A DNA stretch of 62,269 bases, counting the filler. It is 5 parts of 5 records of this genome, joined end to end, with 100 filler letters (N's around TTAATTAATTAA, not from the genome) between each part and the next. Parts side by side here need not be neighbours in the genome. Positions count along the whole stretch, not along the records: positions 21,707 to 30,125 come from SRR2962707_4360; 4 more parts are not named here. One strand, 5' to 3'. Positions 1 through 62,269 of the stretch are shown here, in pieces; position 1 is the stretch's first letter; each line of letters starts with the position of its first letter. The notes beneath the pieces were generated by a model, which was not told the origin of the DNA, searched no databases, and saw only the letters and a program-made list of their open reading frames with translations. Position numbers and translations under genes: made by a program.

Positions 1-1000
1 GCTGTTCATCACCCATGATCTGGGCATCGTGCGCAAATTCGCCGACCGGGTCTGCGTGATGACGCAGGGCAAAATCGTCGAAAGCGGCCCGACCGCCGAG
101 ATTTTCGCCAATCCGCAGCACGCCTACACAAAGCATCTGCTTGCTGCCGAGCCCAGCGGCGAGCCACCTGCGCGCAATGAAGCCGCTCCCGAAGTGATGC
201 GGGCCAAGGACATCAAGGTCTGGTTTCCGGTCAAGCAGGGCTTCCTCAGGCGTACGGTTGACCACGTCAAGGCCGTTGACGGGCTGTCGCTGTCGCTCAA
301 GTCAGGCCAGACGCTCGGTGTCGTCGGCGAATCAGGTTCGGGGAAGACGACGCTTGGGCTGGCGCTGATGCGGCTGATTCGCAGTGAAGGCGAGATCTAT
401 TTCAACAAGCTGCCGCTGCATGAGCGATCTTTCAAGCAAATGAAACCGCTGCGCAGTTCCATGCAGGTGGTGTTTCAGGACCCGTTCGGATCGCTGAGCC
501 CTCGCATGTCGATCGCCGATATCGTCGGCGAGGGACTGGCGATCCACGCCCGCGATGTGTCGGCGCGCGACCGCGACAAGCTCGTCGCCGATGCGCTGGA
601 GGAAGTGGGGCTCGACGCCTCGACGCGCTGGCGCTATCCGCACGAGTTTTCCGGCGGTCAGCGGCAACGGATCGCGATTGCACGGGCGATGGTTCTCAAG
701 CCGCGTTTCGTCATGCTGGACGAGCCAACCTCGGCGCTCGACATGAGCGTTCAGGCGCAAGTCGTGGACCTGCTGCGCGATCTGCAGAAGCGGCATGACC
801 TGGCTTATCTGTTCATCAGCCATGATTTGAAAGTGGTGCGGGCGCTGGCCAATGACGTGATCGTCATGCGGGCGGGAAAAGTGGTCGAGCAGGGCACCGC
901 CGACAAGATTTTTGATCATCCCGAAACCGAGTACACCAAAGCGCTGATGGCAGCGGCCTTCAATCTGGAAGCCGCAGACAGCGCCGTGGTTAGCGAATAG
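1..1000 (+). CDS. yejF: Peptide ABC transporter ATP-binding protein, duplicated ATPase domains (YejF-like), 5' truncated
   Basis: Walker A GESGSGKTT, signature FSGGQRQR, Walker B LDEPTSALD; end of first ATPase domain (LFITHD...HAYTKHLL) at the window start. Confidence 0.8.
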   Translation, partial: LFITHDLGIVRKFADRVCVMTQGKIVESGPTAEIFANPQHAYTKHLLAAEPSGEPPARNEAAPEVMRAKDIKVWFPVKQGFLRRTVDHVKAVDGLSLSLKSGQTLGVVGESGSGKTTLGLALMRLIRSEGEIYFNKLPLHERSFKQMKPLRSSMQVVFQDPFGSLSPRMSIADIVGEGLAIHARDVSARDRDKLVADALEEVGLDASTRWRYPHEFSGGQRQRIAIARAMVLKPRFVMLDEPTSALDMSVQAQVVDLLRDLQKRHDLAYLFISHDLKVVRALANDVIVMRAGKVVEQGTADKIFDHPETEYTKALMAAAFNLEAADSAVVSE

Positions 1001-1008
1001 GCGATTTC

Positions 1009-1974
1009 ATGACAGACGATAACGGCAAGGGGCGCGTGCTGCTTGCGCTTACCGGTTGGGAGCCCCAGGTCTGGATTGACGAGCTGCGCAAGGCGGCGCC
1101 GGACCGGCAGGTGGTGCTTGAGCCGAATGGCGAGGCGGATCCGGATATCGATTACGCCATTGTCTGGAAACAGCCAGCCGGCCTGCTGTCGAAGCTGCCA
1201 AACCTCAAGGCCATCTTTTCGCTCGGCGCGGGCGTCGATCATGTGTTTGCCGACACCAGTCTGCCGGACGTGCCGATCGTGCGCGTGGTGTCGGCCAGTC
1301 TGACCACCCGGATGAGCGAGTATGTCGTCTGGCAGGTGCTTGATCACCACCGCCTGGGACCGCGCTACCGGGCGCAGCAGGCTGAACGGATCTGGCTCGA
1401 GGATCGCGACCAGAAGGCTGCTGCCGACATCACCGTCGGGATCATGGGGCTGGGTGAGTTGGGGCGCGATGCGGCGACCAAGCTGCGCGTCATGGGCTTT
1501 AACGTATCGGGATGGTCGAGAACGCAAAAACAGATGGAGGGCGTCACCTGCCATGCGGGCGAGGAAGGGCTGGGTGCATTTCTGGCCTCGGCAGACATCT
1601 TCGTTGTCTTGTTGCCACTGACGCCCGAAACCCAGGAAATCCTCAACCGGGATCTGTTTTTACGGATGAGCAAGCGCGGTCCACTGGGGGCACCGGTGAT
1701 TATCAATGCCGGGCGCGGCGGGCTGCAAAACGAGACGGACATTCTCGCAGCCCTTGATGAGGGGCTGCTGTCGGCGGTGACGCTGGATGTGTTTCAACAG
1801 GAACCGCTCGATCCGAAGAGCGAATTCTGGACCCATCCCAAGGTGACGCTGACGCCGCATGCGGCGGCTGCATCGATGCCGACGTCACTGATTGAGCCGA
1901 TGGCCCGGCAGATGGATGCTTTTGAACGCGGCGAACCGCTGGTCAATCTGGTTGACCGCAAGGCCGGCTACTGA
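1009..1974 (+). CDS. ghrA: Glyoxylate/hydroxypyruvate reductase A (D-2-hydroxyacid dehydrogenase)
   Basis: SLGAGVDH, GIMGLGELG Rossmann motif, LLPLTPET, INAGRG, LDVFQQEPL, TPH. Confidence 0.9.
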   Translation: MTDDNGKGRVLLALTGWEPQVWIDELRKAAPDRQVVLEPNGEADPDIDYAIVWKQPAGLLSKLPNLKAIFSLGAGVDHVFADTSLPDVPIVRVVSASLTTRMSEYVVWQVLDHHRLGPRYRAQQAERIWLEDRDQKAAADITVGIMGLGELGRDAATKLRVMGFNVSGWSRTQKQMEGVTCHAGEEGLGAFLASADIFVVLLPLTPETQEILNRDLFLRMSKRGPLGAPVIINAGRGGLQNETDILAALDEGLLSAVTLDVFQQEPLDPKSEFWTHPKVTLTPHAAAASMPTSLIEPMARQMDAFERGEPLVNLVDRKAGY

Positions 1975-1981
1975 AGCCGGC

Positions 1982-2842
1982 TCAAGGCCTGCGGTAAACC
2001 GTGGGCAAATCATAGAGCTTTGCGATCCGGTCAATGGCTGGCTGAAGCGGTTCGCGGGTCACATACATGGTGCCGCCCGAAGCGTGAAGCAACGTATCCG
2101 GGTCTTCCAGAAAGCCGACATGGCCTTTCCAGAACACCAGATCACCGCGTTGCAAGCCATCGCTTTCAGGATCGATGACAGCGCCAAGGCCAGCCGCCTG
2201 CTGATCGGAATCGCGCGGTGCGGCTTTGCCGGTCATAGCCAGCGCCATCTGCACCAGGCCGGAGCAATCAATGCCCAGCCCGGTCCGGCCACCCCAGAGA
2301 TAGGGCGTATTGAGAAACAAGGCCGCCACTGCGACTGCGTCCTCAGCTGCGATCTCGCCAGCGGGCCGCAGATGCGTGGCGATGATGGCTGACCCATCTT
2401 CCAGAAGCGCGTAGGGCGTGCCCCTGGTTTCAGCAGCACCGACAATCCTTACCCGGCTTCTCATCGACAGAACCTTGAGATGCGGAAAGCGCAAATCTGG
2501 CCCCGGATAGACGAAACTGCGGGGCACCGCCACGACATGCGTGGCCGGTGTAGAGCCTTCCCTGATTGCCTCTTGGCGCACATAACCGACGTAATCGTCC
2601 GCTGCCAACTGCACCCAGGCCCATCCACCGGAGATGTCGAACACGGTCAGCGCTTCACCCAGAAGCGCCTGGGTATCGATGCTGCAATTTGCATCAGGCC
2701 TGGGGCGGATGTCGGCGACGGGCACGATCACCTCGCCGGGCGCGCCTTCGGTATAGCGCTCAGCGGTCACCTGACCCTTGAGGCGGATATCGGCCAGGTC
2801 AGCCCGGTAGGCATAGGACCGGTGATCCAGTGTGTCGCTCAT
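1982..2842 (-). CDS. NlpC/P60 (C40) cell-wall peptidase with N-terminal SH3-like region
   Basis: PYLWGG...GIDCSGLVQ catalytic Cys, GDLVFWKGHVG, LLHA. Confidence 0.9.
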   Translation of the reverse strand: MSDTLDHRSYAYRADLADIRLKGQVTAERYTEGAPGEVIVPVADIRPRPDANCSIDTQALLGEALTVFDISGGWAWVQLAADDYVGYVRQEAIREGSTPATHVVAVPRSFVYPGPDLRFPHLKVLSMRSRVRIVGAAETRGTPYALLEDGSAIIATHLRPAGEIAAEDAVAVAALFLNTPYLWGGRTGLGIDCSGLVQMALAMTGKAAPRDSDQQAAGLGAVIDPESDGLQRGDLVFWKGHVGFLEDPDTLLHASGGTMYVTREPLQPAIDRIAKLYDLPTVYRRP

Positions 2843-3207
2843 GTGTTTGATCCCTCAGTGGACGACAGCTTGCGGCCTTCCGCGATAATGATGTCGCCAA
2901 GCCTTTCGACAAACAGCGACCCTTCCACCGTTCGCTTGATGATGACGTTGCGTCTGTCGCGCTCATCACGCACCCGGCGGACCAGCCCCATATGGCCCAT
3001 GGTGTCGAGTGCCCGGGTGATCACCGGCTTGGTGACGCCGAGCATGGCGGCAAGCCCGCGCACCGTGTGGGGCGGTGGCGCAAGATAGATGTGCAGCAGG
3101 ATGGCCAGTTGCCTAATGGTCAAATCCGGCCCGATGACGCGGACATGCTCAAGCGTGGCGGCATGCCACAACCCGAGTGCGTCGGATGGCCGGAGATCAA
3201 GGGACAT
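2839..3207 (-). CDS. MarR-family transcriptional regulator
   Basis: TVRGLAAMLGVTKPVITRALD...LVRRVRDERDRR winged HTH; 4-bp overlap with the NlpC/P60 gene. Confidence 0.9.
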   Translation of the reverse strand: MSLDLRPSDALGLWHAATLEHVRVIGPDLTIRQLAILLHIYLAPPPHTVRGLAAMLGVTKPVITRALDTMGHMGLVRRVRDERDRRNVIIKRTVEGSLFVERLGDIIIAEGRKLSSTEGSNT

Positions 3208-3284
3208 GGCTGCGTGCCTGTATCGTTTCGGTACCGGGTTACATTGACCGAAACAAAAACTGCACGCAAGTCACCGGCTGATCG

Positions 3285-4679
3285 TCAAGCCGGGTGGCGT
3301 TTGCTGATCACATCGAACAGGGCGCGAATGCCCTGGGCTTCACCACCGACAGGGGCATGGGGTTTGTCCTTGGGTGACCAGGCAAAGATGTCGAAATGCG
3401 CCCAGCTGGTTTCAGGCGCAACGAAGCGCTTGAGAAACAACGCCGCGGTGATCGAGCCTGCAAAGCCGCCCGCCGGCGCATTGGTCAGATCGGCGATCTT
3501 GGCCTGGACGTCAGCTTCGTAGGGCTTGTAGAGCGGCATGCGCCAGAGCGGATCAACCACATCTGCCGATGCGGTTGCCAGAGCGCCGGCCAGCGCTTCA
3601 TCGTCGGTGTAGAAGGGCGGCAGATCCGGGCCGAGCGCCACCCGCGCGGCACCGGTCAATGTCGCCATGTCGATCAGCAGACCGGGTTCTTCCTCGCAGG
3701 CATAGGTCAGAGCGTCAGCCAGTACCAGACGGCCTTCTGCGTCGGTGTTGTCAATCTGAACGGTGAGGCCCTTGCGGCTGGTGAGCACATCACCGGGCCG
3801 GAAGGCGGACGCCGAGATCGAGTTTTCGACCGCCGGAACCAGCACGCGCAGATCCACCGACAGACCGGCATCCATGATCATCATCGCCAGCGCCATCACG
3901 TTGGCGGCGCCACCCATGTCCTTCTTCATGTTGAGCATCGACGAGGCAGGCTTGATATCGAGACCACCGGTATCGAAACAGACACCTTTGCCGACCAGTG
4001 TCAGTTTCATCGCACCCGGTTTACCCCAACGCATCTCCAACAGACGCGGCGGCTGATCGGCGGCGCGCCCGACCGCATGGATCATCGGAAAGCCCTTCGA
4101 GATCAGATCGTCACCAGCCACAACGCTGACTTCGGCCTTGTAGTGGCCGGCAAGGCCGCGGAAGGCCGCTTCGAGCGCGTCAGGCCCCATGTCATTGGCC
4201 GGTGTGTTGACCAGGTCGCGGGCAAGCCCGACAGCGGCCACGGCCCGCCTGATGGCATCGGCGTCCGCATCTGCCGGAATGACCAGTCTAGGGCTTTCTG
4301 CGACGGGTTTACGGTAAGTCTCGAAACGGTAGGCGCCCATGCCAAAAGCCATAGCCATCACCGCTCCCGGGATGGGTGAGGTCTCGATGTGCCAGTCGCC
4401 CTTGGGAAGGGCGCGGGCCAACTTGCCGGCGATGAACGGGTGGCATTCGCCATCTTCGCCCAGACCGAAAAGCGCACCGGCAAGCTTGCCGTGGCGATTA
4501 GGCGCGAGGAGCACAGCTCCCTCGGCAGCCTGAAAGCCCGCGGCCTTGGCCCAGGCAAGTGCCGTCTTGTCGAAATGGCCGCGTTCAATATCGGCGCGCG
4601 AGACCGCCCAGACCGGCAATGTCTCGCCGGACATTGGCGCGAACGGCGATGGTCGATCAATGTGATTGTAGGGCGGCAT
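3285..4679 (-). CDS. Leucyl aminopeptidase family (M17)
   Basis: LVGKGVCFDTGG, MKKDMGGAA, NTDAEGRL, ATLTGA; start moved to the ATG at 4679 after an AAGGAG RBS. Confidence 0.92.
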   Translation of the reverse strand: MPPYNHIDRPSPFAPMSGETLPVWAVSRADIERGHFDKTALAWAKAAGFQAAEGAVLLAPNRHGKLAGALFGLGEDGECHPFIAGKLARALPKGDWHIETSPIPGAVMAMAFGMGAYRFETYRKPVAESPRLVIPADADADAIRRAVAAVGLARDLVNTPANDMGPDALEAAFRGLAGHYKAEVSVVAGDDLISKGFPMIHAVGRAADQPPRLLEMRWGKPGAMKLTLVGKGVCFDTGGLDIKPASSMLNMKKDMGGAANVMALAMMIMDAGLSVDLRVLVPAVENSISASAFRPGDVLTSRKGLTVQIDNTDAEGRLVLADALTYACEEEPGLLIDMATLTGAARVALGPDLPPFYTDDEALAGALATASADVVDPLWRMPLYKPYEADVQAKIADLTNAPAGGFAGSITAALFLKRFVAPETSWAHFDIFAWSPKDKPHAPVGGEAQGIRALFDVISKRHPA

Positions 4680-4726
4680 GATTTCTCCTTGCGGTTCTCC
4701 GGCATCCGGCGGGCGGAGAATCAATC

Positions 4727-4749
4727 GTTAACTCTTGATTAGGGTTAAC
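4727..4749. promoter_or_regulatory. Putative CtrA-type box(es) upstream of tadD
   Basis: Minus strand reads CTAA-N7-TTAAC (4727-4742), one mismatch from TTAA-N7-TTAAC, plus a second GTTAAC at 4744-4749. Pilus genes are known CtrA targets in alphaproteobacteria. Confidence 0.45.
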
Positions 4750-4823
4750 AGATTATTGCTGGTGTGAGACTGTGGCGCCACCTGTCAGGGCCGCCGCGAC
4801 GATCAATTTTCGGGATCAGAGCA

Positions 4824-5639
4824 ATGTCAGCGACCCAAGTACGTTCCATTTTCCCACGCCGGCTGCTTGGTGCGGTCTGCATTGCAGCGCTCGGTCTCTC
4901 GCTCGCGGGATGCGCGTCAAAGGGACAGCTGACCACGGGCTCGATCCCCTCCATGAACAAGCCGCTTGAAGCGATGAATGCATCGGAGCTGCATTCGGCT
5001 GCCGAAACCATCGGCCGCGCCTATGACCGCAATCCGAGGGATGCGGCTGTGGGCATGAAGTATGCCTCGGTGCTGACCATGGGCGGCCGCTCGGAGCAGG
5101 CTCTGGCGGTGATGCAACAGGTGGCCATTCACAATCCGACAGACCGGACAGTTCTGGCAGCCTATGGCAAGGCGCTTGCAGGTGCGGGCCAGTTCGACAA
5201 GGCACTGGACGCCATTCAGCGGGCCCAGACTCCCGATCGCCCGGACTGGCAATTGCTGTCGGCAGAAGGCGCCATTCACGATCAGATGGGTGACCCCGCC
5301 ACGGCGCGGCAACGCTACCGCAAGGCACTCGACATACAGCCCAACGAACCCTCGATCCTGTCAAACCTGGGCATGTCCTATGTCTTGCAGGGCGACCTAC
5401 GGACGGCGGAAACCTATCTCGCCTCCGCAGTCAGGCAGCCAGGCGCTGACAGCCGGGTTCGCCAAAACCTTGCGCTTGTGGTCGGTCTGCAGGGCCGTTT
5501 TCAGGAAGCCGAGAAAATCGCCGGTGCGGAACTTTCTCCGCAACAGGCCAGTGCGAACGTGAGCTATCTGCGGGCCATGCTGTCCCAGCAAAACGCCTGG
5601 AACAAGCTCAAGGATTCGGACGCCAAGAACACCAACTGA
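4824..5639 (+). CDS. tadD: TPR lipoprotein, Tad pilus assembly TadD-like
   Basis: Lipobox LAGC, TPR repeats (NLGMSY, VRQNLALVVGLQG); adjacent to tad genes. Confidence 0.85.
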   Translation: MSATQVRSIFPRRLLGAVCIAALGLSLAGCASKGQLTTGSIPSMNKPLEAMNASELHSAAETIGRAYDRNPRDAAVGMKYASVLTMGGRSEQALAVMQQVAIHNPTDRTVLAAYGKALAGAGQFDKALDAIQRAQTPDRPDWQLLSAEGAIHDQMGDPATARQRYRKALDIQPNEPSILSNLGMSYVLQGDLRTAETYLASAVRQPGADSRVRQNLALVVGLQGRFQEAEKIAGAELSPQQASANVSYLRAMLSQQNAWNKLKDSDAKNTN

Positions 5640-6062
5640 TCCGGTGTTTGAGTGGCGCACCCGTGAGGGTGTGCCTGTCCCGTTTTGCCAAGTGAACGCC
5701 TGGCTCCGGCAGCCGCCCACTCCCTTTTCCGATACCGCCAATCCTGACAGGGATTGCAATTTGGTTGCAAGCAGACCTGCTTCTTCGAGCTGGTTGATGC
5801 GCCTTCCGGTGGATCGCTGGAAGTCCGCTGCAGTTGGTCCATATTCAATCGGGAGCCGCGTGAACTGCGCTCACAATTCCCACACTGCTTGCCTGAAACA
5901 GGCCACCGGAGCGGGATCCACATCAATCAGAATGCGGCGGTCTCTGTGCTAACAATCGTCCGAAGGATGGAAACGAAAAGCCCTCGTTCGGCGGTGAGCT
6001 CGCCCACACATGCCTCGACTCAAGCGTGGCTCCGGTTACATGCCGCTTGAGGTGTCCCCGGC

Positions 6063-7067
6063 TTAGCCGCCGGAGAAATTGTCCATCACCTGGATGGCGG
6101 CCGGTCCGAGAATCACGCCGATGAGCACCGGCAGGAAGAACAGGATCATCGGAACCGTGAGCTTTGGCGGCAGTGCGGCGGCCTTCTTCTCGGCCTCGGT
6201 CATCCGCTGGTCGCGGCTTTCCTGGGCGAGAACACGCAGAGCCTGGGCTATCGGGGTGCCGTAGCGCTCGGACTGGATCAGCGCCTGGGTGACGGATTTT
6301 ACCATCTCCAGACCGGTCCGGCTGCCGAGATTCTCGAAGGCCATCCGCCGGTCCTGAAGATAGGACAATTCAGCGGTTGTCAGCACGAACTCTTCAGCCA
6401 GGGCCGTCGACTGGACGGCGATTTCCTCAGCCACGCGCTTCAGCGCAGCTTCAATCGATACGCCGGATTCCACACAGATCAGCATCAGATCCAACGCATC
6501 AGGCCAGGCCAGCTTGATGGATCCCTGACGCTTGCCCGCCTGATTGGAGACGAACATGTTGGGCGTATAAAAGCCAATATAGGCCACGACGATACAGGCC
6601 AGAATCCGGACTGTCAGCGGTTTATCGATCAGATTGTCGAGCACAAAGACGTAGACAATCGCAGCAACAAGAAAGATGAACGGCAACACAAAGCGCGCCA
6701 ACAAGAACATGTTGAGCGAATTCTGGGTCCGGTAGCCAGCGGCACGCAACTTGGCAATGGTGGCGCCATCGGCAAGCGCATCCTTCAGATTGAGCTGCTC
6801 GACGATTCCGCGCACGGAAGCGTTGTCGCGAGACCTGAGACCGGTACTCTTGGAGCCGTTGCGCGACTGCTCGGCATTGAGGCGGGCGCGTTCCCTGGCG
6901 CGGATTTCATCGCGCTCGAGAGCCGCGGATTTCATCCGGGTATCGAGGTCGCCCTTTTCAAAATAGGGCGCCAGAATGGTGAAAAGTGTGGCGAAAACTG
7001 CAATCGCGATCAGGATGGGAACCAGATTGGCCGGATCGGTGAGGGACGTCGCGAGATCGGATATCAT
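6063..7067 (-). CDS. tadC: Tad pilus inner-membrane protein TadC
   Basis: WPDALDLMLICVESG, ERYGTPIAQALRVL, PKLTVPMILFFLP. Confidence 0.92.
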   Translation of the reverse strand: MISDLATSLTDPANLVPILIAIAVFATLFTILAPYFEKGDLDTRMKSAALERDEIRARERARLNAEQSRNGSKSTGLRSRDNASVRGIVEQLNLKDALADGATIAKLRAAGYRTQNSLNMFLLARFVLPFIFLVAAIVYVFVLDNLIDKPLTVRILACIVVAYIGFYTPNMFVSNQAGKRQGSIKLAWPDALDLMLICVESGVSIEAALKRVAEEIAVQSTALAEEFVLTTAELSYLQDRRMAFENLGSRTGLEMVKSVTQALIQSERYGTPIAQALRVLAQESRDQRMTEAEKKAAALPPKLTVPMILFFLPVLIGVILGPAAIQVMDNFSGG

Positions 7068-7079
7068 GATTTTCGTCCC

Positions 7080-8090
7080 CTAGATGTCAAAGTTGATCAT
7101 GTTGCGCATCACCAGAATGCCGATCGACATCCAGATGGCGGATGCGCCGAGAATGAGGTGGCCGCGCGTGTCGGTGAAGAGAATCATGATGTAGTCGGGC
7201 GATGTGAGATAGACCAGCGTGGCGACGATGAACGGCAAGGCGCCAATGATGGCCGCGGAAGCCTTGGCCTCCATCGACATCGCATTGATCTTGCCCTTCA
7301 TTTTCTTGCGGTCACGCAAGACACGGGAGAGGTTGCCCAAGGCTTCGGACAGATTGCCGCCAGCCTGGGCCTGGATGGTAATCACGATGGCGAAAAAGTT
7401 CGCTTCCGACAGCGGTATCCGGCTGTAGAGCCGACTGCAGGCCTCCGGAATGTTCATCCCCATCTGCTGGGCTTCGACAATGCGCTTGAACTCGGTGCGC
7501 ACAGGTTCCTGACCTTCGGCTGAAATCATCCGGATCGCATCGTTCAGCGGCAGGCCCGATTTGATCGACCGCACCATGACGTCAAGCGAATTGGGAAATT
7601 CGTTGAGGAACGCTTTCATCCGCCGATTGCGCAAGAAGCCGATAACCCAGCGCGGCAGTCCTGCCCCGAAAATCACCATCACACCCAACCCGACAAGTGG
7701 GCTGCCTTGAAAGACAAACGCCACAAATCCGGCGATGAACCCGACAATGGCCGAGATGACATAGAATTTCTGGACGGAAATGGTCAGACCAGCCTGGGCG
7801 ATCCGGTCTTTCAGCGCCGGTGATTTGCGACGGTCATTTTCCTTGTTCTTCTCTTCCAGCGTCTTGAGCGAATCCTGGACGGATTTGCGCCGCTTGTTGG
7901 CTTCATTGAGCCTGTCACGCGCTGCCGTTGCCTTGGATCGGTCGGTTTCAGCCGCCTTGACCCGCTTGACCCGGCTTTCCGCCTTGCGTTCGCCCTCGAT
8001 ACGCGAATAGAGGACGCCATAGCCCAGCGCCCCCGCCGAAAGCGCGGCCAGGCCGATGATGGCGACTACCACTGTATCCAGACCAAACAC
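7080..8090 (-). CDS. tadB: Tad pilus inner-membrane protein TadB
   Basis: FPNSLDVMVRSIKSGLPL, QAQAGGNLSEAL, MSMEAKASA. Confidence 0.92.
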   Translation of the reverse strand: MFGLDTVVVAIIGLAALSAGALGYGVLYSRIEGERKAESRVKRVKAAETDRSKATAARDRLNEANKRRKSVQDSLKTLEEKNKENDRRKSPALKDRIAQAGLTISVQKFYVISAIVGFIAGFVAFVFQGSPLVGLGVMVIFGAGLPRWVIGFLRNRRMKAFLNEFPNSLDVMVRSIKSGLPLNDAIRMISAEGQEPVRTEFKRIVEAQQMGMNIPEACSRLYSRIPLSEANFFAIVITIQAQAGGNLSEALGNLSRVLRDRKKMKGKINAMSMEAKASAAIIGALPFIVATLVYLTSPDYIMILFTDTRGHLILGASAIWMSIGILVMRNMINFDI

Positions 8091-8102
8091 GCGAGCGTCT
8101 CC

Positions 8103-9617
8103 TTAATCGGTCATTTTTTCCATGGCATCAAGCGAAGCGGCCAGGCGCTTGTCTTCGCCATAGTAACGGGCTCGATCCCAGAAATTCGGCCGGCCGATAC
8201 CGGTCGAACGATGCTCGCCGATGATCTTGCCGTTGGCGTCTTCGCCGACCATCTCGTACTTCATCAAATCCTGGGTGATGATCACGTCGCCTTCCATCCC
8301 GATGACTTCGGTGATGTGAGTGATGCGGCGGGAGCCGTCACGCAAGCGCGTCGCCTGAATGACAATGTCGACGGACCCGGAAATGATTTCGCGCACGGTT
8401 TTGGCAGGTAGCGTGAAGCCGCCCATGGCAATCATCGATTCCATGCGGCTGAGGCATTCGCGCGGACTGTTGGCGTGGATTGTTCCCATGGAACCATCGT
8501 GGCCGGTGTTCATCGCCTGCAGAAGGTCAAACACTTCCGGGCCACGAACCTCACCAACGATGATGCGTTCGGGACGCATGCGGAGACAGTTCTTAACCAG
8601 ATCGCGCATGGTGATCTCGCCCTCGCCCTCGATATTGGGCGGGCGGGTTTCGAGACGCACCACATGCGGCTGCTGCAGCTGAAGCTCGGCCGAGTCTTCG
8701 CAAGTGATGATCCGCTCGTCAGCATCGATATAGGCGGTCAGGCAGTTGAGCAGCGTGGTCTTACCGGAACCGGTACCACCGGAAATCACCACGTTACAGC
8801 GCACACGGCCGATGATCTGCAGGACGGCTGCGCCTTCCGGCGTGATCGCACCGAACTTGACCAGCTGGTCGAGCGTCAGCTTGTCCTTCTTGAATTTACG
8901 AATGGTCAGCGCGGTGCCGTCGATTGCCAGCGGCGGTGCGATGACGTTGACACGCGAACCGTCGGGAAGACGGGCGTCGCAGATCGGGCTCGATTCATCC
9001 ACCCGGCGGCCGACCTGGCTGACGATGCGTTGGCAGATCGACAGCAACTGGCTGTTGTCGCGGAACCGGACGTCGGTTTCCAGAACCTTGCCGGCGACTT
9101 CTATGTAGGTCATGCCGGAGCCATTGACCATGATGTCGGCGATGTCGTCACGCGCCAAAAGGGGTTCGAGCGGGCCATAGCCGAGCACATCGTTGCAGAT
9201 GTCATCGAGCAGTTCTTCCTGCTCGGCAATCGACAGGGCCAGGTTCTTGATCGTAATGATATCATTGACGATATCACGAATTTCCTCGCGAGCGCTTTCG
9301 CCGTCAAGCTTGGCAAGCTGCGACAGGTCAATGGTGTCGATGAGCGCCGAGAACACCTGGCTTTTGGTGTCGTAATAGGCCTCGTTGCGGGCAGACTTGC
9401 GCTTGACCGGCGGTTCTTCACGACGCGGAGCCGGCTGTTGTGCAGGCTGCGGGGCGGGAGCAGTCGCTGCCGGGGCTTGTGCTGCGGGAGCCGGAGCCTG
9501 CACCGAGACGCTGGCCTCGGACGCCGGAGCTGCCGGTGCTTCGGCACGAACCACAGGCTTGGGCGCCGGAGCTTGCGGCAGCTTGCCCGATCCATCATTG
9601 CTGCGTTTGCCGAACAT
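8103..9617 (-). CDS. cpaF: Pilus assembly ATPase CpaF/TadA
   Basis: GYGPLEPLL, CDARLPDGSRVN, GGTGSGKTT, LRMRPERIIVGEVRG, AMNTGHDG. Confidence 0.95.
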   Translation of the reverse strand: MFGKRSNDGSGKLPQAPAPKPVVRAEAPAAPASEASVSVQAPAPAAQAPAATAPAPQPAQQPAPRREEPPVKRKSARNEAYYDTKSQVFSALIDTIDLSQLAKLDGESAREEIRDIVNDIITIKNLALSIAEQEELLDDICNDVLGYGPLEPLLARDDIADIMVNGSGMTYIEVAGKVLETDVRFRDNSQLLSICQRIVSQVGRRVDESSPICDARLPDGSRVNVIAPPLAIDGTALTIRKFKKDKLTLDQLVKFGAITPEGAAVLQIIGRVRCNVVISGGTGSGKTTLLNCLTAYIDADERIITCEDSAELQLQQPHVVRLETRPPNIEGEGEITMRDLVKNCLRMRPERIIVGEVRGPEVFDLLQAMNTGHDGSMGTIHANSPRECLSRMESMIAMGGFTLPAKTVREIISGSVDIVIQATRLRDGSRRITHITEVIGMEGDVIITQDLMKYEMVGEDANGKIIGEHRSTGIGRPNFWDRARYYGEDKRLAASLDAMEKMTD

Positions 9618-9643
9618 GTTGCGTTCCACTCCAGACTTACAGA

Positions 9644-10930
9644 TTACTTACGGCCCAAAAGGCCCATCAAAGACGACAGACCCGCCTTCTTGCGTTTCTT
9701 CACTTCCGCTCTGCCGGTCACCACATGGGCGATCTGGGACAGCGCTTCAGCGGTTGGCGATCTGGCCGAGGATTCAGCAATCATCAAACCGGAATTCGCC
9801 GCTTCACCAAACAGCGGAGCATCGAAAGGAATGATCGCAAGAGGATCAATTTCCAACGGATCGCAGAACGCCTCGGGAGAGATCTCAGGCCGCTTGGCCA
9901 TTCCCACCTGATTGAGAACCAGAAGCGGCGCATGATCATTCGGGCGCAGCTTGCGCAAGGTGTCGAACAGGTTCTTGGTGTTGCGCAGATTGGCCAGATC
10001 CGGGGTTGCCGTGATGACAATCTCGTCAGCGGCGCAAAGCACCTTACGGGTCCAGTCATTCCACATATGCGGCACATCAAGCACCGAAACGGGCGCGTTG
10101 CGCTGAATGATGTCGAGGATCGGCAGGAATGCGTCACCTGAAAAATCGTAGGTCCGGTCCAGCATGGACGGCGCCGCAAGCATGGAAAGATGCTCGGAGC
10201 ATTTTGACAGCAAACGGTCGAGAAACACTTCATCGAGGCGGTCGGGCGAATACACCGCCTCGGCGATGCCCTGTGTCGGATCGGTATCGAAATTGAGATT
10301 TGCGGTCCCGAAAGCCAGATCGAGGTCGGCCAGTATGACCTCGCTGGAAAACAGGCTGGAAATGCTCCAGGCGCAGTTGTGAGCGAGAGTGGAGGAGCCA
10401 ACGCCGCCTTTCGCGCCGACAAAAGCGATCGAGCGGCCCAGCGGCGCTGCGTCCGGATCGACAAAGATTGTCGAGATGACACCGATCACATCGGCCATGG
10501 AGACAGGCGCAACAATGTATTCGGAGACGCCATTGCGCACCAGTTCACGGTACAAGGCGACATCATTGACATGACCGACGATAACCACTCGCGTGTCGGG
10601 ATCACACACAGTTGCAAGTTCACCAAGCTCGTCCAGCAGGGCCTGGCCTTCGACGCGGGTCTCCAGGATCAGAAGATTGGGTGTCGGCGAGCCCGCGAAC
10701 ATGTTTGCCGCGGCCGATACGCCGCCGGAATTGATGCGCAGGTTGACCTTGGCCATGCGGCGGTCCTGAGAGCACCGTTCCATGGTCTTGGCCATGCTTT
10801 CGGTTTCGACGAAGGCATGGACAGAAATACGCGGCAGAGGGCGAATCCGCTCGAAATCACCTCGTTCCGGGGCGGTGTCGCCGTTATCGGACTGGGTTTG
10901 CTGCTCAAGCGCATAATCAAGATTGGTCAT
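9644..10930 (-). CDS. cpaE: Pilus localisation protein CpaE/TadZ (receiver + ParA/MinD-like)
   Basis: GHVNDVALYREL, GAKGGVGSST, DLDLAFGT. Confidence 0.92.
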   Translation of the reverse strand: MTNLDYALEQQTQSDNGDTAPERGDFERIRPLPRISVHAFVETESMAKTMERCSQDRRMAKVNLRINSGGVSAAANMFAGSPTPNLLILETRVEGQALLDELGELATVCDPDTRVVIVGHVNDVALYRELVRNGVSEYIVAPVSMADVIGVISTIFVDPDAAPLGRSIAFVGAKGGVGSSTLAHNCAWSISSLFSSEVILADLDLAFGTANLNFDTDPTQGIAEAVYSPDRLDEVFLDRLLSKCSEHLSMLAAPSMLDRTYDFSGDAFLPILDIIQRNAPVSVLDVPHMWNDWTRKVLCAADEIVITATPDLANLRNTKNLFDTLRKLRPNDHAPLLVLNQVGMAKRPEISPEAFCDPLEIDPLAIIPFDAPLFGEAANSGLMIAESSARSPTAEALSQIAHVVTGRAEVKKRKKAGLSSLMGLLGRK

Positions 10931-10973
10931 GAACGTTGTCCTGCTTCTAAGGGCGCATTGCGGTTTGGTCTGG

Positions 10974-11690
10974 TCATTCCCCCAGCCCCGCGCCCTCGGT
11001 CCTGTATGTCTCAATCACAGTGGAGCGCCGCTCGGCATCAATCGGGGTCATCCCGCGAGGCGCAATCAGATCACCCGGATTGGCGATCTGGGCAGCCAGA
11101 TTGTTCTGGCTTGCACAGCCAAAATTGGCCCAGTGCTTGTTCTCGGTGGTGTTGGCGAGCATGTCTTCGGGCCAGCGTCCGCATTCTCCGGTGGACGCTG
11201 TGATTGCCATGAAGGCAATGCGAATCGGTGCGGCATCGTTGGGAGACGAGACCGGATAAGGAGATGAAAGAATGCGGTCACCGGGAACGCCTTCCTTGCG
11301 CAGGACATCGGCAACTTGCGTCGAGAGCACCGAAGCAGCACCGGCATTGGCGGAACCTGTCGGCACCATGATGCGGATGGCGCCGGATGCGCCGGATTTG
11401 TAGTTCTGGGCCGCACCGCGGACGGTCTCGCGCATGGAAATCGTCAGTTTTCGGTCACCTGAAGCAACCGGCAGATCCACGGTGCGCTCCTGTTCCGCGA
11501 CAATGATCGGGTGGTTGGTACGGTAATCATCGGGAACCGCGCCCACCGTGACGCTCTTGCCGGGCCATCCGGCGCAGCCGGAGAGCAGCGAGACAGCAAC
11601 CAGCATCGGTGCCGCGATGGTCCGGAGCGGCCGATGATCAGGCGTAACGGGAACAGAGATCTTGCTCGACATGGTGAGGTTCCTGATCAT
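10974..11690 (-). CDS. cpaD: Pilus lipoprotein CpaD
   Basis: Lipobox LSGC, DYRTNHPI, CGRWPED, NFGCASQNNLAAQIANPGDL. Confidence 0.9.
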   Translation of the reverse strand: MIRNLTMSSKISVPVTPDHRPLRTIAAPMLVAVSLLSGCAGWPGKSVTVGAVPDDYRTNHPIIVAEQERTVDLPVASGDRKLTISMRETVRGAAQNYKSGASGAIRIMVPTGSANAGAASVLSTQVADVLRKEGVPGDRILSSPYPVSSPNDAAPIRIAFMAITASTGECGRWPEDMLANTTENKHWANFGCASQNNLAAQIANPGDLIAPRGMTPIDAERRSTVIETYRTEGAGLGE

Positions 11691-13243
11691 TTGTAGATAA
11701 AGCCGACAACGCCGTGGTAGCGACCCGGAGGCAGTTCGGTTTCCATCCGGCCATAGACCCGGTTGACGCGGCCAAGAAAGAAACCGGCGCCATCGCTGGC
11801 TGCGTTGAAGTTGTCATCGGGACGGGCGATTTGGTTGCGCGCCACCGGCTTGACGATGTAGGGGGTGGCAATGATGACCAGCTCTGTCTCGTTGCGGACA
11901 AAATCCCTGCTGCGGAAAAGCGTGCCGAAAACCGGAACCTTGGACAGCCCGGGATAACCCGACATGGCCTGGCGAATGTCATCCTTGACCAGTCCTGCCA
12001 GCACGATCGATCCACCCGAGGGCAATTCCACGGCAGTTTCCGCCTCACGCCGCTTGATCGACAGCCGGGTCATGCCGGGATTGCCGCCAATGCCCTGAAG
12101 TGAGGTCGATCCTTCGAATGTGGGCTCGGACACTTCAGTCAGGATCTTGAGTGAAATGCGTCCCGGTGAGAGGACCACCGGCGTAAAGTTCAACCGGATG
12201 CCGTATTCGACTTCCCGGTCAGTATACGTGGCTTTCCCGTCATCGTCGTAGTCGAGCTGATCGCGGAGCTGAAACTCGCCACCAACATAGAATTTGGCGC
12301 TCTCGCCAGAAATGGCGGTCAGGCTCGGCTCAGCCAGAGTGCGCATGACACCGGCCTGTTCCATCGCATTGACATAACTGGCAATCGAGCGGCCGCCAAT
12401 GGAGCCTGCCAGCGCGGCATAGTTGAGGCCGGTCGACACTGATCCCAGGCTCGACGGATTGGAATTGACGAAGCCTCCCGACCCACCGGTGATCGAGGAA
12501 TTGAACCCAAGCTGCTTGAGCACCTGACGGCTGACTTCGGCAATGGTGATTTTCAGTGTGACCTGATCCTCACCGTCGATCTTGAGCAGGTTGACGATCT
12601 TCGACTGCTGACGGGCTTCCGCATAAATGGCCACGGCGCCGTCGCCGCTGCTGCCGCTGCTTTCAGTGATGTTGCGTGTCGTCGCCTCACCGCCGGTGAG
12701 AAAGATCTGCGCCAGATTGGCAGCTTGCGCGGCGTCCTGCGGTGTCCGCACAGAGCCGGTCAGAACGATGTTGTCGGAAATGATTTCAACATTGATATCC
12801 GAATCTGGAAGGAAACGGGCGAGATGGGCCTGAAGACCCGAGACATCGCGTTCAATTTCCAGCTCGATGGCAATGATTTCATCGCCGTTTGGTCCGAAAA
12901 TGAAGATATTGGTCTGACCCACGGTCTTGCCAAACAGATAAAGCCTGCGGGATGTCCGGGTGACCGCATCAGCCAGGCTGGGGTCGGCGACCAGAATGTC
13001 ATGCGCGTCGGTGGGCAGATCGATCACAAGAGCCTTGTTCAATCCCAGCTTGACCCGCTTGCTGACGCCGGGTCCGGTGCGCTTGATCTTGATGACGCTT
13101 TCAGCTGCTGCCGCGGAGGACATGATACGACCGCTGGATGGATCCACACTCATTCCGGCAAACATGGTCGAGCTCACCAGCGCGATACTGGTGATGGATG
13201 ACAGGAGCGATTTTGCAAATGGACGCACGTTCATTCTCCGCAT
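11687..13243 (-). CDS. cpaC: Secretin CpaC/RcpA
   Basis: LAEPSLTAISGE, VELPSGGSIVLAGL, PGLSKVPVFGTLFRS, ETELVIIATP. Confidence 0.93.
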   Translation of the reverse strand: MRRMNVRPFAKSLLSSITSIALVSSTMFAGMSVDPSSGRIMSSAAAAESVIKIKRTGPGVSKRVKLGLNKALVIDLPTDAHDILVADPSLADAVTRTSRRLYLFGKTVGQTNIFIFGPNGDEIIAIELEIERDVSGLQAHLARFLPDSDINVEIISDNIVLTGSVRTPQDAAQAANLAQIFLTGGEATTRNITESSGSSGDGAVAIYAEARQQSKIVNLLKIDGEDQVTLKITIAEVSRQVLKQLGFNSSITGGSGGFVNSNPSSLGSVSTGLNYAALAGSIGGRSIASYVNAMEQAGVMRTLAEPSLTAISGESAKFYVGGEFQLRDQLDYDDDGKATYTDREVEYGIRLNFTPVVLSPGRISLKILTEVSEPTFEGSTSLQGIGGNPGMTRLSIKRREAETAVELPSGGSIVLAGLVKDDIRQAMSGYPGLSKVPVFGTLFRSRDFVRNETELVIIATPYIVKPVARNQIARPDDNFNAASDGAGFFLGRVNRVYGRMETELPPGRYHGVVGFIYK

Positions 13244-14052
13244 TAGTTGGTGGCGCCAACTTTGGTGATGGTGCCGGAGCGGATCAGCTGGATGGCTGCA
13301 CTGCCGTCTTCGCCGCTCAATAGATATTTTGCGCCATCGCTGTCAGGTTCCTGAACGTCGGCGACACTGCGCAAGGCGAGTGTCAACCGATCGGCCATCT
13401 GCTGCGCGACGGTGATGATTTTTGTCTGTTCCGGCGTCAATTCGAGGGTTGCCGTGGTCCCGACTGCGGTCCGGCTTCCATCGGCGTTCTCTTCAATGCG
13501 CTGGTCGATGGCCAGAATACGGATGTTGGACAGGATGACCTCGGTCAGAAATCCCTCTTCCGCAGTCTTGCGACGGACCATGATCACATCCACCCGGTCG
13601 TTGGGGAGGATGAACCCGCCGGCGCTGGTGGCCACCGAGATTTCCGTTGCGATCGCGCGCTTTCCGGCCGGAAGCAGCGAGGACATGATCCGGGATGACG
13701 AATCGACGATCTTTTCGGTGCGCAAGGGTTCTCCGGCAAACAGCGGAAGCCTGACAACCACACCGGCGAGTTCGGCTATTGCTTCGGGACGGTTGTCACG
13801 ACGGATCAGTCCTTCGATCACGCCATCTTCCGGCCAGCCTTTCCACTCCAGCGAATCTTCACCCAAACGCGCGCCAACCGGCAGGTTGGCGGTTGTCACC
13901 AACACATCAATGGTCGGCATCTTCTCGATGATCGGGTCTGAGGAGACTTCTGTCACCTGGACGGTGGGTGACGTCAGGTTCATGGCCAGATACCCGGCCA
14001 ATCCTGCGGCCAGACCTGCCACTGACATGATGACGACGCGGGCGGTTTTCAT
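13243..14052 (-). CDS. cpaB: Flp pilus assembly protein CpaB/RcpC
   Basis: SAF domain, GKRAIA, GGFILPNDRVDV, TATLELTPEQ. Confidence 0.92.
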   Translation of the reverse strand: MKTARVVIMSVAGLAAGLAGYLAMNLTSPTVQVTEVSSDPIIEKMPTIDVLVTTANLPVGARLGEDSLEWKGWPEDGVIEGLIRRDNRPEAIAELAGVVVRLPLFAGEPLRTEKIVDSSSRIMSSLLPAGKRAIATEISVATSAGGFILPNDRVDVIMVRRKTAEEGFLTEVILSNIRILAIDQRIEENADGSRTAVGTTATLELTPEQTKIITVAQQMADRLTLALRSVADVQEPDSDGAKYLLSGEDGSAAIQLIRSGTITKVGATN

Positions 14053-14337
14053 ACTGTTTCCTCGAACGGATATTGGGTACGCTGGAAGCAGAATGCATTG
14101 GCAATCGTGTAATTATGGTTAATGACCCGGTAGCAAACACGGTTAACGCAAAATTACCGACGTAAAAGCAAAGGCCGTTCCCACGTGAGCATGATGGTCG
14201 GAGCACACCTCTGGCTTCCGCCGTGCAGGACGCCAAACGCCGCGCGTTCGGCTGAACACGCGGCGTTTGCTGCTATTACGGTCTCATGATCGGCGCTTGG
14301 GTTTGGCGGCAAACCAGCCAGTGTCAGCTGCCCTGGT

Positions 14338-14853
14338 TCAGTAAAGCCGTTCCAGTGCCTGAGCAAAGATCTGCGAATCCGGAAAAGTCATGAAGCCGGA
14401 TGCTGCGATGGCGACGCCATAAGGGATGCCGGCGCGATCCTTGAAAAAGTGCATCGGGATCGGGATAGGCGAAACCAGCAGAAAATTCTGGTTGGCGCGG
14501 ATCACCAGGACAATCAGGGCAAGCCCTCCGCCGAAAAGGCCGGTGAGCGCCAGAAACGACACTAGATCGCCGTTGAAACCGTACCAAAGAGCGGCTGCGC
14601 TGAGGATTTTCGCATCACCTCCACCCATCACATTGACGGCAAACAGGGCGAAACATGCTGCGAAGACGCAGCCAGCGGCGGCAACAGACCAGCCGAATGT
14701 CACAAGGTCCATGCCGCTGAATGGGGCAATCACAAAAAAAGACGCCGCCAGGACGACCGGAATGCGATTGGGGATCTTCATCGTCAGAATGTCAGAGAAC
14801 GCCGCCATGGCCAGGCAAAGCGGTAGAATGACATATATTGCGGCCTCAACCAT
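14338..14853 (-). CDS. cpaA: Prepilin peptidase CpaA/TadV (A24)
   Basis: SDILTMKIPN, MGGGDAK, IPYGVAIA; multi-TM. Confidence 0.92.
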   Translation of the reverse strand: MVEAAIYVILPLCLAMAAFSDILTMKIPNRIPVVLAASFFVIAPFSGMDLVTFGWSVAAAGCVFAACFALFAVNVMGGGDAKILSAAALWYGFNGDLVSFLALTGLFGGGLALIVLVIRANQNFLLVSPIPIPMHFFKDRAGIPYGVAIAASGFMTFPDSQIFAQALERLY

Positions 14854-14911
14854 CGACTTGCTCCCAGGTTTGGAAAAAGTTTATCGGGAAGACCTTAAAA
14901 AAGTGCAATAA

Positions 14912-14940
14912 ACAGAAGTAAGCCGCCCCTAAGGGCGGCC
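14912..14940 (-). terminator. Intrinsic terminator after the pilin gene
   Basis: GCCGCCC/GGGCGGC hairpin (14922-14939) followed on the minus strand by TTACTTCTGTTTATT. Confidence 0.6.
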
Positions 14941-14973
14941 TATTTGGATTGACGCTATAACAGCTACAGCCAA

Positions 14974-15150
14974 TCAGGGCTTGGCTTCGTTCATCTTGTC
15001 GGACAGAAGCTGGAACTGGTTGTTCAGCGTGTCGCCGAGCGTGGTGGCGCCGGTGATCAGTGCAACCGAGATAAGGGCAGCGATCAGGCCGTATTCAATT
15101 GCGGTGGCGCCAGATTCGTCTTTGACAAAACGGTTCATGAGATTTTTCAT
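14974..15150 (-). CDS. pilA: Flp type IVc pilin, 58 aa (absent from the ORF track)
   Basis: Hand translation: MKNLMNRFVKDESG|ATAIEYGLIAALISVALITGATTLGDTLNNQFQLLSDKMNEAKP. Confidence 0.95.
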   Translation of the reverse strand: MKNLMNRFVKDESGATAIEYGLIAALISVALITGATTLGDTLNNQFQLLSDKMNEAKP

Positions 15151-15595
15151 AGGTCTGTTCCTTCATCCACTAGTGTTTTTCAGCACTCCGCCAACTGCTT
15201 CGGCTGGTCGGATAAAGCGATCTTAGGAGAGGGTGTTTTCAAACCGCTTAATGAACACGGTTAGCAAAACCTTTCACCGCCAAACCCAGATGCATGGTAA
15301 ACAAAGTGCAAAAAATCGAGACGCTTTTCTAACCCGCAAACAGTCATAGGCCCCGCCAAAAAGTGCTGGGGTTCAAATGTTGGCCGAGGCAGCAGCCGCT
15401 GCCACTGCTGTTTGACGCGCGCCTATTATAAGGTGTGGCTCTCACGGGCCGGATTTTAGAGCGCACGCCGGGGGCCCTGGCGCGCCCTCAAAGCCGAACC
15501 TGCAGAAAGAAATCGGCTGAACCGCCTGACTTTAAGGCTTCGTTCACCAATCCCGGCGATTTTAGGGAGGATATCCGCAATTCCGAGGACACGGC

Positions 15596-16009
15596 ATGAC
15601 CCAACCCAACCCTGCGCATCGCCGGCTAGCAATGTTTGCATGCGGCGCGGCATTGGCAGCGATGGCTTCATTCCCGGCCCAGGCCGCGGAGGATGTGATA
15701 CGCGTCTTCATGGATCATGCCCGCATTCTCAAGCTTGATCGCGCCGTCAGCAAGGTCATCATCGGCAATGCCAATGTGGCAGATGTGGCCGTGTCCGATC
15801 CGCAGACGATCGTTCTGACCGGCAAATCCTATGGCACCACAAACCTGGTCATTCTCGATCAGGCGGGAGATGCCATTGTCGACGAACGCATTCTGGTGTC
15901 GGTGGACGAAGCCAACACACTTCGGGTCTTCAAACAGACAGCCCGGTCGGTCTATTCGTGTTCACCGGCCTGCGAAGAACATGTGCCGACGGTTGCGACC
16001 AGTCCCTGA
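15596..16009 (+). CDS. Pilus-formation N-terminal-domain protein (secretin N-domain-like)
   Basis: Signal peptide; VIIGNANVADV...LTGKSYGTTNLVILD; C-terminal CSPAC. Confidence 0.8.
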   Translation: MTQPNPAHRRLAMFACGAALAAMASFPAQAAEDVIRVFMDHARILKLDRAVSKVIIGNANVADVAVSDPQTIVLTGKSYGTTNLVILDQAGDAIVDERILVSVDEANTLRVFKQTARSVYSCSPACEEHVPTVATSP

Positions 16010-16179
16010 GACTGGCCACTGATACTGGCGGTTGATCCAAGCCATTGTTCCCGGACCCGCAAATGTCGCGCTTAGACATTTGTTTACCACTTGCACAGCT
16101 TCCCGGCGTCTGCGTTACCAAAATTCAACCAGTTTGACCTAGCGTCGATCCCAGGAAACGAAAGCCCGGGAGTCCGACG

Positions 16180-16788
16180 ATGGTTGTCGACGATCAAAGC
16201 AGCACGACAGGCATGCCACCGCGGCGGTTACGGCGGTTGCTGGCGCGTTTCCAAAGGTCACGCGATGGCACCGCAGCCATCGAATTTGCGCTGCTGGCAT
16301 TTCCGTTCTTCCTGCTGATCTTTGCGACGATCGAAGCCTTCATCGCCTTTGCAGGCGAGCAACTGCTGGAAAATGCAGTGGATACGATGGCGCGACAGGT
16401 TCGCACCGGACAGGTCAAGAATCTGACCGAGGACGAATTCCGCACCAAATTCTGCGCTGAAATCAGTCTGATGATCGCGTGTGCTGACAAGGAAGACCCG
16501 GCAGATCAGAAGCTCTATCTTGATGTCCGGGAGTTCGCCACTTTTGCGGCGATCCCCAATTACATTCCAAAGCAAAGCAACGATCAGTTCTCGGATCTGG
16601 ATTCGTCCGATTTCGACTACAGCCCCGGCGGTCCGAAAAGCATCAATATCGTCCGCGCCTATTATCGCTGGGAAGTGATGACGGACCTTGTCAGGCCATT
16701 CATCACCAACATCCGCAAGGATGGTGAAATACCGCGCGACTACCTCATGGTGGCGACAGCCGCTTTTCGCAACGAGAATTTCCCGTGA
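16180..16788 (+). CDS. tadE: TadE/TadG-family pseudopilin
   Basis: G|TAAIEFALLAFPF prepilin-like motif; C-terminal FRNENF. Confidence 0.85.
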   Translation: MVVDDQSSTTGMPPRRLRRLLARFQRSRDGTAAIEFALLAFPFFLLIFATIEAFIAFAGEQLLENAVDTMARQVRTGQVKNLTEDEFRTKFCAEISLMIACADKEDPADQKLYLDVREFATFAAIPNYIPKQSNDQFSDLDSSDFDYSPGGPKSINIVRAYYRWEVMTDLVRPFITNIRKDGEIPRDYLMVATAAFRNENFP

Positions 16789-16837
16789 GTAAGATCAAGG
16801 ATATCTCGACAGGCGAAACCCACAAGGAACCACGGCT

Positions 16838-17410
16838 ATGACCGGCTTTCTGGCAAAACTGAACCGAAGTGCACGAAAACTTCGCGGCGACCGATCAGGT
16901 GTCGGTGCCGTGGAATTCGCGTTGATCGCGCCGGTTCTGATCATCTTGTATATGGGCTCCCTGGAAATTTCGGTCGCCATGTCGGTCAACAAGAAGCTGG
17001 CGCGCGCCGCAAGCACCGTGGCTGACCTGGTGACGCAAGACAGTTCGGTGGACAAGGCCTTTCTCGCCTCCATGGTCAATGTGGCGCAAAGCGTCATGAC
17101 GCCGTTCCCAGCCGACGGTGTGAAGATGAAGATCACTGGCATCGAGATCAACTCCTCGGGCGTCGGCAAGGCGACCTGGTCCTGGAAAGAAGACAACACG
17201 ACACCCTATACCAAGGGCTCGACACAAACGCTTCCGACTGATCTGGCTATCCCGAACACATTTCTGGTGCGCACCGAAATCGAGTTCGACCACAAACTGC
17301 TGCTCATCGTGCCGGATCTCCCGAACGTCGATGTCCGCACATTGCACATGAAAAAGACCTACCACCTGCGCCAGCGCATCGGTAACGACGTGACCTGCGG
17401 CAACTGCTGA
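16838..17410 (+). CDS. TadE/TadG-family pseudopilin
   Basis: DRSG|VGAVEFALIAPV motif. Confidence 0.85.
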   Translation: MTGFLAKLNRSARKLRGDRSGVGAVEFALIAPVLIILYMGSLEISVAMSVNKKLARAASTVADLVTQDSSVDKAFLASMVNVAQSVMTPFPADGVKMKITGIEINSSGVGKATWSWKEDNTTPYTKGSTQTLPTDLAIPNTFLVRTEIEFDHKLLLIVPDLPNVDVRTLHMKKTYHLRQRIGNDVTCGNC

Positions 17411-17419
17411 CTTGTTGCC

Positions 17420-18364
17420 TCAGGGCAGCCTGGCTGCTGATTGCCGCTCGGGCATGGCTTCAACCAGACCGCGGATATTGTGGTATTCTTCCTGGTCCGG
17501 AATGACATAGCCGCCGCCATAGGCAGGCTCGAAAATATCAAGCAGGCCCGGCGCTGATGTCGCCATTTCATCAAGAAACACGCCGAGCGCCTCGACCAGA
17601 TCATCAGGCAGAGACCGGTTTGCGGCGTGCGGGCCATAAGGGATGCGCTGTGAAGACCAGATGATCCTGAGCGGTTCAGCGCTCTCGATAGCGGTCCGGT
17701 TCCAGCCTCCGAACAACCTTTCCAGTCCGACGCCAGCGTCTCCGGGAATATCGGGCAACCAGCCGAAAAACCCGTCAATTTCACCAGCCTTGTAAAGCGC
17801 CATGACGGAGCCGACGCTGCCTCCGCGAACCAGCGTTGGCATGTCCAGACTGCCGGCCGTTATGGCCTGGTGAGGAATTTGCCAGCCGGATACCGATGTT
17901 TCGTCGGAGTAACCGACTTTAAGCTCGGCGACAGGGACGGTGACACTGTCGCGCGCCACAAGCACCGACCTGAAACCGGTGGAGCCATCAGCGGCAACAG
18001 GGATACGAAAAGCCCTGACGCATCCGCAGGCCGCCTGTGTTGCCGCAAATGATCTGGCTGAATGGATAGCATAGCCAACACGGCCGCTGGCGTGAGCATC
18101 GATCAAGGCCGCATAGCTGCCGAGCTTGATGATTTCAACGGGGATGCCCAGGGCGTTTGCAAACGCAAGCTGGATCGCTTCGAGTTTGACGGGATCAGTT
18201 GCCGCAACATGGGTTTCCACCATACCGATGCGCAACACTGCAATCGAATCCCGATAGTCTGCTTTGGCCGTTCCGGCCCAGACCATGGCGCAGCAAAGTG
18301 CCGCCCAGCCTGGTCCCCGAAGGCATCCCGCAAATCTGACAATGCGATCCATCATACCCATCAC
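17420..18364 (-). CDS. PhnD-like phosphate/phosphonate substrate-binding protein (no cognate permease here)
   Basis: Signal peptide; YAALIDA, GFRSVLVAR, SVSGWQIP, LRIIWSSQRIPYGP resemble the PhnD family. Confidence 0.7.
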   Translation of the reverse strand: MMGMMDRIVRFAGCLRGPGWAALCCAMVWAGTAKADYRDSIAVLRIGMVETHVAATDPVKLEAIQLAFANALGIPVEIIKLGSYAALIDAHASGRVGYAIHSARSFAATQAACGCVRAFRIPVAADGSTGFRSVLVARDSVTVPVAELKVGYSDETSVSGWQIPHQAITAGSLDMPTLVRGGSVGSVMALYKAGEIDGFFGWLPDIPGDAGVGLERLFGGWNRTAIESAEPLRIIWSSQRIPYGPHAANRSLPDDLVEALGVFLDEMATSAPGLLDIFEPAYGGGYVIPDQEEYHNIRGLVEAMPERQSAARLP

Positions 18365-18596
18365 CGGTCTATATCACGATCACCGTGGAATGCACGGTTA
18401 TGGTGAAAACAAGGTTACCGGCCGCAAGCAATCTCAACTCTTCCGATCACGTTTAAAACCGGCTAACTTGGCGATCACTACAGTGCCACGCATCCAGCTG
18501 GATGGGCAAAGGTCGCTGTGACATTTTGAAATGATGCATGTGCGTTATCGTTCATACGAAGACGGTTGAACGCGACATGCATCGGGAGACCTTTTC

Positions 18597-19817
18597 ATGG
18601 CGCGTGCATTTTTGTTTGTTCTTGATTCCTTCGGTATCGGCGGAGCCCCCGATGCGGAAGCCTATGGCGACCTGGGCGCCGACACGCTCGGCCACATAGC
18701 AGAGCAATGCGCGGCAGGGCTTGCCGACCGGCCGGGGTTGCGCGCGGGGCCTTTGTCATTGCCGCACATGCAGTCGCTGGGGCTGGCCGAAGCTGCGGTC
18801 AATGCCACCGGCAACCTGCCTGCAGGCTGGTCTCTCACATCAAAGCCACGCGGAATTCACGGTGCAGCCAGTGAAGTGTCCCATGGCAAGGATACGCCGT
18901 CGGGACACTGGGAGATTGCCGGCCAGCCGGTGATGTTCGACTGGGGCTATTTTCCCGATGACGGGCCGGCGTTCAGCGACGAGCTGATTGCCGAAATTGT
19001 CGCGGAGGCCGAATTGCCGGGTATCCTGGGCAACTGCCACGCCTCGGGAACGGAAATCATTGCCCGGCTTGGCGCGGAACACATGAATACCGGCAAACCG
19101 ATCTGCTACACCTCGTCGGATTCGGTTTTTCAGATTGCCGCCCATGAGGAAAGCTTCGGGCTGGAAAGGCTGATCGAGCTGTGCCAGATCGTGCGCAAGA
19201 TCATCGATCCGCTGAACATCGGCCGGGTCATCGCGCGGCCATTCGTGGGATCAGCCGAAACCGGGTTTGACCGCACGGGAAACCGGCGTGACTTTTCCGT
19301 CCCGCCGCCGGGACCGACCCTGCTCGATCAGGTCAGCGAGAGCGGGCACCGGGTGTTTGCGGTTGGCAAGATCGGTGACATCTATGCCCATCAGGGAACC
19401 ACCGACATCCGCAAGGCAAGCGGCAACCCGGCGCTGTTCGAGGCCACGCTGAAGGCCACCAGGGAAGCCAAGGACGGCGACCTGGTGTTCACCAATTTTG
19501 TCGATTTCGACATGCTCTACGGGCACCGCCGGGATGTGGCCGGTTATGCCGCAGCCCTTGAAGCGCTGGACGCCATGCTGCCGCGTTTCGCCAAAATGCT
19601 GAAGCCGGGCGACCTGGTGCTGATGACGGCTGATCATGGCTGCGACCCGACCTGGCGCGGAACCGACCACACCCGCGAGCGGGTTCCGATCCTGGGCTTC
19701 GGCCCCGGCATTGCGCCCCGTAACATTGGCGTTCGCACGACTTACGCCGATATTGGCGCGACGCTGGCGCAGCACCTGGGGCTGCCGGGAACCGGCAACG
19801 GAAGGAGCTTTCTGTGA
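18597..19817 (+). CDS. deoB: Phosphopentomutase
   Basis: [49 protein letters not shown]. Confidence 0.96.
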
Positions 19818-20800
19818 CCGCACCACGTGATACAGCCGCGATCCGGAAGGCCGAACTGCACTGCCACATTGAAGGTGCAGCCTCTCCGGCGCTGGTGAAG
19901 GCGCAGGCCCGCAAATACAATGCAGATGTGTCCGGTTTCATCTCCGGCGACACATATGTCTGGTCGAATTTCACCGAGTTTCTGACAGCCTATGACGGCG
20001 CCGCATCGCTGTTTCGCAGCGAGGAAGACTATGCGCTACTGGCGCGAACCTATCTTGAAGGGATTGCCGCGGAGAATGCCATCTATGCGGAAATCTTCGT
20101 GTCACCAGATCATGCGGAGGCCGCCGGGCTGTCACATGCAGCCTATTTTGACGGGCTCGCCGAGGGTATCGCCCAGGCCAAGGCATCATCAGGGATCGAA
20201 TGCAGGATGATCATCGTCGGCATTAGGCATCTGGGGGCGGAGAAGGTGGAAGCCGCAGCACAGCTTGCTGCCAGTCGGCCTCACCCGCTGATCACAGGGT
20301 TTGGCATGGCAGGCGAAGAACGGTTCGGTCAGGTTGCCGATTTCGCCCGGGCATTCGACATTGCGCGCGACGCCGGGCTGGGAATCACCATCCACGCCGG
20401 GGAACTGGCCGGGGCAGACAGCGTGCGTGACGCGCTTGATCACGTGCGTCCGTCACGCATCGGCCACGGTGTGCGGGCCATTGAGGATGCAGCCCTGGTT
20501 CAGCGGATTGCTGACGAGGGCGTGGTGCTGGAAGTCTGCCCGGGATCCAATCTGGCATTGAATGTGTTCCCGGACATTTCCAGCCATCCGTTTGATCGTC
20601 TGCGGCGTGCCGGTGTGAAAGTGACGTTGAGCTCCGATGATCCGCCGCATTTTGCAAGTTCGGTGGGCCGGGAATACCAGATGGCGGCAGATGCCTGGGG
20701 CTATGATGCGCCGGAACTGACCGATATCACCCGTACCGCGATAAAAGCTGCATTCCTTGATGAGCAAACCCGTGCAAATCTCTTGGGACAGCTTGACTGA
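19814..20800 (+). CDS. add: Adenosine/adenine deaminase
   Basis: [30 protein letters not shown]. Confidence 0.9.
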
Positions 20801-20980
20801 AATCCATTCCCGCAGTTGCCGGGCCTGAGGAATAGGTGTCTAAATCAGGGTCGGCTCATGCCGCGCTCCCGGAAGTCCTCCGCGGTGGAGCCGGCGGAAA
20901 CAATTTTCGGAACGGGCATGGTGCGCATCGGATTATTGCGATCAGCGCGGCACCCGCTCACAGCTTCAAGGCAGAACAAC

Positions 20981-21606
20981 ATGGACGGCGTTACAGTCAT
21001 CAACCACCCACTGGTGCAGCACAAGCTTACCATCATGCGCAAGAAGGAAACCTCGACAGCAGGTTTCAGACGGCTGTTGAGAGAGATTTCCACCCTGTTG
21101 TGCTACGAAGTCACCCGGGATCTCGAGTTGACAATGGAGACCATCGAAACCCCGCTGGTCGAAATCGAAGCGCCGGTTCTTGAAGGCAAGAAACTGGTGT
21201 TTGCCTCGATCCTGCGCGCCGGCAACGGCTTGCTGGAAGGCATGCTGGATCTGGTCCCTTCGGCGCGCGTTGCCCACATCGGCGTCTATCGCGATCACGA
21301 AACGCTGGAAGCCATCGAATATTATTTCAAGGCACCCGAGGATGTCAGCAACCGGTTGATCATCGTTGTCGACCCGATGCTTGCCACCGGCAATTCGTCG
21401 ATCGCCTCGATTGACAAGCTGAAAGAGCGCGGCGCCCGCAATATCCGGTTTCTCTGCCTTCTTGCAGCGCCTGAAGGCCTGCGCAATTTTCAGGCCGCTC
21501 ATCCGGATGTGCCGATCTACACCGCCTCGATCGACAGCCATCTCAATGAACAGGGCTATATTGTTCCCGGCCTGGGCGATGCCGGCGACCGCATGTACGG
21601 CACCAA
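20981..21606 (+). CDS. upp: Uracil phosphoribosyltransferase (stop codon cut off by contig end)
   Basis: [34 protein letters not shown]. Confidence 0.96.
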
Positions 21607-21706
21607 NNNNNNNNNNNNNNNNNNNNNNNNNNNNNNNNNNNNNNNNNNNNTTAATTAATTAANNNNNNNNNNNNNNNNNNNNNNNNNNNNNNNNNNNNNN
21701 NNNNNN
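21607..21706. other. Artificial contig linker
   Basis: 44 N + TTAATTAATTAA (stops in all six frames) + 44 N. Confidence 0.98.
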
Positions 21707-21735
21707 CAGGTGTTCGAGTCACCTATGCGGCACCA
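21707..21735 (+). repeat. att core, left copy (tRNA T-arm + acceptor 3' strand + CCA)
   Basis: CAGGTGTTCGAGTCACCTATGCGGCACCA, identical to 30097-30125. Confidence 0.92.
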
Positions 21736-21801
21736 TATAAATCATTGAAATTTATAACGTTTTTCACTGCGCGGTTTTTGCACCATCAGCGGATGATGCT
21801 T

Positions 21802-21823
21802 GGGGTACCGCCTGGGCGCCACC
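21802..21823 (+). repeat. Putative integrase arm-type sites, left end
   Basis: GGGGTACCGCCTGGGCGCCACC; CTGGGCGCCACC (21812-21823) recurs exactly at 29929-29940. Confidence 0.65.
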
Positions 21824-21953
21824 GCTCGCTGAATTGTGCGCCAAATCAATGATCCATGCTCCGGCGAGGGAGCCGATGAAACTCAAAACGACAACTGCCA
21901 GCGGCCATGACTTGCTTGGTCGAGAGCTGCTTGGTGCAGATTGACTGCGATGC

Positions 21954-22121
21954 CTAACTCTTGCCTTCCAGCGCGGCCTGGTCGCGGCGATCGGATTCTA
22001 GATCGTGCAGATATTTGAGGAATAGCACCCACGAGATCTGCTCGACATAATCCAGCTCATTGCCAATGCCTTCTTCGGCGCGAAGGTCTTTTTCAATGCT
22101 GTTAAAGGCGTTCTCGTACAT
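21954..22121 (-). pseudogene. hsdM: Truncated type I R-M methyltransferase subunit (HsdM N-terminus, 55 aa)
   Basis: Hand translation MYENAFNSIEKDLRAEEGIGNELDYVEQISWVLFLKYLHDLESDRRDQAALEGKS*; the ELDYxEQxSWxLFLKYL pattern is HsdM_N-like. Confidence 0.75.
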
Positions 22122-22155
22122 GCCCACTCAAATCAGTTGGCAGCTATGGCGCGCA

Positions 22156-23268
22156 CTATGATGCGAGCGTCCGAAGATAGGCAACCACCTGGGCTACAGT
22201 TTCGGCGTCGGGTTCTCCCGTTTTGCTTTTGTCCGGCGCGGCCTGCTGGGTCCAGAGCTCGTTCATGATTTGGCTTTGGCGGTGGGCGGACACGGCGCCG
22301 TAGCTGGTCAGTGTCGTCAACACCTGCTCGTGACCAAGGTTCTGGCTCCAGGACTTGAAGTCCTCAGTAGTGCGGCAGATGCGTTCGCCTAACAGCGCCA
22401 AGGTACTGCGGAAGCTGTGCGGGTTGAAATAGGGCAGCCCCGCTGACTCGAAGGCCGTCTTGAAGATGCGGCGGATGGCGGACGCATCCTTCCAGTGCTG
22501 GCGATCAAGACCAAGAGCCTCAAAGTGGCCGCTGGGGCCAAGGCCGACGCGGGTGGACGGAAACAGCGGATCATCGGGGCCGAACAGCTGTGTGTCTGTC
22601 AGTTCGTTGATCCAGTCGGCAACGATCTGCTCGAACTCTGCACCGACCGGGAAAAACCCCGAGACAAAGCTCTTGCGCGCCTTGGTCCGGACGGTCCGGG
22701 CATCCTGATCGACCGTGCGGCGAGCTAGGTTGATGTGGCGCAGAGACAGCGAGGCGATGGCATCGTCGCGCGCCCCGCTGAGCAGAGCAAAGGCGAACAC
22801 AGCGCGATCACGCCGCTGGAGGATAGTTTCAATCGGCATGGCCAAGAGGGCGTGCAGGATCTGTTCAATGCTGGGGACGGGCCGCTGCCGTGATGCGCCA
22901 GCGATCCGCGCATCATTGGCGCTGGTGTTGAAATAGTCGGCGTCGGAATAGGTGATCTTGGATTTGTAGCCCGGCTGGCCAGCGAGCCATTTGAAGAATG
23001 CCTTCAGCGCCATCAGGCGTGAATGGATGGTGGCGGTGGCCAAGGGCTTGCCGGTGGAGCTATTCTTCATCTCCTGCAACTGGCGCTTGAACTTGCGTGC
23101 CTGCTCAAGATGGAATTGCTTGAAATCACGGCAACCAGTGCCCTGCTCAAACAAGGCGATGGCTGCTGCGACCTGGTCAACGGAAGACGATGCCATGCGA
23201 TTGGCCTCTTCCAGATAGGTCAGGTATTTGCGCTTGATCCGCTCATTGTCGGGGTGATGCTTAGACAT
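22156..23268 (-). CDS. Tyrosine recombinase without an obvious arm-binding domain
   Basis: LSGARDD (R), RTK (K), PHSFRS (HxxR), NLGHE, TSYG (Y). Confidence 0.9.
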   Translation of the reverse strand: MSKHHPDNERIKRKYLTYLEEANRMASSSVDQVAAAIALFEQGTGCRDFKQFHLEQARKFKRQLQEMKNSSTGKPLATATIHSRLMALKAFFKWLAGQPGYKSKITYSDADYFNTSANDARIAGASRQRPVPSIEQILHALLAMPIETILQRRDRAVFAFALLSGARDDAIASLSLRHINLARRTVDQDARTVRTKARKSFVSGFFPVGAEFEQIVADWINELTDTQLFGPDDPLFPSTRVGLGPSGHFEALGLDRQHWKDASAIRRIFKTAFESAGLPYFNPHSFRSTLALLGERICRTTEDFKSWSQNLGHEQVLTTLTSYGAVSAHRQSQIMNELWTQQAAPDKSKTGEPDAETVAQVVAYLRTLAS

Positions 23269-23761
23269 GGTTGTCAGGCTCCTTGGGGTGGGTCTCATTC
23301 AGGCAGGGTGTGGTGCTATCCTTTAGGTGTTCGATGCCATCCGGGGCCGACACATCCAGAATCCGCCGCAGGGCCATCAGATTGGCCAGCCCAGTGCGCC
23401 TGTGCATGAGGGTGGAGCACTCCGGGCAGATCGCCCGGAGGTTGCCGCTGGTGGGCGTCATCGGCAGATACTCAACCATCAGACCGGCCGGCACGCGGGG
23501 TTCGCGGCATTTGACGCAGAAGCATTCATTCGGCTGACACTTGCGACCCTTGCGCGGCTGGCGCTGGTGATAGGCAATCAGCTCAGACCCCAGGATTAGG
23601 GCAGGCTTCTGGTCGGTGATTGCCGGTAGGCCATCCTTGATCCAGCGCCGGACGGTGATCTCAGCTACGCCGAGCGTGCGCGAGACCTCGTCCACTGTGT
23701 AGTTACGGTGGCGCTTGATGCGCTGCCAGTTCGGCTTGCGGGAAGCCACTGCGCTAGCCAT
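23261..23761 (-). CDS. HTH (excisionase/MerR-like) plus zinc-ribbon protein
   Basis: YTVDEVSRTLGVAEITVRRWIKDGL HTH; CVKC...CPEC Cys pairs; overlaps both neighbouring genes. Confidence 0.8.
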   Translation of the reverse strand: MASAVASRKPNWQRIKRHRNYTVDEVSRTLGVAEITVRRWIKDGLPAITDQKPALILGSELIAYHQRQPRKGRKCQPNECFCVKCREPRVPAGLMVEYLPMTPTSGNLRAICPECSTLMHRRTGLANLMALRRILDVSAPDGIEHLKDSTTPCLNETHPKEPDNHV

Positions 23762-23969
23762 TGTCCGAGGTGGAGGTGCGCTTGTGCGCGGCCAGCCAGT
23801 TGTCGAGGTCATCCTGATCATAGACCACGACGCGACCAACCCGCATGTAGGGGCAGCCGCCGCCATGCACACGGAGCTTTTCAAGGGTCGATTTGGCAAG
23901 GCCTGTATAAATGGCCGCATCACGGGTCCGCAGTTTGCGGCGGTGGTTCTGGGGGGCGGGGGTGTTCAT
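23754..23969 (-). CDS. AlpA/excisionase-like HTH protein
   Basis: LRTRDAAIYTGLAKSTLEKLRVHGGGCPYMRVGRVVVYDQDDLDNWL. Confidence 0.88.
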   Translation of the reverse strand: MNTPAPQNHRRKLRTRDAAIYTGLAKSTLEKLRVHGGGCPYMRVGRVVVYDQDDLDNWLAAHKRTSTSDNG

Positions 23970-24045
23970 CTGGCAAGTCTCCGGCAAGCACCGGATTGGC
24001 GCTGCATCTGGAGCGAACTTGCGGAAGCTGATGGAGAGAGCGGGC

Positions 24046-24092
24046 GCCAAACCGTCCATTTGGCAGTTGGCGTAATTTGGCGCGTTTTGGCG
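24046..24092. promoter_or_regulatory. Phased TTGGCG repeats upstream of the alpA-like gene
   Basis: TTGGCG at 24067, 24077 and 24087 (10-bp period), TTGGCA at 24060, inverted CGCCAA near 24046. Confidence 0.5.
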
Positions 24093-24095
24093 CGG

Positions 24096-25829
24096 CTATT
24101 TGGGTTTTAGCGCACGCAAAACCGTGGTCGCGGAGACTGGGCTACTGCCGTTCTTGGCGTGCCAATGATTGATGGTAATGAGTCGTTGCTTGATAGCCAG
24201 GCCCTTCGGTGGACCCGAAGGATAGCACTCTGCCAATGCCTGCCGTGTTGCAGCGAGTTTGTCGGCCTTGCGTCTTTTCCGCGTCCCTGAGGGAACAGGG
24301 GACCCGGCCGAAATAGCCATATGTGCACCCGTGAACTCAGGAAACTGGTTCAACAGCGGATCGCGTTTAATTTGGATACCAAACCACCGCGGCTTGTCCT
24401 CTCCAAACGCGGTGAACTGGCCGCCATAGCCTTTCAAAATGTCATCGATGAAGCTCACATAGTGACGTTCTCGAAACTGCTCGGGATCTGTCGTGGCCAG
24501 TTCCCAATAGGGGGCGGGGATGATTTCTCGCACGCGTTTGTGGTTCAACCCTGTGGCGCCAAGCTTTTCGCGGAACAGCGCGTCGAACAGAATCTCAGCT
24601 CCCCTGTCATCGAGGTCAGCACCGGCAATCTCGGCGGAGGACAAGACTTGCCCCTTGCAGCCCACCCATTGTGCCGCTTCCCATAGGGTCCAGTCTGGAT
24701 TGGCGAGATCAAAGGCCGGTGTGATGGTCTCGTCACTTACCGGCGGCCAAAGGCCGATTACAGCAGAGCGCAGGAAAGTTAGTTCGGTGTAAGCGGCCTT
24801 TAGGCTGACCGAACGCTGGATGACGTAGTCGGCCCCTTTCAAGTTCCCTGCCAGCTCAAGATAGGGCCATTTGTGGGCAGGGATCTGCACCGCCTCTCCA
24901 GCGGCGTCGAGCCCGGTTGCGCTGATTGAGCCTTCAGCCAGATATCGCCACAAGTCCTCCCGTGCACTTTTCACCGAAAGCACTTTCGTCTCTTTGTCCG
25001 CGTCGAGAGCCTCCAGCATTCCAAGCTCCGAAAGAGAACTTGCATCAAGGGAACGCAGCTCTGCACCTTCGGCGAACCACCAGTCTGCGCCGCCGTCCAG
25101 TGGCACCCTGCAATTTGTTGGGAACCACTCCCAACACTCGGTCCGATATGCCGTCCAGCTATCGCGAACCGCATCAACAGTACGCATCGAGATCCAGGCG
25201 ACTGTCATGGCGAGAGACCAGACCGGCTCCGCCATTGGGTTGAATCTGGAAGCGGGCGGCGAGGTAGCGAACGGACGCAGTCCCCATTTTGCCGCTGATG
25301 CCTCGGCTTCCTTCGCCGGAAGGACGCCGTCCATGACCAGACCGATTAGACAGTCTCGCAGCGCAAACACCGGCGGGAGGTCTCGGCCGCGCGGATTTTT
25401 AACTTTTGATTTGAGCTGGGCGAGCCACGCATCAAGCTGGCCACGCCGGATGATCGGTGTTCGCTCTGCGATGGCATCCCAATAGTCTCCGTGGCCGGCC
25501 CCAATCTCGGAAGCGAGAAAAAACCGCTCGGGAAAGAACGCTGTCGTCCATTCCTGCGGCGGAATGGCGAAGTGTTCTGCTGAACCCGGTTCGCGTACTA
25601 GCGCCTCAAGTTCGCCGTGGGCAAACGGCCGAATGAACTCGGCGAGCTGGGCATTGGTCACTGCATCGAGCTCAGCAATCTGCCTTGTCACAACAGACGG
25701 GGGAAGTTGAGAGATCAGAATGGCGGGCCGCAGTTCCGCAACGGGCGATCCGCCGTTCCAGAGTAAATCATGGAACAGGTCAAAGGCAGCAGTGAGGGAG
25801 ATGTAACCTTCGGGGATCAAATCGACCAT
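24096..25829 (-). CDS. Hypothetical ~577-aa protein with three internal repeats and a C-terminal HTH-like end
   Basis: Long ORF with three copies of a SL/TLxxAxxW...LxA(T)G...IPxxxW...R pattern; ends in VSATTVLRAL. Confidence 0.75.
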   Translation of the reverse strand: MVDLIPEGYISLTAAFDLFHDLLWNGGSPVAELRPAILISQLPPSVVTRQIAELDAVTNAQLAEFIRPFAHGELEALVREPGSAEHFAIPPQEWTTAFFPERFFLASEIGAGHGDYWDAIAERTPIIRRGQLDAWLAQLKSKVKNPRGRDLPPVFALRDCLIGLVMDGVLPAKEAEASAAKWGLRPFATSPPASRFNPMAEPVWSLAMTVAWISMRTVDAVRDSWTAYRTECWEWFPTNCRVPLDGGADWWFAEGAELRSLDASSLSELGMLEALDADKETKVLSVKSAREDLWRYLAEGSISATGLDAAGEAVQIPAHKWPYLELAGNLKGADYVIQRSVSLKAAYTELTFLRSAVIGLWPPVSDETITPAFDLANPDWTLWEAAQWVGCKGQVLSSAEIAGADLDDRGAEILFDALFREKLGATGLNHKRVREIIPAPYWELATTDPEQFRERHYVSFIDDILKGYGGQFTAFGEDKPRWFGIQIKRDPLLNQFPEFTGAHMAISAGSPVPSGTRKRRKADKLAATRQALAECYPSGPPKGLAIKQRLITINHWHAKNGSSPVSATTVLRALKPK

Positions 25830-26160
25830 GCGCAGATGTTTGCCCAAGCGTAAGTCTGACTCAAGCGGAGATCGCCACAAAAATTCAATTGCTTTTTGCC
25901 TTAGACGCGGACGTCTTTCGGACCGTCGTCCGTGTCGGTGCGACTACTGACGTCACGCGTCCGCATTGGTCCGATGTGGGCGAGATCTGCAGCTTATCCA
26001 CAGACTGCACGACGGTGAGCAGTAATTGTTGAGCATGTCACGTTCCCGTGAGAGCTTGTCGTTAACGGATTGGTAATGAGCGATTTGATGGAGGACGCCA
26101 CATGCGCTTTGTTTATCAGCGCTCTACTGCGCGCGCCAACGCCATGGCAGATCAAGGCTG

Positions 26161-26753
26161 ATGGCGCTAGATGGGGAGAGCGCAGCAGCCGAGGCAGGTG
26201 ACGGCGCGCGTGCCGCGACCGGTTCGGCACTAAAGATATTTCAGGCTCGTCAGCAGGAAGACATTCTCGCCGTCCGCGACATCACGCTCGAATACCACGC
26301 CGAGAGCCGCTACGCGCATATCCTCTTTTCGGAACGTAAGTTCATCCGCCTCTTCTCCAAGGCGATCAGCAATCCCAGTGACACGCTGGCGCTCTATGTG
26401 CAGCACAATGGCAGGACGGTCGGCCTGCTCAATGCCGGCGCTGGCGACTACTATTCGGCGAGGGCGGCAGGATGGTCACCGTCTATGCGCTCTATGTCTC
26501 CAAGGCCGTCCGCGCCACGACGCTGGGCGGCCGCATCACCATCAAGCTGCTGCGGATATTGAATGACTGGGCCAAGGCGCAGAAGGCCGAGGAAGTGCAT
26601 GTGCATGTGACGTCAGGGGTGCAGCCGGAACGCACGGACCGGCTGCTGAGACGACTGGGGTATCGGACGTATGGGGGGAATTATGCGGTCAGGGGGGCAC
26701 AGGAAGTCGTTGAAGGCTCTGGCAACGGTTTTCTGTCGCGCCCCACACCATGA
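26161..26753 (+). pseudogene. GNAT-family acetyltransferase with a 1-nt frameshift near 26455
   Basis: First frame ...EYHAESRYAHI...VGLLNAGAGDYY; second frame GEGGRMVTVYALYVSKAVRATTLGGRITIKLL...WAKAQKAEEV...RLGYRTYGGNY. One added base joins them. Confidence 0.75.
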
Positions 26754-26780
26754 ATATTAATGTTCCGAAGGCAGAAGACC

Positions 26781-27248
26781 ATGTCTAGACAGAATCCCAC
26801 GCAGATGGCGAAGGGCGGATGGCTGTTGGCAGTAGCAACCTTTTTGCTCTTTCTGTCGGCGTGCGCACAGGTACCTGTGGAGCCCAATAGTCCCTACTTC
26901 AAGCGATTGATTGCGGCGGCCGAGACCAACAACAATGCACCGGTCGAACTCCTAGAACCACGTTCGTCGCGTCACGAATCTAGCATTATTCAAGACCTAA
27001 TTGGCGACGGCTTTGAGCCTCAGACAAGCAGCGGCGAGTCAAGACACCGCCTGGGACACATTGTCTGTGAGGGAATCTCCCTTGTTAGGGTGTCAGGGGA
27101 AGGCGAAACTCCAACGTATTTTGTTCGTCTCTTGTGGGGCGGACCATTGACTTTACCGCCATTCACGGTGTTCGGCATCGACGTCTATCGAGATGAGAGC
27201 TGTGCAGTAACGAGAATCGTGGGCGCTAAGCGTCTGCAAGCAATATAG
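26781..27248 (+). CDS. Putative lipoprotein (cassette A)
   Basis: Hydrophobic leader WLLAVATFLLFLSAC ending in a lipobox; start codon uncertain (26760/26781/26805). Confidence 0.65.
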   Translation: MSRQNPTQMAKGGWLLAVATFLLFLSACAQVPVEPNSPYFKRLIAAAETNNNAPVELLEPRSSRHESSIIQDLIGDGFEPQTSSGESRHRLGHIVCEGISLVRVSGEGETPTYFVRLLWGGPLTLPPFTVFGIDVYRDESCAVTRIVGAKRLQAI

Positions 27249-27271
27249 TGGAATATGGGACATGGGCACGC

Positions 27272-27361
27272 TCAGGGGTGCAGCCGGAGCGCACGGACCG
27301 GCTGCTGCGGCGACTGGGGTATCGGACGTATGGGGGGAAATATGTGGCAATTATCGAATGA
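27272..27361 (+). repeat. Second copy of the GNAT 3' end
   Basis: 27272-27347 matches 26613-26688 at 71/76 nt; reads SGVQPERTDRLLRRLGYRTYGGKYVAIIE*. Confidence 0.92.
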
Positions 27362-27454
27362 CCTTCTCACAACACCTCGTTGGCTAGCGTTAAAGTTGGA
27401 ATCGCCAGGCGCTGATCCGGTTCTAAAAAGAGAAATCGCGACGAAAGAAGAAAG

Positions 27455-27999
27455 ATGCTGAGACGATTGTTTTCTGCGTTCATCTCCTTGATACTTCTTG
27501 TTGGGCCCACGCCATTGGCCTTCGAAATCGATCTAGTTTGCCCTGACCTGTCGGAGATGTTATCAACCTCAGAAATTGCACTATCAACAACCGTCAAGTC
27601 CGTGACGGCCTACGGCGTCCTAAGGCAGTCGGCCTATGGGCTCGAAAGCGCTTCGCGAGGGACTTCTCGTATGTCATCACCGTTGAATCCGTCTTGAAAA
27701 CGCACAAGTCTCCCCGCGATTGGTGGGTCGCCGAACCTTCTGTGCTTACGTTCTCAGCGTGTCCAAACTGCTCCGCCGAGGACGCACTTGAATTCGCCGC
27801 TACGGCTGGATCTAGACGATTGCTGCTGGGTAGTCGGCCTTCACTGCCGGGTCTGCTTGGCATTCCAGCGGCATTAACGAGCCTTGAGCTTTCGTTCGAT
27901 GTCGTGGGTGGGAGCGTTTGCGCCGACCTTCAGATCGATCCGTCGGGCGCAAGTGCCGCAATCGAAGCAGCCTTGGGCGGCAAGATTGGGCTCAACTGA
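27455..27999 (+). pseudogene. Putative secreted protein, frameshifted (cassette B)
   Basis: Signal peptide MLRRLFSAFISLILLVGPTPLA; the alternate frame DFSYVITVESVLKTHK continues into ORF 27694-27999, implying a shift at ~27620-27655. Confidence 0.55.
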
Positions 28000-28154
28000 T
28001 CCGCATGGTCTGCGACTGGGCCAAGGCGCAAGGCGCCGAAGAACTGCACATTCACTCAACATCCGGTATTGACCCTGAGAGGACCGATAAGCTGCTAACG
28101 CGGCTTGGGTTCAAGGCCTATGGCGGAAATTACGCGGTGAGGCTGGAGAATTGA
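27973..28154 (+). repeat. Third, diverged copy of the GNAT 3' end
   Basis: LGGKIGL-(1-nt gap)-LIRMVCDWAKAQGAEELHIHSTSGIDPERTDKLLTRLGFKAYGGNYAVRLEN* aligns with LGGRITIKLLRILNDWAKAQKAEEVHVHVTSGVQPERTDRLLRRLGYRTYGGNYAVR. Confidence 0.88.
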
Positions 28155-28441
28155 ATAGAGATGAGATTAGGCAAAGTACGGTATTAAATTTTGGCAGGTT
28201 GTCATTATTGGTGGCTTTTTTTATCGTTGCGTTTGTCTTGACTGCAATTTCTCCTAAAAATATTGCAATTTATATTGTTCCAGCGGGACTTATATCTGGG
28301 CTGGTGTTGATTTTTACTGCGCTTGGAAATTTTAATTACATTTTTAACTACAGGATGCCGGATTTAGAAATTCCAGCAGACATTGGGATTCGGGAGCGCT
28401 TCTTGTTCAAGTTTGTTGTTGCGGAGCTTGTCGATGACTGA
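28151..28441 (+). CDS. Small two-TM membrane protein, AT-rich (cassette C)
   Basis: Two hydrophobic segments; TTG start overlaps the TGA of GNAT copy 3; visibly AT-richer than its flanks. Confidence 0.6.
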   Translation: MNRDEIRQSTVLNFGRLSLLVAFFIVAFVLTAISPKNIAIYIVPAGLISGLVLIFTALGNFNYIFNYRMPDLEIPADIGIRERFLFKFVVAELVDD

Positions 28442-28621
28442 TGCTACCAGAACTGTAAAAGAGGCTGGATTCTACGGCCAGATGGCGCCTTGGGGAAAAT
28501 GTGTAGATTGGCTTGGTTCTGCCGATGGGCAGTATTCAGGATGGGTGAAGGGCTTTACAATGGCGCATATTTGCCGCCTGAATGTCGAAGAAAGTGGAAC
28601 CTCTTCGAGCCCCAGCGCACT

Positions 28622-29911
28622 TTACTTCCGGTCATTTAGCATCAAGACCTTGGCCTCATGCTTCGGCTCGCCCATGGCCGCTGCAAGACCAGTTCCAATG
28701 GTATTGGAAGCCTTCCGCACCGGATCCGCGTCGAGGTGAGCATAGCGGGCGGTCGTCTGTGGTTGAGTATGCCCGAGCAACTTTCCGATTATCGGGAGGC
28801 CCATTCCACCGCCAGCACCAAAGGCAGCGAAGTTGTGTCGTAGGTCATGGAGACGGAGGCCGTCGAGTTTGGCGTGTCGGGTGACCACCGCCCAGGGGCG
28901 CTTTAGGTCCGAACGGGGGCGCTCGCTTTCGGTTCCTGCGCTGTCGCCCGCAATGACGTACTTTCCGACTCGGCTCAGGCCATTGAGTACGGTCAAGGCT
29001 GGCGCATTAAGTACGATAGTTTTTTTGCCAGTCTTGGAATCCGGCAAGAGCAGCAGACCTCTTTCGAAATCAACATGTTCCCATTCGAGGTGTAAGATTT
29101 CACGGAGGCGTGCGCCGGTGAAAATGAGCAAACGTAGAGCTGCAGCTGCGTGCTCCCCAATGACAGTTTCTCGTTTCTCCTTTCTGAGGTGCTTGGTCCT
29201 CTTCTCGGGGTCAATGTGCCATGGAACGCCAATTGTCTCGGCCTCACGGATGGCACGGCCCAAACGGTCCAGCTCTTCTGACGAAAGGAAGCGTTCTCTG
29301 TGTTCCTCGCGGTACTTGTCGATCCCCCGTGCTGGATTCTGTTCGGCATCGAGCAATCCGCGCCGGAATGCGAAGCCGAACATTGAGCTGATGATTGCAA
29401 CCGTTCGATTGGCCTGAGCGGGGGTCTCTCTCATTTTTAGGTGGAGTCGCGCCACATCAGCGCGCTTCACGTCCTTCGCCTTCTTGGCTCCCAATGCAGG
29501 AACGATCCAGACGCGCATAACGCCGTCGTAGCTTGTCTTGGTCCCTGCCTTGCGTTTGGCTCCCACGTGTTCCCAGAGGAACATCTCGGCCAGTTCGGCT
29601 ACTGTGAGCGCTTTCCTCTGTTGTTCCTTCTGCGCTTGTGGGTCGGCCCCCATGTTCACCATGGAACGGAGACGCTGAACCTCAGCTCGCGCCTCTTCCG
29701 GAGTGAAGCGTTTGCTTGAACCGATCGTCACCCTTTTTTTGGGTGCGCGGCGCCCACCCTCGCCGGCGCGATACTCATAGATCCACGACTTTTGGCCGGT
29801 GGGTGAAACACGTAACCCAAAGCCGCTGATCTCGGTGTCGAATAGCGTGTAACGCGCCTGAGCGGGAAGTGCGGCGTCAACGGATCGCTTGGTGAGTTTG
29901 GCAATGGGCAT
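28622..29911 (-). CDS. P4-like tyrosine integrase with N-terminal arm-binding domain
   Basis: N-terminal DTEISGFGLRVSPTGQKSWIYEYR...RVTIG; FTGARLRE, DSKTG, LHDLRH, LLGH, TARYAH. Confidence 0.95.
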   Translation of the reverse strand: MPIAKLTKRSVDAALPAQARYTLFDTEISGFGLRVSPTGQKSWIYEYRAGEGGRRAPKKRVTIGSSKRFTPEEARAEVQRLRSMVNMGADPQAQKEQQRKALTVAELAEMFLWEHVGAKRKAGTKTSYDGVMRVWIVPALGAKKAKDVKRADVARLHLKMRETPAQANRTVAIISSMFGFAFRRGLLDAEQNPARGIDKYREEHRERFLSSEELDRLGRAIREAETIGVPWHIDPEKRTKHLRKEKRETVIGEHAAAALRLLIFTGARLREILHLEWEHVDFERGLLLLPDSKTGKKTIVLNAPALTVLNGLSRVGKYVIAGDSAGTESERPRSDLKRPWAVVTRHAKLDGLRLHDLRHNFAAFGAGGGMGLPIIGKLLGHTQPQTTARYAHLDADPVRKASNTIGTGLAAAMGEPKHEAKVLMLNDRK

Positions 29912-29928
29912 GTTTGCTCCCGTCCTCG

Positions 29929-29962
29929 CTGGGCGCCACCTGGGCACCACTGGGGCGCCACC
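29929..29962 (+). repeat. Putative integrase arm-type sites, right end
   Basis: Three tandem GGGCRCCAC units: CTGGGCGCCACC TGGGCACCAC TGGGGCGCCACC. Confidence 0.65.
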
Positions 29963-30079
29963 AATCGTGAATGCTCACGGCAACGCTCGGAGGCAGGGTA
30001 CGATCAACAGTCCATGATATCAAGGATTGTAGGCGACGGCAGACAACTTCCCGACCCAACAGAAGACAGAAATCCTGAA

Positions 30080-30125
30080 ATTCGTAATGATGGGGTCAGG
30101 TGTTCGAGTCACCTATGCGGCACCA
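30080..30125 (+). tRNA. 3' half of tRNA-Thr(CGT); an att fragment, not a complete tRNA
   Basis: Anticodon loop TT-CGT-AA, T-arm AGGTG-TTCGAGT-CACCT, ATGCGGC-A-CCA; the upstream sequence cannot form the 5' half. Confidence 0.8.
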
Positions 30126-30225
30126 NNNNNNNNNNNNNNNNNNNNNNNNNNNNNNNNNNNNNNNNNNNNTTAATTAATTAANNNNNNNNNNNNNNNNNNN
30201 NNNNNNNNNNNNNNNNNNNNNNNNN
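30126..30225. other. Artificial contig linker
   Basis: N44-TTAATTAATTAA-N44. Confidence 0.98.
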
Positions 30226-30250
30226 TGCCTGCCTGCCTGCCTGCCTGCCT
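30226..30250 (+). repeat. (TGCC)6 microsatellite at contig edge
   Basis: Read directly. Confidence 0.9.
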
Positions 30251-30467
30251 GTCTGACTGTGCGAATATCACCGATGAAGGTAGAAAGCGACTGCGTACCA
30301 CAGGAAAGTGCTGCTTCTGTCGTGCGCAAAAATCCGTCTTTTTTTGTTGTTGTTGTTACTTTTTATTATTGTCGTTCAGTCTCGCCCAACACGCCGCGCT
30401 TTGCCTGCTTGCTCGGCGTGTCCCCAACCCGCAAAAACAAACGTCTCTCGGCGTAGTCCAAGGCGCA

Positions 30468-31884
30468 ATGGCCGCTCCACACGCCCTAAACTCGCCCAGA
30501 TCCCAGTCATCCCGTCCCTCCCCTGCTGCTGAAATTGCTGATCCAGCTCCAGCTCCTGCTGCTCCAATTCCTGCTTCGGCGTCTTGCGATCGAGCTCGGC
30601 ACACGCCGTTGTCGCACTTTTTTCGGTCGGTTCTGGCAGGTGGCTTCGCCTCCACGATCGCAAAGACTGCAGTCGCCCCAGGTGAGCGGGTGCGGATCAT
30701 CCTCCAGACTCGCTCTCTCTTCGCCGGTGGCTCGTCGAGCGGAGCTTCCTCGTCTTCTGCTGCAGCCGCTCGGCAGGCGGCTTCGGGCGACGGTGTTCTT
30801 GCCCTAGTGCGTCATATAGTCTCGTCTGAGAAAGGTGGGGTACGAGCGTTGTGGCGCGGAAACTTGGCCAATTGCTTACGGTCTTTCCCGAGCTACGCCC
30901 TTCGATTCAGTTTGTTTGATAGGCTACGAGCTGCGACCCCAGATTCGTTTCACAATTCTTTCGGCGGGGCCTTGCTGCTAGGGGCCTTTTCGGGGGCGAC
31001 CACGACGTTCGTCACCTACCCGTTGGACCTGATTCGCACGAAAATGTCGGTCGACTCCATCGCTGCAAACTCGTCCGCTGCATCCAATGTGAAGTCAGAC
31101 ACGAGGTCAGTCCGTAGTGTCTCGGCCGAGCAGGAGAGAAGAGAATCCCCATCTCGCGCGGCCGTTTGGTTTTTCGCGCGAATCCTCCTTCCCGTGTCTA
31201 CCGTGTTGCTTGTTTTCATTCATTTGCATTCATTTATTATTGTGCATGTGACTGCCGGCATGGTGATTCGCAGGCACCGGGGGATGGTGCATCATGCTGC
31301 GGCCACTTTTCGTCGTGGAGGGTTTTGGGGTTTGTACCGCGGCCTGACCATGAGCATCATCGAAATCATGCCATACACGGCGATATCGCTCGGCGGGTTA
31401 GTTTGCACAAGCCATTCGGAGTTATCCTGAAAACCCATTGCGGTCGTGCAAACCATGCCATTCGCGGTCGTGCAAAGTGGTTGTTGCGTGACGCACTCAA
31501 CTGGTAAACTTACTTCGTTGTGGAACTTTGTTGTTGCGTAGATATGACTTTGCAAAGACTTTCATTGTTGGGCACCGCCAAGATCAGTCACCCCCAGGCG
31601 TCATCCAGAAGCTTGCCGTAGGTTGGAGTGCGGGACTCACTGCATCGCTTGTGTGCTATCCGCTGGACACAATCAAGCGCCACGTGATGCTGGAGACCGC
31701 GGACGTTGGAGCTGGAGGCAATCTCACAGATTCACCCATCTTGCGCCACACGCGCGCTATTTTTGCCCGCCATGGACTTGGTGGTTTTTACCGAGGATGT
31801 CTGGTGAATGCCGTCAAGTCTGCTCCTGCAGCAGCAATCGCCCTTGTGGCCAACGACACGTTGAAGCAACTTTGTGGTCTGTAG
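30468..31884 (+). CDS. Eukaryotic mitochondrial carrier (SLC25; CoA/adenine-nucleotide-like group), 3 exons, ~367 aa
   Basis: Exons 30468-31105, 31274-31396, 31542-31884 with GT..AG introns; three carrier motifs (APGERVR, YPLDLIRTK, YPLDTIKRH) plus LWRGN, LYRG, FYRG. Confidence 0.88.
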
Positions 31885-32078
31885 CGGTTTGCCCGGACAG
31901 GACACTCTCTTTGTGGAATAAATAATAATTTTATTTTGGGACCGAGGTGCCGCTACGGTCGCACGCTGTGTGTTGTGCTGCATAAATTTTTGCAGACGAC
32001 GTGTCGAAAGCACACTGCCGGTACTACGAAAGCTATCGCTGCTGGGCTGATCTTGTGCCAACTGCAACAACAATGCCT

Positions 32079-35000
32079 CTACAGTGCAGCACCCCTGCGC
32101 TTGCTGCGCTTCTTTTTGCGCCGTGATTGTGCGCTTCGCGAGACTTGGCCTTCTTGAATCTCGTAGTTGTGCAGCTTCAGCTGCTTGATGGTTTCAAGCA
32201 ACTTTGAGGCATCCTCGCTACTCATAATACCGTCTTCGATCGCAAACGGCTCCACCATATGCTGTTGCGACAGCGCGATATTTTCAGCGTGAAGCTGGAG
32301 CAAGTGTTCCTGCATTTGAGACACCATTATCCCCATCCGTCTCTGAATTGTCTCGGTCTGGTCACCCTGGCTGGAAGACACTTCCAGACCATCCGAAACA
32401 GCAACAATCTTGGAACCCTTCACCTTGCCTTTGGTCTGCAAACAAATTTGACCACCATGCAACGTTTCAGTTGCCGAAGCCATACCACTTGTGTCGTGTC
32501 GGTGTAGCGCACAACACAAGGCACCAAAACGCAATGTGTACCGCAAACAGGCACGCAATAATTACCCGAGGTAGCTCGCTATCATTCCACGAAATGTCCA
32601 CATCCTGTGCACCTGCGGCCATGGCAGCCCGCTCAGCGATTGCTTGCTGCCGCTCTCGCTCAATTTTTTTCCGATAGCTCAGCTTCATCACCACGAGGCC
32701 CACGGTTAATGCAACAACAACGACCGCGACTGCTGCAATAATGTACCTACCAAGCGCATAGGACAGACCGCTTTCACCAGCTCCAAAGGGCATGGACAAC
32801 GACATTTTCTCAGTGGCTCAGAACAGGCAGAAGCGCGACGGAACTCTCACCACACGATAGATCCATCTTCGCTCTCCAAGAAATCACCTGGAAAGTGGTG
32901 TGTTGCCATTGGACAATTCTTTCACTTGAGAAAACGGAACTTGACGCGCAAGCACCCCAATCAACGACATCCATCGCAAAAGCAGTGTCGAACTGGCTTA
33001 CCAAAGTCGTTGAATCCATTTTGCACCACAATAGTATCACCTCCTGTTGGGACTGGATACTCATTAACGACTGTAATTGACGCTAGCTTTCTCCCCAGCA
33101 GAGCGTACCTTGCGCGACAAAGACAACAACAATGCGAAGAGAACCCGCACGTATGGGATTCCACAATATAACGTAACGTCAAAAACCCGCAACGTCAAAA
33201 ATCAAAAAAACTCTGCCCGCTCTACAGGCACTCGTCAAATGACCCACATTGTATCGTTTGACGCGACTTTGTGCGCGAGATCATATACGACAGTCTTTCC
33301 AGCGCTGCTATTCTTGCCGGTGACGGTCACCATCTGTGGCACCATCCACTCCCCACTGTAAGTGCCATTTTCGTCCAGACCAAGAGCATCTGCAGGAAAA
33401 TGCCCCGATGCGAGAGACCCGGCGGTCATGATTTTATCGCTCGTGGCCTGTGGTGAAAAGATCACTGTAGCTGGTGACAGATTACTTTCAGTCGGCATGC
33501 TTGATTCAAGCGTCAAAGAGACGGGGAAGTAGGGTCGAGAGGTTAGAAAGTAAACAACAACGTCCTGAGCCCCTGATGAATTTGTTTCGAGGCGCGCATT
33601 GGAGCTTGCAGCATTTGCTTCCTCTGCGTTCTGGTCTGCCAACGAAGTTGCCGAACCAGATCTAAGCGCTGTCGAAGCAGCAGTGGTAGTGGTGGCAGAC
33701 GTTGGTGGCGATGTGGAGGTTGTGGTTGCACCTGCCGGCGCGAGGGACGTTACCATGCCATTTCTATCGCCAACGTTTTCAGTGACATCCGTGGTCCATT
33801 TTGAGGCAAACGACCGAGCTTGATCGCCGAGCAGAACCACAATCCCCGAAGTGTCGGCATCTTCACTGACGATCTGCACAGTTGCCATGGCATCTCGACC
33901 AAAGTCAAAGGAATCGTAAGCATGATCCTCGAGCGAAACCGTAGCAACTTCCAAAGTGCTGATACGGTTCCCATCGTCACGCCAATCGTGCAAGCAGTGC
34001 ATTGTCAGCGTTTGGGGAGTGTTCCAGTTTGATGGTTCAAAAAACAGATATCCACCTTCTGGAAATATCTCAGGCTCCAGTGTCATGCCAGTGTGTGCAT
34101 CGTACGCCTGTGACGTTCCGCCTACCACGCAAAAAAAAGAGGAAAACAGCAAGTGACTCGGTTTGAATGGGTTCATGCCAGCAGTACGGCGTCAAAGCAA
34201 TGAGGCTTCAGAGCACCCCACTCCGCAAAAATATGCACATATTGCCGATAAAAAAACACATTTTGTCAAAAGAGAGTGCATGCACAGATCTACAGGCACG
34301 AACCGCCAGTTGATATCAACTCCACAGCTATTGTAACTGCACCATAGGGCTCGGACGTCAACCAAGTCGTCAACGAAAAGTTTGTCGTGCTGTTTTCTGA
34401 ACAATACAAGGTAACCCAGTCACTTTGATTGACGTCGTAATCCTCGGCGGGCGCCGCGGTTGAACTTGTCGTGTTGTCGCCGATTGCAGGCGCGTTATTA
34501 CTGAAGCCATTGCCCGCAGCGATTGGCTTCGAAAACATTACCGATGGAGGTGAAGTCGGTTCATAATCGCTTGACCATTCAAGCTGAACGCCCACAGCAT
34601 CGTCGTCGAGAATTGTAACGTCGAGTTCAACGTGAAGGTCCAGGTCTGCAAGAAAGCGCCATGAGCAGATGCCGACGGCAAAGTCAATCACTACGATAAT
34701 TTCTGCAAGGATGAGCAGCATTTGAGAGAAAAGGACAAGAATATTGAATTCGAAAACGAACCATTGTAATCAGGTCCAGTCGAGACAGCCCGATCAAAGT
34801 TAATCTTGAAATGGCGGTCTCCGTCAGCTCGGCTATTGTCAACAGCTGCCACGACGACTCGCTGTGGATCACTCCAATTTGTAGCGTCAAAAACAAGCGT
34901 CCCAAAAGCAAGTCCCTGTGAAGGGTCTACTGACCAATAGTTAATTAGAACTGGCGGTGAAAGCGGTTCAGATCTCAGTGCAAGCAAGGCAGAGTGAGTT

Positions 35001-38000
35001 TGCAAACTCGGCTGCGTTTGTTGAGCGTCTGACTCTGATACAATCAACGCCAGAGGCGTTAGCTCCGCCCCCGCTTCATCATCATCCAAAGTTCGAATTA
35101 CGTACAGAGTGTCACTGCCACTCCCACCCGCACCCGTTCCGCTCACATCGCTGCCGACCAAGAGCGCGGCGTACACGAAGTCGTCCGACTCAATACCAAC
35201 AACGCTGACCTCACATGGCTGATCTCCATCGTCAATGTCGTCATCTACACCTCGAATTCCAACAATCTGATCAATGTTCCATGTTGCCTGCGAAAAAAAC
35301 AGTGTCAGCTGTGTTACACCCGCAGTGCTGACCAGCTGATCACTTGTCGATGCACCTTCGACAAAAGCACACTCTGACGCATCGCTCAGGAACAAGCGCA
35401 CATAGACATCTGAAGTTGGCGCAGTTCCAAGTCGAAGCGAAAAGGAAGTCGCAGTGCCATTTTCTGAAACATCCTCGACACTCGAGGGGGCTGACTCGAC
35501 CAGGCCCGCAACGTCAACATCCACCACTTCAATGGATTTATTCATGTTCAGACCGTTGTAATGTGGGTCAACAGACATACACGACAAAGTGTACCAGGCC
35601 AGCTGATCCCCGTCGTCCGCATCGTCTCGCACTCCACGAACAGTCACGTTCATTCCAAAACTCCAATTGGAAGCGTCCAGCCAAAACGTCCGCTCGATGG
35701 CTTCCTCGGCCGGGTTCAAACCACTGCCATCGATAGTCGGGTCCTGTCGTAAAAATGCAACTTCATTTGGGGTCCCGCTTTCCAAGTGCATTCGAACAGG
35801 AAAAATAGGTTCACTCTGCAAAAAGAATCTATGCACACACGTGAAAAAAAAGGATAAAATCTACGCTCGAATCTTTGTTCACCGCGACACGTGACATCAA
35901 TAAGTGACACAGATACAAGCTGGTTGGGCTACACGACACACAAAGGGAGATGCACACACACAGGGCATGCAACCGTACCGGATAACAATGGTGCTTCCTT
36001 CATCAAGACGTAAAATGCCGGGTGCAGTCGAAGACAGGCCTGCTTGGTCATCATCGACGACAGAAAACGGAAACGAGAAGTTGCCCTGTGTCGGTGGAGA
36101 GTACTTGGCATCCAGCGAGGAAAACGAAACCACAGCGTCGAACTGAGTCACTGCGGCAAGCTGCTGCACGTCATCATCCACTGGGTACCTGCCATTCAAA
36201 GACGAGCATGATTCCAAAGGACGCCTGAGACACAGGCACAGCAAACGAAAAACGACGAAAATTGCAGTGTCCCAGTCACAAGGCACGAAACCTACACAAC
36301 AAATCTTGCGGAAGTCGCCCAGGCAGCGGCTGTGAAAACATGCTGAGATGGGCTTATGTAGCCAGCTGCCGCGTTTGAAGTAGTGATTGTGACAACCACA
36401 TCCTGAACTGGCTGGGACAGCAGGTTAAGCCTAATCGGCTGCCCGACAAGGGGATCGGCTTCGCGCAGCACGTCAGATACGGGCTCCACAAGCGATGCAG
36501 TCACACCATGCTCATCATCATCAACGTTGGACAGGTGCAAAGTTGGGATCGGCCGAGTTTTGTAGACGGCATCCTTTTCAAACAAGGCGGCAGACAAACG
36601 TCCAATCCACGGCGGTCAACACAACATGAGCGTACGGACCATACCGGCGTCCAGTGAGCAAACGAGTAATGCTGCAGGATATCAAGTTGATACTCCGACC
36701 CAAACAAGCTCTTACCTGCGTAGCAACTTCGAAAAGTACGTCAAACGGCAGGTCACCATCGTCCACGTCGTCGTCTAATCCTTTGATTGTTATCTTTTGG
36801 TAATTCTGCCAGTTGCCTGGTGTCAAAACAACTCGATCCGGCGAAACTGCCGCCTCCTACACAAACATCAACCAACGTTTCCCCCTGTGAGATAACAAGA
36901 TGTGCATGGACTTGAAAGCCTGTCAGCATTCCAATGGAAACACTATCATCGTGGTGCACAGTCCAGACTTGCCACCCCAATAAGCATCAACGAACCGTTG
37001 GTGGGGTGCACGCAGCTTTGACGAGCACTGGGGATCGTGGAGGAGACAATGTCCGCACAAACCACTCCACAGTCCGACCACTTTCGGAAGTTGTGTATCC
37101 GCGTTTGTAGGAACTGAAGCCTGCAACTGTGAGGTCTTCTCGAAGAAATGTCAATGGTTCTGGGTTTCGCCCATTCAACGCAGCGTATGCTGGATCAGAA
37201 GAAGACACTGAGCATTCAACATCAAAAGGCGTGTCCACCTCAGCAGAGTCTGTCTCGGTTGCGAGCACCGCTACTTCCTGTGGTAAGGCCCAGTTCGACG
37301 CAGTGAAGACAAGCTCACCGTCAGGTGGTGATTCAACCACGCCCAAACGTGCTCGATCACTTGCACAGAGTAAAACCTGCGTGGCACAGGGTGAGCCAAC
37401 AAAAAACGCGTGGATAAATAAGCACAAACACCGCAGATACCAGTAGTCCCTGTCATCAGTTACTGAACTGATCGTTCGCTACAATGTACTCGCGTACACC
37501 ACACAGCTAACGCACCACATCGTCCAATGGCTGTGATGACAAGCGAACCGTGAAGGTCGCAGCAGGCCCAAACTCGCTGACAACTCCCTGATCAAAGTCG
37601 GTGTCCACCACAATTGCTGCCACATCATCATCTTCATTTAAAACTTGGACCACCATGTCACGAGGGGGGGGAGTGACAACGGTCACAGAGCTTTCCGAAA
37701 TAAATTCAGCCGAAACAGTGATGTTGACCTCTTGGTCACCGTCGACGACCGAGTCATCGGCGCCCACAAACCAAACCGTACGACCGGAGTCCCAGTTCTG
37801 TGCAGTTAATTCAAGGGATTGATACTGCCGCGAGTCACCAGTACAATGGGAAGCAATGACGTTCTGCTCGATGCTGTCAATGCAGACCAACACTTCAGTC
37901 GCGTCTGCGGATGCTATGTATATAAGCATGGACGAATTCTGCTGCGGCGAAAAACTCAATGACAAGGTCGCCGCTATACTTTCGCCATCTTCCGACGTTG

Positions 38001-41000
38001 AGAACGCTAGTCCAGCTTGCTTCGGCTCCACAAGTATCCGGACGAAGTCATCGTCGCCATTGACGAGTTGAAGGGATGCCGAAGCTGCTTGTGCGTTCCC
38101 GTGGCTGTACACGAGACTACCACCTCCTCCATTGGAACACTGAAATAATATCTGATACGTAACGTCACCATCCGATTCCTGGTCGTCAACCCCAGTGACG
38201 GTCACGCGACGTGAAATGTTGAAGTTGTCGGCCGTGAAATACCTGCCATGCAGTCATGCATGATGAGTGGCTGTGAAACACTTCAGGTATGTCATTCATA
38301 ACGATACGGGAACACTCATTTTCGTACTGCACCCCACAAAACCACACACGCTTCGATAGAATGAATGTCCTGAAAGATGTCACTCCCTTCAGGCAAAAAA
38401 AATTAAATACTCACAAAAACGAGGACCCAGGTTCCACGATAGCTTCTGATGTGTCAGAAGAAGTCACGGTGACTAATACCACCTGGCCTGGAAACGGGGC
38501 TGCTGTTAGCTTCACTTCCAGCGCTACCTCTGCGCCATCTTCATTTGTGGCGGAGTAGATGGAGTCGGAAGCGATTTCTGCTTCGATGCCAGCAACATCG
38601 TCATTGATGACTGTCACGACCAGGCTGCTCGCGGGAATCGCAGTGAAGCGCTCGTCGTCGGAGGTCAATTCATGTGCAATTGTGATGTCCACCGTTCCAT
38701 CATCTTGTGAGGTATCAATTGCTCGAACGACAATTTCTGCAGCTGCAGACCAATTGCTCTCGCTGAAAACCACGTTGGACGGAGTGACAAATAACCGCGA
38801 TTCGTCCGACGGCACCAAAGACACAGCAACCAGTGAATTAGGCTGTGAGTCCAACTGAAGTGTGTAGCTGAAAGATGCCCCCACGGAGTCTGATGCCAAA
38901 CTTGCCAAGGACTCAAAAATTTCTGGAATAACGTCCGCAGGTTTGGTGAGTAAAATACCAGCGATGTCATTGTCCAAGTTCTCCAAAAGAAGGGTGGCCA
39001 TGGCTCCAGCATAATGAACGTCTTGACCATCGCTGACAACGGCAGGCCCGAAAGTAAGAGAGTATTGAATGGTGCCATCAGGAATATCGTCATCCACTCC
39101 AACGATCACCACGGACTGTTCACGGCTCCACCACGAAGCAGTGCCGTCTCGGGAAAATACCACTTGAGTTGAATTCGCGACACCCTCCGACGGATCGGAT
39201 GAGACAACTGGCACTGCCACTGTCCCAGCAGCAGGTTCACAGAGCAGCCGCACCAACACTACCAGTTGTCCAGAGGCGTCTTCCGACGTAACGCTTGTGC
39301 CCGAGAGCGTGCGGACAGCAAGGCCACTGACGTCATCGTCAAGACACATGAAATCCAGTGGTGGTATCTCAAACTCATCGAAAAGTGGATCATCGGGACA
39401 GGTCAGGGAGATCGGCACTTGCAACTCCCGGTCTCCATCATCCAGGTTGTTATCGACTGCCGTAACCACAAAGATCACCGGAGAAGCCCAGTCGACGGGT
39501 TCAACAGCAAACATTGACGACGACGTCACCAACGCTGCACTGGTGTCGCTTGACGACGCAAAAATGGTGACTCGTCCTGCGGGTCTCGACGACAGTTGAA
39601 CAGCAATTTCAAGTGAAGTCGGGCCACTCTCTGAAACTGCCCTGCTAAGACCTACAAAGGAGGCAGATGCACCACCTTCGTCTTCGTCGGCATTCATGGC
39701 AGCAAGAAGAAGTGATTGACTGGTGTACGAGGCTTGGAAAGGATCGTCTCCTACCGGTTGTGAAGCAACAAGACTGATAGCAACGGTCTGGTCACCATCA
39801 ACCACGCCGTCAGGAATGCCACTAATCTGCAAATACTGTGCCACGTTCCAAACGGCAGGAGTGAAAAGAATGTCGACAGTTTCTGAATACGTTGGCACGC
39901 TACCACTGAGCAATCCAACTTCCCCGATGTCACTGGAAGAAGCAGTTACAACAACATTTGCAAAAGGCTGGGATGCCAAGCGCAGAGCAACTGTTTGAGT
40001 GGCCCCTGCTTCATCAACGATAATTGTTGACGCCTGGTCGACCAGTAGCTTGGTTTCGTCATCATCCTCATTGACACACGAACTGAACTCAAATTTGGAA
40101 TCCGTCCCAGCATCTACTGACCAGCCATAGTGGTCTAGCGGCGACACTTGGTCGACAGAGAATGTCACCGCATATTGGATTGGCCCGTCGTCAAAAGTAT
40201 CATCAACACCTGTGACCGTAAACTCCAAACCCTCTCTGTGTTCGGCCCATACTGATGCACTGAAGTTGAACGTCTCAGGAGCTACCAGCGCTTCCGAGGG
40301 ATCCGAAACTTCTGCACGAACTACCACCCACATCAAAGGTGAAGATGTGAGAGTAACAACTCCGCTGAAAGTCCCACCGCTTTCAGTCGTGCGTGGAAGC
40401 AAGAGCGTGGTTGCCCCAATTCCTGAAGAGTTGGAACGGGCACCAGGATCGCTTGCTCGGGCGGTAATGTTAGCAACGATGAAGGCTGTGTCATCGTCTT
40501 GGTTAGTCAAGGCAACCTCAGATGTCCGTCCATTGTAAATCGGGTCAGCTGACGCAGACAGCAACCTTAAATAGTAAGACATGGCCCCCGGCATGGCATC
40601 AACAACCAAATCATCCTGACCAATGACACGAATAGTTTGAGGAGCATTCCAGGTGCTGCTGGAAAACGTAATTTCGAGCCCTTCTTCGGGAGCCGGCGAC
40701 GGCGACAGCGTGCGGTCAACATGCACAACGACACCTTTGGCCAGGTTCGATGACGTGGCTGTTACCACGACATCACTTGTCGGCTCAGATTTCAGAACCA
40801 CAGTTACATCAACGAAACCACCCGCTTCACTTGTGGTCAAACTGTCATTCACTGATGCTACTGCCAACCCAGTGTTGGCAGGTCCTGCATCAATCGTGAG
40901 GTCAGAAAGCCCATCATATGCACTGTCAGAATTCGAGGCAAACGATGCATTGACAACATCTCCTCCACTACTACTGCCACCGGCACATGGCAAACCAAAG

Positions 41001-44000
41001 AGTTGTGCCATCTGTGAGATGTTCCAGTTCGTGGCCGAAAAAGTCAGTGTTGATTCACCGTGCTCGGCATCTGCCCTGCATACAGCGAGTGTGATATTCA
41101 CGTCCCCGTTAGGGGGGCTACCAAGGACAGCACTACAATCGTAAGGTCCACACAAAGTACTGTCACAGCCAAAACTATCGCCTTCGCTACATTCAACGCT
41201 GGCAGAGGCATGTCCATCGTCATTGTTCACAAAAACAAGCTGCACAGATTCCACGAGTTGTGCATAGGCTGGGTCTGTCGTGGTTGAGCCGTCAACCGTG
41301 AAAGTAGTTCGAAGCTCCCGTGCTGTTTCAGCAATTTGAACTCCAGACACACTTACGGTTTGTGGAATGTTCCAGTTCGCACTGGAAAACGATAGATTAA
41401 GAGTACCCGCACTTGGCACACCACGCGTTGCAAACACAAGCACTGCCTCTGTTAAGTTGGCGGATGCGATTTGTACTGCAACCTCCCTGTCGGGCAACGG
41501 CTCACTCTGAAGGGAAACCTGAACATCACAGAAACCTCCTTCGTCTGAAATGACAAAACAGGCAGCAATACGGGTGACTATGATGCCAGGCACATCATCA
41601 TCAACATTGGTCAAGGTATCGATGATTGAGGGAAGCGCTGCATAAACAGAGTCGGACGTCATGCTTGAAGCACAAGAAAAAGTGAGATTGTAGGCCTGGT
41701 CACCATCCACAGACTGGTCATCCACTCCCCATACGAAGAGCGCCCTGGTGACATTCCAGTTGGTCTCGTTGAATATGAACGTCACGGTGGGGTAGGTAGA
41801 GCTATGATCTGCCGACAAAGCAAGTGCCGCTTCGGTGATGTCGCTTACCAGAGCCAATACTTCCACATCACCCCGTGGTTGGGTGCCCAAACGAATGGAC
41901 ATGACAACGCGACCTTGACCACTCTCAAACGTTTGGTATTGGTCATGCGCAATCACCACGCCTGCAATGTCATTGTCGAGGTTCACAAAACGCAGTGGTG
42001 CTCCCTCCACATTCCGGTGGTCATACAGAGTATCTGCAGATGAAACGTTGAAGGTGATGTGGAAGTCAGCTGGCCCATCTTGTTGAAAATCATCCACTCC
42101 AGAAACCAAAACATTCACCCCGGTGGACCACGTTGCCTCGGATAAAATGACGGTCGAGGCTGACACGGTACCTTCCGTCGGATTTGACACAGTCATTGCG
42201 ACTACCACTTCAGCGACAGGCTGTGAAGTGAGTCGAACGTTGACAGCCCGGGTGATTTCGCCAGTCTCAGATGTTGGTGCTGGTGTCTGTTCTGTATCCG
42301 TGACAACTGCGAGTACCCCCGCAGTGTCGTTATCGAGATTTGTGATAACGAGTGGGACTTCCATCGTCGGTGATGCACCCGCATAAACCGGGTCACCAGA
42401 GGCCACGACCCTCACCAAAAAAGTGTAGCCACGCGGCCCATCGACCACGTCATCATCAACCCCGACCACCTCCAACATCTGCACAACATCCCAGTTAGCA
42501 GCGCTGAAGAATAGTGAGCCGGCTGCAGCAACACCAGCAACTCGACCCTCGGCTGTATTGTTGCTAGTTCCTGACACCACCACAGTCGCAGTTGGCTTGC
42601 TGGCAAGAGACACATTAACGGTGAGAGCGTGCCGAGGGTCATCTTCGCTTTCTGTGGTTACACGTGGGTTTGCTGCGACAACCACCAAGCCAGCAACGTC
42701 ATCATCTTCGTTCACGCAAAGCAGTTCCGCCTGGACCTATCAAGAAGTCACACGGTCCCCGAGCATCAAAACAAGCTTGTGAACGAAATTGCAAACTTGC
42801 TCGTGTGCTCATTGCCAATATGTGCCACCCCTCGCAGCACGCATACGCACTATCGGAGATGTCGTCGGAAAAGACGCAGTTCCTGACCCAAAGTACGGAT
42901 CACCTGCAGACGAGGCGGTGAATACCAAAGAGTACTCCTCGTTGCCATCTTGGACCTGATCGTCTACTCCTCGTACAGCAATAAATTGAGGCTCCTTCCA
43001 TGTGCTGGGTGTGAATACCAACAGCACACTTTCCGCAAACAAAAGTGGGACTTCAGTGGTGGACGACGATGCAAACGGATACGCAGCAACAAGACCAGCG
43101 TCGATGTTGGATGACGACACGGATACCTCCACGTCGGGAAACCCGAATACGTCAATTTCCATGAAGTGAATGCCTGTATTGAGAGTGCTCCTTCCACAAT
43201 GGTGTCGCACGTACCTGCAACCCAGTGGCCGTTTATCGCCAAGACATGCTCAGCAACAGAGCAAGACGGTGGAGGTACTCTCAAAGCAATGTACACGGGA
43301 TGAATCGGCAACATCAACATGAGCGAGCTGCTGGCGCACCGTGCTGTGGTGGCGTTAAAATTGATTGTGTGGCCTTCCGCTGTCTCAACTGGCCCATATC
43401 CAGTACCAGTGCTGTATACCTTTACTTCCTCGCCTGTGAAAGCACCCGTTTTTGATAACAGTACACTCTGACTGCAGTATTGGCGAATGTCGGCGTAGTA
43501 GTGCCACAACGTGACGCTTGTGATGACATACTCGGACCCAAGATCGACAGTAACATATCTATTGGGCGAAGCAATTCGCAAACCAGGTTACAAGGGATGC
43601 ATCGACACAACCATTAAAAAACATTGGACATCGCTCATGCCACTGACCGTGAGCCAGACTCGCAGGACGCCAAGTCTGCTGTTGGCGACCTTGTCCACTC
43701 TGAAGGTGTATGGTCATTGTCGATTACAGCAGAGTCGAGGTTGTAGACACCTGGGCCGTTCGTGGCGCTAATGGTGCCAGATGCAGCTTCATTCAAATAA
43801 ACTCCGCCAGTAGGACTGGAAGCGAGAGACACTGGAACTCGAAAGTAATCACTGGGTGCAGCTATTCCGTTAAACGCCGAAGCAGGGTCTAACCACAAAA
43901 ACACCACATTAACGACAATTGTGAAACCCAGCCCGCTGCTGCAAGTGACAAACGTGACACTTACTGAGAGGATCGTCCCTTTCACTCGTCATGCATGCCG

Positions 44001-47000
44001 AAGAAAGTGACTGAGTTCCAAGAATAGCTGCAGTGTTGTCATCAACGTTGACCAAATTTCCAGACGCGGCAGTAAGTCCATCGTACATCGGATCAGGAGA
44101 ACTTGCTCCAAGATTAATGTAGTAAAGTTGGTCGCCATCGATCCAGTCGTCGTCGACACCAAGAATTGAGACTGACTGGGAGACATTCCAGCTCAAAGCC
44201 GAGAAAACAAATAATTCTGAGCCATCGCCTACGATGGCCTCCGTGCTGTCCGACGATGTTATGCGCACAGTCACTGCTGCAATGGGCTCAGACGCCAACC
44301 GCACAGAGAGTGTGGGGGGACTCAGCACGGCTGTTGCGGATGGACTTTCTGAAGTTACTAATCCGTTCGAACCGCCTTCCAAGCGGACGACAAGCCCCAC
44401 AGCGTCATCGTCGACGGTGAGGCCTTCGAGTTCAACGGGGAGCAAATCGTCATACATTGGATCGCCTTCTGATGTACACGAGAAGATCACCGCAAATGTT
44501 GTATCAACGCCTTGATAGATGTTGTCGTCAAGTCCTTGTACCGAAACAGTTTGGGGCACCATCCACGTGTCCGGCAGAAACAACAACATGTGGCTGGTTG
44601 CGAGGGCAGAGACTTCGTTCTCGTCGCTTACCTACGATGTGAACGAGGTTGCGTTCGGACAAACGTATGCAGTGAAAAAAACATACAGCCGCACTTGGTT
44701 CTCGACAACGAATTCGAGCATACAAGATGTTAGAAACTCACCACAATTGCAGCCCCAGGGATACTGCTGCGAACCGATATCAACACTGAAACGGGCGCTG
44801 TGGGGCGAGATTCGAGATTCACGGCAATATCGTGGGTGGAGCCAAGTTTAGAATCCGCCTCACTTGTGGCAATCACTGTCCGTGGGGAATATACAAGTCC
44901 TGCAATATCTGCATCTATGATCGTGCCGCATACGAAATCGCGATACAGCCCATCATAGTACGGATCGCCAGAGGGAGAAGACAGCACACAGCGAAGGCAA
45001 AATTGCTCGTTTGCCTCTCCATTGTCAATGCCATCGGCGACTGCACGCAGAGAAAAGTCGAGGCGCGTGTCAAGAACAGAGGTACTCGAGGCCAGAAACA
45101 AGCCATCACTGTTGGAACTGGCCCACGAAAATGCCACACGGCGGTTTCCAGCATCTGCACTGGATCTGTTGCCAGTAGTGTCGTCCAAGAGATAAACGTT
45201 GCATTCGGCAGAAACGTCGTGAGACGGCACACTGAGAAGAAAAAGCGAGTAATTCCGAGGCGAGTTCAAAGCAGCGGCCTCGTACAGCCGTTCCCCTTGA
45301 ATATCGTGTTCCTGGTGCTGGTGGGATACAGGAGACTCCACACCATCAGCAGAAGACTCACCGCTCAAAATTGTGACTCCAAACATGTCATTGTCCTCGC
45401 AATATCCGGTCAGAAGGCTGTCCGGAAGCGTGGCTGCTGCAAAAGCAGGATCTGCGTCTGGGTTTGCAAAGGCGACGAAGACTCGAAGACTGAACAAGCT
45501 GGCGTTCAGCGTCCCGGTAATACTCGCGTTAGCGTCCCCAATGCTCTCAAAACGCAGGTTTTCGGCGCAGGAAATCACAACGTAGTTACTTCCAGAATCC
45601 CAGAGGCTGGGTACGATGGAAAAGTTCGAGCCGTTGTTTACAGTTGGGGACGGACCAGAGAAGGTCTCGTTCCAATTCAGGACCTCGAAGCCAAGAACCT
45701 ATCGCATCCAAATGTTATCATTAGCGTTATCAGGCCCATTGACGAGGTGAAGAGCCGAGAAGGATTGTTACTACGGGATAAGGGTTGAACGGTTGAGCTT
45801 ACCACAGGCAGTGACGGGCGCGCGGTCAGTGCAACGCTGAACAAAGCAGTTCCGCCTTCCGGCGCAACAATTATCGGCTCACTTCCCATGGTGTCAACCT
45901 TAACGTCGGCATAATCGTTGTCAACTTTGCGAACGTGCGCCACGGGGTTTGGAAAGTCCAACACATTGTACCTGCAGTTGCAAGAACGGTATGAGGTCGC
46001 AAAATTGGTGCTTAACCCATGCCAGGGCGAAAGGCCGCATGTTCTGTGCAAACGGCACTGGGAGAGAAACTCACACTGGATCAGCTTGTGCTACAACATC
46101 CACAAATACTGCACACACGATCGAATCATCAATGAGGTCATCCTCCAAAGCTTCAACTTCAAGAAACTGCTCTGTTGCCCAAGTAGCAGGACCAAAAGTA
46201 AGGCGATGTCCACTTGCAACCGCACAATTCACTGTATCGTTGACAGTGATATAAATAACGACGTCGGCGAGCGGTTCTGAGTCGAGGACGAAACCCACGA
46301 CGGCTCCTGCGGCACCTTCAGCGGCCAGCAAGGTGCCAGCCTCGGCTACACTGATGCCAGACATGTCATTGTCAATGTACCTACATACATTGGAACAAAA
46401 ATGTTAGGCCCACCAAGATCGCGGTCCTCGCAATCGCTCAAAGTGCCTATCGCGGGACTGGTCACGCGCAGTCAGCCGCCTGCGTGCAAAGACGAACATG
46501 ATCAATGCATCATCAACATCCTGGCCTTGATACGACTTGTCATCGGACCGCAGGATGCCTTGAACTACAAACGATGGGAGATCTGGGGCGGTTAGGGCAC
46601 TGTCGTCGCGGTCGTTGGGCACTGCTGCAACCACGACATACTGCGGGACGGCCCAATTCTCAACATTGAACACCAGTGCTGTTCGCCCACAGAGCTTTCC
46701 CAGACTCTCGGATGTACTCGCTAGCACCACCGTCACATCATCATATGGCTGACTGGAAAGCCAGTACCCAATTCGCGCCACTCCTGGAGCAGCCGTGTCG
46801 AGGGTAGAACAGGCGGCTGACGATGTTTCGTGGACTTCCAAGGCCTCGGACACATCCACCACGACAGCAGCAAAATCATCGTCCTCGATGGACACCAAGA
46901 CGACAGGGGGTTCGTATCCAGAATACCTGCAACACAAAAAGTGTAGAAACCGAATTAAAATGCGAGACGATCAAAATTGCACAAGCAACATTAGGTTCAC

Positions 47001-48923
47001 GTCAAAGCCGCGAAAGGGCTCACAAGGCTCAACGAACCCCGGGTCAAAAGTAACAACGACAAATTCAATTAGCACTTGCACGCTTGCGGAATTTGCCACA
47101 AAGTCATTGTCCACGGCCGAAACATTCACTGTGACTGAGTCAGCAAAGTTCGTGGCATCAAAGAATATCTCCTCAAGGGGATGGCCACTATTCGATGTCA
47201 GTATGATGTAGTCTGCAGCGTCGTTGCTGGCTCCTGGCTGCAGATCAGCTTCTAATGAGAGAAGCGTAATGTTGGGCACGAGAGCTACTGGAAGTCCGGG
47301 CATGACTTGACTCAAGATTTCGACTTCAAAACTGGTGCTAGCCCCCTCGACAAGGCTGACTCTAGAAGGCGCAACGGCTATGCCAGGCTCTACACACGAC
47401 AGTCCAGGGTCAAAGAGTTGGCCTGCGAAGCAAGTGGACTCCATTGCTGCATCTGCAGAGGCAACTTTCCCACCCACGCACTTCAAGTTGCAAAAGGCAC
47501 CAGTGTCGATAGGAAAGGCACAGTCGGTTGCGAGGTAACGGTCTTCAAAAAGGCCAGAGCTAAACTCAGTGCATGGCATGGGTTGGCACTCTCCATCGAG
47601 AAACTCAAAGCCTTGAGCACAAATTTGCGTTGCGCTCAAGTAGTAGCAAAACGGAAGACCATTGGACAGGGCTTGAGCCACATCTGGGGAAAACGACGAA
47701 GGGTGGGCGTAAAAACTAATTCCATCGCCAGCATCGAAGCCCATTTGCGCATAGGACTCAGCAGAAACTATTCCGACAGTCCACTCCAAGCTGCGATAAT
47801 AGAAGCAGGCATATGTGTCACCAGAGCCGTCTGCCGCAGTTGCAATCACAGCCTGGAAGGAATTGAGTAGGTCTGTCCCTGCAAGTGAAGATACACGCCA
47901 ACACAATTAAAACGCACGAATTGCAGGATACTATTGACAGTCATCAGTGGGTATGCGCATGAACTCATGATCGTGGCGACTGGGCCGGAGTAACATACCA
48001 AGAGCGTAATATCCTACAGAATCCCACGTTGCAACCAAAAGGGACGCTGCTTCAAAGTCAGGGTCGTAGATCTGCCGAATCCGGCGGTCGATGGCGTGCA
48101 AATACTCGCTGTAGTTTGTCTTGGCTGTGATGAATTGCCAAAAGTAAGAGCCTCCTTCACACCCCGACTGCGAGCGCAGCGACGCAGACGTTCCACATCG
48201 AACGTCCACGTCCGCCCAAAACGGGGCAATGATTGGAGTATCGGACGCTGGAAATGGAATGGGGGTGTAGCTTAATTCTGGGGCACCAAAGGAAATCAGA
48301 CCGTTCGCACAAACGTAGGCAAAATCATATTCTTGCCCAAACAACGTCACAGTGGCATCTGGTTTTGTGACGTTGACTCGCCAGCAGGAATCGTCGAGAC
48401 TGGCAGAACTGCCGCTTTCACTGGATGAGAACATCTCCGGGCGCGTTGCGTCTCCGAGGACAATGTTTTGGGCAAAAAGCGGGACAACGTACTCAAAAGT
48501 TTCAGGAATGCACGTACAGCAAGCCTCTGTAGCGGCAAGCCGTCCGGGCACAGTGAATGCTTGAGAGTCATCGCACAAGGCCGCATTGGCACGGTAGTCG
48601 TTGCAAGTTAGGTTGCGGGAATCTTCAAATCCTGGGACGTCCACGCATGCTGTCGGGTCGAATTCTGCAACGGTGTCGCACGCACAACTAGTGCAATCAC
48701 AGTTGAACAGATCTTCGAGAGAGCCGCACGAGATTCCAGCCGTCTCCGCAAGTTCGTCACAGGTGGAACCAAAGCAGAACGTGGAGCAAACAGAGACAAC
48801 AGGCGCAGGGATCGAGGTCAAGCTAAACAAAGCTGACAAAGCCAAACCCAACACGCTCCTACGCTGGAGTGATGGGGCGTGATGCATTCGGGGTCGCTGC
48901 TTTCCCAAGAACGTCAGCCCCAT
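32079..48923 (-). CDS. Giant spliced type I membrane protein (~4,713 aa, 23 exons): Cys-rich modules, NIDO, ~29 Calx-beta/cadherin-like repeats, discoidin-like domain, TM, basic tail
   Basis: Manual exons: 48923-47999, 47878-47038, 46926-46498, 46380-46075, 45971-45803, 45698-44742, 44631-43965, 43888-43648, 43558-43340, 43214-42851, 42736-38415, 38242-37516, 37376-36996, 36856-36716, 36573-36296, 36188-35979, 35828-34762, 34645-34304, 34121-33248, 33108-33002, 32887-32851, 32746-32566, 32435-32079. All 22 introns are GT..AG (76-182 nt) with consistent phases; total 14,142 nt. Confidence 0.82.
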
Positions 48924-49282
48924 GTCGCCTCGACAGGAACGCGGACTTCACTCACCCCCACGTCGTCGAAGCAGACATCGACTGGCACCGCGCGAACCGC
49001 GTCACAGAGCAGCTGACCGTCATGCCCGCTCGCAAGTTTGGTCCCTGACTTGTCCCTGGATTTTTCTGCGACTTGCTTTTTTGAAACTTGTTCGATTGAG
49101 ATATGTATATTGTATGTTTATACTTCTCTTCGCTGCAGCCACCGCACATTGCCAGCTACGCTACGCACTCTCACTCGTTCAGAGGCGAGAGTGAAAGCAG
49201 CGACAGCACATACATACATTGGTGAAGCTCGCGTCTCTTCTATTGCTTCTCCCCCTTCTCTTTTTCGTCGTCGTCGCCCTCC

Positions 49283-49307
49283 TCTCCTCCTCCTCCTCCT
49301 CCTCCTC
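49283..49307 (+). repeat. (CTC)n microsatellite at contig edge
   Basis: Read directly. Confidence 0.9.
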
Positions 49308-49407
49308 NNNNNNNNNNNNNNNNNNNNNNNNNNNNNNNNNNNNNNNNNNNNTTAATTAATTAANNNNNNNNNNNNNNNNNNNNNNNNNNNNNNNNNNNNN
49401 NNNNNNN
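49308..49407. other. Artificial contig linker
   Basis: N44-TTAATTAATTAA-N44. Confidence 0.98.
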
Positions 49408-49711
49408 CGCCTATCACAATCCCATGCTGCTGGCCGAAGTCGACGCCCGTGTCTTTGGTGACTCTCATCCGGTTCCCGACCTTGCCGGGATCATGGCGCT
49501 GATGGCGGATTACGCCGAAGGCGAACTGCAGGCCGGTGTCCGCCTCAACAACATCGCGCGCCACATGCTTGGCGTGGCCAATGGCCGGCCTGGCGCCCGC
49601 CAGTTCCGCCAGATCCTGAGCGTCGAAGCCTGTCGCCCCAATGCGGGGCCGGAGGTCTTCGAGCGCGCTTTGAGCGTCGTTCAAGATCGTAATCTGGCGG
49701 TCGCAGGCTAA
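49408..49711 (+). CDS. dusA: tRNA-dihydrouridine synthase A, 3' part
   Basis: AYHNPMLLAEVD...IARHMLG...PGARQFRQILS matches the DusA C-terminus. Confidence 0.8.
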
Positions 49712-49880
49712 ATCTCGTGCTTCTCCGACGTGTGTCAGGACGCTGTATTGCGCTCGACCCTAGCCGCCTGTTGAAAATGGCATTTCGTTTTCTTTCGTTT
49801 TCTTTCGAGATGTGCAAGTGATGGCGCCCTAAAATGCTGCTGAAACGATTCAGCGCGAGTTTTTGGGGGAGCATCCTTCT

Positions 49881-51581
49881 ATGAAAATTAAAAATCTCCT
49901 GTTCCACACCGGATGGTTCATAATACTCCTTGGTGCGCTGTTGGCGCATTTCGTCCAGACCTCCGGCGATGTGACTATTCGCGATCTGCGGTTTAACGGG
50001 GAAAACGGACGGGTCCTCAGTGGCCTCCTATACGTTCCGCCGGGCCTATCGGCGGAGGACAAGGCGCCCGCTATTCTCGCGGTCCATGGCTATTTCAACA
50101 GTCGTGAAACCCAGGATGGTTTCGCGATTGAATTCGCCCGCCGTGGCTACGTTGTTCTGGCCCTCGATCAGGGCGGTCACGGCTATTCTGATCCGCCAGC
50201 CTTCGCCAACGGTTTTGGCGGTCCCGGTGCCCTGGCCTATTTGCGCTCGCTCGAATTTGTCGACACGGACAATATAGGTCTTGAAGGCCACTCCATGGGG
50301 GGCTGGACCGTGTTGGCGGCCGCTGCTGCCATGCCTGACGCCTATAAGGCGGTGGTGCTGCAAGGCTCAAGCACGGGGGCGCCATTTGCCAGGGAAGGCG
50401 ATCCCACCTGGCCGCGCAACCTTGCCGTTGTCTTTTCGAAATACGACGAATTCTCACAAACCATGTGGGGCGTCGACAGAGCTCAGGACATCGCTTCGGG
50501 CGACAAGCTCAAAGCGGCCTTCGGAACCACTGACACCGTGGTGGAAGATCAGATCTATGGAGACATCGAAGCTGGCACAGCCCGCATCTTGAACCAGCCC
50601 AACACCACCCATCCTGGCAACCACTTTTCGCCTGAGGCGATTGGTGATGCGATCGCGTGGTTTGACCTGACACTTGAAGGCGCCAATCCGATATCTCCAG
50701 ATGAGCAGATCTGGATGTGGAAAGAAATTGGTACTCTGATCGCTCTGATCGGCTTCGTTGTCTTGCTCGCGGGCACCTTCGAAATGCTCCTGCGCAGTCA
50801 GGTCTTCGCCCATCTGCGCAAGCAGCCAGAAGGTGCGGCCTACGCCTCTCGCAATGGCAAGTGGTGGCTTCACTTCGCGCTCGCGACATTGATCCCGGTC
50901 CTGACCTACTACCCATTTTTCTACTGGGCCACGGTCATCTTCCCGGCCTCTGCTCTCCTGCCGCAAACCTTCACGAGCCAGATTGCACTATGGGCTGTGC
51001 TGAATGGCGTCATCGTCCTGGCGATGGGGCTTGTCTTCAAGGGCGACAAGGTCGCGGGTCGGGGGGATATCTGGGGCTCAGTGCTGATTGCGCTGGCGAC
51101 TGTCGGTATTGGCTATATCGCAGTTGCGGCAGTCGACTTCTTTTTCAAGGTCGATTTCCGTTTCTGGGTGCTGGCCCTCAAGCCGCTGGACCTGATCCGC
51201 TTCCAGATCGGTCTTGTCTACCTGGTGCCTTTCACGGTCTATTTCCTGCTTGCCATGCGCGGCCTGCACACCGGGCTTTCAGTGGTGGGCGATGGCCGTG
51301 TCGCACAGTACCTGTCCAACATCGCGATCATGATTGTCGGATTCATCCTGTTCCTGGGCTTCCAGTACCTGACGCTGCTCTTTACGGGACACCTGTTCTC
51401 AATGAACGAACCCCTCAACACGGTGATCGGCATGCAGTTCGTGCCGCTTCTGGCCATCGTGGCATTCCTGTCCACGTTTGCCTGGCGGCGCACTGGCAGC
51501 TATCTGCCAGGCGCGTTTATCAATGCGCTTTTCGTCACCTGGTACATCGTCGGCAGCCAGGCCATCCAGTTTGCCGTTTGA
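49881..51581 (+). CDS. Alpha/beta hydrolase with a multi-TM C-terminal domain
   Basis: AVHG, DQGGHG, nucleophile motif GHSMGG, followed by ~8 hydrophobic segments. Confidence 0.85.
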   Translation: MKIKNLLFHTGWFIILLGALLAHFVQTSGDVTIRDLRFNGENGRVLSGLLYVPPGLSAEDKAPAILAVHGYFNSRETQDGFAIEFARRGYVVLALDQGGHGYSDPPAFANGFGGPGALAYLRSLEFVDTDNIGLEGHSMGGWTVLAAAAAMPDAYKAVVLQGSSTGAPFAREGDPTWPRNLAVVFSKYDEFSQTMWGVDRAQDIASGDKLKAAFGTTDTVVEDQIYGDIEAGTARILNQPNTTHPGNHFSPEAIGDAIAWFDLTLEGANPISPDEQIWMWKEIGTLIALIGFVVLLAGTFEMLLRSQVFAHLRKQPEGAAYASRNGKWWLHFALATLIPVLTYYPFFYWATVIFPASALLPQTFTSQIALWAVLNGVIVLAMGLVFKGDKVAGRGDIWGSVLIALATVGIGYIAVAAVDFFFKVDFRFWVLALKPLDLIRFQIGLVYLVPFTVYFLLAMRGLHTGLSVVGDGRVAQYLSNIAIMIVGFILFLGFQYLTLLFTGHLFSMNEPLNTVIGMQFVPLLAIVAFLSTFAWRRTGSYLPGAFINALFVTWYIVGSQAIQFAV

Positions 51582-51602
51582 CAAGCGGCATCGCCAACAA
51601 GC

Positions 51603-51630
51603 AGGGCCGGTCATCTGACCGGCCCTTTTT
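51603..51630 (+). terminator. Intrinsic terminator
   Basis: AGGGCCGGTCA..TGACCGGCCCT hairpin followed by a T run. Confidence 0.75.
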
Positions 51631-51646
51631 CTTGTCAAAGGCTGAG

Positions 51647-52333
51647 TTAATCCACCAACTCCAGCGAATTCTGCGTCACGCTGTAGCGGCTCAGCGTTTC
51701 GAGAAAAGTCATGCCGAGCAGGCTCGTTTCGAGCGCCCCTGGCTCTGTGACGAAAGCCGTCAGGTTCTGCCGTAAAATGCCGCCCACCTCGATGCTGTCG
51801 AGCCGGGTCCTGGCGGCCAGGCCCTGGCCATTGGCTGTCGATACCGGCACGGTGTAGCGGAGCCCTTCGACGTTCACGCCTGCCGCTTCCGCATCTGCAA
51901 TAGTCAGCACTACGGCGCTGGCGCCGGTATCAAAGATCATAGGCGTCGTGTGGCCATTAATCGTGGCATTGACCTCGAAATGCCCGCCCATGCCGCGCCG
52001 GAAGGTTGCAATGCCCGCACCACTGTCCACCAGCGCGACGCCGGGCTGCAATTCCCCCGCGACCCGACCGACAACGCCCAGCAATTCGTCGCGATAGGCA
52101 TAGGTCACCATGGCCACGCCAAACAGGCCCACCCAAAGCAGCAAGCCCCCCACCAGTTCTGAGGCGCGGCGGCGGCGGGTGAACACGCCCCCTGCAAAGA
52201 TGATCAGCAACACCAGCAGCGGCACCAATTGCGCCGTTTGCATCTGGTTCAGGCCCACCATGCTCCCGACGTCGGCACTGATCAGCAGCACGATGCCGGC
52301 GGCTATGATCAATGCGATGCCGATAAAGCCCAT
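51647..52333 (-). CDS. Clan AA aspartic protease (TIGR02281-like)
   Basis: GHFEVNATING, FDTGASAVVL, STANG, SLLGMTFL; N-terminal TM segments. Confidence 0.9.
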   Translation of the reverse strand: MGFIGIALIIAAGIVLLISADVGSMVGLNQMQTAQLVPLLVLLIIFAGGVFTRRRRASELVGGLLLWVGLFGVAMVTYAYRDELLGVVGRVAGELQPGVALVDSGAGIATFRRGMGGHFEVNATINGHTTPMIFDTGASAVVLTIADAEAAGVNVEGLRYTVPVSTANGQGLAARTRLDSIEVGGILRQNLTAFVTEPGALETSLLGMTFLETLSRYSVTQNSLELVD

Positions 52334-52395
52334 CAAATCTGACCTTTCACAATTCTCTTCCCGATTAAGGGCGTGGGCGCGGCGATTTCAAGGCG

Positions 52396-53244
52396 TCACG
52401 CGAAGATCAGCAACACGGTCAGCGCCGTGATTTCCCCCAAACCCGCCGCTGCACCGATCAGGTCCCCGGTCTGTCCACCCACCAGCCGTTTGCAGAGCAT
52501 CGTCCACCCCAGGACGAAAAGGGCAACGGCAAGAGCTGCAAAGGCGACCCCAACCGGGCTCGATGCCGGTGCCCCGATGACAAAGAGCAGCAGCAAAGCG
52601 AGCGCCGCCCCGATCCAGAAACGGGACGCGGGCAGCTTGCCCGCCGCGGCCGCGGCACCATCGGCGCGGGCAGGGGGCAGGGCGACGGCCACCCACAAAG
52701 CCCCTGATCGCCCGGCGATATTGGCGGCCAGCCAAAGCGCGGCGGCTAGCGGATTGATCGTTGCCACACTGCCAATGGCCGTCACCCGCAAAACCAGAAA
52801 CAGGCACAACGCGGACACACCATAGGTGCCGTGCCGGCTGTCTTTGAGGATCTCGAGCCGCCGCTCGGGCGTCGATCCACCAAATAGCCCATCGGCGGCA
52901 TCGGCGAGCGAATCCTCCATCATGCCGCCACCGACCACCACCATGGCCGCGACCGACAAGGCCGCGGCAAAATATCCGGGCAGGCCCAACCACACCCCGG
53001 CGAGCAGCAATATCGGGCCAAGACCCATCACCACTGAAGCAAGCGGCAGGGCCATGGCAATACGGCCAAGGTCAGGCTTTTCATGCGGCGTGTCGCCCGT
53101 GGGCAGGCGCGAAAAGAAGCGCAGCGCCATCACCAGATCATCCTTGAGCCCCAAGCCGCCGCGAGCGGGTTGCGGCGCATAGTCGTCGCGGTTGGCAGTG
53201 TCGATCCGCCCCGCCTCATCGGTTTTGGCCCCGTTCTCGCTCAA
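52396..53244 (-). CDS. cobS: Adenosylcobinamide-GDP ribazoletransferase (cobalamin synthase)
   Basis: FFSRLP, EDSLADAADG..GG...LEILKDSRHGTYG, GGQTGD. Confidence 0.92.
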   Translation of the reverse strand: MSENGAKTDEAGRIDTANRDDYAPQPARGGLGLKDDLVMALRFFSRLPTGDTPHEKPDLGRIAMALPLASVVMGLGPILLLAGVWLGLPGYFAAALSVAAMVVVGGGMMEDSLADAADGLFGGSTPERRLEILKDSRHGTYGVSALCLFLVLRVTAIGSVATINPLAAALWLAANIAGRSGALWVAVALPPARADGAAAAAGKLPASRFWIGAALALLLLFVIGAPASSPVGVAFAALAVALFVLGWTMLCKRLVGGQTGDLIGAAAGLGEITALTVLLIFA

Positions 53245-53309
53245 TTGCTTTTCGCTCCGTTATGGGCAACAAGACGCGCGCCTTACTACCATATCGCGCC
53301 GGACCTGCC

Positions 53310-54329
53310 ATGCCACTCAACCCCGCCTTTGCTGACATTGTCGAACTGCTCGTGGCTGTGCCCGATGGCGACGAACAAGCCGTGGCCGCTGTCCGGCAAC
53401 GCGACGCCCAATTGACCAAGCCGCCTGGTTCGCTGGGCCAGCTTGAAGGGCTGGTGGAATTTCTGGCGCGCTGGCAGCACCGCTCCAAGCCGCGCCTCGA
53501 CAATCCCATGGTCACCATATTCGCCGGCAATCACGGCGTGACCGACCAGGGCGTTTCCGCTTTCCCGCGCGAAGTCACAGCCCAGATGGTCGCCAATTTC
53601 ACCAATGGCGGCGCCGCCATCTCGCAGATCTGCGGCCTGCACGAAATCAATCTGCGCGTCTTCGAACTGGCGCTGGAACTGCCAACCGGCGACATCACAA
53701 AAGAGCCTGCGCTGGACGACCAGATGTGCGCAGCTACCATCGCCTATGGCATGGAAGCGGTTGCCGGCAAGCCGGACCTGATCTGCCTGGGCGAAATGGG
53801 CATCGGCAATACCACGATCGCGGCGGCCCTTTATGCGGCGCTCTATGGTGGCAATGGCGCAGACTGGGTTGGTCGCGGCACCGGCATTGACGATGAAGGC
53901 CTCAAGCGCAAGGCCGATGTTGTTGACCGCGCGCTGGCGCTGCACAGGGCCGAGCTCGACCACCCACTGGCCATACTGGCCCGCCTCGGTGGCCGCGAAA
54001 TTTGCGCCATGCTCGGCGCCCTGGTGGCCGCGCGGCACCAGAAAGTGCCAGTCATCATCGATGGTTATGTCGCCACCACGGCCGCAGCCATCGCTCACGC
54101 CGTCAATCCGGCCGCCATCAACCACTGCCTGTTTGCCCATGTCTCTGCCGAGGGGGCACATGCGCAGGTGCTCTCGAAGATGGGGCAGTCCGGCCTTCTC
54201 GATCTCGGCATGCGCCTGGGCGAGGGGAGCGGTGCCGCGCTTGCTGCGGTCATGGCCAAGACGGCCCTGCACCTGCACAACAACATGGCGACCTTTGAGG
54301 GCGCATCTGTCAGCGGCAGGTCTGCCTAG
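53310..54329 (+). CDS. cobT: Nicotinate-nucleotide-dimethylbenzimidazole phosphoribosyltransferase
   Basis: LTKPPGSLG, GNHGV, GEMGIGNTT, GGREI, MRLGEGSGA. Confidence 0.95.
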   Translation: MPLNPAFADIVELLVAVPDGDEQAVAAVRQRDAQLTKPPGSLGQLEGLVEFLARWQHRSKPRLDNPMVTIFAGNHGVTDQGVSAFPREVTAQMVANFTNGGAAISQICGLHEINLRVFELALELPTGDITKEPALDDQMCAATIAYGMEAVAGKPDLICLGEMGIGNTTIAAALYAALYGGNGADWVGRGTGIDDEGLKRKADVVDRALALHRAELDHPLAILARLGGREICAMLGALVAARHQKVPVIIDGYVATTAAAIAHAVNPAAINHCLFAHVSAEGAHAQVLSKMGQSGLLDLGMRLGEGSGAALAAVMAKTALHLHNNMATFEGASVSGRSA

Positions 54330-54344
54330 ATCAGCCAGAGCGCT

Positions 54345-55019
54345 TCAATCAAGCGATGATGCGCTCTGGTCGTCCCGCGACCGCCCCTCGAACCCGTTGG
54401 GGCCGGGTACCAGGTCGAGCAAATTGACATTCATCTGATTGTGGAAGCGCGCCACTGCGGCCGTGGCCAGCGCGTAGAGAGTCTCGAGGTCCTGCTGAGC
54501 CAGGGCAGTGTTGAGCGCGGCGTGCTCGACAAGGAAGTTGAGGATATAGCCCTCGGCCATTTCCTGGCGCTGCTGGTCGCTGAGCCTGAGAAAATTCGGA
54601 TCATTGGCAAAGGCCTGGCGCAATTGCCGCTGGACCGGGAGGCTGTCGACTTCGACCGCATAGGCGCCATTTGCCGCAACCCAGTTGAGCACCCAATAGG
54701 CGGTCAACGCGTCAGCCACATTGTTGGTCGCCAGTCCATCGGACGCAACCAGTTCCTGCCAGATCTCGTTCGGACTGCGCTCGGCAAACGCCTCCGCCAA
54801 ATCGTCCCGCACCTCGGCCCCGGCTGACCATCGAATACGTGAGAGAAACTCACGCTGCATCCGCGCCGATATGCTGGCAGAGTGCCGATAGCTGGTATCG
54901 AACTCTACTGCGTCCGCTTCTGCGGGGGGATTGTCAACCGCCAGCGGCAATTGCTGCGCATTGGCCCCTAGAGGCGTCGCCAGCAGCAAGAGAGCGGTCA
55001 GAAATGGGCGTATGAGCAT
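54345..55019 (-). CDS. Secreted hypothetical protein (DUF6683-like)
   Basis: Signal peptide; GLATNNVADALTAYW and LSDQQRQEMAE motifs; family assignment is from memory. Confidence 0.6.
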   Translation of the reverse strand: MLIRPFLTALLLLATPLGANAQQLPLAVDNPPAEADAVEFDTSYRHSASISARMQREFLSRIRWSAGAEVRDDLAEAFAERSPNEIWQELVASDGLATNNVADALTAYWVLNWVAANGAYAVEVDSLPVQRQLRQAFANDPNFLRLSDQQRQEMAEGYILNFLVEHAALNTALAQQDLETLYALATAAVARFHNQMNVNLLDLVPGPNGFEGRSRDDQSASSLD

Positions 55020-55092
55020 CGAGCCTCCAGACACGCGATCCTCAGTGTGATCGCGGCGAAATTTCGGCACGCAGCAATTGGCCGGGTAGTTT

Positions 55093-55801
55093 TCAGCCAG
55101 CTTCCGAGTAGATTTCCAGCCGATTGCGCTTTTCCACCACGGGCGCCAGCGCATCCATCACCCGGGCGCGCGGGAAGGTGGCGATCACCTCGGTGCCGAA
55201 ACGCAGCTTGGAAAACAGGTCGAACCGGCCCTGATGCAGGTCCATGATCTTCTGTACGATCGGCAGGCCCAGACCAGCGCCCTGTTCGGCGGTCTTCTGC
55301 GCCAGCGATCCCTGGCCGAACGAGGACAGGACCGTCGCGATTTCGCTCTCGGGAATGCCTGGACCGTTATCTTTCACCGAAATCAACTGCCCGCCATCCC
55401 CGCTGCGCTGCACCACGAGCACGATCTTGCCCTGCTGCGGGGTGAATTTGATCGCGTTGGAGAGCAGGTTCAGCACCACCTGCCGGATCGCGCGCTCATC
55501 CCCCCACAGTCGGGGCAGATTATCGCCCACGCTGAACACCAGCTCGATATTCTTGGACTTGGCGCGCAGCTCCATCATCCGGCGGCAGTCATCCGCAATG
55601 TCGACCAGCGACACGACCTCTTCATTGAGCTCATACTTGCCCGCCTCGATGCGGCTGAGATCGAGTAATTCGTTGATCAGGTTGAGCAGGTGTTGCCCGC
55701 TGGCGTGAATGTCACCCGCATATTCCTTGTATTGCAGCACCTGATGGGGGCCCAGCAATTCGGATTTGAGCACCTCGGAAAAGCCGATAATGGCGTTGAG
55801 C
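55093..55801 (-). CDS. Sensor histidine kinase (PleC/DivJ-like), 5' truncated
   Basis: LNAIIGFSE, LLDLSRIEAG, NLLSNAIKFT, DNGPGI, GAGLGL. Confidence 0.9.
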
Positions 55802-55901
55802 NNNNNNNNNNNNNNNNNNNNNNNNNNNNNNNNNNNNNNNNNNNNTTAATTAATTAANNNNNNNNNNNNNNNNNNNNNNNNNNNNNNNNNNNNNNNNNNN
55901 N
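55802..55901. other. Artificial contig linker
   Basis: N44-TTAATTAATTAA-N44. Confidence 0.98.
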
Positions 55902-55941
55902 CACCATCGGTGAAAATTGTCACTTTTGCCAACTCAGTCAC
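55902..55941 (-). CDS. rnhA: Ribonuclease HI, 5' fragment
   Basis: GTG start, reads MTELAKVTIFTDG; the ispH-thrB-rnhA order is usual in alphaproteobacteria. Confidence 0.75.
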
Positions 55942-56899
55942 CCAGTCCATATTCACGCGCATCGTCAATCAATCGGTGGAAGCGCATTTTGGCGACATAT
56001 TCTTCCGGATCTTTTTTGACAACGAGCGAGCCTTCAGGCGTTGAAACCCAATCATAAAGACGGGTCAGCATGAACCGAATGGCAGAGCCTGTGGCCAGCA
56101 GCGGCAGCGCCTTGCGCTCTTCGTCAGTAAATGGGCGCACGGCATTATAGGCGTCTAACAGTGCTTTGCCCTTTGTAATGTTAAACGCATGATCGCGCTC
56201 AAAGCACCATGCGTTAAGGCAGGTCGCAACATCATAGGCATAGGCATCGGTGCAAGCGAAATAATAGTCGATAATGCCCGAGAGTTCACCGCCAAGGAAA
56301 AACACGTTGTCAGGGAACATATCGGCGTGAATGACACCGCGCGGCAGATCGTCGGGCCACGTGCCCTCAAGAGCGCTTAGATTGGTCTCCACTTCTTGGC
56401 GAAAGCTTGGCTCCATATCTGGATTGGCTTCAATGCACTTTTCCCACAAGGGCCGCCAATCTTTCAGCGCAAGCGAGTTCTGGCGCTCCATTTTAAAGTC
56501 TGCGCCAGCCTCATGCATGCCAGCCAGCGCTTTACCCAGCTCCGCACATTGCTCAACGCTCGGCCTGCGCATCCACATGCCCTCAAGAAAGGTGATGATA
56601 GCAGCAGGCTTGCCAGCCAGTTCACCAAGTGTCTGACCGCTTTTCTGCGCCACGGGCAGCGGGCATTGAATACCTTTAGATGCCAGATGCTCCATCAAAT
56701 TGAGAAAGAACGGGAGATCGTCTGGGTTCACACGTTTTTCATAGAGCGTGAGAATATAATTGCCGCTGGTGCAATGGATCAGAAAATTTGAATTTTCTAT
56801 GCCTTCAGCAATGCCCTTATAGGAAAGCAATTCGCCCAAATCATAAAGCGCGATAAATGCTTGTAATTCAGGTTCTGTAATATCGGTATAGACGGCCAT
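55934..56899 (-). CDS. thrB: Homoserine kinase type II
   Basis: MAVYT, GIAEGIENSN, ILTLYEKR, IHADMFPDNV, IDYYFAC. Confidence 0.95.
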   Translation of the reverse strand: MAVYTDITEPELQAFIALYDLGELLSYKGIAEGIENSNFLIHCTSGNYILTLYEKRVNPDDLPFFLNLMEHLASKGIQCPLPVAQKSGQTLGELAGKPAAIITFLEGMWMRRPSVEQCAELGKALAGMHEAGADFKMERQNSLALKDWRPLWEKCIEANPDMEPSFRQEVETNLSALEGTWPDDLPRGVIHADMFPDNVFFLGGELSGIIDYYFACTDAYAYDVATCLNAWCFERDHAFNITKGKALLDAYNAVRPFTDEERKALPLLATGSAIRFMLTRLYDWVSTPEGSLVVKKDPEEYVAKMRFHRLIDDAREYGLGD

Positions 56900-57910
56900 T
56901 TAGCTGCGGGGTCCATTCAAGAATGCCATATCAGATGACAAGAGTTCAGTTTCGCGCAAATCACGCATAACGGGGAAGTTTTCGTTTTCTTCAGCCGTCA
57001 ATGCAATTTCAATCTTCACATCAAAATGGGCGCGAAAAGCATCGATAATCTCATCAACAACAATCTCTGGTGCAGAAGCACCCGCTGACATGCCAAGCGT
57101 TTTAATGTGCATGAGCTTATCAAAATCAAGTTCTGCAGCACGCTGCACCAGCAATGACTCAGCTGCGCCATGGCGCTTGGCAACTTCGACCAATCGCTTT
57201 GAATTCGATGAATTTGGCGCACCGACGATCAAGAATAAATCTGTGCCAGGCGCTGCCACTTTAACCGCCTCTTGGCGGTTGGTGGTCGCATAGCAAATGC
57301 TTTCCGAAGACGGCGCTGTCAGATGTTCAAAACGTGCTTCAAGCGCTGCAACAACATCAGCGGTATCATCCACTGACAGGGTCGTCTGCGTGACATAGCC
57401 GACATTCATCTCATCGGGCACGACGATATCGGCAACTTGATCGGGACGTTCAACAAGCGTTACATCGCCGGCCTCTAGCTGGCCCATTGTGCCAATGACT
57501 TCTGGATGGCCTGCATGGCCAATCAGCAGTACATGGCGGCCAAGGCGCTGATGGCGCATGGCTTGTTTATGAACCTTCGACACCAATGGACATGTTGCAT
57601 CCAGATAGAAGAAGTTACGCGCTTTTGCGTCTTCTGGCACCGATTGCGGCACGCCGTGAGCAGAAAACACCACCGGACGGTCAGCATGTTCGGCTGGAAT
57701 ATCGTCTAGCTCTTTGACAAAGACAGCGCCGCGATCACGCAAGCCGTCGACAACGAACTTATTATGCACGATCTCATGGCGCACATAGACGGGCGCGCCA
57801 TATTTTTTGAGCGCTAGCACGACGATTTGAATGGCGCGGTCAACGCCTGCGCAAAAGCCGCGCGGCGCGCAAAGGCTTATCGTAAGTGGTGGTTTGGTGT
57901 GCGTGTTCAT
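56900..57910 (-). CDS. ispH: 4-hydroxy-3-methylbut-2-enyl diphosphate reductase
   Basis: [44 protein letters not shown]. Confidence 0.96.
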
Positions 57911-57965
57911 AATCAATTATCTGCAACGTGGTTTGGGCGATGTAAAGGCATGACAACCTTATGCT

Positions 57966-58727
57966 CTATTCTTTGGGGCGAATTTTCTTCCAATTGCTGA
58001 ATATGTAAAATCCAAGGACACCCACCAAGGTCAGCGCCAACCCATACCAAGTGATGATATATTGCAAATGGTTGTTTGGCAGATCAATCAATGTGACGCC
58101 GCCGACCGGTAACTGCGATGGATTGGCTTTGTTATCTTCATCAATAAACAAATGTACAAAATCACCTTCCGGAAGCCCCGTCTGCGCGATCATCGCTTTA
58201 ATGTCTTTCCAGTAGTAAATGTTCTTTTCAACATCATTGTCTGGAACGACCCATCCGGCTTTCTTATCGGGTGCGGATCTCGCCAAGCCTGTGACATCCT
58301 GTGACAGCGATACAAGGCTCTCAGGGCGCGTTGCCTGCTCCTTCTTATCAAAGGGTACAAAACCTCGATTAACGAACACACGGCGATCGTCGAGCATTCT
58401 AAGCGGCGTATAGATGTAATAGCCGGACATGCCTTCAAAGGTCGCAAAGAAATGCGCCTCATATTGATGTTCAAAATAACCAACAGCTTCGACGGGAATA
58501 TATTCAAAGCTCTCGCCAGCTTTCTCCATGGCGATAACATCATCAAGCGGCAGCGGCGTATCGTTAACGCGTTCATTGATTGTTGCCAGCAGCGTTTCTT
58601 TTTCGGCTAAGCGGCGCACCTGCCAATTGCCCAGCGAAATTAAAATATAGAGCGCAACTGCGCCGAAGATAAGCGCGAGCCAAAGCCACTTAATGCGGTG
58701 ACGTTCGCTTTTGAGTATCTCGGTCAT
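57966..58727 (-). CDS. SURF1-family cytochrome oxidase biogenesis protein
   Basis: LGNWQVRR, VNRGFVP, NNHLQYIITWY. Confidence 0.92.
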   Translation of the reverse strand: MTEILKSERHRIKWLWLALIFGAVALYILISLGNWQVRRLAEKETLLATINERVNDTPLPLDDVIAMEKAGESFEYIPVEAVGYFEHQYEAHFFATFEGMSGYYIYTPLRMLDDRRVFVNRGFVPFDKKEQATRPESLVSLSQDVTGLARSAPDKKAGWVVPDNDVEKNIYYWKDIKAMIAQTGLPEGDFVHLFIDEDNKANPSQLPVGGVTLIDLPNNHLQYIITWYGLALTLVGVLGFYIFSNWKKIRPKE

Positions 58728-58763
58728 TGCGGCCTCATTAAAATTGAGAGGGGAGAAACGAAA

Positions 58764-58793
58764 ACGGGCGATCATGTTTCCATGACCGCCCGT
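58764..58793 (-). terminator. Hairpin/terminator after coxC
   Basis: ACGGGCGATCATG..CATGACCGCCCGT stem, T-rich downstream on the minus strand. Confidence 0.6.
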
Positions 58794-58812
58794 AGAAAAC
58801 TACTCTAGATTA

Positions 58813-59688
58813 TTACTGCGCGAGCGGCGCACCCCATGATCCCCAAATGTAGATCACGAAGAAGAGGAAGAGCCATACAACGTCAACGAAGTGCCAGTAC
58901 CAAGCAGCAGCTTCGAAACCGAAATGCTGTTTTGGTGTGAACTGACCAGCCATGGCACGCAGCAAGCACACCATCAGGAAGATCGTACCAATGATAACGT
59001 GGAAGCCGTGGAAGCCCGTTGCCATGAAGAATGTTGCGCCATAAAGCGATTCAGAGAACTGGTAAGGCGCGTGCGCATATTCAAATGCCTGTACGCTTGA
59101 GAACACCAAGCCGAGGAAGATGGTAAGCGCCAAGCCCCATTTCAGGCCGCTGCGGTCATTGTGAAGCAATGCATGGTGCGCCCAAGTGATTGTTGTGCCT
59201 GAAAGAAGAAGCAACAATGTGTTGTAAAGCGGCAAGTGAAGCGGATCGAGCACTTCCATGCCTGCAGGTGGCCACTGACCGCCAGTATAGGCAAGGCGCG
59301 CCACTTCTTTAGGATCGGCATAGAAAAGGCTCGCGTCGAACACAGCCCAGAACCAAGCCACGAAGAACATAACCTCAGAGGCGATGAACATGATCATGCC
59401 ATAGCGGAGGTGCATTGATACCACACGTGTGTGGTGGCCTTCGTTTGCTTCGCGTATGGTGTCTGACCACCAGCCAAACATCGTATAAAGCACAAGCGTA
59501 AGACCGATGAAGAATGTCCAAGGGTTGTTGAGCGGCAAGCCAAGCAATGAGAAATCATTGCCTTTGATTTGCTGCATCCAGCCCACACCGCCAATGGCCA
59601 TCACAAGCGCGCCAAGTGAACCAATAAATGGCCAAGGGCTTGGATCGATAATATGATAGTCGTGGTTTTTTGCGTGTGCGTCAGCCAT
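58813..59688 (-). CDS. coxC: Cytochrome c oxidase subunit III
   Basis: PSPWP, FIASEVMFF, TGFHGFHV, WYWHFVDVVW. Confidence 0.96.
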   Translation of the reverse strand: MADAHAKNHDYHIIDPSPWPFIGSLGALVMAIGGVGWMQQIKGNDFSLLGLPLNNPWTFFIGLTLVLYTMFGWWSDTIREANEGHHTRVVSMHLRYGMIMFIASEVMFFVAWFWAVFDASLFYADPKEVARLAYTGGQWPPAGMEVLDPLHLPLYNTLLLLLSGTTITWAHHALLHNDRSGLKWGLALTIFLGLVFSSVQAFEYAHAPYQFSESLYGATFFMATGFHGFHVIIGTIFLMVCLLRAMAGQFTPKQHFGFEAAAWYWHFVDVVWLFLFFVIYIWGSWGAPLAQ

Positions 59689-59693
59689 AAGGA

Positions 59694-60350
59694 TCACCCT
59701 CGGTTTCCGGCGACTTCTGATTTTTGGTCGCCAATTAGTGGTACTTGCGGAATTACATTTTCTGTAGGTGCTATTGCGCTAATATTAGCTGGCTCGTCAA
59801 CCTTATAAAAGGTGTAAGACAGCGTAATCGTTGTAATGTCTTTAGTTTCAACAGCTTCAGCAATATCAGGGTCGATGAAGAAAACGACCGGCATAATTGC
59901 CTTTTCGCCTGGCTGCAAAGTCTGTTCGGTAAAGCAGAAACATTCAATTTTGTTGAAATATGCGCCTGCTGCCTGCGGTGTGACGTTGAAAGTCGCGGTG
60001 CCTGTTGAAGCGACTTTGAGCGGATTTTCAGCTTCAAACTCGATCTGCTTGGTCTCGCCAATTTTAATCGTCACTTCACGCTGAACTGGTTTGAACTTCC
60101 AACCAAGCGCACTGTCGCCCATATTCGAATCAAAACGCACTTTAATCGTCTTATCGAGCACAGTCGCAGAGGCAAGTTCGGCTCGGCGCGTTGTGCCGCC
60201 ATAGCCGGTTACTTGGCAGAAAATTTTATACAGCGGCACAGATGCGTAGGCCATGCCAATCATGCCAGCAAAAAATGCCAAACAAGAAACGGCAATGAAC
60301 ACATTGCTTTTGTGTTTTGCTTTTTCCGGTTGATTGTTCAATTCAGCCAT
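59694..60350 (-). CDS. ctaG: Cytochrome c oxidase assembly protein CtaG/Cox11
   Basis: [30 protein letters not shown]. Confidence 0.95.
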
Positions 60351-60538
60351 CAGTAAAAGCCCTTATTTTCCATCACGGACGGACCAAATTTAATGATTGT
60401 CGCGATGTAGAATATGGCTACGAAGCCTGCGAGGCAAATCCCAATAGCGATATTGCGCGCTTTGCGGTTGCGCTTTTGCTTATCGCTCAGCTGCACCAAT
60501 TCCAGCGGTTCGTTCGTTTTTTGTCTAGCTTCAGCCAT
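60350..60538 (-). CDS. Small membrane protein of the cox operon (CoxF-like)
   Basis: [26 protein letters not shown], lying between ctaB and ctaG. Confidence 0.7.
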
Positions 60539-61491
60539 TACAACAGATCTCCAAGGGTCAAGGACAGACCGAAGATGCGAGAGCAAAGCGCTTCGGCCAG
60601 CAGAGTCGCGAAAATGGCAAAAAGGAAGAAAATTGAGAAACCAAACAGTGTTTTCTCAGCCGTTAAATTTTTGTCCGCCCCAGCATTGGCCCATACTTTA
60701 TAGGTCAACCAAAGGAACGCCGCGCTCAGCGCAGTAGCAATAACCCCATAGACAACGCCTGCAAAGCCCATCAGCGCGGGCAATATTGTCACAGGCAGAA
60801 GAATGAGCGCGTAAAATAGCATTTGATTGCGGGTAGTTTTTTCACCGGACACATTGGGCAGCATTGGCACACCGGCGCTGTCATAATCGCGCATTTTCCA
60901 AAGGGCTAATGCCCAGAAATGCGGCGGTGTCCAAAGGAAGATAATCGCAAATAAAACCACGCTATCAAGCGAAATAGAACCGCTCACGCCGGCCCAGCCG
61001 ATCATTGGAGGGAATGCACCTGCAGCACCGCCGATGACGATATTTTGAGGCGTCGAGCGTTTAAGCCATACGGTGTAAATTACCGCATAAAAGAAAATAG
61101 TGAACGCTAACAGACTTCCAGCCACCCAATTGACCAATAGGCCAAGGGTCATCACTGAAACACCAGAAAGAAACAGACCGAAGATCAGCGCTTCTTTGGG
61201 TTTCACACGGCCAGAAGGGATTGGACGATTTTGTGTGCGCGTCATCACGCCATCAATATCGGAATCAAACCACATATTTAGCGCACCCGATGCGCCAGCA
61301 CCAACGGCAATCGACAAGATCGCGATTAAGCCGATGAATGGATTGATTGAGCCTGGCGCGACAAGCATGCCGACCAATGCTGTAAACACAACCAGACGCA
61401 TGACCTTTGGCTTTAACAGCTCAAAATAGTCTGCAGGTGTCGCGTCGGACACATCCAAGTCGGCTTCAACAATGTTTTCAACAAGCGCCAT
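60538..61491 (-). CDS. ctaB: Protoheme IX farnesyltransferase
   Basis: [37 protein letters not shown]. Confidence 0.95.
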
Positions 61492-61578
61492 CGCGGCCAG
61501 TTCTGTGTTTGGTTGGTCTTTATTTTGGTACTGCCCGAACCATCAAATGATCCGGGCAGTGAACTTTCCAAATACCGG

Positions 61579-62269
61579 TTATTTAATGCGCGGTAGTTGT
61601 TCCCACTGGTGGAATGGCGGCGGAGAAGAAAGCTGCCATTCTAGGGTTGTTGCGCCCTCACCCCAAGGATTGTCACCAGCAACGCGTTTTTTCATAAACG
61701 CTTCTGCAACACCAAAGAGGAAGATCAACACACCGAACGCTGAAAGATATGAGCCGTAAGACGACACTTGGTTCCAGCCAGCAAAGGCGTCTGGATAGTC
61801 GATGTAACGGCGCGGCATACCTGAAAGACCCAAGAAGTGCTGCGGGAAGAACAATAGGTTCACACCAACAAATGTGACCCAGAAATGTAGACGGCCGATC
61901 CATGAAGCATACATGTAGCCAGTCATTTTAGGGAACCAGTAGTACCAAGCTGCGAAGATCGCGAACACAGCACCCAGTGACAACACGTAGTGGAAGTGCG
62001 CAACCACATAATAAGTGTCATGCAATGAACGGTCGAGACCAGCATTAGCAAGTTGAACACCGGTTACGCCGCCAACTGTGAACAAGAAGATGAAGCCCAC
62101 AGCCCAAAGCATTGGTGTGCGCATTTCAATTGAACCGCCCCACATTGTGGCAATCCATGAGAAGATTTTCACGCCTGTTGGCACCGCGATAACCATTGTT
62201 GCAAATACGAAGTAACGCTGTGTATCGAGTGATAGACCCACTGTGTACATGTGGTGTGCCCACACAACA
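61579..62269 (-). CDS. coxA: Cytochrome c oxidase subunit I, 3' part
   Basis: [33 protein letters not shown]. Confidence 0.96.

Follow-up and report, generated by a model that had tools for sequence, protein, structure and literature searches.

Tandem GNAT 3' remnants, each preceding a different envelope-type gene, in a tRNA-Thr islet of a marine Devosia-like bacterium

Orphan modules of the CDI (cdiA-CT/cdiI) and Rhs systems stand in tandem and in one orientation, with a conserved piece before each variable module that gives homology for recombination (passages of PMC9086364, citing Poole 2011 and Koskiniemi 2014). According to the same passages, these modules are of foreign composition and immunity genes are kept without toxins, including in an immunity-only islet of S. 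Typhi (PMC9086364). In the Neisseria maf islands (mafB-CT/mafI), a BIL (Hint) domain lies at the border where the conserved region meets the variable one, and orphan cassettes keep part of it (excerpts of PMC4287609). RTX bacteriocins exist in Hyphomicrobiales (rhizobia), and weak homology to Hedgehog/intein domains is seen in a few RTX proteins; the family as a whole has many functions (excerpts of PMC3034196).

On the reading favoured below, the array described here would be a mirror image of the CDI, Rhs and Maf orphan arrays. Shared with CDI and Rhs, as portrayed in those passages, are tandem arrays in one orientation, a conserved piece before each variable module, foreign composition, and immunity or immunity-like genes without toxins. 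The conserved piece here is, however, the 3' end of a separate upstream gene of the GNAT family and not the toxin's pre-toxin region, the variable domain is N-terminal, and the immunity-like gene lies upstream. The maf islands, as excerpted, share a Hint/BIL domain at the conserved/variable border that is partly kept in orphan modules. In MafB, however, a variable C-terminus and then the immunity gene come after the BIL, whereas here Hint comes after a variable N-terminus and the small gene before it; maf islands are not known to contain a GNAT. Within the limited literature collection searched, no title or abstract among the papers listed described an array anchored on a GNAT or a Hint-RTX locus with a polymorphic N-terminus.

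A decaying array at the cargo end of an islet

The window (the whole stretch of DNA analysed, 62,269 nt including filler; positions below count along it) holds an 8.4-kb tyrosine-integrase islet, inserted in the tRNA-Thr(CGT) gene of a Devosia-like marine bacterium, with the array as its cargo end. Over 8420 nt the islet is 99.5% identical to a 232-kb marine scaffold (L005), in which a perfect 47-nt direct repeat (2530-2576 and 10907-10953) borders it on both sides and overlaps tRNA-Thr(CGT) at 2500-2575. The integrase, direct repeats and tRNA target expected of a tRNA-integrated genomic islet are all present. In the window, the left end (21707-21736, + strand) is formed by the final 30 nt of this att repeat, the 3' part of tRNA-Thr, and matches L005 10924-10953 together with the left junction. 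The right end (30080-30125, + strand) holds 46 nt of the repeat at the contig end, a 100% match to L005 2530-2575 inside tRNA-Thr. Adjoining the right repeat is a P4-type tyrosine integrase of 442 aa (28622-29950, - strand; Pfam Phage_integrase 6e-18 and Arm-DNA-bind_3 3.1e-17, PHROG_1 integrase 1e-56). The second recombinase, a tyrosine recombinase of 380 aa (22156-23298, - strand; Pfam Phage_integrase 4.5e-10, PHROG integrase), scores far under every Xer and integron-integrase cut-off. Two HTH genes with overlapping ends (23261-24059, - strand; 220 and 101 aa) match Pfam HTH_17 and PHROG excisionase and regulator families; the 101-aa protein is excisionase/AlpA-like (TIGR01764 excisionase domain 5.1e-5, under cut-off). 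An ORFan of 594 aa (24096-25880, - strand) is conserved at 99.7% in L005 and has no family in Pfam, PHROGs or NCBIfam. A RAYT-like fragment had no NCBIfam match, and a promoter/terminator consensus scan returned sites no commoner than in shuffled sequence.

The array begins with a full-length but frameshifted resident GNAT-family gene (26161-26753, + strand; three-frame translation), in which one base is missing between 26454 and 26455; in tblastn with the full-length family member P0003, it was matched as two pieces (26161-26454 and 26457-26690). A 76-nt stretch occurs in three in-register copies, at 26613-26688 (the reference), 27272-27347 (93%, 71/76) and 28062-28137 (63%). The middle copy belongs to remnant 2 (27272-27361 to its stop codon, + strand), which covers positions 146-181 of the 184 in the family HMM and was found with P0003 at 27230-27355 (E 1.9e-9). 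The distal copy belongs to remnant 3 (27960-28154, + strand; HMM positions 121-182 of 184), which has an internal frameshift near 27997 and is 63% identical to the resident copy in nucleotides and about 58% in amino acids; P0003 finds it at 27951-28139 with 56% amino acid identity over 63 residues (E 2.5e-19). By the family HMM, both remnants have lost the 5' part, beta1-beta4 included, and still carry the 3' end; the alignment shows sharp homology boundaries. The distal remnant is nearer to the GNATs of other genomes (65-71% amino acid identity to the copies in G010, G031 and G241) than to its own resident gene (58%), from which we conclude that modules of different origin have been stacked.

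Directly after each GNAT 3' end comes a different ORFan that encodes a lipoprotein or a secreted or membrane protein; all are on the + strand. Cargo A (26781-27248, alternative start 26760) is a predicted lipoprotein of 155 aa with 54% GC and a lipobox, LSAC, read by eye; its sole homologue is its own 99% cluster, it has no Pfam or PHROG family, and an Atlas search gave nothing at 0.9 or above. Downstream of remnant 2 lie ORF B (27455-27697) and an additional ORF, B2 (27694-27999), between B and the distal GNAT copy. The two derive from a single ancestral ORF (27455-27999; about 180 aa, hydrophobic at the N-terminus) that is split here by a missing G after 27658 and for which no family was found in searches that included Pfam and PHROG. 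The idea that B2 is a divergent GNAT N-terminal half was ruled out (hhalign probability 0.3). Cargo C (28151-28441) encodes 96 aa with two hydrophobic segments at 38% GC, its start overlapping the stop of remnant 3; this ORFan, too, has its own cluster as sole homologue. No cargo protein of the window matched NCBIfam. Repeat search, tblastn, HMM and ORF calls thus bear out the succession of GNAT gene, A, GNAT 3' copy, B, diverged GNAT 3' copy and C on one strand given in a preliminary description, which had missed the frameshift in the resident gene, ORF B2, the common origin of B and B2, and the decay.

This decay shows as frameshifts and deletions that have struck the GNAT gene and B/B2 independently in different lineages. 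The lesion near 26454/26455 is common to the window and three other assemblies (L004, L005 and L006), none of the four encoding an intact catalytic GNAT protein here. In sequencing run X8 the base is present, but deletions of 13 and 8 nt lie elsewhere in the gene; the resident GNAT is frameshifted in every copy seen, with lesions that differ between lineages. The G missing from B/B2 in the window is present in L005, L006 and runs X1 and X8, and L005, L006 and X1 carry additional 4-nt and 9-nt deletions. X8 is also mosaic: it differs at 34 of about 650 positions in the GNAT region versus 4 of about 1370 downstream.

The GNAT family and its locus in relatives

By its predicted fold, the family belongs to the GNAT superfamily. 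An AlphaFold model of P0003 built from 78 sequences (pLDDT 89.5; used instead of a poor model from 9 close sequences, pLDDT 46.5) has the GNAT topology beta1-alpha1-alpha2-beta2-4-alpha3-beta5-alpha4-beta6/7, and the top Foldseek matches listed in the PDB are all GNATs (probability 1.00). The family profile matches solved GNATs (e.g., 1z4e at 1.9e-6), and there is a PHROG acetyltransferase match at 6.4e-14. Pfam Acetyltransf_1 is matched by 51 of 78 members of the wider family (E <= 0.01; best 1.9e-10), P0003 itself reaching 19.5 bits against a gathering cut-off of 20.7; the two halves of the window's GNAT did not match Acetyltransf_1, the family had no NCBIfam match, and no relative was found among viral contigs. 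With hlyCABD and rtxC-rtxA, as far as the available descriptions go, the loci of relatives share a small acyl/acetyl-transferase-fold gene adjoining genes for a C39-ABC exporter and a giant RTX protein. An HlyC/RtxC-type acyltransferase was nevertheless rejected: family members have no Pfam HlyC match at E <= 10, none of the 78 members of the wider family gave one either, and the nearest solved folds among the Foldseek matches listed are classical acetyl-CoA GNATs. Only the operon position of the GNAT resembles HlyC/RtxC.

With the family profile, matches were obtained in 15 of 243 Devosiaceae genomes and in 20 of 401 genomes sampled from the order Hyphomicrobiales; many of the genomes are MAGs. 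In Devosiaceae and other Hyphomicrobiales, the GNAT gene forms the left edge, itself conserved, of a hypervariable locus: it is sometimes preceded by a C39-ABC type I exporter gene (directly upstream in 3 of 10 loci inspected) and is followed by one or two variable, low-GC envelope genes and then a giant RTX protein (RTX repeats at 7.8e-79 in one of 3295 aa). In the giant proteins, variability covers the N-terminal 130-300 residues and stops precisely at the catalytic Cys of a conserved, presumably self-cleaving Hint/BIL domain; ahead of the motif CFPAxT the proteins cannot be aligned, and beyond it they are 43-63% identical. The relatives, but not the window, thus show the conserved region joined at a sharp border to a variable domain that characterises polymorphic toxins. 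The Hint domain lies downstream of 10 of the 14 full GNAT genes examined and is absent downstream of the other 4. Conversely, 10 of 14 Hint-bearing genomes are among the 15 GNAT-bearing ones (243 searched) and 4 have no GNAT, and of three Hint loci seen to lack a GNAT, two nonetheless have a small envelope ORF upstream; the GNAT is therefore not obligatory at Hint loci. In the window, tblastn found no Hint or RTX remnant (nothing below E 0.03), so that it is the relatives that connect the array with the toxin-like locus.

The variable transmembrane, secreted and lipoprotein ORFs between the GNAT and the giant gene occupy an immunity position, by position only. None of the variable N-terminal domains reached a Pfam cut-off, the best being PLA2-like (0.011), SprT-like (0.11) and SLT_2 (0.12). 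The first of these, in G503, resembles phospholipase A2 (Atlas 0.94, 27 of 30 matches; Pfam PF08398 at E 0.011, below cut-off), and its upstream partner is a 306-aa lipoprotein. No cargo protein could be assigned to a known immunity family in Pfam scans; of the 26 cargo proteins scanned against Pfam, 25 had nothing above cut-off. Their GC is low, and they are mutually unrelated except for 3 pairs.

The layout of an anchor fragment followed by a variable gene, seen in the preliminary description, recurs. G010 has one GNAT gene and two 3' fragments, G286 one gene and one fragment, G031 a broken gene and a partial copy, and G002 three full modules, with downstream envelope-protein genes that differ from each other. 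In all, 14 3'-only GNAT remnants were found (6 + 6, and 2 in the window), against 4 clear 5' or internal-only pieces (2 + 2) plus 2 ambiguous weak ones. An envelope-type ORF (hydrophobic segment, signal or lipobox) follows all 13 remnants examined; by a crude Kyte-Doolittle criterion, 12 of these ORFs qualify versus 27 of 76 background ORFs, and the last was assigned by eye. Among the best 150 representatives of the GNAT C-terminal part in the sequence library, 49 fall short of 130 aa, and unrelated N-terminal lead-ins occur in many of the short ones listed.

Origin of the array

In G002, a main module is accompanied by two orphan-like modules with truncated Hint ORFs, and the homology between modules (673 nt at 83%) breaks off at the GNAT stop codon and picks up again in Hint. 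Orphan modules that keep a piece of the conserved flank are thus represented by these truncated Hint ORFs and by the GNAT 3' remnants of the window, G010, G031, G286 and others, and the likeness to orphan immunity arrays drawn earlier is strengthened by the Hint/RTX type of locus in relatives. Given this locus and the interrupted homology in G002, we favour, with moderate confidence, reading the array as stacked orphan modules, each a GNAT 3' end plus an immunity-like envelope gene, that are toxin-less and decaying and do not make up an active, site-specific collector. The remnants may stem from recombination at the GNAT border between divergent modules, from deletions in which the toxin-like 5' gene part was lost together with the 5' part of the next GNAT, or from both. 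Deletion within tandem full modules, such as those intact in G002, would give the same picture, and a "newest first" order with integration into the GNAT gene is possible.

The strongest competitor, which we regard as rather unlikely, holds that the array is recombinational debris without toxin/immunity biology, the functionless wreckage of tandem modules on a mobile islet. The giant Hint-RTX proteins would then serve as adhesins or as proteins of the surface, with the small envelope proteins either anchoring or partnering them or representing unrelated "moron" genes. Adhesins do make up many of the giant RTX proteins; further, no toxin or immunity family reaches cut-off, the cargo genes are ORFans and decay is seen in all lineages. 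Against debris, variability is confined to the N-terminal domain and the adjacent small gene, with sharp borders; orphan-like modules with truncated Hint exist; the envelope gene is kept in 13/13 remnants that lack a toxin-like gene; and a single PLA2-like lead exists whose partner is a lipoprotein.

The integron-like slot proposed in the preliminary description, taken here as one in which a site-specific recombinase inserts cassettes of GNAT 3' end plus gene at a fixed GNAT site, newest first, is now very improbable. As in integron cassette arrays, small and for the most part unknown genes stand in one orientation near a tyrosine recombinase, with one anchor per gene and two such recombinases in the islet. 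Divergence grows with distance in the window, as that description had stated, but not in G010, whose most distant copy is the one most similar to its resident gene. In place of the fixed 5' boundary expected of such a slot, the remnants begin raggedly, at model positions 92, 93, 96, 98, 121, 129, 130, 130, 141, 146, 146, 155, 157 and 159. Neither an IntI nor an attC was found: the 442-aa integrase scores 27.4 bits with TIGR02249 (cut-off 265) and 18.5 with NF011946 (cut-off 435), neither model is among the matches listed for the 380-aa recombinase, and the module ends have no attC-like inverted repeats. The G010, G286 and G031 arrays contain no recombinase. Contigs of 4 runs, which hide rare variants and may miss small circles, showed neither joints nor cassette-number variants, and frameshifts accumulate. 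Tandem tRNA 3' fragments left by serial island integration offer another parallel, with repeated 3' ends of the target (the islet itself is such a case at tRNA-Thr); the GNAT remnants, however, are 63-93% identical, differ in length and are not bounded by recombinase core sites.

Still less credible is a switching device, in which homologous recombination between the direct GNAT 3' repeats would delete cargo and change the gene after the GNAT. Direct repeats that are 93% identical over 76 nt could allow deletion, and mosaic identities, as in X8 and G010, show that anchors recombine (in G010, identity is 98% upstream of the fragments, and 84% and 94% in the GNAT parts). However, the 4 runs held no deletion joints, the layout is identical in 4 assemblies, and the GNAT here is a pseudogene; moreover, deletion is irreversible, and there is therefore no switch. 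Finally, an assembly artefact merging strains, which the preliminary description had named as a threat to its reading, can be practically dismissed: the window is built from short contigs and the one with the array ends in a repeat, but the array is not a misassembly, because the same order recurs at 99.3-99.5% identity in L005 (the 232-kb scaffold), L006 and, for the first part, L004, and a single 7173-nt contig of run X1 covers all of 25900-28700 with the same layout.

A possible polymorphic effector system

Taken alone, the window offers modest biology, with no toxin-like gene and a decaying array. From the loci of relatives we infer that the giant proteins would carry N-terminal toxins, with the small envelope proteins as their putative immunity partners; secretion is probably type I. 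More tentatively, and with less confidence than in the stacking of orphan modules, the GNAT 3' end may be the left recombination (perhaps expression) anchor of an undescribed type I-exported polymorphic effector system, in which an N-terminal toxin would be released by Hint/BIL, immunity genes would lie upstream, and tRNA-targeting islets would ferry immunity-only arrays between marine strains.

If the toxin/immunity reading holds, the logic of polymorphic toxins and orphan immunity would extend to the giant type I-exported RTX proteins of Hyphomicrobiales, with reversed polarity: a variable N-terminus bounded by Hint, and immunity-like genes upstream. Orphan immunity-like genes and their cognate variable domains would then have a simple genomic marker, namely a low-GC envelope gene after a GNAT 3' remnant, and small integrative islets could spread immunity-only sets.

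Structure and decay of the GNAT-anchored array

In a repeat search, a 76-nt stretch is present in three in-register copies, at 26613 within the resident GNAT gene (26161-26753), at 27272 (93%, 71/76) and at 28062 (63%). Tblastn with a full-length family member (P0003) gave four match sites in the array contig: two pieces of the resident gene in different frames, a middle copy at 27230-27355 (E 1.9e-9) and a distal copy at 27951-28139 (E 2.5e-19). On the family HMM (184 positions), the middle and distal copies correspond to model positions 146-181 and 121-182, and the homology borders of the GNAT copies are sharp in the nucleotide alignment. The + strand carries all the small ORFs, namely A (26781-27248, with a lipobox), B (27455-27697), B2 (27694-27999) and C (28151-28441, two hydrophobic segments, 38% GC), and the start of the envelope gene abuts or overlaps the GNAT tail. 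Together, these data confirm the arrangement proposed in the preliminary description, i.e., copies of a GNAT 3' end followed by envelope ORFs. Misassembly was also considered there, and here a single contig from run X1 covers the full stretch in unchanged order.

Both halves of the GNAT gene in the window, as well as close relatives, score just below the Pfam cut-off. There is a match to the acetyltransferase family PHROG_1249 (6.4e-14), Acetyltransf_1 is matched by 51 of 78 wider family members, and the family profile matches solved GNATs; no HlyC-type match was obtained for family members. The structure predicted from 78 sequences (pLDDT 89.5) has GNAT topology, and every one of the top Foldseek matches listed is a GNAT. 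Profiles and model thus support the GNAT label for the family. In the predicted structure, the loop preceding helix alpha3 marks the beginning of the distal remnant, and the middle remnant begins close to strand beta5; on this model, neither could fold alone.

A single base is missing from the resident gene, between 26454 and 26455, which breaks the family motif DYYLGEGG. This lesion is common to the window and to three other assemblies with the same islet (L004, L005 and L006), and a further 1-nt deletion at 26667 is found in L005, L006 and the contigs of runs X1 and X7. In run X8 the base at 26454/26455 is present, but 13 nt are deleted at 26283 and 8 nt at 26665; since these lesions differ from that of the window and L004-L006, the GNAT gene was inactivated independently in different lineages. 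An additional G after 27658 makes B and B2 a single ORF in L005, L006, X1 and X8; the window is without that G, and L005, L006 and X1 have 4-nt and 9-nt deletions upstream of 27658 instead. The array is therefore real but decaying, and the copy in the window is without a toxin-like gene.

A mobile islet at a tRNA gene

The five contigs are joined by spacers of the form N44-TTAATTAATTAA-N44 (21607-21706, 30126-30225, 49308-49407 and 55802-55901), so that contigs adjoining that of the array, which is the second one (21707-30125), are not its genomic neighbours. Part of L005, a 232-kb marine scaffold, is 99.5% identical to the whole array contig over 8420 nt, and there the islet is bracketed by a perfect 47-nt direct repeat overlapping tRNA-Thr(CGT). 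In addition to the array, the islet carries genes for a P4-type integrase that includes an arm-binding domain and for another tyrosine recombinase, two genes that are HTH/excisionase-like, and a 594-aa ORFan (24096-25880, minus strand) that is 99.7% conserved in L005 and for which Pfam, PHROGs and NCBIfam gave no family. The array is thus carried by a mobile islet. Sampled words of the stretch occur in runs from 15 studies, whose samples include marine, sediment, algal and aquifer material among others.

The first contig (21591-21606) and the second (30111-30125) both end in ...CGGCACCA, which resembles a tRNA 3' end; at the end of the second contig, it is the tRNA-Thr att repeat. The third contig (30226-49307) has approximately 51% GC and an ORF (30369-31430) with two mitochondrial-carrier repeats (Mito_carr, 1.3e-32), which suggests that the assembly also includes DNA of eukaryotic origin. 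Among the runs containing the islet, several carry single-organism rather than metagenome labels.

GNAT remnants in relatives and their proposed origin

Close GNAT homologues are few (10 proteins), and an exhaustive search of representatives gave 284 at E <= 0.001. Among the best 150 of these 284, 75 have a length of 155-215 aa, and another 49 fall short of 130 aa; many of the short ones listed consist of an unrelated N-terminal lead-in followed by the C-terminal part of a GNAT. When searched in all six frames, 15 of 243 Devosiaceae genomes contained matches to the family profile, as did 20 of 401 genomes sampled from the order. Leaving out pieces that belong to a frameshifted whole gene, we counted 6 and 6 3'-only remnants in these two sets plus 2 in the window, and 2 and 2 clear 5'/internal-only pieces plus two weak, ambiguous matches. 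All 3' remnants extend to model position 180-182, and their 5' ends lie at 92, 93, 96, 98, 121, 129, 130, 130, 141, 146, 146, 155, 157 and 159. There are independent arrays in G010, where the gene is accompanied by two remnants, in G286, with a single remnant 3.3 kb downstream of the gene, in G031, where a partial copy goes with a frameshifted gene, and in G002, which has three full copies on one contig. Downstream genes were examined for 13 of the 14 remnants, and in every case an ORF follows whose product has a hydrophobic segment, a signal or a lipobox; by a crude Kyte-Doolittle criterion this holds for 12 of 13, compared to 27 of 76 background ORFs, the remaining one being judged by eye. 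These cargo genes are low in GC, and their products are mutually unrelated except for three pairs. In a Pfam scan of 26 cargo proteins, 25 had no match above cut-off and the other one is a DUF2927 protein.

Some relatives show further rearrangements. Each GNAT remnant in G010 (contig C20, 8009-8462 and 9348-9744) is fused to approximately 48 first codons of a transposase-like ORF, a fragment without a family match that we take to be RAYT/IS200-like. The broken array of G031 (contig C6) lies between 300-nt direct repeats (93%; 13976-14275 and 17753-18052), with repeated ABC-ATPase-like fragments nearby. Behind a lone remnant in G291 (contig C11, 3000-6150), there is a second kind of repeated module, in which 3-TM ORFs alternate with proteins of mutually similar N-termini (462 aa and 156 aa).

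Sequence comparisons indicate that the GNAT anchors recombine. The 230 nt upstream of the two G010 remnants are 98% identical and their GNAT parts 84%, the remnant farthest away is 94% identical to the resident gene, and X8 has 34 differing positions in the GNAT region versus 4 in the 1.4 kb downstream. Remnants could arise via homologous exchange at the GNAT end combined with illegitimate joining on the right, or via deletion within tandem full modules such as those of G002, which would remove a piece of the toxin-like gene together with the 5' part of the next GNAT. Either route would give ragged 5' ends. Given that 3' remnants outnumber 5' ones and that the envelope gene is always present, the data suggest that the retained unit is a small gene plus a GNAT tail. 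An integron-like capture of cassettes, as originally proposed, is not supported: the 5' ends are ragged (model 92-159), and contigs of four runs, which can hide rare variants, contain no joints in the array. Finally, the distal remnant is 65-71% identical at the amino acid level to GNAT copies of other genomes versus 58% to the resident gene, and GC content differs cargo by cargo, arguing that modules of different origin were stacked rather than duplicated and diverged in place.

GNAT-Hint-RTX loci and known systems

A large ORF with a Hint domain lies downstream of 10 of the 14 full GNAT genes examined; Pfam matches of these ORFs to PT-HINT and Hint are weak. The first 130-300 residues of the Hint proteins are unalignable, and from the motif CFPAxT onward they are 43-63% identical. 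Two exceed 2800 aa and have RTX repeats (7.8e-79 and 1.8e-46). This Hint type is present in 14 of 243 family genomes, 10 of which are among the 15 GNAT-bearing ones. In 3 of the 10 loci inspected, the GNAT gene is immediately preceded by the gene of a C39-ABC exporter (type I secretion). The main module of G002 comprises GNAT, two small TM genes and a 3295-aa protein, followed by two further modules, each made up of a full GNAT, one small TM gene and a short ORF that terminates within Hint. These two share 673 nt at 83%, ending just before the GNAT stop, and homology resumes inside Hint for 80 nt; the variable unit is thus the small envelope gene(s) plus the 5' end of the giant gene, flanked by the GNAT 3' end on one side and Hint on the other. 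In G503, the variable N-terminal domain is phospholipase A2-like (Atlas 0.94, 27 of 30 matches in that family; Pfam PF08398 at E 0.011, below cut-off) and its upstream neighbour is a 306-aa lipoprotein, a pair that we liken to phospholipase effectors with lipoprotein immunity. The remaining variable domains gave nothing significant.

GNAT is not obligatory to the Hint locus: 4 of the 14 Hint genomes are without it, and a small envelope ORF is just upstream in 2 of 3 such loci inspected. In G109 (contig C4) and G222 (contig C1), a low-GC lipoprotein or 4-TM ORF immediately precedes the GNAT-less giant Hint gene; in the latter, a 507-aa orphan-like Hint ORF adjoins the main gene.

The closest analogues are CDI/Rhs orphan CT/immunity modules, including an immunity-only islet (PMC9086364), followed by maf islands, with a BIL domain at the conserved/variable border (PMC4287609). 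Zhang et al. 2012 locate HINT immediately ahead of C-terminal toxins, and the text searched has no occurrence of 'T1SS' (PMC3482391). BIL domains are known to occur in bacterial proteins within hypervariable regions (PMC7765530). PMC3034196 describes rhizobial RTX bacteriocins and RtxC acyltransferases, as well as weak Hedgehog/intein homology in a few RTX proteins. In the titles and abstracts listed by our literature search, neither an array anchored on a GNAT gene nor a Hint-RTX locus with a polymorphic N-terminus is described. The likeness to orphan immunity arrays put forward initially is partly supported, and it gains a concrete context from the GNAT-envelope-Hint/RTX loci of relatives. 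It is this wider locus type, as we infer it, that is the interesting part.
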